Assembly: GCA_934120395.1 (NCBI GenBank)
Contig: CAKOTZ010000005.1
Coordinates: forward strand, 29,822-93,821
Source: an uncultured Clostridia bacterium
GTDB taxonomy: Bacteria; Bacillota; Clostridia; TANB77; CAG-508
Direction of reading: 5' to 3'
DNA: 64,000 bases
Shown: piece by piece, positions 1 to 64,000 of the stretch
Position numbering within the stretch: position 1 is the stretch's first letter
Layout: every line of letters starts with the position of its first letter
Made by a program: the position numbers and the translations under genes
Notes under the pieces: model-generated
What the model was told of the DNA's origin: nothing
The model's database searches: none
The model's input: the letters and a program-made list of their open reading frames with translations, nothing else

Positions 1-255
1 AAAGAAGGTTATGGCGGAGGCAATTGTCAAGTTAGTACTACAATATTTAATGCTGTAAAAAAATTATCAGGTATTGAGGTAATAGAACGTCATAACCATA
101 GCAACAAGGTACCATATGCCAAAGCTGGTAATGATGCGGCTGTAGCTTATGGTAGTTATGACTTTAAATTTATAAACCATAATGATTATGATATTATTAT
201 CCATGCGGAAGCTACGAAATCAAACGTAATTATTACAATAAACAAAATAGGATAG
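1..255 (+). CDS. VanW-like domain protein, C-terminal fragment (5' end outside the window)
   Basis: Frame 1 is open from the window edge to TAG 253-255. The translation ...KEGYGGGNCQVSTTIFNAVKKLSGIEVIERHNHS... carries the GGGxCQxS(S/T)T core typical of VanW-family proteins. A hairpin terminator follows. Confidence 0.55.
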   Translation, partial: KEGYGGGNCQVSTTIFNAVKKLSGIEVIERHNHSNKVPYAKAGNDAAVAYGSYDFKFINHNDYDIIIHAEATKSNVIITINKIG

Positions 256-277
256 TAGAAATACTATCCTATTTTGT
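249..277. terminator. Bidirectional rho-independent terminator between convergent genes
   Basis: 9-bp stem AGGATAGTA / TACTATCCT with a GAAA loop (249-270), followed by ATTTTGTT. Confidence 0.7.
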
Positions 278-289
278 TATCTAAGCAAG

Positions 290-1510
290 TTAAACCACAT
301 TCCATATAAATGTGTAACAATATTCCAAAGTCCGAACTTTAACAATGTCTTTATTAGCAACCAAATTTACAGATTCAATTATATTTCCGTTTTCTGAAAA
401 AGTAACCATTCCAAGTATATCTCCTTGATTAATAGGTGCTATAATATGTTCATTTACCTCAACGCTTTGTTCTATTTTATTTCCTTGACCTTTTTTCATT
501 AACTTTCCACAATTTTCTTCATATACAAGTTCAACACTTGAATCTAATCCCTTTTCTACAGAAACTGACTGAACTTTCTCTCCTGCTTTAGCTAGTTCCT
601 TATATGAATAATTATTAAATCCATAATCCAGTAATTTTTGAGCATCACTAAAACGTATTTTGCTTGTTGGTGCTCTCATGATTACAGCAATAAGTGATAA
701 TCCATCCCTTGTTGCACTTGCAGATAAATTATATAGTGCAAGGGATGTAGAACCAGTCTTTAAACCTGTAGCACCTGAATAATTTCTAATCAATTTATTT
801 GTGTTTACTAATCCAGATTTTCCATCTCTTAAACTATCCATCCATATTTTTGTATAATTCATTACAGTTGGATGCTTAGCTAGTAATTCTCGTGACATTA
901 AGCTTATATCATAGGCAGATGTTACATGACCATCTTCATCTATACCATGGCAATTTTTAAAAGCGGTATCATTCATCCCAAGTTCTTTTGCTTTTTGATT
1001 CATTTTTTCGACAAAACTTTCTTGACTTCCGGCTAGATATTCTGCCATAGCAACAGTACAATCATTTGCAGAAACAACACAAATAGCCTTCAACATATCA
1101 TTAACAGATAATTCTTCTCTTACATCTAACCATATTTGTGAACCACCCATAGCTGCAGCATTTTCACTACATGGAATTTTAGTATCTAAACTAATTTGAC
1201 CATTGTCTAAAGCTTCCATTATTAATAAAACTGTCATAATTTTAGTAACACTTGCTGGTCTTAACTTCTCATGGCAATTGTATTCATATAATATTTGCCC
1301 TGTGTTTTGATCAACTAAAATTGCTGCTCCAGACTCTAACTTTAAATTATTAGCATCTCCTTTGCTCTTATTAATTTCGTCAGCACTCGTTTCCAAGCTT
1401 TGTGACCATACATACGTTTCGTCTTGACTTATAGCAAATACCATTGCTGTGTTAGTCAAAACAAATAAAATTATTAAACATACAAATAATTTTATATATT
1501 TTTTATTCAT
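290..1510 (-). CDS. D-alanyl-D-alanine carboxypeptidase (S11, PBP5/DacF-like)
   Basis: Track ORF 290..1558. Start moved to MNKKYIKLF (1510), behind GGAGG, giving a signal peptide. Motifs SVTK, SAND and KTGST are present. An in-frame CGG at 332-334 allows an alternative +1 C-terminus ending at 277 (see findings). Confidence 0.9.
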   Translation of the reverse strand: MNKKYIKLFVCLIILFVLTNTAMVFAISQDETYVWSQSLETSADEINKSKGDANNLKLESGAAILVDQNTGQILYEYNCHEKLRPASVTKIMTVLLIMEALDNGQISLDTKIPCSENAAAMGGSQIWLDVREELSVNDMLKAICVVSANDCTVAMAEYLAGSQESFVEKMNQKAKELGMNDTAFKNCHGIDEDGHVTSAYDISLMSRELLAKHPTVMNYTKIWMDSLRDGKSGLVNTNKLIRNYSGATGLKTGSTSLALYNLSASATRDGLSLIAVIMRAPTSKIRFSDAQKLLDYGFNNYSYKELAKAGEKVQSVSVEKGLDSSVELVYEENCGKLMKKGQGNKIEQSVEVNEHIIAPINQGDILGMVTFSENGNIIESVNLVANKDIVKVRTLEYCYTFIWNVV

Positions 1511-1570
1511 ACTATTTTCATACCTCCGTATTAAAATAATATGCATTCTCTTTGTCATCTATACTCATTT

Positions 1571-3412
1571 TTAGATTTTTAAAGCTCTCATCGCATTCAA
1601 AATTGCAACTACCGAAACACCAACATCCGCAAAAACAGCTTGCCACATAGTTGCAATTCCTAAAGCACCCAATAACAATACTAAAATTTTTACACCAATT
1701 GCAAAAGCAATATTTTGCTTTACAATTTTTAAAGTTTTTTTAGATATTTTTAAGGCAGTAACAATTTTAGTTGGTTCATCATTCATTAAAACAATGTCCG
1801 CGGCTTCTATTGCAGCATCGGATCCCATTGCTCCCATTGCAATTCCAATATCAGCTCTTGCAAGTACGGGTGAATCATTTATTCCATCTCCCACAAAAGC
1901 AAGTTTACTTTTATCATTCTTATATTTTATTAACTTTTCTAATTGTTCAACTTTTTGATCTGGTAATAATTCCGCATACACTTCATCTATTCCTAGCTTG
2001 CTTCCTACATATTCACCAATTTCTTTCTTATCGCCAGTAAGCATAACAGTTTTCTTTATATTTTGTTTTTTCAATAATTCAATAGCTTGCTTTGAATCTT
2101 CCTTAATTTCATCTGAAATCAATAAATACCCAGAATATTTACCATCTACTGCTACATATATAACAGTTCCTATTTTCTGAACAGCATTAGTCGCTATACA
2201 ACTATTTTCTAATAATTTTTTATTTCCAACCAATACTTGTTTTCCCTTTACACTTGCATTTATTCCATAACCAGCTATTTCTTCTATTTTGTTGATACTA
2301 CTTTCTACTATTTCTTTGCCATAAGCTTTTTTTATAGAAATAGCAATTGGATGTGAAGAATAATTTTCTGCATAAGCGACCAATTCTAATAATTCCTCTT
2401 CGCTTATATCTCCTTCTGTTTTAACTTCTTGTACCTCAAAAACCCCCTTTGTAAGAGTTCCTGTTTTATCAAAAACTATAATTTCTGTTTGGGCTAGAAC
2501 TTCTAAATAATTTGCTCCTTTAATTAAAACTCCATTTTTTGCTGCCCCTCCAATTCCAGCAAAGAAACTAAGTGGAATAGAAATAACAAGGGCACAGGGG
2601 CATGAAATAACCAAGAATACCAAAGCTCTATAAATCCACTCTTGAAATGTATGACCTAAAACCAGAGGAGGTACTATGGCTAGTAAAGCAGCAATTAATA
2701 CAACAATTGGTGTGTATATTTTTGCAAATTTTGTAATAAACTGTTCAGAATTCGCTTTCTTTTCATTCGCATGTTCTACCAAATCTAAAATTTTACTTAC
2801 CGTTGAAGCACCAAATTCTTTTATTACTTTTGCTTCTATCAAGCCACTTGCATTTATCATACCACTTAGTATTGTATCACCAACCTTTGCCCTTTTAGGG
2901 ATTGCTTCCCCAGTTAAAGCTGATGTATCTAACATGGTTTCACCACTAACTATAACAGCATCTAATGGCACTTTTTCGCCAGGTTTAATTACAATAATGT
3001 CATCTATTTTTACTGTTGCTGGATTTACTTTTTCTACCTTATCATCTTGTTTTAAATTAGCGTAATCAGGTCTTATATCCATTAACTCGGTAATTGAATC
3101 TCTAGATTTATCACTCGCATAATCTTGAAATAATTCTCCAATTTGATAAAATAGCATAACAGCTACGCCCTCAGGATACTCTCCAATTAAGAAAGCTCCA
3201 ATAGTTGCAACTGTCATTAAAAAATTCTCATCAAATATTTCGCCTTTACTAATATTCTTAATTGCCTTTAATATAATTTCCAACCCAACAAGTAAATAAC
3301 TTATTAGATAACATATATTCTGTAAAATTTCATTATCTTTTAAAATAAATAGCGACATAAAAAATAATACTAATGCAACAATAATTTTAATTATATCCTT
3401 TTTATTTTCCAT
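1571..3412 (-). CDS. Heavy-metal (Cd/Zn-type) P1B-type ATPase, no N-terminal HMA domain visible
   Basis: Motifs CPC (SCPCALVIS), DKTGT, TGD and GDGINDSP. Start placed at MENKKD (3412), behind GGGAGGAAATAGAG. It overlaps the upstream regulator stop by 11 nt. Confidence 0.9.
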   Translation of the reverse strand: MENKKDIIKIIVALVLFFMSLFILKDNEILQNICYLISYLLVGLEIILKAIKNISKGEIFDENFLMTVATIGAFLIGEYPEGVAVMLFYQIGELFQDYASDKSRDSITELMDIRPDYANLKQDDKVEKVNPATVKIDDIIVIKPGEKVPLDAVIVSGETMLDTSALTGEAIPKRAKVGDTILSGMINASGLIEAKVIKEFGASTVSKILDLVEHANEKKANSEQFITKFAKIYTPIVVLIAALLAIVPPLVLGHTFQEWIYRALVFLVISCPCALVISIPLSFFAGIGGAAKNGVLIKGANYLEVLAQTEIIVFDKTGTLTKGVFEVQEVKTEGDISEEELLELVAYAENYSSHPIAISIKKAYGKEIVESSINKIEEIAGYGINASVKGKQVLVGNKKLLENSCIATNAVQKIGTVIYVAVDGKYSGYLLISDEIKEDSKQAIELLKKQNIKKTVMLTGDKKEIGEYVGSKLGIDEVYAELLPDQKVEQLEKLIKYKNDKSKLAFVGDGINDSPVLARADIGIAMGAMGSDAAIEAADIVLMNDEPTKIVTALKISKKTLKIVKQNIAFAIGVKILVLLLGALGIATMWQAVFADVGVSVVAILNAMRALKI

Positions 3413-3779
3413 CTCTATTTCCTCCCTCTTGTATATGTTCCAAACCTCTTTCAAAAATATCTTGAACATGTTTATCCGCTAAAGAATAAAAAACATTTTT
3501 TCCATCCTTTCTGAATTTAACTAAATTTAATTCTTTTAAAGCTCTTAATTGATGTGATACTGCAGATTTAGTCATATTTAATACTACGGCTAAATCACAA
3601 ACACACATTTCAGATTTATCCAATGCCCATAATATCTTCAAACGTGTACTATCTCCAAACACCTTAAAAAAATCAGCCAAATCATATATAATCTCTTCTT
3701 CTAACATATTTAACTTTACCTTAGATACTATTTCGCTATGAATAGCATCACAATCGCATATAGTTGCTTTATTTTCCAT
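3402..3779 (-). CDS. ArsR/SmtB-family metal-sensing repressor (CadC-like)
   Basis: Contains ...FKVFGDSTRLKILWALDKSEMCVCDLAVVLNMTKSAVSHQLRALKELNLV... (wHTH with a CVC metal site). Translationally coupled to the ATPase. Start at MENKATICDCD. Confidence 0.85.
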   Translation of the reverse strand: MENKATICDCDAIHSEIVSKVKLNMLEEEIIYDLADFFKVFGDSTRLKILWALDKSEMCVCDLAVVLNMTKSAVSHQLRALKELNLVKFRKDGKNVFYSLADKHVQDIFERGLEHIQEGGNRDGK

Positions 3780-3872
3780 TCTAAACCCCCTAACATAATA
3801 AAATTGAATATCCATTCAACTGTAATTATAGTTGAATGGATATTCAATTGTCAATATAAAAAATATAAAAAA

Positions 3873-4265
3873 TTATATTTTTTTATTATTACTTTCTAAT
3901 ATATCTCTAATGTATTTTTCTAATTTTGCAGTTGTATGGCAAGAAACACAATGTGATAATTTTTCAGCTTCTACCTCAGCTAAATCTTCATCAGTTTTTA
4001 TGATATCAGTTAAAAATTTTTTAAAAATACTGTGTCTTTTACTTAAAAAGTCAGCTCTTGCTGTACCAGTCTTTGTTAAAGTAATTGCCTTATATTTTTC
4101 ATAATTAATCAATCCTTGTTCCTTTAAATGATTCAGAGCAGTATTAGTACTAGATTTTTTAACGCCAAGTAATGCTGCGATATCAGTTACACGTACTGCC
4201 TCATTCTTTTTGCTAAGGGTATATATAGCACTTAGATATTCTTCTAATGATGCTGATAAATTCAT
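3873..4265 (-). CDS. DtxR/MntR-family metal-dependent transcriptional regulator
   Basis: MNLSASLEEYLSAIYTLSKKNEAVRVTDIAALLGVKKSSTNTALNHLKEQGLI... is a typical DtxR N-terminal wHTH. Start chosen at the internal Met (4265). Confidence 0.8.
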   Translation of the reverse strand: MNLSASLEEYLSAIYTLSKKNEAVRVTDIAALLGVKKSSTNTALNHLKEQGLINYEKYKAITLTKTGTARADFLSKRHSIFKKFLTDIIKTDEDLAEVEAEKLSHCVSCHTTAKLEKYIRDILESNNKKI

Positions 4266-4323
4266 AATATATTTCTCCTCTTTTATATTTTTAAATATTA
4301 TAACACACTTTTTATTAATAAAC

Positions 4324-4358
4324 AAAATACGTCTAACAAAAATGTTAGGCGTATTTTT
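4324..4358. terminator. Bidirectional hairpin terminator downstream of the orphan ORF
   Basis: 11-bp stem TACGTCTAACA / TGTTAGGCGTA (one G-T pair) with an AAAA loop, flanked by an A-run and a T-run. Confidence 0.6.
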
Positions 4359-4401
4359 AGTAGCAATTGCTACACTTTTTAGAATGGCTCAACTCACGTG
4401 G

Positions 4402-4869
4402 TTACTTAGCAAAGAAATGTGCATCAGCTCTTCTAGTTTTATGTGTCAAGCATCCCTTCCTTTGGCTAATTTTCTTAAATCCCGCCAGTTCAAATATTTC
4501 TCTGTAACGGCGCCACTGCTTAGCATGTACAAAAATCAATTCATACTGCATTTCTACAAACCAAATTAAAAAGTCTGTTATTACGTGAATTTTTGTCTCT
4601 TTGCTTGTTTCACTAGCAAAGGAAACTTTGCTAATAGCTGGATAAAATTCTTCATTTTGGTTAGCAACAGTAATAGTTGCAACCAATTCAGCTGAATCAA
4701 CAAAAGAGACTTGATAATCTCGTTCTTCAGCTGAAATATAAGCATACTCGTTCAAATCTTCAGCTGCTCTTATTTCTGAAGCATTTACCCTTTTTACCTT
4801 TACACATTCCCGAGGCTTATCTGCCTTAACCTTTATGAACTCTTCATAGCCTAAGTACAGATGTTTCAT
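4402..4869 (-). CDS. Hypothetical protein, compositionally atypical orphan A
   Basis: A 155-codon ORF starting at MKHLYLGYEE (RBS AAAGGAATGG), with its own -35/-10 and terminator. G+C is visibly higher and it uses CGC/CGT/CGG Arg codons. I recognise no family. Confidence 0.55.
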   Translation of the reverse strand: MKHLYLGYEEFIKVKADKPRECVKVKRVNASEIRAAEDLNEYAYISAEERDYQVSFVDSAELVATITVANQNEEFYPAISKVSFASETSKETKIHVITDFLIWFVEMQYELIFVHAKQWRRYREIFELAGFKKISQRKGCLTHKTRRADAHFFAK

Positions 4870-4911
4870 GTTTACCATTCCTTTCATTAAAGAAAATTTA
4901 GTTACAGCTAT

Positions 4912-4940
4912 ATTATAGCAAAATTTTCCATTAAATTCAA
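4912..4940 (-). promoter_or_regulatory. Putative sigma-A promoter of orphan A
   Basis: On the minus strand: TTGAAT, a 17-nt spacer, then TATAAT, about 45 nt upstream of the ATG at 4869. Confidence 0.45.
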
Positions 4941-4970
4941 GAGGGTTACATAAAATTTGCATTAGATTTA

Positions 4971-5009
4971 AAAAAAGAGTAAAATCGCATTTTTCGAATT
5001 TACTCTTTT
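4971..5009 (-). terminator. pyk terminator
   Basis: Stem AGAGTAAA / TTTACTCT followed by a T-run on the minus strand, immediately after the pyk stop. Confidence 0.65.
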
Positions 5010-5020
5010 AATATTTTTAC

Positions 5021-6451
5021 TTAAATTTTTACTATTCCACCAATAACCTTGTTGATTGAACTTTCCATTTCAGGTAAAATTTCAGAACCACCCGCAATGA
5101 TAACTATATCATCTTTAACTAGTTTATTTTCAGCTTTAAGCATATCTATACCCTCATGAATCATCTTATCAACATTTTTGTCTTTTTTAACAAGCAATGG
5201 ATACACGTTCCATTGTAAGTTCAATTGTCTCCAAACTTGTTCATCTTCTGTTATAGCATAAATAGGACATTTTGGACTATAAGAAGATACTATTCTAGCA
5301 GTAGAACCAGATTCAGTATAAGTTACAATAGCCTTTGCCTTTAAATTCATCGCACTTACACAAACTCCATTGTATATATTAAATCTAAATTCTCTATTTT
5401 CTAAATCATAATCACTTTGTCTAAATCTTTTCCAGTAGTTAATAGATTGTTCTGTTGTCTGAGCTATTTTGTCCATTATTTCAACACATTCTCTTGGATA
5501 CTTTCCATTTGCACTTTCACCTGAAAGCATAATGGCACTTGTTAAATCAAAAATAGCATTTGAAACATCACTTACTTCTGCTCTAGTTGGTCTTGGATTA
5601 TTAATCATTGAATCCAACATTTGTGTAGCAGTGATAACTAATTTACCAGCTTTTGAAGTTTTTTTGATAAATTCCTTTTGGATAATTGGAACTTGCTCCA
5701 TAGGTACTTCTACACTTAAATCGCCTCTAGCAACCATAATGCCATCAGAAGCTTCAAGAATTTCATCAAAATTATCTACTCCCTCTTGATTTTCAATCTT
5801 AGAAATAATTCTAATTTTTTCTCCGCCATGTTCTTTTAATAAATTACGAATATCAATAACATCTTGAGCTTTTCTTACAAAAGAAGCAGCAATATAGTCA
5901 AATCCAGCTTTCGCACCGTTAATAATATCATCTCTATCTTTTTCTGTCATAACAGGTAAATTTAAACTAACATTTGGAACATTAGCACTTTTTCTATTGC
6001 TAATTGGTCCGCCATTTAGCACTTTACAATATACCTTATTTCCTTTTATTTCTATAACTTCTGTTCCAACAAGTCCGTCATCAATTAAAATTTTATCTCC
6101 AACCTTAACTTCTTTATATAAATCTTTGTAACTTACTGTAAATTCTTCTTTGGTTCCTAGAATTTCTTCAGGTGTTAATGCAAAAACATCGCCTTCTTCT
6201 AAATATACTTTTCCTTCTGCAAATTTTCCAATTCTAACTTCTGGTCCTTTTGTATCTAAAAGTAAGGCAACAGGTAAATTCAATTCAGCTCTTACTTTTT
6301 TTATTAATTCAATTTTTGCTTTTTGTTCTTCATAATTGCCATGTGAAAAGTTAATTCTTGCTACATTCATTCCTGCAAGCATTAGTTGCTTCAATGTTTC
6401 TTCATTATCACTAGCTGGTCCTATGGTACATACAATTTTTGTTTTTCTCAT
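5021..6451 (-). CDS. pyk: Pyruvate kinase
   Basis: MRKTKIVCTIGPAS..., NVARINFSHG and MVARGDL motifs. Full length, 476 aa. Confidence 0.95.
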   Translation of the reverse strand: MRKTKIVCTIGPASDNEETLKQLMLAGMNVARINFSHGNYEEQKAKIELIKKVRAELNLPVALLLDTKGPEVRIGKFAEGKVYLEEGDVFALTPEEILGTKEEFTVSYKDLYKEVKVGDKILIDDGLVGTEVIEIKGNKVYCKVLNGGPISNRKSANVPNVSLNLPVMTEKDRDDIINGAKAGFDYIAASFVRKAQDVIDIRNLLKEHGGEKIRIISKIENQEGVDNFDEILEASDGIMVARGDLSVEVPMEQVPIIQKEFIKKTSKAGKLVITATQMLDSMINNPRPTRAEVSDVSNAIFDLTSAIMLSGESANGKYPRECVEIMDKIAQTTEQSINYWKRFRQSDYDLENREFRFNIYNGVCVSAMNLKAKAIVTYTESGSTARIVSSYSPKCPIYAITEDEQVWRQLNLQWNVYPLLVKKDKNVDKMIHEGIDMLKAENKLVKDDIVIIAGGSEILPEMESSINKVIGGIVKI

Positions 6452-6478
6452 TCTAATAACCTCTTTCCTTTTTACGCT

Positions 6479-9046
6479 TTATTTCGTTATCCATTTTACT
6501 AAATTTAGATTTTCTGAATCTAGTAGCATTTCATGTTTTGGGACAACTCTAAAAGTATAACCATAATCACCACCAGTTGTCAAGTCTATTTTAGCTTTAT
6601 ATGTATATATTTTTTCTTTTTCATTTGACTTCACAACTTTCATTGGAATAATACTAATATTATCAACGTTTCCATTATTCATTATTTTTCCGAAGTATAC
6701 TTCAACCCTTATACTATCTGGACTTATATTAGGTAGTTTAACCTGACATGAAACTTCTATGCTATTACCTGCATCAAATTTTTTGTTATTTACATTATGA
6801 TCTTGGGTAATTACAATGTCGTCCCAGTTCATATATAAATCCTTTTTCCATTGATTAAATTCGGTAACACTCTCTAAATTGTTGTAATACTTGTTACTTA
6901 AGTCATATAAAGGCATATATAATTTTTGAGTATAGTCAACAAGCATTCTAGCTGTACTAAACTTACCAGCATTAGACATGATAGAATTTTTCATTAAAGT
7001 CATCCATTCTTTAGAAATTCCATTTTTGTCCTTGTTATAATATGCTGGAACAATCTTATTTTCCAATGTATTATATATACTATTACTGTCAGCATTATCT
7101 TGTTCATCATAAGAGCGATATTCTTTATTACTTCCAATAGGCCAACCATTTCTCATGTCATATCCTTCAGCCCACCATCCATCAAGAATACTAAAATTAA
7201 CAACACCATTAATAGCAGCTTTTTGTCCACTCGTTCCTGAAGCTTCCATTGGACGTCTTGGATTATTTAACCAAACATCTACACCACTTACTAAATATCT
7301 AGCCATAGCAATATTGTAATTTTCTAGAAGAAATATTTTTCCTTTAAATTGAGGCACCATAGATATTTCATGAATATATTTAATCAAATCTTGTCCTTCT
7401 TTATCAGCTGGATGTGCTTTACCTGCAAAAATTAATTGTACAGGTCTTTCTTCATCATTTAATATTTCCGTAATTCTTTCAAAATCTCTAAATATTAGAG
7501 TAGCTCTTTTATATGTTGCAAATCTTCTAGCAAATCCTATTGTTAAAGCATTTGGATCTAATTTTGATGTTATTTCTTTTATACTATCATACCCTATTCC
7601 AGTATCTTTTAATCTATCTGTAATATTTTCTTTAACAAAATCTAAAAGTTTGCGTTTCCTATTCATATGTTCTTTCCAAAGTTTTTCGTCAGGAATATCA
7701 TTTATTTTCTTCCATGTAGATTCAATATGAATATTGTCTTGCCAATATGGAGCTAAATATTCATTATATAATTTTTTCAATCCTGGTGCAAGCCATGTAC
7801 ATGTATGAACACCATTTGTAACGTAGGTAATTGGCGTTTCATTTGAAGCAATATTAGGCCAAACATCACCAAATAATTCCCTTGAAACAGCACCATGTAA
7901 TTTGCTAACGCCATTTTTCTTTGCGGCAATTTTTAAAGCCAAAATTCCCATATTAAATCCTGGTTCTAGACCATCTTGGCATTTCATACCTAACCTTAAG
8001 AATTTTTCTCTACTAATTCCTAATTTGCCCCAAAAATCCGAAAAATATTGATCTACTAATCCAATATCAAAAATATCATTACCTGCTGGTACAGGAGTAT
8101 GTGTAGTAAATATAGTTTTAGCAGAAACTATATCTTTAGCAATATTAAATGATACTTCCTTTTCTTCCATTGTATCTCTAATAAGTTCTAATGTTAAGAA
8201 TGAAGAATGACCTTCATTCATGTGATATACCTTTGGCTTTAAGCCCAAAGTTTTTATTAAACGAGCTCCACCAATACCTAAAATAATTTCTTGTCTTATT
8301 CTAGTTTCTTTATCTCCGCCATATAATTTTAATGTTGTTTCTCTAAATTCAGCCTTATTTTCTTTAATATCTGAATCCATTAAATATAATTTAACACGTC
8401 CAACATTGATTTGCCAAACTTTTAAGTATACGTCTTCACCTCTAAATTTAACAGAAATAATTAAGTCTCCACCTTCTTTTGTTTTTACAGGTGTAATTGG
8501 CAAATTAGGAATATCAAGATTTTGATACTCTGACTCCTGTATTCCATATTCGTTTATTTTTTGATCGAAATAGCCATTTTTATATAGTAAGCCAACAGCA
8601 ACAAAAGGAAGTCCTAAATCACTAGCTGACTTTAAATGATCACCTGAAAGTATTCCTAATCCTCCTGAATAAATTGGTAAGATTTCATCTAGACCATACT
8701 CAGCAGAAAAATAAGCAATTAGATTCTTATCTTTACTATTTGGATATTGCTTATCATACCATGTTTCATGACTATTCATGTAATTATCATAATCAGTAAC
8801 TAATTTATCATATACCTTTAAAAATTCTTCATTTGTCTCAAATTCTTCCAAACGTTTTTGGTCAACTAATTTCAAAAATTTTACAGGGTTTCTTTCGCAA
8901 GTCTCCCATAAATCAATATCAATCTCTTTAAATAATTTCAAGAAATCAGTGTTCCATGACCACCAAAGATTATTGGCAATTTCCTCTAAACGATTAATTC
9001 GCTTTGGTAACTGCGGATTAACCGTAATTCTATTAAATACGTACAC
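6479..9046 (-). CDS. glgP: Alpha-glucan (maltodextrin/glycogen) phosphorylase, GT35
   Basis: 855 aa with a GTG start. Contains ...AYFSAEYGL..., GGLGILSGDHLKSASDLG and ASGTSGQKAAINGV (the PLP lysine region). Confidence 0.9.
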   Translation of the reverse strand: MYVFNRITVNPQLPKRINRLEEIANNLWWSWNTDFLKLFKEIDIDLWETCERNPVKFLKLVDQKRLEEFETNEEFLKVYDKLVTDYDNYMNSHETWYDKQYPNSKDKNLIAYFSAEYGLDEILPIYSGGLGILSGDHLKSASDLGLPFVAVGLLYKNGYFDQKINEYGIQESEYQNLDIPNLPITPVKTKEGGDLIISVKFRGEDVYLKVWQINVGRVKLYLMDSDIKENKAEFRETTLKLYGGDKETRIRQEIILGIGGARLIKTLGLKPKVYHMNEGHSSFLTLELIRDTMEEKEVSFNIAKDIVSAKTIFTTHTPVPAGNDIFDIGLVDQYFSDFWGKLGISREKFLRLGMKCQDGLEPGFNMGILALKIAAKKNGVSKLHGAVSRELFGDVWPNIASNETPITYVTNGVHTCTWLAPGLKKLYNEYLAPYWQDNIHIESTWKKINDIPDEKLWKEHMNRKRKLLDFVKENITDRLKDTGIGYDSIKEITSKLDPNALTIGFARRFATYKRATLIFRDFERITEILNDEERPVQLIFAGKAHPADKEGQDLIKYIHEISMVPQFKGKIFLLENYNIAMARYLVSGVDVWLNNPRRPMEASGTSGQKAAINGVVNFSILDGWWAEGYDMRNGWPIGSNKEYRSYDEQDNADSNSIYNTLENKIVPAYYNKDKNGISKEWMTLMKNSIMSNAGKFSTARMLVDYTQKLYMPLYDLSNKYYNNLESVTEFNQWKKDLYMNWDDIVITQDHNVNNKKFDAGNSIEVSCQVKLPNISPDSIRVEVYFGKIMNNGNVDNISIIPMKVVKSNEKEKIYTYKAKIDLTTGGDYGYTFRVVPKHEMLLDSENLNLVKWITK

Positions 9047-9221
9047 TCTTTATTCCTCCTCTGTATACTATTTTTCATTTATCTTCTTGTTTATCTCATT
9101 TATTATATATTAACTAATTTATTTGTCAATGGTTTTAAATGGGTAAATTTGATTTTTCATAAAAAAAGTAGTATAATAAATGTATGTTAAAATTTTATTT
9201 CGTAAAAGGAGTGTCGTCATC

Positions 9222-9608
9222 ATGAAAACCATCAACAAGTTACAAATTGTAACCCTTTTAACCAGTGTTATTTTCGTTTTATTTGTTTCATTGCCAGCAA
9301 TTTTTACTGGTATTGAACTTTTCAGTATCAATGAAGATATCCATCATTATAACGCGCAGCAAATTAAGACTGATGAAATGACAGAGCTTATTTCACTCGA
9401 CTTTGATAGTCGTGAAGCTTTAACTGCTTCATCTCATCCTCTTGTAGCTTTTATGGCTCAGCATTCCAGTGCTGTATGGGTATCAGTTACTGTTTTGTTT
9501 GGTGTTTTGCCAATTGTCTATTTTAGGCAAATAGCACGTTGGATTTATCGCAAGGTATTAATCCTTTATGCCACCCGAAATAACAAAAAGATTATTAAAC
9601 GAATATAA
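9222..9608 (+). CDS. Hypothetical membrane protein, compositionally atypical orphan B
   Basis: ATG 9222 behind AAAAGGAG. Two predicted TM segments. G+C is higher than the neighbours. A strong terminator follows. Confidence 0.5.
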   Translation: MKTINKLQIVTLLTSVIFVLFVSLPAIFTGIELFSINEDIHHYNAQQIKTDEMTELISLDFDSREALTASSHPLVAFMAQHSSAVWVSVTVLFGVLPIVYFRQIARWIYRKVLILYATRNNKKIIKRI

Positions 9609-9611
9609 CCA

Positions 9612-19888: not shown

Positions 19889-20771
19889 TTCTTTTCCTTA
19901 ACCAGTAAACTATACACGCTATAATAACTATAATAACAATACCAATTAAAACAATCATTCCATTTCTGCCATTGCTCCTATTTTCCTTTACAGTAGATAT
20001 CCTAACAGCATTACTTCCCGCTTCTTCCTGTGCATTCAATAGTTCATTAACCCTTTGAGCCATAGCAATATCATTTTGTTTTTTCTTTTTCTCTTCATCT
20101 GCATTACGTCTATATACATCAATTTGGTACTGTCTAGTTGTAAAACCATTTTCAGCAGTTACCAGTATTGAAATCATATTATGTCCAATTTGCAAACTCT
20201 TATTTCCTATAATCTCAACCCTAGCCTTTTCACTCTCAGGTATAGCCAATATATTTAAACTATCCACATCATTCGCAAGTTCCGCACTATAATAAGTTTG
20301 TTCTTCTTTTAACTCCTCATTCAGTATAGCGTTTTCTAAAGCTAAAGTCTCAAGCAAGGCATTTGCCTTTTCCTTATTATTTGTTTTCGTCACATATATA
20401 TAATACACCTTCTTTTTGTTGCTAACACTAGAACGTACAATAACTTCTATTTTATTTAAGCCATTTTTAAAATTACTATTACCAACAATCTCTACTATAT
20501 CATCTTTGTTCTCAGGTATAGCAGTTATATCTAAATTATTTACACTTTCGTCAACCAATAAATAATATTCAAATATTTCTCTTGAAAAAAATGGTTGTAA
20601 GCCCTCTTCGTTTATCCTAAACACCTTTAAATAATTTTTTTCATCATCTTCGTTTATAAAATGTACACTTTCTGTTTCTGCGCTACCTAAATCTATTTCC
20701 GCTTCAGCATAAGAAAAATTAATCATTACAATTATACCTATCGTGCATATTGCAATAGCCATCTTTCTCAT
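19878..20771 (-). CDS. Cadherin-like beta-sandwich repeat protein with C-terminal TM anchor
   Basis: Two repeats of ...L..L.I....L.P.F....Y.Y.L.V...V..L.I.A.P....A.VEI.GN..L..G.N.I.I.V.AE.G... Signal peptide from MRKMAIAI (20771). C-terminal TM segment plus RKRKRT. Confidence 0.65.
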   Translation of the reverse strand: MRKMAIAICTIGIIVMINFSYAEAEIDLGSAETESVHFINEDDEKNYLKVFRINEEGLQPFFSREIFEYYLLVDESVNNLDITAIPENKDDIVEIVGNSNFKNGLNKIEVIVRSSVSNKKKVYYIYVTKTNNKEKANALLETLALENAILNEELKEEQTYYSAELANDVDSLNILAIPESEKARVEIIGNKSLQIGHNMISILVTAENGFTTRQYQIDVYRRNADEEKKKKQNDIAMAQRVNELLNAQEEAGSNAVRISTVKENRSNGRNGMIVLIGIVIIVIIACIVYWLRKRKRT

Positions 20772-20793
20772 GTATACACTCTCCTCTCTATCT

Positions 20794-22518
20794 TCATTGT
20801 TCAATTGGTTTAAGTCCTAAAATATGCCTTTGAACCAGTAAACAGTCTATAGACGATGGACTCTTACCATTTTTTCTTACATTACCAGCCTTATAAAATA
20901 CATTTTCTAGTCTTTGCATTTCTAATATATGTCTTCGCATAACCAGTAAATCAACACTACTAATCTTTCCATCTCCATTAACATCTCCATACAAAATAAA
21001 AGTATATTGTGCCACAACCGCTCCATCAGCATTGAGTATATTTAACCTTGCACCTGTTCCAACTAATTCATTACCTTGTAAAATTACGCCATTAACATTT
21101 CTTATCTCTGTTGAGTATTGAGTATTTACCTTTGTTTTTATTTTTGATACCGTATTTTCATTTAGACCACTAATCTGATTATCTTCTACCTTTAAACTTG
21201 TATCAAACGATATTTCGCTACTATCAATAGCTACTACAGTATATGCCTGAAATACGTATCCAATAATACCGCTTTGTAATATTACCCTGTCCCAAAGTTC
21301 TCCATTACCATTTCCCTTAGAGATTCTTGTCATTTTTTCACCTCTAGCAACTTGTATAATACTTTCATAGCTTGTTCCTGGCCCACTTCGCACATTCAAT
21401 GTAGTACTTACATTTGCTATTACTTGTGTATTATCATCAATATATTCGTTTGGATTTATATTTGGACTTTCTATCGGTCTTTCTGGCATATTATTATAAA
21501 TTGGAATAATAAAATTATGACCGCTATCTATTAAATTACTATTAACATACCCCGTATGCACAGATTTTGACTCACTATATGGAGCAAGTACATTAGTCAT
21601 ATATTGGTGCCAAAACAAACTTCTATTAGAATTATCAAAAACATGAAATTTTTGCAAATAAATATTATTTTGTCCTCTATTAATATAACTAGTTCCAATA
21701 AAAATTCCACCACCAGTAATAGCTCTTTCCTTTGAATTCCATGGAATAACATACCTATTCTGTGTTGTTTGATTTGCACCATTTCCATTTCTAGCAAACT
21801 GTAATCCCTTCTTTATAGCCTCTAATTGACCTGTTCCACTTGTAGCACCAATATTATAAAAATTATATAAACCTCTGTATCCCTCTACATCACCACTAAT
21901 CGACTTGTGAGATAAAAATGGACCTACTTCCTGTTTTATACGTGATGCTAAATTAAAAGCACTAACCCCACTAATTTTAGCACCATTTTCAATTAATTCT
22001 GCATAAGTTTTATTGGTATATATTCTTTTTCCATTTTCATCTAAATAATTAACCTTACTTTGATAAAATTCTGTTCCATATAGTATTTTTTCTATATTCC
22101 TTGCAATATTACTACTTGCTTCATAAGATAATTTTTCAAACTGAAAAATACGCACATCATTTAAAAAATTCCTAGGATCCATAGTATATTCTATAGCCTG
22201 TTTGGATGAATCCACCCAGTTTCCATCTACTTCTACATTATATTCACCAGGCTTTGTATTTTTCCAACGATCCGAATATGATTTTGGCACCAAATTCTTT
22301 CCAAATACATTTTCATTTGCAACTACTTTATTCCACTCCAAATTAGTATAAAGTGCTGAAAAGGTCCAATTAGGATGCTTTTTTTCTAGTTCTCTCAAAT
22401 AAGGCTGATAACTTGCTGGGAAATTACCTATACCTGTTTTAAGCTCAGCCGCTTCTGTCTTCCATCCAAACAAGGCAAGTAGCAGTAATATAAAGATAAA
22501 CGTAAAGCTTTTTCTCAT
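20794..22518 (-). CDS. Secreted N-acetylglucosaminidase-like (GH73-type) protein with SH3b and a C-terminal dockerin
   Basis: Signal peptide from MRKSFTFIF. ...GGIFIGTSYINRGQNNIYLQKFHVFD... is glucosaminidase-like. NVRSGPGTSYESI is SH3b-like. YGDVNGDGKISSVDLLVMRRHIL is a dockerin repeat. Confidence 0.65.
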   Translation of the reverse strand: MRKSFTFIFILLLLALFGWKTEAAELKTGIGNFPASYQPYLRELEKKHPNWTFSALYTNLEWNKVVANENVFGKNLVPKSYSDRWKNTKPGEYNVEVDGNWVDSSKQAIEYTMDPRNFLNDVRIFQFEKLSYEASSNIARNIEKILYGTEFYQSKVNYLDENGKRIYTNKTYAELIENGAKISGVSAFNLASRIKQEVGPFLSHKSISGDVEGYRGLYNFYNIGATSGTGQLEAIKKGLQFARNGNGANQTTQNRYVIPWNSKERAITGGGIFIGTSYINRGQNNIYLQKFHVFDNSNRSLFWHQYMTNVLAPYSESKSVHTGYVNSNLIDSGHNFIIPIYNNMPERPIESPNINPNEYIDDNTQVIANVSTTLNVRSGPGTSYESIIQVARGEKMTRISKGNGNGELWDRVILQSGIIGYVFQAYTVVAIDSSEISFDTSLKVEDNQISGLNENTVSKIKTKVNTQYSTEIRNVNGVILQGNELVGTGARLNILNADGAVVAQYTFILYGDVNGDGKISSVDLLVMRRHILEMQRLENVFYKAGNVRKNGKSPSSIDCLLVQRHILGLKPIEQ

Positions 22519-22610
22519 TTTTGCCTCCAAATGTTTTTCTCTTATTTTATCCTCCATTAAAAAAAACATACAAAAAAGACCTCTTAATTAAAAGAAGTCT
22601 TTTCTATTTT

Positions 22611-23762
22611 TCATTTTTTCATCAATTCACTTGAATATTGTTTGTCTCCCACTTTAACATTTAGGAAAAATCTCTTGTCTAACATATTTTTATTTATATC
22701 ATACTGCATTCTATATTTGTTTTTCTCCTGTGTACTTCCCATTGTTGTCTCGTAATAAATATTGCCATCTTCATCAGATATATTTATAGTATTTTTTCTT
22801 AATTCATCCCACTCATTTATATTCATATCTTTTCCGCTCATAACAATATCTGTAAGCCCTTCTACTTTTATTTTCAACGTTAATCCTACTTCTGTTACAT
22901 ACAATTTATCAATTTCTACACCAGGTATTTCATCTTTTAATACTAAATTTTGTTCTTGTCTTTCGTAAAATCTATCTGGTACGCTTATTTCAAAAATCCA
23001 TTCTGCATTACTAATTGTAAATTCTTCAATATCATTTGGCTCACCATTATATTTTACATTCACCATATTGTATCCTAAATCAAATACTCTAATATATATT
23101 TTGTGACTCTTTGGAAAACCCTTAGACGAACCCATATGAATTTGAGAAACTATATTTCTTTCATTAGCACTTACATTGCTTACTCCACAATTATCCGTAT
23201 ATTGCAAACTATATATGTCATTTTTATTATATTTTACCCCTATATCTTGGTATATGTATGGCGTAATATTATCTCTCTTTTCTCCTATGTGCATCCTTGT
23301 GAATATTCCATAAATATTTTTGTTTTCGTCATATACAGCATAAGCAAACTGAAATGTTTCTGAATTTAATTTTATTTCATCATCAAATTGAAAATTTATG
23401 TTTGCGCCAAAATAATCATCAGTTATAATCAGCGAATCTACCTTTGCTTTAATTCCATCTTGCTCTATATAATCCATGTCTACCATTTCTCCATATCCAT
23501 CTTCAAAAGCCTCTTGTATAGTACCGCTACCATATTCAAATTCTCTATTTTGGTATTCTTTAAATTTTATATCCCATTGTATTTTTGCATAAATTTGTGT
23601 GGAAACAGTACCCAGTATAAGTACAGTTACACATGCAACTGCTACACTTGCCCATCTTTTTTTAGTACTCAAACTTTTTCTTTCTTTCATTTGAATTTTT
23701 TTGTAAATTGCATCTTTATCATTTACTTTTTCTAAATATTCTTTTATTACTTGATTAGCCAT
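22611..23762 (-). CDS. Anti-sigma factor-like membrane protein (DUF4179-like)
   Basis: Overlaps the sigma gene stop. N-terminal cytoplasmic segment, one TM segment (WASVAVACVTVLILGTV), and an extracellular beta-rich domain. Start uncertain (23762-23774). Confidence 0.6.
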   Translation of the reverse strand: MANQVIKEYLEKVNDKDAIYKKIQMKERKSLSTKKRWASVAVACVTVLILGTVSTQIYAKIQWDIKFKEYQNREFEYGSGTIQEAFEDGYGEMVDMDYIEQDGIKAKVDSLIITDDYFGANINFQFDDEIKLNSETFQFAYAVYDENKNIYGIFTRMHIGEKRDNITPYIYQDIGVKYNKNDIYSLQYTDNCGVSNVSANERNIVSQIHMGSSKGFPKSHKIYIRVFDLGYNMVNVKYNGEPNDIEEFTISNAEWIFEISVPDRFYERQEQNLVLKDEIPGVEIDKLYVTEVGLTLKIKVEGLTDIVMSGKDMNINEWDELRKNTINISDEDGNIYYETTMGSTQEKNKYRMQYDINKNMLDKRFFLNVKVGDKQYSSELMKK

Positions 23763-24294
23763 TTCCATCCACATCCTTTCCTAAGTATTTTTTTATTTCT
23801 TTCAATGTCCTATATATTCTATTTTTTACATTAGACTCTCCTAGGTTAAGTCCCTTTGCTATTTCGCCTATTTTCATATCTAAGGCAAAATATAAGTAAA
23901 AAATTTTAGCCGTTATTAAATCCTTTCCTTTTACATATTCCCACATTAATCCAACATTTTCTTTTGTAATAAAGTCCTGTTCTAAATCAAATTCAGCTAT
24001 CGGTTCTATTGTATTTTCATCGTTACTATAGAAAGATACAAGATTTTCTTTTTTCTTTTTATAATAATGTCTTTTTATTATGTTATTAGCTATTCCTATA
24101 ATATAGGCACCTGTATTATCTTCTGTCATAAGCTTCCTTTTTTTAATTATCTTAAGTAATTCAATATATGTATCTTGTATGATATCATTTATATCGTCCA
24201 TATTGTTACATCGTAAAACTACATATTTTAATGTACCTGCGTAAGTATCATTGTATATTTTTTCAAAATTTACTTCATTTGTTATTTTAACCAT
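23755..24294 (-). CDS. RNA polymerase sigma-70 family (ECF-type) factor
   Basis: Region 2 (DIIQDTYIELLK) and region 4 HTH (KIGEIAKGLNLGESNVKNRIYRTLKEIK). Confidence 0.8.
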   Translation of the reverse strand: MVKITNEVNFEKIYNDTYAGTLKYVVLRCNNMDDINDIIQDTYIELLKIIKKRKLMTEDNTGAYIIGIANNIIKRHYYKKKKENLVSFYSNDENTIEPIAEFDLEQDFITKENVGLMWEYVKGKDLITAKIFYLYFALDMKIGEIAKGLNLGESNVKNRIYRTLKEIKKYLGKDVDGNG

Positions 24295-24401
24295 TTTTAC
24301 CTCCTTTACTATATAATCTTAAAGTATTAAAAAAAAGTTTCAATTCGAATAATAAAATTTAAAAAGAAAAAGACCTCTTATTTTCATAAGAAGTCTTTTA
24401 C

Positions 24402-24992
24402 TTACATAACAGTATCAATTTCTCTAGCCTTTACAATTATCCTTTTCTTTGAATCACTAGTACATGTTATCAGTGTAATTTCTCGCTTTCCATTAGTTTC
24501 TTGTGACAAACACGCTATATCACTTGGAGCTACCCTTGTAATAGAATACACTTTATATTTTATGCTAGTATTAGTATTATCAGTAAGTATAACTTCATCA
24601 TCCTTTTTTAGTTCTTTTAAATGATAAAACATATTATTTCGTTTATAATTATGTCCTGCAATGCAAAAATTTCCAATTTGATTTGGCTTCGCTCCCCAAA
24701 ATCTAGTTACACTAACAAGTAAGGTCTCTTTATTACTTTCTGCCAAAACATCAGTTTTTAAATTAATTTTTGGTATTTCTAAACTTGCTATAATTTCATA
24801 CCCTTCCTTTGTTTCCCTTTTTATTTCCTCTTTTTCAATCTCATTTGTAGCTACAACATTTTCAGTTATTGAATATACTTCTGTCTCTTTAATTGGTTCT
24901 GCAATTTGATTCTCCATATACCAGTTAAAGCACATACCCATTATAATTAAAAAAATTGAAATTATTATAATAACTTTTATAATTTTTTTCAT
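24402..24992 (-). CDS. Sortase family transpeptidase
   Basis: N-terminal TM segment, NFCIAGHN... and ...ITLITCT catalytic Cys motif, RIIVKAREI. Confidence 0.85.
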   Translation of the reverse strand: MKKIIKVIIIISIFLIIMGMCFNWYMENQIAEPIKETEVYSITENVVATNEIEKEEIKRETKEGYEIIASLEIPKINLKTDVLAESNKETLLVSVTRFWGAKPNQIGNFCIAGHNYKRNNMFYHLKELKKDDEVILTDNTNTSIKYKVYSITRVAPSDIACLSQETNGKREITLITCTSDSKKRIIVKAREIDTVM

Positions 24993-25042
24993 ACCCTCTC
25001 CTCATATGTAAATTTGGATAGAATTATCTATCCAAATTTTTG

Positions 25043-26170
25043 CTATTTTTCTTTTCTTGCAACATAAATATATGAAACTACTAGTATCATAATCACTACT
25101 GCAGAAGCGGCATATAAATTTATTCCTGTCTTTGGCAAATGTGTTGGTGTTTTTTCTTCTTTACTTGAATTTGTATTATTATCTTTTATATTATCTTCTT
25201 GTTCAGGTTTTTCACCTGGTTTTTCTTCTGGCTTCTCATCTGGTTTTTCATCCGGCTTTTCTTCTGGCTGTTCAGGTTCTGGCTGTTCAGGCTGTCCAGG
25301 CTGTCCAGGTTCTTCTTCCGGTGGAACAATTACAGCTTTTTCTTTAACATTTAAAGTTACTGTTTCTTCACTAATAGTTTTGTCAGAATCATCACGATTA
25401 ACTAATTTAAACTTAATCGAATAGGTTCCAGCTTTACTAAAAGTTCCACGTAAATTTAAAGTTTGATTTACATCTTTACCACCTATAGCGTATCCAGCAT
25501 CATCTCCCCAACCACTTTGAATTAAATCTTGTTCTGCTCTATTTGCATCAGTTCCAATTAATTTTACATTTCCTCCTTCAGGTGTTGTTGCTTCTGCTAA
25601 AATCCTTACATGCTTATAATTTTTTCCAATTGCTGAACTTACTGATAACTTCATCTCTTTTTCTTCTTTTTCTACAATATCTCCGGTATAGCTTAATGCA
25701 ATTTTATAGTCCTGATATTTTGGTTCTGCTGTTACTTGTTTAGTAATAGGTACTGTAATGTCATCATATTCCTCACTTGCATCAGCATTTGCAAGTCCTT
25801 CAGCTGTTACATTAATTTCTGTTGGATTAGACGCTGTCAAGTCTTCTTTTGCCTTAAAAGTAACATCCATATCTTCTCTTGGAGTATCAGCATCATTGAA
25901 GGTTACTCTTACTTTTGTACCATTGTCATTTGCTTCACCTCCTGTAGCACTAACAAATTCAAGAATTTTGTTGTCATATGCAAAATCAAAAGTGTATGCG
26001 CCTAATTGTTTTCCAAATTTTACATGTGCCTTTAATTCTTCTCCAGCATTAACTACAGTTTTATCTAAGCTAACATCTAATGAATCCAAACTTGCAGCAT
26101 AACTGTTTAGCCCTATATAGCTTAATACAAATACAGCCATTATGAAAATTTTAATAAAGATTTTTTTCAT
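25043..26170 (-). CDS. LPXTG-anchored surface protein with an N-terminal cohesin-like domain and a PE/PG-rich stalk
   Basis: Signal peptide. ...VSLDKTVVNAGEELKAHVKFGKQLGAYTFDFAYDNKILEFVS... is cohesin-like. (PEEKPDEK)n linker. LPKTG followed by a TM segment and RKEK. Confidence 0.65.
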   Translation of the reverse strand: MKKIFIKIFIMAVFVLSYIGLNSYAASLDSLDVSLDKTVVNAGEELKAHVKFGKQLGAYTFDFAYDNKILEFVSATGGEANDNGTKVRVTFNDADTPREDMDVTFKAKEDLTASNPTEINVTAEGLANADASEEYDDITVPITKQVTAEPKYQDYKIALSYTGDIVEKEEKEMKLSVSSAIGKNYKHVRILAEATTPEGGNVKLIGTDANRAEQDLIQSGWGDDAGYAIGGKDVNQTLNLRGTFSKAGTYSIKFKLVNRDDSDKTISEETVTLNVKEKAVIVPPEEEPGQPGQPEQPEPEQPEEKPDEKPDEKPEEKPGEKPEQEDNIKDNNTNSSKEEKTPTHLPKTGINLYAASAVVIMILVVSYIYVARKEK

Positions 26171-26301
26171 GTTTTTACTCCTTTCTATTTTTTATACTTT
26201 ATATTATTTCAAATTTTCACAATATTATTTATTGTATTAAATGGAAAAAGTCATACTTTTACGAAATTTGTATATTTACGTAAAAACATGACTTTATATT
26301 T

Positions 26302-27180
26302 TTATAATATTATATCTCTTTTTAATAAATTTTTTCTTACTATTCCAAGCCCAATAAATCTTTTGTTTTGATCATAAACTCTATAATTATTATCTAATAA
26401 ATCTTTTTTAAGCAAAACACCATTTAAAAACAATTGTAAGTCTTTTTCATTTAATTCAATAACACCTTTATTTTCGAAAATTTTTTCAATACCAATTACT
26501 GTTTTCCCCAAAAAACACTTATTATCCTTATTTTCCTCAATCTGCTTTAAAGTAACCGACTGACTTATTTTGAAATTTTCTACCTCTATTCGTCTTAAAT
26601 CGCTCATATAGCCAACTGTGCCTAAATTTTCAGCTATCTGTTCGCAAAGCACTCGAATATACGTTCCTTTTGAACATTTGACATTAAATTTTATGTTTTG
26701 ATTTTCTTTGTCAATTTCAATTAAACTAATATTATATATTTCAATATCGCGTGCCTCAGGTTTTATTTCTATTCCCTCTCTTGCATATTCATATAGCTTT
26801 TTACCATTTACTTTAATTGCAGAATACATTGGTGGAATTTGTTTTTGCTTTCCCTTTACATTTTCGAGTGCATTTATTACATTTATCTCTTCAAAACATG
26901 ATACAGATACACTTTTTTTCTCTATACATTTTCCTTCTCCATCTGCAGTATCTGTTTTTTCCCCTAATTTTATAGTTGCTTCATACACCTTATCATGTTC
27001 AATTAAATATTTTGCAATCTTTGTTCCCTTACCAACCAATATTGGTAAAACTCCAGTTGCCATTGGATCAAGTGTACCTGCATGTCCTACCTTTTTTGTT
27101 CCTAATGCTTTACGTATTTTAAAAACAACATCATGTGAAGTACAATTTTTTGGCTTATCTATAATTAAAACTCCGTCCAT
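26302..27180 (-). CDS. truB: tRNA pseudouridine(55) synthase
   Basis: MDGVLIIDKPKNCTSHDVV...GHAGTLDPMATGVLPI. Confidence 0.93.
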   Translation of the reverse strand: MDGVLIIDKPKNCTSHDVVFKIRKALGTKKVGHAGTLDPMATGVLPILVGKGTKIAKYLIEHDKVYEATIKLGEKTDTADGEGKCIEKKSVSVSCFEEINVINALENVKGKQKQIPPMYSAIKVNGKKLYEYAREGIEIKPEARDIEIYNISLIEIDKENQNIKFNVKCSKGTYIRVLCEQIAENLGTVGYMSDLRRIEVENFKISQSVTLKQIEENKDNKCFLGKTVIGIEKIFENKGVIELNEKDLQLFLNGVLLKKDLLDNNYRVYDQNKRFIGLGIVRKNLLKRDIIL

Positions 27181-27194
27181 TATGGAAACCTCTT

Positions 27195-28145
27195 CTATTT
27201 TAAATATATTTTTGTTTGTGAAATTAATCTATCTCTTACTTGTTCTAAATCTCCTGTACTTATTTGACAACCAGCAGCCTTATTATGACCACCGCCACCA
27301 AACATTAAACAAATATCTGATACATTTACATAGTCATTAGAGCGAAGTGACGCTTTAAAGCCATTTTCAACTTCTCTTATGAAAATAGATACTTCTACAC
27401 CTTCTATTTCTCTTCCAATTGACACACAGCCTTCCCAGTCGCCAATACCAGCACCGATGCTCTTTTCATCTTCTTGCAATATATATGTAAAAGCTATCTT
27501 TCCTTCTTCATAAAATTGAATTCTATTCATAGCAAGCTTTGTAATTTCAAATTTTGTTTTAGACATAGTTTGAAATACTCTTTTATATATATTTGTGATA
27601 TTTATTCCCTTGCTTAACAATCTAGCAACAATTTCAAAGGTTTCACAGCTTACACCTTCATATTGAAAACCACCTGTATCTGTTATTATACCTGCCAAAA
27701 GACAAGTTCCAATTTCCCTGCTAATATCTATGTTCCAATATTCTAATACCTTTATTAATATTTGTGCACACGCAGGAGCTACAGGATCAACATAATTAAA
27801 ATCTGCATACATAGAATTTACTACATGGTGATCAATTTGAATTGTTTTTTTAGCACTTTCAAATGATTTAGCTGGATCTGCAAGTCTTGCTTGAGTTGCA
27901 CAGTCAACAGCAATAGCCAAATCGTAATTTTGTTTTCCCTCTCTTATACTTTCGTTAATTGACGGTAAAAAATCAAATACTTTTGCATACTCAGGAATAA
28001 TAAGCTCTACTTCCTTATTTTGTGCTTTCAAAGCCATATACAATGCTAAAGCACTTCCAATTGCATCTCCATCTGGATTTTGATGAGTTAAAATACCAAT
28101 AGTTTCTGCCATTTGTAATTCCTTTTTCATGTCATCTAATATCAT
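27195..28145 (-). CDS. nrnA: DHH/DHHA1 phosphoesterase (NrnA-like oligoribonuclease / pAp phosphatase)
   Basis: HQNPDGDAIGS, DHH and GGGH motifs. Conserved position in the infB operon. Confidence 0.85.
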   Translation of the reverse strand: MILDDMKKELQMAETIGILTHQNPDGDAIGSALALYMALKAQNKEVELIIPEYAKVFDFLPSINESIREGKQNYDLAIAVDCATQARLADPAKSFESAKKTIQIDHHVVNSMYADFNYVDPVAPACAQILIKVLEYWNIDISREIGTCLLAGIITDTGGFQYEGVSCETFEIVARLLSKGINITNIYKRVFQTMSKTKFEITKLAMNRIQFYEEGKIAFTYILQEDEKSIGAGIGDWEGCVSIGREIEGVEVSIFIREVENGFKASLRSNDYVNVSDICLMFGGGGHNKAAGCQISTGDLEQVRDRLISQTKIYLK

Positions 28146-28146
28146 T

Positions 28147-28533
28147 TTACTCTCCTTCTTTAGGTTCTACGTCCTTAATAAGTTCTTTTAAGATAGAATC
28201 AATTTTAGAACCATATTCAATAGATTCGTCAAACTCAAATACAATTTCAGGTGTAGTTCTTAAATTAATTTTGTGAGCTAATTGAGTTCGTACATAACCA
28301 GCAGATTTTTTTAATGCTTCCAATGTTTTTTTCTTATTAGCATTCAACATGCTAACATAGACTCTAGCATAGCGAAAGTCTGGCGTAACTTTAACTTTAG
28401 TTACGCTAACCATCCCCGTTATATTAGTATTATTTAATTCGTAATTTACAATATTACTAATTTCACGTTTCAATTCTTCTTCGACTTTATTCATTCGATT
28501 AGTATTTTTTTGCATATATTTCTCCTTAGCCAA
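28147..28533 (-). CDS. rbfA: Ribosome-binding factor A
   Basis: ...VSVTKVKVTPDFRYARVYVS... Conserved position after infB. Confidence 0.88.
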   Translation of the reverse strand: MAKEKYMQKNTNRMNKVEEELKREISNIVNYELNNTNITGMVSVTKVKVTPDFRYARVYVSMLNANKKKTLEALKKSAGYVRTQLAHKINLRTTPEIVFEFDESIEYGSKIDSILKELIKDVEPKEGE

Positions 28534-28535
28534 AT

Positions 28536-48464: not shown

Positions 48465-49400
48465 CTACAGTGATAGATTTATTCCTCGTGCAAGCACCGA
48501 TGACATATTTTCTATTAAATCATCAATTTCCTTTGGAGTTACAATCAAATTATAGTCTTTAGGTAATAGTGCTTCTTTAATCATAGTATATTTATCTTCA
48601 TCTTTAAGTTTGTTTAAATAATCATTTGACTTTGCTTCTTCCTGCAGTTTTTCAATAAAAATGTCTAAACTATCAGCTGCCAATGTTGCAGCCTCAACAA
48701 CTGTTGGTACTCCAATTGCAATTACAGGTACTCCTAAGCTTTCCTTGCTTATTTCCTTTCGCTTATTTCCTACACCAGCTCCTGGTACAATTCCTGTATC
48801 TGCAATCTGTATAGTACTACTAATTCTGTCAATACTTTTTGAGGCTAAACTATCAATTACTATAATTAATTTTGGCTTTATATTTTCCACTACGCCTTTT
48901 AAAATTTCTAATGTTTCAATTCCAGTTGTACCCAATACTCCTGGTGCTAAAGCACTTACAGGTCTTGTGTTTGGCTCCAAATATTGCGGAGCATAATGTA
49001 GTAAATGTCTTGTTATGTCTATACTTGTGATAACTTTTGGTCCTAAAGCATCTGGGGTTACTTGCATATTCCCTAATCCCACCACTAAAATGTCTTGTTC
49101 TTGTCCTTGTATATTTTTTTTATATAATTCTTTTAACTCTTTTGAAAGGCACTGTGCAGCCTTTTCTATTTCTTCTCTTTGTGCTATTTTTAAATTTTTT
49201 ATATCAATTGTAATATACGTACCTATAGGTTTTCCAAGTGCATTTGCGCCTTCTTCACTTATAATTTTTACTCTCGTTGTACATATATCTTCATCCTTGT
49301 TTTGTTCTGTTTCAACCCCAGGTATTTCATCTTCAAGTTTATTTGCTTTTTTATAAATATCTCGTCTTTCATCTGCTAAATCTGTTCTAAAATTGTACAT
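48465..49400 (-). CDS. gpr: GPR endopeptidase (spore germination protease)
   Basis: MYNFRTDLADER..., ...GLGNMQVTPDALGP..., ...IADTGIVPGAGVGN... Confidence 0.9.
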   Translation of the reverse strand: MYNFRTDLADERRDIYKKANKLEDEIPGVETEQNKDEDICTTRVKIISEEGANALGKPIGTYITIDIKNLKIAQREEIEKAAQCLSKELKELYKKNIQGQEQDILVVGLGNMQVTPDALGPKVITSIDITRHLLHYAPQYLEPNTRPVSALAPGVLGTTGIETLEILKGVVENIKPKLIIVIDSLASKSIDRISSTIQIADTGIVPGAGVGNKRKEISKESLGVPVIAIGVPTVVEAATLAADSLDIFIEKLQEEAKSNDYLNKLKDEDKYTMIKEALLPKDYNLIVTPKEIDDLIENMSSVLARGINLSL

Positions 49401-49453
49401 AAAAAAACCTCCATTCTTTACTATTTTGTAAAGAATGAAGGTTTTTTATACAT

Positions 49454-50521
49454 TTAATTGTTATCTATTTTTAATTCATTTTTATTAATCAATTCTGAGC
49501 TTGCCCAATAGTACGTTCCATCATTTGCTTGTTTGAAAGTATGCTTATACATTGGTATTCCAACATTTTGTTGCTTTAGCAATTGCAATATTTCTTCAGG
49601 ATATACTTCAGAAGAAACGTTTGTAACTTTTAATTTTAATTTTTCATCTGACGTAGCATATACAGTTACTGGCTCTTCCATATGTTTAACTTTTATATAA
49701 TTGTCATAAATATAAATTTCATCATTATTTTGTTCAGCTTTAAGTAATTTTGAATCATCAAAGAAGTCGTAATCTCCGCCACCTTCAATATTAAAGTACT
49801 TGTATGTATTATTATCATATGCAAAAACCTCTGCTATTCCTCCATAAGAATGTTTTTCTATATTAATCTTGGTATTATACATTTGCATTGCTCTTGCTTG
49901 TATATCATTCATGCTAAACGTATAAACATCACTTGTTATATCACTATATTTTCCTTCTTGAATTTCATATTTTCCTGTTACAAAATTATAATAATAACTA
50001 TCTTCTAAATTCATTCTTCTAGAGCTAGTGCCAAATTCATCATAAGCCTCGTTTAAACTTTCTAATTTCGTTACAGTGTATTTTTTATCATTTAATAATG
50101 TCTCTAATGTTACTATTAATTTCAAGTCGTCTTCTAAGGTACTATTTGTTATTTTTTCGCTTCTATAATAGCCAGTATATATTCCGTTCCAGTTGAACCA
50201 TGGTGAATAACTATCTTTTCCAACATATCCCTCTTCATAAGCTTCTGCAGGATACTTTTCGCAGATATAGCCATATAGGTTTTGTACCAAATCGCTATTT
50301 ATATCCAAACTTTTTACCGTATCCTTGTTGATTTCATTTTGCTTGTTCTCCATAACATTTTCTTCTTTTGCTGTACCTACCGTATTTGTGTTATTCTGTT
50401 CTGTCTGTTTATCTTGTTTTGCAAGTTGTATTTCCATAAAAATTACAACTACTGCTAAAATTATAGCTATAATTACTGCTATAAATGTTCCTAAGCTCAT
50501 CTTAATTTGCTTTTTTTCCAT
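49454..50521 (-). CDS. Membrane-anchored hypothetical protein
   Basis: Start placed at MEKKQIKMSLGTFIAVII (RBS GGAAGGGGA). Single TM segment plus an extracellular domain. No family recognised. Confidence 0.6.
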   Translation of the reverse strand: MEKKQIKMSLGTFIAVIIAIILAVVVIFMEIQLAKQDKQTEQNNTNTVGTAKEENVMENKQNEINKDTVKSLDINSDLVQNLYGYICEKYPAEAYEEGYVGKDSYSPWFNWNGIYTGYYRSEKITNSTLEDDLKLIVTLETLLNDKKYTVTKLESLNEAYDEFGTSSRRMNLEDSYYYNFVTGKYEIQEGKYSDITSDVYTFSMNDIQARAMQMYNTKINIEKHSYGGIAEVFAYDNNTYKYFNIEGGGDYDFFDDSKLLKAEQNNDEIYIYDNYIKVKHMEEPVTVYATSDEKLKLKVTNVSSEVYPEEILQLLKQQNVGIPMYKHTFKQANDGTYYWASSELINKNELKIDNN

Positions 50522-50600
50522 TGTATTTCCCCTTCCTATTTTTCTTTCGTTTGTTAACCTCATGATGTTAGCTTTATTGTATATAATACGACATAGTATG

Positions 50601-51110
50601 TCAATAATATTTATTATATTCCACACATTTTTCTTCTAATAATTTAAAATTACAGCATCTTGATTTTATACTTTCTGATAATTTTCCATCGTTGTATAGT
50701 TTATATAATTTAAAAGATTTATTTTTTACTTGTTTATAATTTGCATTTAACCAATTTAATTGTTCTCGTAATAATCTCTGGTATTTTAATTCTGAAATAG
50801 TTAAAGTTTCTTTATTTAAATCAACTAAAGAGTAATTGTTGCTTGTTACTGGTATCATATTATTGAGATTGATTGCCCCTAATTCACCATCTTTAATTTT
50901 AAAAAAATCAATTGTATTTTTCATATTTTTGTGTTTAGGCTTCGGACTTGATAATGGTGCAAAATACTCACAAGTATCTATTTGAAATAATATTCCTATA
51001 AAAGGACGTATCTCTTTTTCATTTTTATTATATGCTACCTTATTATCAAATTTTCTTAAATAATCACAATAATCTGAATTAACTCTAACAATCTTTAAAT
51101 TTATAATCAT
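50601..51110 (-). CDS. Type III toxin-antitoxin ToxN/AbiQ-family endoribonuclease toxin
   Basis: MIINLKIVRVNSDYCDYLRKFDNKV...RPFIGILFQIDTCEYFAPLSSPKPKH... matches the AbiQ/ToxN N-terminal signature from memory. Preceded by tandem repeats and a terminator. Confidence 0.8.
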   Translation of the reverse strand: MIINLKIVRVNSDYCDYLRKFDNKVAYNKNEKEIRPFIGILFQIDTCEYFAPLSSPKPKHKNMKNTIDFFKIKDGELGAINLNNMIPVTSNNYSLVDLNKETLTISELKYQRLLREQLNWLNANYKQVKNKSFKLYKLYNDGKLSESIKSRCCNFKLLEEKCVEYNKYY

Positions 51111-51160
51111 TACAATTTTCCTCCTCAGTATTTCAATTATATATTAAAATTTATAAAAGT

Positions 51161-51195
51161 ACAATAATAAAGGATTAGAGTTTTACCTCTAATCC
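51161..51195 (-). terminator. Intra-operon terminator between the repeats and the toxin gene
   Basis: On the minus strand: GGATTAGAG gtaaaa CTCTAATCC then TTTATTATTG. This is the position expected for type III TA loci. Confidence 0.65.
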
Positions 51196-51198
51196 CCC

Positions 51199-51306
51199 TT
51201 TTTTAAGTTCCAATTTAATGGCTGGAAACACCGCTTTTTTAAGTTCCAATTTAATGGCTGGAAACACCGCTTTTTTAAGTTCCAACTTTTTGGCTGGATT
51301 CACCAA
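51199..51306 (-). ncRNA. ToxI/antiQ-like antitoxin RNA: 2.8 tandem 36-nt repeats
   Basis: Plus-strand unit TTTTTTAAGTTCCAATTTAATGGCTGGAAACACCGC at 51199-51234 and 51235-51270 (identical), with a degenerate third copy at 51271-~51306. The copies are contiguous, with no spacers. Confidence 0.75.
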
Positions 51307-51432
51307 CTTTTTGATTATTTCAAGCAATAATATTATATGCAATTTAGATGTTTTTATTGCTTTACGTGTTTTTAATATACCATATTTTTAGGCAATAATC
51401 AATATTTTTTTAATCTTTAATTTACAAACGCC

Positions 51433-51463
51433 AAAAAACTTACCTTTGTATGGTAAGTTTTTT
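51433..51463. terminator. Cassette terminator T1
   Basis: AAAAAACTTACC tttgtat GGTAAGTTTTTT, a bidirectional design. Copies occur at 52716, 54056, 55146 and 56875. Confidence 0.7.
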
Positions 51464-51683
51464 GTTCTTCTCGCTAATGTAGTACCTATTTTCAATACAC
51501 TAAACTATCTCTTCCTAGCCGAAAGCAAAAATATATAAAATTTAAGAGTGAGTTCGACCTTGAAGCAGTCATTCACTACACAAGTTTAGAATGTGTTCAA
51601 TAAAATTTGAAAAGACTGTCGTTCAATCGCCTTGGAGAACGGAACGGCTAAATTTTCATATATTTTTGTGTAGGCGGTAACAC
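51464..51683 (-). repeat. Conserved ~220-nt 3' element, copy E1
   Basis: Runs from ...GTGTTACCGCCTACAC (directly after the G1 stop region) to ...GCGAGAAGAACA. More than 85% identical by eye to copies E2-E5. Confidence 0.75.
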
Positions 51684-51699
51684 AGCAGTTTCTAAAAAA

Positions 51700-52578
51700 C
51701 TACAATTTAGATTTAGAGATAATCACAACTGGGCGCACCCCAATTTTCTCGACGAAGTGATATCCACCGATGTTACCGCTGCTGTACACACACCACGTTT
51801 GGCCGAAGCCGGCGCCCTCATTTGCAAGCCAATAGTAAGTCCCAATATTTCTATAACTTGCCGCAACCCCTTCTGCTTCTGCTTTTGTTAAAAGTCGTCC
51901 ACTTCCACCTAAGTTGCTTCCAAATGTACTTGCTTGACCTTTTGCACTATCCCAATCATTATTACCTATAGTTGTTTTACATAGCAAGGTTACATTAGTT
52001 CCGTCATCTCCTATTACATAAAAACTATATCCTCCAAGACTTACTGTTTCTCCATTTGAATACTTTGTTTTTTTGTTTACCTTTAGTGCATATGTTGCCG
52101 TTTTTGCATTGTAATTTCCTGTTGCTGCACTTGTTACTGTTATTGTTGCTGTTCCATCCACATTCTTTGGCGTTACTGTTATTGTATTTCCGCTTATAGT
52201 AGCTGTTGCAATATCTTCGTTTGATGTTTTTACGCTTAACTCTCCTCCACTTGTATTTTTTATTACGTCAAATGTTATTGTATTTGGATAAGTACATTCT
52301 CCACTTGTTGCTGAAAGTTCTATTTCTCCTTCTTTTTTATCTTCTACTTTATTACTCTCATTTTTTTCTAATTTATTGAAATAATCCTCAACTTTGTTTA
52401 GTAATTCCTGCTCATTTTTACTGCTTTCTTTATATTTATCTACACTAGACTGTGCCTTCTTAATTAGCCCATTCTCTCCTAGTACCATCGATAAACTCAC
52501 TCCCGCTAAAATTAGCAAAACAATAATTGTGATTATCAATGCTACCAATGTAATTGCTTTGTTACTTTTCAAGTTCAT
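51700..52578 (-). CDS. Pilin-like N-terminus / Ig-like / DUF1566-like variable protein G1 (long form)
   Basis: MNLKSNKAITLVALIITIIVLLILAGVSLS hydrophobic N-terminus. Ig-like repeat (ELSATSGECTYPNTITFDV...TITVTSAATG). C-terminal ...GRLLTKAEAEGVAASYRNIGTYYWLAN..[GC-rich NNC codons]..GVRPVVIISKSKL. Confidence 0.8.
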   Translation of the reverse strand: MNLKSNKAITLVALIITIIVLLILAGVSLSMVLGENGLIKKAQSSVDKYKESSKNEQELLNKVEDYFNKLEKNESNKVEDKKEGEIELSATSGECTYPNTITFDVIKNTSGGELSVKTSNEDIATATISGNTITVTPKNVDGTATITVTSAATGNYNAKTATYALKVNKKTKYSNGETVSLGGYSFYVIGDDGTNVTLLCKTTIGNNDWDSAKGQASTFGSNLGGSGRLLTKAEAEGVAASYRNIGTYYWLANEGAGFGQTWCVYSSGNIGGYHFVEKIGVRPVVIISKSKL

Positions 52579-52715
52579 TTTTATCCCTCTTTCCTTTGTG
52601 TTTCTACATAAAATTACTGATTTATTTTGTTCACGACTAAGCAATATTATGTAATTTTATGTTAATTAATTAACCATATTTTATACTATTATCTTGAACT
52701 TGTAAAGTACAATTG

Positions 52716-52746
52716 AAAAAAACTTACCTTTACATGGTAAGTTTTT
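52716..52746. terminator. Cassette terminator T2
   Basis: AAAAAAACTTACC tttacat GGTAAGTTTTT. Confidence 0.7.
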
Positions 52747-52965
52747 GTTCTTCTCGCTGATGTAGTAGCTATTTTCAATACACTAAACTATCTCTTCCTA
52801 GCCGTAAGAAAAATATATAAAATTTAAAAGTGAGTTCGACCTTGAAGCAGTCATTCACTCCACAAGTTTAGAATGTGTTCAATAAAAATTGACAAGGCTA
52901 TTGTTCAAGCGCCTTGGAGAACGGAACGGCTAAATTTTTATATATTTTTGTGTAGGCGGTAACAC
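52747..52965 (-). repeat. Conserved ~220-nt 3' element, copy E2
   Basis: Same element, between the G2 stop and T2. Confidence 0.75.
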
Positions 52966-52978
52966 GACAGTAAAAAAA

Positions 52979-53845
52979 CTACAATTTAGATTTAGAGATA
53001 ACCACAACTGGGCGCACCCCACCGTTGTAGAATTTAGTGTTGTGTGAGTCGATTCTACCTCTGCTGTCCACATAATACGCAAGTTCGTAGCCGTTGCGGT
53101 CGGTGCCGCCCGCATCTGCAAGCCAATAGGCAGTTCCAATATTTCTATAACTTGCTGCCACTCCTCCTGCTTCTGCTTTTGTTAAAAGTCGTCCACTTCC
53201 TCCTAAGTTGCTTCCAAATGTACTTGCTTGACTATTTGCGCTACTCCAACCAGTACCACCTATAGTTGTTTTACATAGCAGGGTTACATTAGTTCCATCA
53301 TCTCCTATTACATAAAAACTATACCCCCCAACGCTTACCGTTTCTCCATTTGAATACGTTGTTTTTTTATTTACCTTTAATGTGTAGTCAACTGTCCCTT
53401 CTTTATATTCTTTTGTTCCTGCACTTGTTACTGTTATTATTACAGTTCCATCTATATTTTTTGGTGTTACTGTTATTTTATTTCCACTTATAGTAGCTGT
53501 TGCAATATCTTCGTTTGATGTTTTTACGCTTAACTCTCCTCCACTTGTATTTTTTATTACGTCAAATGTTATTGTATTCGGATAAGTACATTCTCCACTT
53601 GTTGCTGAAAGTTCTATTTCTCCATCTTTTCTATTTAGTAAATCAAAGTATTCTTCTACTTTATTTAACAAATTCTGCTCGTTTACATAGCTCTCCTGAT
53701 ACTTATTCACGCTTGACTGTGTCTTGTTAATTAGCCCATTATCTCCTAGCACCATTGATAAACTCACTCCTGCTAAAATTAGCAAAACAATAATTGTGAT
53801 TATCAAAGCCACTAACGTAATTGCTTTGTTACTTTTCAAGTTCAT
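52979..53845 (-). CDS. Pilin-like / Ig-like / DUF1566-like variable protein G2 (long form)
   Basis: Start at MNLKSNK behind AAAGGATG. Same architecture as G1. The variable region at about 53015-53135 has 50-67% G+C (hand count). Confidence 0.8.
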   Translation of the reverse strand: MNLKSNKAITLVALIITIIVLLILAGVSLSMVLGDNGLINKTQSSVNKYQESYVNEQNLLNKVEEYFDLLNRKDGEIELSATSGECTYPNTITFDVIKNTSGGELSVKTSNEDIATATISGNKITVTPKNIDGTVIITVTSAGTKEYKEGTVDYTLKVNKKTTYSNGETVSVGGYSFYVIGDDGTNVTLLCKTTIGGTGWSSANSQASTFGSNLGGSGRLLTKAEAGGVAASYRNIGTAYWLADAGGTDRNGYELAYYVDSRGRIDSHNTKFYNGGVRPVVVISKSKL

Positions 53846-54055
53846 AAAAAACATCCTTTCATTTGTGTTCAATTTTATATTCAATCAATAAACATTATAT
53901 AACATAGTGTTTTAAAATACAATACAACATTTTGTTTTATTTTGCATATTTATATTAAATATTATTAACCTAAAATTGCTATTTTATCCATACAAATAAC
54001 ACTATTAAACTTTCATAACATACTTTCTTCTTAAAGATTCCTTTATGAAAAAAAC

Positions 54056-54089
54056 GCAAAAAAACTTACCTTTGTATGGTAAGCTTTTT
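54056..54089. terminator. Cassette terminator T3
   Basis: AAAAAAAACTTACC tttgtat GGTAAGCTTTTT. Confidence 0.65.
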
Positions 54090-54306
54090 GTTCTTCTCGC
54101 TAATGCATTGCTAAGTTTAAGCACTAAACTACCTCTTCCTAGCCGTAAGAAAAATATATAAAATTTAAAAGTGAGTTCGACCTTGAAGCAGTTATTCATT
54201 CCACAAGTTTAGAATGTGTTCAATAAAATATGAAAAGGCTGTCGTCCAAGCGCCTTGGAGAACGGAACGGCTAAATTTTCATATATTTTTGTGTAGGCGG
54301 TAACAC
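54090..54306 (-). repeat. Conserved ~220-nt 3' element, copy E3
   Basis: Same element, downstream of G3 and hairpin B. Confidence 0.75.
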
Positions 54307-54312
54307 GAAAAA

Positions 54313-54354
54313 TATGTAGGAAAAACGACATTTTTCTTTGCCATTTTCCTACAT
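54313..54354. other. Hairpin B downstream of the G3 variable region
   Basis: ATGTAGGAAAA ...20-nt loop... TTTTCCTACAT. The same hairpin occurs at 55493-55534 and 57143-57184. Confidence 0.6.
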
Positions 54355-54402
54355 ATTTTTTTACCATTTACAAAGGTGCTATTTCTTCCAGAAATTAGGG
54401 CT

Positions 54403-55008
54403 TTATTTAGTTTTAGAGATAACCACAACTGGGCGCACCCCAAGGCTGATGTCGACGCTGGTGCCGATGTTACCGTCGTCGTTCACATACCACGCGTAGC
54501 CACGACTAATTAGATACGCATCTGCAAGCCAATAGCCAGTTCCAATATTTCTATAACTTGCTGCAACTCCTTCTGCTTCTGCTTTTGTTAAAAATCGCCC
54601 ACTTCCTCCTAGGTTGCTTCCAAATGTAATTGCTTGATTTTCAGTGCTCCTCCAATCACCATTACCTATAATTGTTTTGCATAGCAGAGTTACATTAGTT
54701 CCGTCATCTCCTATTACATAAAAATCATATCCCCCCAGGCTTACTGTTTCTCCATTTGAATACGTTCTATCTTCCAGTTTATTACTCGCATTTTTTTCTA
54801 ATTTATCAAAGTATTCTTCTACCTTATTTAACAAATTTTGCTCATTTACATAGCTTTCTTGATATTTATCTACACTTGACTGTGCCTTGTTGATTAATCC
54901 ATTTTCTCCTAGCACCATTGATAAACTCACTCCCGCTAAAATTAGCAAAACAATAATTGTGATTATCAATGCTACTAACGTGATTGCTTTGTTACTTTTC
55001 AAGTTCAT
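54403..55008 (-). CDS. Pilin-like / DUF1566-like variable protein G3 (short form, no Ig-like module)
   Basis: 201 aa. The N-terminus and C-terminal domain are homologous to G1/G2. Variable region about 54440-54545. Confidence 0.8.
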   Translation of the reverse strand: MNLKSNKAITLVALIITIIVLLILAGVSLSMVLGENGLINKAQSSVDKYQESYVNEQNLLNKVEEYFDKLEKNASNKLEDRTYSNGETVSLGGYDFYVIGDDGTNVTLLCKTIIGNGDWRSTENQAITFGSNLGGSGRFLTKAEAEGVAASYRNIGTGYWLADAYLISRGYAWYVNDDGNIGTSVDISLGVRPVVVISKTK

Positions 55009-55145
55009 TTTTATACCTCTTTCCTTTGTATTCCTACATAAAATTGCTATTTTAGTTTGTCCATATCTAAGCCATATTATGTAATTTTATATTAATTAGT
55101 TAACCGTATTCTATACTATTTTTTTGAACTTGTAAAGTACAATTG

Positions 55146-55176
55146 AAAAAAACTTACCTTTACATGGTAAGTTTTT
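55146..55176. terminator. Cassette terminator T4
   Basis: AAAAAAACTTACC tttacat GGTAAGTTTTT. It is separated from E4 by an ~80-nt insertion (55177-55256) not seen in the other units. Confidence 0.65.
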
Positions 55177-55256
55177 GTTCTGTAAATTGTCAAGCAAAAA
55201 TTAACAAAAATTCTCATATTAAATTGAACAATTATTCTCAACTAAAAAAATATATT

Positions 55257-55475
55257 TGTTCTTCTCGCTAATGCATTGCTAAGTTTAAGTTACTAAACTA
55301 CCTCTTCCTAGCCGTAAGAAAAATATATAAAATTTAAAAGTGAGTTCGACCTTGAAGCAGTCATTCACTACATAAGTTTAGAATGTGTTCAATAGAATTT
55401 GAAAAGGCTGTCGTTCAAGCGCCTTGGAGAACGGAACGGCTAAATTTTCATATATTTTTGTGTAGGCGGTAACAC
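55257..55475 (-). repeat. Conserved ~220-nt 3' element, copy E4 (follows the template-like segment, not a gene)
   Basis: Same element. Here the upstream partner is the AAC-rich segment plus hairpin B. Confidence 0.75.
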
Positions 55476-55492
55476 GATAGTTAGCAAAAAAA

Positions 55493-55534
55493 TATGTAGG
55501 AAAAACGACATTTTTGTTTGCCATTTTCCTACAT
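55493..55534. other. Hairpin B copy abutting the template-like segment
   Basis: ATGTAGGAAAA...TTTTCCTACAT, immediately 3' (gene orientation) of ...ACC AGC AAT. Confidence 0.6.
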
Positions 55535-55535
55535 A

Positions 55536-55623
55536 ATTGCTGGTGTTGTTACCGTTGTTGTTCACATACCACGCGTTGTTGTTGCTGTTTGCATCTGCAA
55601 GCCAATAGTTAGTTCCAATATTT
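55536..55623 (-). other. Free-standing AAC-rich DGR-template-like (TR-like) segment
   Basis: Coding orientation: AAT ATT GGA ACT AAC TAT TGG CTT GCA GAT GCA AAC AGC AAC AAC AAC GCG TGG TAT GTG AAC AAC AAC GGT AAC AAC ACC AGC AAT. It is homologous to the variable C-terminal regions of G1-G6 but not part of any ORF. Confidence 0.6.
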
Positions 55624-55786
55624 ACGACATAACAACCAGAGTTTGCTAGTACTCCCCTATATTAACCACCTTTTCTGGTGTTATTAATACCCTATTTTTC
55701 TCCAATTTGGTGCAGTTGCCCAAATTGAAGATTTACAGGTGCTATTTCTTCCAGAAATTAGCACCTTATTTAGTTTCCTTCGGAAA

Positions 55787-56662
55787 CTAAGGCAATTTAG
55801 ATTTAGAGATAACTACAACCGGGCGCACCCCAATATCGATATCGCCCATCCAGCCGATGATGCGTCCGTCTCTGAACACAAACCACGCGCCACTTCCGTT
55901 TGCATCTGCAAGCCAATAGTCAGTTCCAATATTTCTATAACTTGCTGCAACTCCTTCTGCCTCTGCTTTTGTTAACAATCGTCCTGTTCCTCCTAGGCTG
56001 CTTCCAAATGAGCTTGCTTGACTTTTTGCACCATTCCAACTATTAGTACCTATAGTTGTTTTGCATAACAATGTTACATTCGTTCCGTCATCTCCTATTA
56101 CATAAAATTCATAATTTCCTACTTTTACTGTGTCTCCTGTAGTATATGTCTTTTGTTTTTTTACGGTCAATGCATATGTTACGGATTTTGCATTATAGTT
56201 TCCTGTTGCTGCACTAGTTACTGTTATCGTTGCTGTTCCATCCACATTCTTTGGCGTTACTGTTATTGTATTTCCGCTTATAGTAGCTGTTGCAATATCT
56301 TCGTTTGATGTTTTTACGCTTAACTCTCCTCCACTTGTATTTTTTATTACGTCAAATGTTATTGTATTTGGATAAGTACATTCTCCACTTGTTGCTGAAA
56401 GTTCTATTTCTCCTTCTTTTTTATCTTCTACTTTATTACTTACATTCTTTTCTAATTTATCAAAGTATTCTTCTACCTTATTTAATAAATTCTGCTCATT
56501 TACATAGCTTTCCTGATACTTATTCACACTAGACTGTGTCTTGTTAATTAGCCCATTCTCTCCTAGCACCATTGATAAACTTACTCCCGCTAAAATTAGC
56601 AAAACAATAATTGTGATTATCAAAGCCACTAATGTAATTGCTTTGTTACTCTTTAAGTTCAT
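55787..56662 (-). CDS. Pilin-like / Ig-like / DUF1566-like variable protein G5 (long form)
   Basis: Same architecture as the other long forms. Variable region about 55830-55925. The stop is followed by a perfect 9-bp hairpin TTAGTTTCC gaa GGAAACTAA. Confidence 0.8.
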   Translation of the reverse strand: MNLKSNKAITLVALIITIIVLLILAGVSLSMVLGENGLINKTQSSVNKYQESYVNEQNLLNKVEEYFDKLEKNVSNKVEDKKEGEIELSATSGECTYPNTITFDVIKNTSGGELSVKTSNEDIATATISGNTITVTPKNVDGTATITVTSAATGNYNAKSVTYALTVKKQKTYTTGDTVKVGNYEFYVIGDDGTNVTLLCKTTIGTNSWNGAKSQASSFGSSLGGTGRLLTKAEAEGVAASYRNIGTDYWLADANGSGAWFVFRDGRIIGWMGDIDIGVRPVVVISKSKLP

Positions 56663-56874
56663 AAAAAACATCCTTTCATTTGTATTCAATTTTATATTCA
56701 ATTAATAAACATTATATAGCATAATGTTTTAAAATACAATACAACATTTTGTTTTATTTTGCATATTTATATTAAATATTATTGACCTAAAATTGCTATT
56801 TTATCCATACAAATAACACTATTAAACTTTCATAACATACTTTCTTCTTAAAGATTCCTTTATGAAAAAAACGC

Positions 56875-56906
56875 AAAAAAACTTACCTTTACATGGTAAG
56901 CTTTTT
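56875..56906. terminator. Cassette terminator T5
   Basis: AAAAAAACTTACC tttacat GGTAAGCTTTTT. Confidence 0.65.

Positions 56907-64000: not shown

What the first reader, a model, noticed from the sequence alone, without database searches (positions are those of the whole stretch)
55536..55623. Free-standing 88-nt AAC-rich segment homologous to the variable regions: a template-repeat-like element in the position where a DGR would carry TR
**What the segment is**
- In gene orientation it reads AAT ATT GGA ACT AAC TAT TGG CTT GCA GAT GCA AAC AGC AAC AAC AAC GCG TGG TAT GTG AAC AAC AAC GGT AAC AAC ACC AGC AAT.
- It has 10 AAC codons exactly where the paralogues vary.
- It lies downstream of G5, is not part of any ORF, starts abruptly (unrelated sequence upstream) and ends abruptly at hairpin B.

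**Comparison with G6 (same length over 24 codons)**
- Most differences fall on template adenines: AAC to TAC, AGC, ACC, AGC, GAC, GAC and ATC.
- Several differences do not: GCA to ATG, GGT to GGC, AAC to AAT, ACC to AGC.

**Caveats and context**
- The segment lacks the GC-rich GGGGTGCGCCC end block that closes the variable regions.
- It is therefore either a truncated or decayed TR, or a template used by an unconventional mechanism.
- It is followed by the same ~220-nt conserved element that follows each target gene.
Basis: seen in the sequence. Interest (0 to 1): 0.8.

Follow-up and report, generated by a model that had tools for sequence, protein, structure and literature searches.

The report
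Orphan, truncated DGR template repeat
The 88-base AAC-rich segment is a genuine template repeat of the kind used by diversity-generating retroelements, sitting in a row of five lectin-like surface-protein genes. It has lost its 3' end, no reverse transcriptase lies within about 73 kb, and the genes it once rewrote look frozen, so it is most likely a fossil.

Summary
**Observation confirmed.** Window 55536-55623 (minus strand; homology really starts at 55624) carries 10 AAC codons. It aligns with the 3' variable regions (VRs) of five tandem paralogues and is identical in three independent assemblies.

**It behaves as a template.**
- 44% of its A sites differ from the VRs, against 13% of non-A sites (p = 3.5e-13). 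No VR shows this bias when used as a mock template.
- VR codons are 45% NNC against 8.6% in the gene scaffolds (p = 7e-55).
- The C-terminal domain models as a C-type lectin fold, and relatives hit Pfam DUF6273, the VR domain of a canonical phage DGR target.

**It is not a working cassette.**
- No reverse transcriptase or Avd is in the 64-kb window or in 9.2 kb beyond it.
- The repeat stops 26-47 nt before the GC-rich block that closes every VR, although the NNC footprint continues past that point.
- Four of five VRs need indels to align, and 12-15% of non-A sites differ.
- The VRs are identical across samples. One is unchanged in a same-species strain that lacks the repeat.

**Flanking element.** The ~220-nt element is the shared 3' flank of all paralogue cassettes and is not specific to the repeat.

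**Verdict:** relic of a DGR (about 0.65). Use by a distant reverse transcriptase is not excluded.

The parts
55536..55624 (-). Template repeat (TR) fragment, 88-89 nt, with 10 AAC codons. It is truncated at the 3' end relative to the VRs.
   Evidence: Identical in L001 and L011.
55493..55535 (-). Hairpin B with a following T-run, terminator-like. It is fused directly to the last TR base. The same hairpin follows Ga (57143-57183) and Gc (54314-54354), and paralogues in another species (L020, L024).
   Evidence: (family D12).
55624..55735 (-). Structured spacer between Gb and the TR: hpC 55700-55730, hpD 55659-55690, leader 55624-55658. Within the window it is found only here, but it has a homologue after a related gene in L018.
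   Evidence: (fold z-score -7.3).
55737..55788 (-). Two hairpins at and after the Gb stop codon: hp0 55772-55788 (7-bp stem, GAA loop) and hpA 55737-55766 (13-bp stem). They are candidate DGR target hairpins. hpA is 100% conserved in L018 and L024, and degenerate copies follow Ga and Gc.
   Evidence: (family D15). Compared with the criteria in PMC3240598.
55787..56662 (-). Paralogue Gb (291 aa from the ATG): N-terminal hydrophobic anchor, Ig-like middle region, C-terminal lectin-fold domain. VR at 55820-55933.
57232..57849 (-). Paralogue Ga (205 aa), VR at 57259-57390. It is the only window VR that is collinear with the TR.
54403..55008 (-). Paralogue Gc (201 aa), VR at 54430-54549. Its VR is identical in the orthologue of the TR-less strain L014.
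52979..53845 (-). Paralogue Gd (288 aa), VR at 53009-53143.
51700..52578 (-). Paralogue Ge (292 aa), VR at 51730-51849.
55250..55492 (-). Copy of the ~220-nt conserved 3' flank element. The other copies are at 56928-57149, 54109-54330, 52768-52989 and 51486-51707. A 19-bp AT-rich inverted repeat brackets a 105-nt core.
   Evidence: (family D3).
55148..55175 (-). Bidirectional terminator hairpin that closes the element. Copies are at 56877-56904, 54060-54087, 52718-52745 and 51434-51461.
   Evidence: (family D10).

Best explanation
The segment is the surviving 5' two-thirds of the template repeat (TR) of a diversity-generating retroelement (DGR).

**Proposed history**
- The DGR once rewrote the C-terminal lectin-fold loops of a family of membrane-anchored surface proteins. 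It did so by adenine-mutagenic reverse transcription followed by cDNA replacement of the variable region.
- In this lineage the 3' part of the TR has been lost. That part includes the GC-rich block equivalent to the initiation-of-mutagenic-homing site, and presumably the adjoining spacer, Avd and RT genes.
- The loss looks like a deletion that fused TR base 88 to the terminator-like hairpin B.
- The five paralogues keep the chemical footprint of past mutagenesis (NNC codons, high GC) but now evolve as ordinary genes.

**Shown:** template-type relation to the VRs; truncation relative to the VR footprint; absence of an RT within about 73 kb; VR stasis.

**Inferred:** that an RT once lay next to the repeat, and that a deletion removed it.
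For: **The segment has the properties of a template**
- Pooled over the five VRs, 76 of 173 A sites are mismatched against 33 of 259 non-A sites (p = 3.5e-13), and 70% of all mismatches fall on template A.
- When each VR is used as a mock template, only 21-36% of mismatches fall on A, and p ranges from 0.03 to 0.8.
- Per-VR Fisher p values run from 0.024 down to 9e-5.
- 10 of 12 Asn codons are AAC, in a genome where 17% of Asn codons are AAC.

**The VRs carry a DGR footprint**
- 45% of VR codons are NNC against 8.6% in the scaffolds (p = 7e-55).
- VR GC content is 0.5-0.6, against 0.34 in the scaffolds and 0.30 in the window.

**The protein context fits a DGR target**
- The AlphaFold2 model has pLDDT 96, and its top Foldseek hits are C-type lectin domains at probability 0.99.
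- Relatives P0138 and P0156 hit Pfam DUF6273. That is the same family as the VR domain of a canonical phage DGR target in L017, which has the order target, TR, RVT_1.
- The L017 TR shares the string TGGTAYGTNAACAACAACGGNAAC with this segment.

**The TR is truncated**
- It is 88 nt long, while the VRs measure 114-135 nt to the GC block.
- NNC codons continue 3' of the point where the TR stops.

**No enzyme is nearby**
- Pfam scans of all large ORFs found no RVT_1.
- A motif scan found nothing RT-like.
- tblastn with a DGR RT and Avd found nothing in the window or in any related locus.
- The 9.2 kb beyond the window end holds housekeeping genes only.

**The VRs are static**
- L011 equals the window over 12,315 nt with 4 SNPs, none of them in a VR.
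- Gb plus the TR are identical in L001.
- The Gc orthologue in L014 (97.8% flank identity, no TR) has 21 substitutions, all within nt 6-364 and none in the VR.
- P0003 keeps the Ga VR.

**No recent templating**
- 6-8 non-A mismatches per VR (12-15%), and indels in 4 of 5 alignments.
Against: - The AAC codons are pristine, which is unexpected for a long-dead sequence in a 30% GC genome.
- The TR lies between a structured upstream region that is conserved across species and a terminator-like hairpin. It could therefore be a discrete small RNA gene.
- The TR is closer to every VR at non-A sites (13%) than the VRs are to one another (about 30%), so it has itself drifted little.
- A VR in the TR-less strain (L014_10001) is collinear with the TR and has only 4 of 52 non-A mismatches. 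A TR of this sequence was therefore in use within the species' history, and may persist elsewhere in the genome.
- Only about 73 kb of the genome could be inspected.
- The three assemblies with identical VRs are almost clonal (4 SNPs in 12 kb), so they sample little evolutionary time.
Confidence: 0.65

Rival explanations
1. The local copy is a partial duplicate of a full-length master TR. The master lies next to an RT elsewhere in the same genome, and the paralogues here are remote targets of that DGR. The local fragment itself does nothing.
For: - DGRs can act on remote targets (PMC5758913).
- L014_10001, in a strain without the local TR, matches the TR collinearly with 4 of 52 non-A mismatches.
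- None of the related loci (L002, L007, L010, L014, L016) has an RT within 10 kb, yet all carry NNC-rich VRs. If an RT exists in this clade, it is never adjacent to these genes.
Against: - VR lengths differ (114-135 nt), so a single master TR cannot fit them all.
- The VRs are frozen between samples and strains.
- No other copy of the TR core was found in GTDB genomes, JGI metagenomes or IMG/VR, but this species appears to be absent from those collections.
Confidence: 0.15
2. The segment is a working, minimal TR. It is transcribed as a short RNA ending at hairpin B, and a reverse transcriptase encoded far away copies it. It rewrites only the 5' two-thirds of the VRs, without the canonical 3' GC-rich homology.
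For: - The AAC codons are intact and the 5' boundary is sharp.
- A terminator-like hairpin immediately follows the TR, and structured hairpins conserved across species precede it.
- A self-priming or nicked-RNA priming model exists for DGR RNA (PMC5703328, listed). I did not read that paper in detail.
Against: - There is no 3' homology for cDNA integration, which is required in the BPP-1 system (PMC3240598).
- The NNC footprint extends beyond the TR end.
- Every VR has 12-15% non-A mismatches.
- The VRs are identical in three assemblies.
- The promoter scan does not exceed chance.
- The upstream hairpin module occurs in L018 with no TR behind it.
Confidence: 0.1
3. The segment has nothing to do with a retroelement. 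It is the remnant of a sixth paralogue's variable region, or a chance Asn-rich low-complexity stretch.
For: - It lies in a tandem array that is rich in indels and module shuffling.
- The paralogue complement differs between strains.
Against: - Neither flank has homology to paralogue coding sequence.
- AAC usage departs from the genome's usage at p = 1.2e-6.
- Only this segment shows the A-specific asymmetry. No real VR does.
Confidence: 0.04
4. The junctions result from misassembly of repeats in a metagenome.
For: The region is full of repeats, and related contigs often end at these repeats.
Against: Both junctions, spacer to TR and TR to hairpin B, are identical in three assemblies from different samples and assemblers (window, L001, L011).
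Confidence: 0.02

Closest known systems
Canonical diversity-generating retroelements (Bordetella phage BPP-1 mtd-avd-TR-brt; Treponema TvpA; Legionella LdtA)
   Same: - AAC-rich untranslated repeat homologous to the 3' end of a gene for a C-type-lectin-fold protein.
- Differences concentrated on template adenines.
- NNC codons in the VR.
- GC-rich block at the VR end.
- Hairpins just downstream of the VR.
   Different: - No RT or Avd within about 73 kb.
- The TR lacks the 3' third, including the GC block.
- VR and TR are not the same length in 4 of 5 cases.
- 12-15% non-A divergence per VR.
- No sign of current diversification.
DGRs with several or non-adjacent target genes (survey of Wu et al. 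2018, PMC5758913)
   Same: One template type relates to several paralogous targets in an array, and to targets in other loci and strains.
   Different: In the surveyed cases the TR sits beside the RT and only the targets are remote. Here the TR sits beside a target and the RT is what is missing.
Phage DGR in IMGVR_UViG_3300031867_000912 (locus L017)
   Same: - Its TR contains TGGTACGTGAACAACAACGGCAAC, as does the window TR.
- Its target ends in a DUF6273 domain, and relatives of the window's C-terminal domain also hit DUF6273.
   Different: - L017 is complete. A 151-aa ORF with no Pfam hit sits in the Avd position, the TR ends in a GC-rich stretch, and an RVT_1 gene follows directly.
- Its sequence is otherwise unrelated, and its GC content is higher.
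Cassette-type surface-protein arrays with conserved flanks, such as Neisseria pilE/pilS with the Sma/Cla repeat (from my own knowledge, not tested here)
   Same: - Tandem paralogues share a near-identical 5' end and a conserved 3' non-coding element.
- There is mosaic divergence between strains.
- The array content varies between strains.
   Different: - All copies here are complete genes with their own start, promoter region and terminator.
- No recombinase or G4-type initiator was identified.
- This is an analogy for the ~220-nt element only, not for the AAC-rich segment.

Membership tests
Diversity-generating retroelement (DGR) | A DGR-clade reverse transcriptase encoded next to the TR | tested here: not met
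   - No RVT_1 hit in any ORF of 100 aa or more scanned in the window.
- No RT motif in a plausible ORF.
- tblastn with the L017 DGR RT at E up to 10 found nothing.
- The 9.2 kb beyond the window end holds housekeeping genes only.
Diversity-generating retroelement (DGR) | TR-VR differences enriched at template adenines | tested here: met
   - 44% of A sites are mismatched against 13% of non-A sites (p = 3.5e-13).
- The control with VRs as mock templates shows no comparable bias.
Diversity-generating retroelement (DGR) | TR and VR of equal length and (near) identical at non-A positions, as expected of an active pair | tested here: not met
   - 6-8 non-A mismatches per VR.
- Indels in 4 of 5 alignments.
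- The best match anywhere is L014_10001, with 4 of 52 non-A mismatches.
Diversity-generating retroelement (DGR) | TR spans the whole VR, including the 3' GC-rich IMH-equivalent | tested here: not met
   The TR ends 26-47 nt before GGGGTGCGCCC and runs straight into hairpin B.
Diversity-generating retroelement (DGR) | VR lies at the C-terminus of a C-type-lectin-fold (or Ig-fold) variable protein | tested here: met
   - AlphaFold2 model with pLDDT 96.
- Foldseek top hits are C-type lectin domains, probability 0.99, E about 0.01, TM 0.46.
- Relatives hit DUF6273.
- Pfam gives no direct hit for the window protein itself.
Diversity-generating retroelement (DGR) | Hairpin or cruciform shortly downstream of the VR: 7-10 bp GC-rich stem, 4-nt GRNA loop, 4-34 bp from the VR (PMC3240598) | tested here: inconclusive
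   - hp0 has a 7-bp stem with 43% GC and a GAA loop. It starts 32 nt after the GC block and is present only behind Gb.
- hpA has a 13-bp stem with a GGA loop.
- The form is similar, but neither loop length nor GC content matches the consensus.
Diversity-generating retroelement (DGR) | Accessory gene (avd or HRDC) in the cassette | tested here: not met
   - There is no ORF between Gb and Gc other than spurious ORFs of 48 aa or less.
- tblastn with the L017 Avd-position protein found nothing.
Diversity-generating retroelement (DGR) | VR hypervariable within or between populations | tested here: not met
   - The VRs are identical in the window, L011 and L001.
- The Gc VR is identical in L014.
- Read-level data could not be examined.
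Structured non-coding RNA family (for the ~220-nt element) | Match to a curated family, or covariation supporting a fold | tested here: not met
   - No Rfam hit at gathering score or at E up to 1.
- 0 of 45 predicted pairs show compensatory change in 11 copies.

The most novel reading that the evidence does not exclude
The segment is a live, stand-alone template RNA gene consisting of a structured leader, an 88-nt TR and a terminator hairpin. A reverse transcriptase encoded far away in the chromosome, or on a prophage, uses it in trans. It rewrites part of the ligand-binding loops of a whole array of anchored lectin-fold proteins, and it homes without the canonical GC-rich 3' homology. VR length changes would arise by slippage on the AAC runs.
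Probability: 0.1. Interest if true: 0.75.

Novelty: new member of a known kind. Interest (0 to 1): 0.4.

Why it matters
**A blind spot in DGR surveys**
- As far as I know, surveys of diversity-generating retroelements start from the reverse transcriptase.
- Loci where only the template or the rewritten genes remain would therefore be missed.

**What this locus shows**
- A template fragment and the NNC/GC footprint in variable regions can be recognised without the enzyme.
- They can be used to read the history of a gene family. Here an uncultured, spore-forming gut Firmicute carries arrays of membrane-anchored lectin-fold proteins that were diversified by retro-mutagenesis and then fixed.
- The degree of NNC-to-NNT erosion offers a rough clock for when each copy was last rewritten. 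It ranges from 64% NNC in Ga to 8% in L010_10001.

**If the repeat is used in trans**
- It would be a DGR with its parts dispersed and with non-canonical homing requirements.
- That would be of real mechanistic interest.

Tried and rejected
**Searches for a second or longer TR copy**
- I scanned GTDB genomes, JGI metagenomes and IMG/VR with the TR core pattern and found no hits.
- A looser pattern found only an unrelated phage DGR, L017.

**Searches for relatives of the target protein**
- Scans of genome, metagenome and viral contigs found none.
- INPHARED phages gave no match by DNA or by protein.
- This lineage appears to be absent from those collections.

**Searches for the hairpin modules**
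- Hairpin A and the hpD/leader motif gave no hits in IMG/VR.

**Protein search with a hypothetical unmutated VR/TR translation**
- No candidates.

**Walking to an intact cassette through homologues**
- L018 has the homologous hp0-hpA-hpC-hpD module, but its tail resembles the upstream region of another paralogue, not a TR.
- The long contigs L020 and L024 end about 150 nt after the gene.
- L018 and L024 differ across the whole C-terminal domain. That is module exchange, not adenine mutagenesis.
- Ga and its positional counterpart in L014 differ by 6-14% throughout the gene. Their VR difference therefore cannot be dated as recent DGR activity.

**The ~220-nt element as an RNA**
- No Rfam match, no covariation, and no conserved ORF.

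**Promoters and the N-terminal anchor**
- The promoter scan of the region does not exceed the shuffled expectation.
- Neither Pfam nor NCBIfam recognises the N-terminal anchor as a prepilin signal, so I do not call these proteins pilins.

**A flawed search**
- The profile search of 1.84 billion representatives was dominated by the N-terminal anchor, because my alignment A1 included full-length homologues.

Full report
**What is at the coordinates**

On the minus strand, 55623-55536 reads AAT ATT GGA ACT AAC TAT TGG CTT GCA GAT GCA AAC AGC AAC AAC AAC GCG TGG TAT GTG AAC AAC AAC GGT AAC AAC ACC AGC AAT. It lies in the intergenic space between two members of a tandem array of five paralogous genes, all on the minus strand:
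- Ga: 57232-57849
- Gb: 55787-56662
- Gc: 54403-55008
- Gd: 52979-53845
- Ge: 51700-52578

Each paralogue encodes three parts:
- a nearly invariant N-terminal hydrophobic anchor (MNLKSNKAITLVALIITIIVLLILAGVS...);
- in three copies, an Ig-like insert;
- a C-terminal domain of about 120 aa that ends in ...YWLAD-variable-GVRPVVVISKSK.

The segment aligns with the variable 3' part of all five genes. Its 5' edge is sharp, at 55624. Its 3' edge is fused to a 43-nt hairpin followed by a T-run (hpB, 55493-55535). Only spurious ORFs of 48 aa or less overlap it. The same sequence with both junctions occurs in two other assemblies (L001, L011), so it is not a misassembly.

**Is it a template?**

With the segment as template and the five VRs as targets:
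- 76 of 173 A sites are mismatched against 33 of 259 non-A sites (44% against 13%, p = 3.5e-13).
- 70% of all mismatches fall on template A.

As a control I used each VR in turn as a mock template against the others. Only 21-36% of mismatches then fall on A, with p between 0.03 and 0.8. The VRs also differ from one another at about 30% of non-A sites. The segment is therefore central to all the VRs and is the only sequence with the asymmetry expected of a DGR template repeat.

Further support:
- Per-VR Fisher tests give p = 0.024 (Ga), 3.6e-4 (Gb), 6.6e-3 (Gc), 1.4e-3 (Gd) and 9e-5 (Ge).
- Ten of the twelve Asn codons are AAC, in a genome where 17% of Asn codons are AAC (p = 1.2e-6).
- The VRs carry the complementary footprint. 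45% of their codons are NNC against 8.6% in the scaffolds (p = 7e-55). Their GC content is 0.5-0.6, against 0.34 in the scaffolds and 0.30 for the window.

**The target protein**

- Pfam does not recognise the C-terminal domain directly.
- An AlphaFold2 model from 16 sequences has pLDDT 96. Its best PDB matches are all C-type lectin domains (probability 0.99, E about 0.01, TM about 0.46).
- More distant relatives found in the representative search (P0138, P0156) hit Pfam DUF6273 over the matching stretch.
- DUF6273 is also the VR-bearing domain of a complete phage DGR that I found with a loosened TR pattern (L017). In L017 the order is target, a small ORF, TR, then an RVT_1 gene. Its TR contains TGGTACGTGAACAACAACGGCAAC and ends in a GC-rich stretch.
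- The window genes are thus of a kind that DGRs are known to diversify.

**Why it is not a working cassette**

1. No enzyme.
   - Every ORF of 100 aa or more that I scanned is a housekeeping or unrelated gene: MurB, CofD, a debranching enzyme, RuvC, holA, ToxN, Gpr, DpaA, IF-2, NusA, UvrA and others.
   - No RT motif sits in a plausible ORF.
   - tblastn with the L017 RT and Avd-position protein at E up to 10 finds nothing in the window or in any related locus.
   - The 9.2 kb beyond the window end are also housekeeping genes.
2. The repeat is truncated.
   - It is 88-89 nt long, while the VRs measure 114-135 nt up to the GGGGTGCGCCC block.
   - NNC codons continue through the part of the VRs that the repeat does not cover.
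   - The template that made these VRs was therefore longer.
3. No VR is a recent copy.
   - Each has 6-8 non-A mismatches (12-15%).
   - Four of the five need indels to align.
4. The VRs are static.
   - L011, from another sample, equals the window over 12,315 nt with four SNPs, none in a VR.
   - L001, from a third sample, has the same Gb and TR.
   - L014 is a strain of the same species (97.8% identity in the flanking genes). It has a different set of paralogues, an IS256-type transposase, no Gb and no TR.
   - Even so, its Gc orthologue carries 21 substitutions, all within nt 6-364 and none in the VR.
   - P0003, from yet another sample, keeps the Ga VR.

**The surroundings of the repeat**

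Between the Gb stop codon and the TR lie four consecutive hairpins and a 35-nt leader. The hairpins are hp0 (55772-55788), hpA (55737-55766), hpC (55700-55730) and hpD (55659-55690). The region folds far better than shuffled sequence (z = -7.3).

- The whole module has a homologue behind a related gene in another species (L018). hpA is 100% conserved there, and hpC and hpD show compensatory changes.
- In L018, however, no TR follows. The tail resembles the upstream region of another paralogue.
- The modules are combined differently elsewhere:
  - L024: hpC joined to hpB.
  - L020 and L023: stop codon joined to hpB.
  - L021 and L022: neither hairpin.
  - Ga and Gc: hpA joined to hpB.
  - Gd and Ge: stop codon joined directly to the element.
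- The intergenic regions of this family are therefore modular and rich in indels.
- In that context, a deletion running from inside the TR to hpB is an unremarkable event.
- hp0 and hpA resemble the hairpin or cruciform that BPP-1 needs downstream of its VR. They do not meet the published consensus of a GC-rich 7-10 bp stem with a GRNA tetraloop (PMC3240598).

**The ~220-nt element**

- It is real. There are five copies in the window and more in L002, L007, L010 and L014, with 85% mean column identity.
- It ends at a bidirectional terminator.
- It also follows paralogues with an FGE-sulfatase-type C-terminus, and paralogues in strains without any TR.
- It has no Rfam match, no covariation (0 of 45 pairs) and no conserved ORF.
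- Copies of the element are 87-95% identical to the one behind the TR. That is lower than the 97.8% identity of the housekeeping flank between the two strains.
- I read it as the common 3' flank of a cassette that has been duplicated and homogenised. It is not part of the template mechanism, and its own function remains unknown.

**Most likely history, and alternatives**

The best-supported reading is a DGR relic (about 0.65). A DGR once sat behind Gb, or acted on this family, and wrote the NNC-rich loops. The enzyme genes and the 3' part of the TR were then lost.

Points that keep other readings alive:
- The AAC codons are intact.
- The TR has drifted little.
- A VR in the TR-less strain (L014_10001) is collinear with the TR and has only 4 of 52 non-A mismatches.
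- Only about 73 kb of the genome could be inspected.

I therefore keep 0.15 for a master TR and RT elsewhere, with this copy as a by-product, and 0.10 for genuine trans use of this minimal TR. A non-DGR origin (0.04) and an assembly artefact (0.02) are disfavoured by the control test and by the three concordant assemblies.

**Comparison with what is known**

- The locus works like, or once worked like, a DGR target array.
- It cannot be filed as a DGR. The defining RT is absent, the TR lacks the IMH-equivalent, and TR-VR identity at non-A sites fails.
- Published surveys describe remote targets, but there the TR sits beside the RT (PMC5758913).
- The papers I searched gave no description of a template left beside its target without an RT. 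I did not do an exhaustive literature review.
- I therefore rate this a new, degenerate member of a known kind, of moderate interest.

Noticed in passing
window 50601-51110 (-) and 51198-51298: A ToxN toxin gene (Pfam E = 7e-50) is preceded by 2.8 copies of a 36-nt tandem repeat, which looks like a ToxI antitoxin RNA array. This type III toxin-antitoxin system lies immediately downstream of the paralogue array, and ToxN is also present in the syntenic locus L014.
   Followed up: partly
window 58218-59100 (-): The DNA polymerase III delta subunit gene (holA) is read as two overlapping ORFs: 216 aa with the N-terminal domain and 100 aa with the C-terminal domain. The same 216-aa call appears in L011, L013 and L014. 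This suggests a conserved frameshift or a split gene rather than a sequencing error.
   Followed up: no
L014 10001-18193 versus window 51700-57849: Two strains with 97.8% identical flanks carry different paralogue sets between holA and toxIN. L014 has an IS256-type transposase, two genes with unrelated C-termini, no Gb and no TR. The array turns over quickly.
   Followed up: partly
L002 668-2815; L010 7720-8976 and 10858-12099: A second paralogue class has the same N-terminal anchor and the same ~220-nt 3' element, but an FGE-sulfatase-type C-terminus ending ...GFRTVLYIK. That is the commonest DGR target fold. No RT lies within 10 kb of these genes either.
   Followed up: partly
window 54403-55008 versus L014 15924-16529: All 21 substitutions between these orthologues fall within the first 364 nt and none within the last 242 nt. 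This mosaic pattern suggests recombination among the conserved 5' ends of the paralogues.
   Followed up: partly
L010 10001-10318: This family member's VR has only 8% NNC codons and a GC content of 0.29, with many TAT, GAT and AAT codons. It looks like an old VR eroded by AT-biased mutation, which suggests that the NNC fraction could date the last rewriting.
   Followed up: no
window 55700-55730 and 55659-55690 versus L018 1577-1670: Hairpins hpC and hpD keep their pairing through compensatory changes between two species, and hpA is 100% identical. The structured module behind the gene is conserved independently of the TR, and its function is unknown.
   Followed up: partly
N-termini of Ga-Ge, e.g. 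window 56576-56662 (-): The anchor MNLKSNKAITLVALIITIIVLLILAGVS accounts for most of the more than 14,000 representative proteins found at E up to 0.001 in the profile search. No Pfam or NCBIfam prepilin or signal model recognises it.
   Followed up: partly
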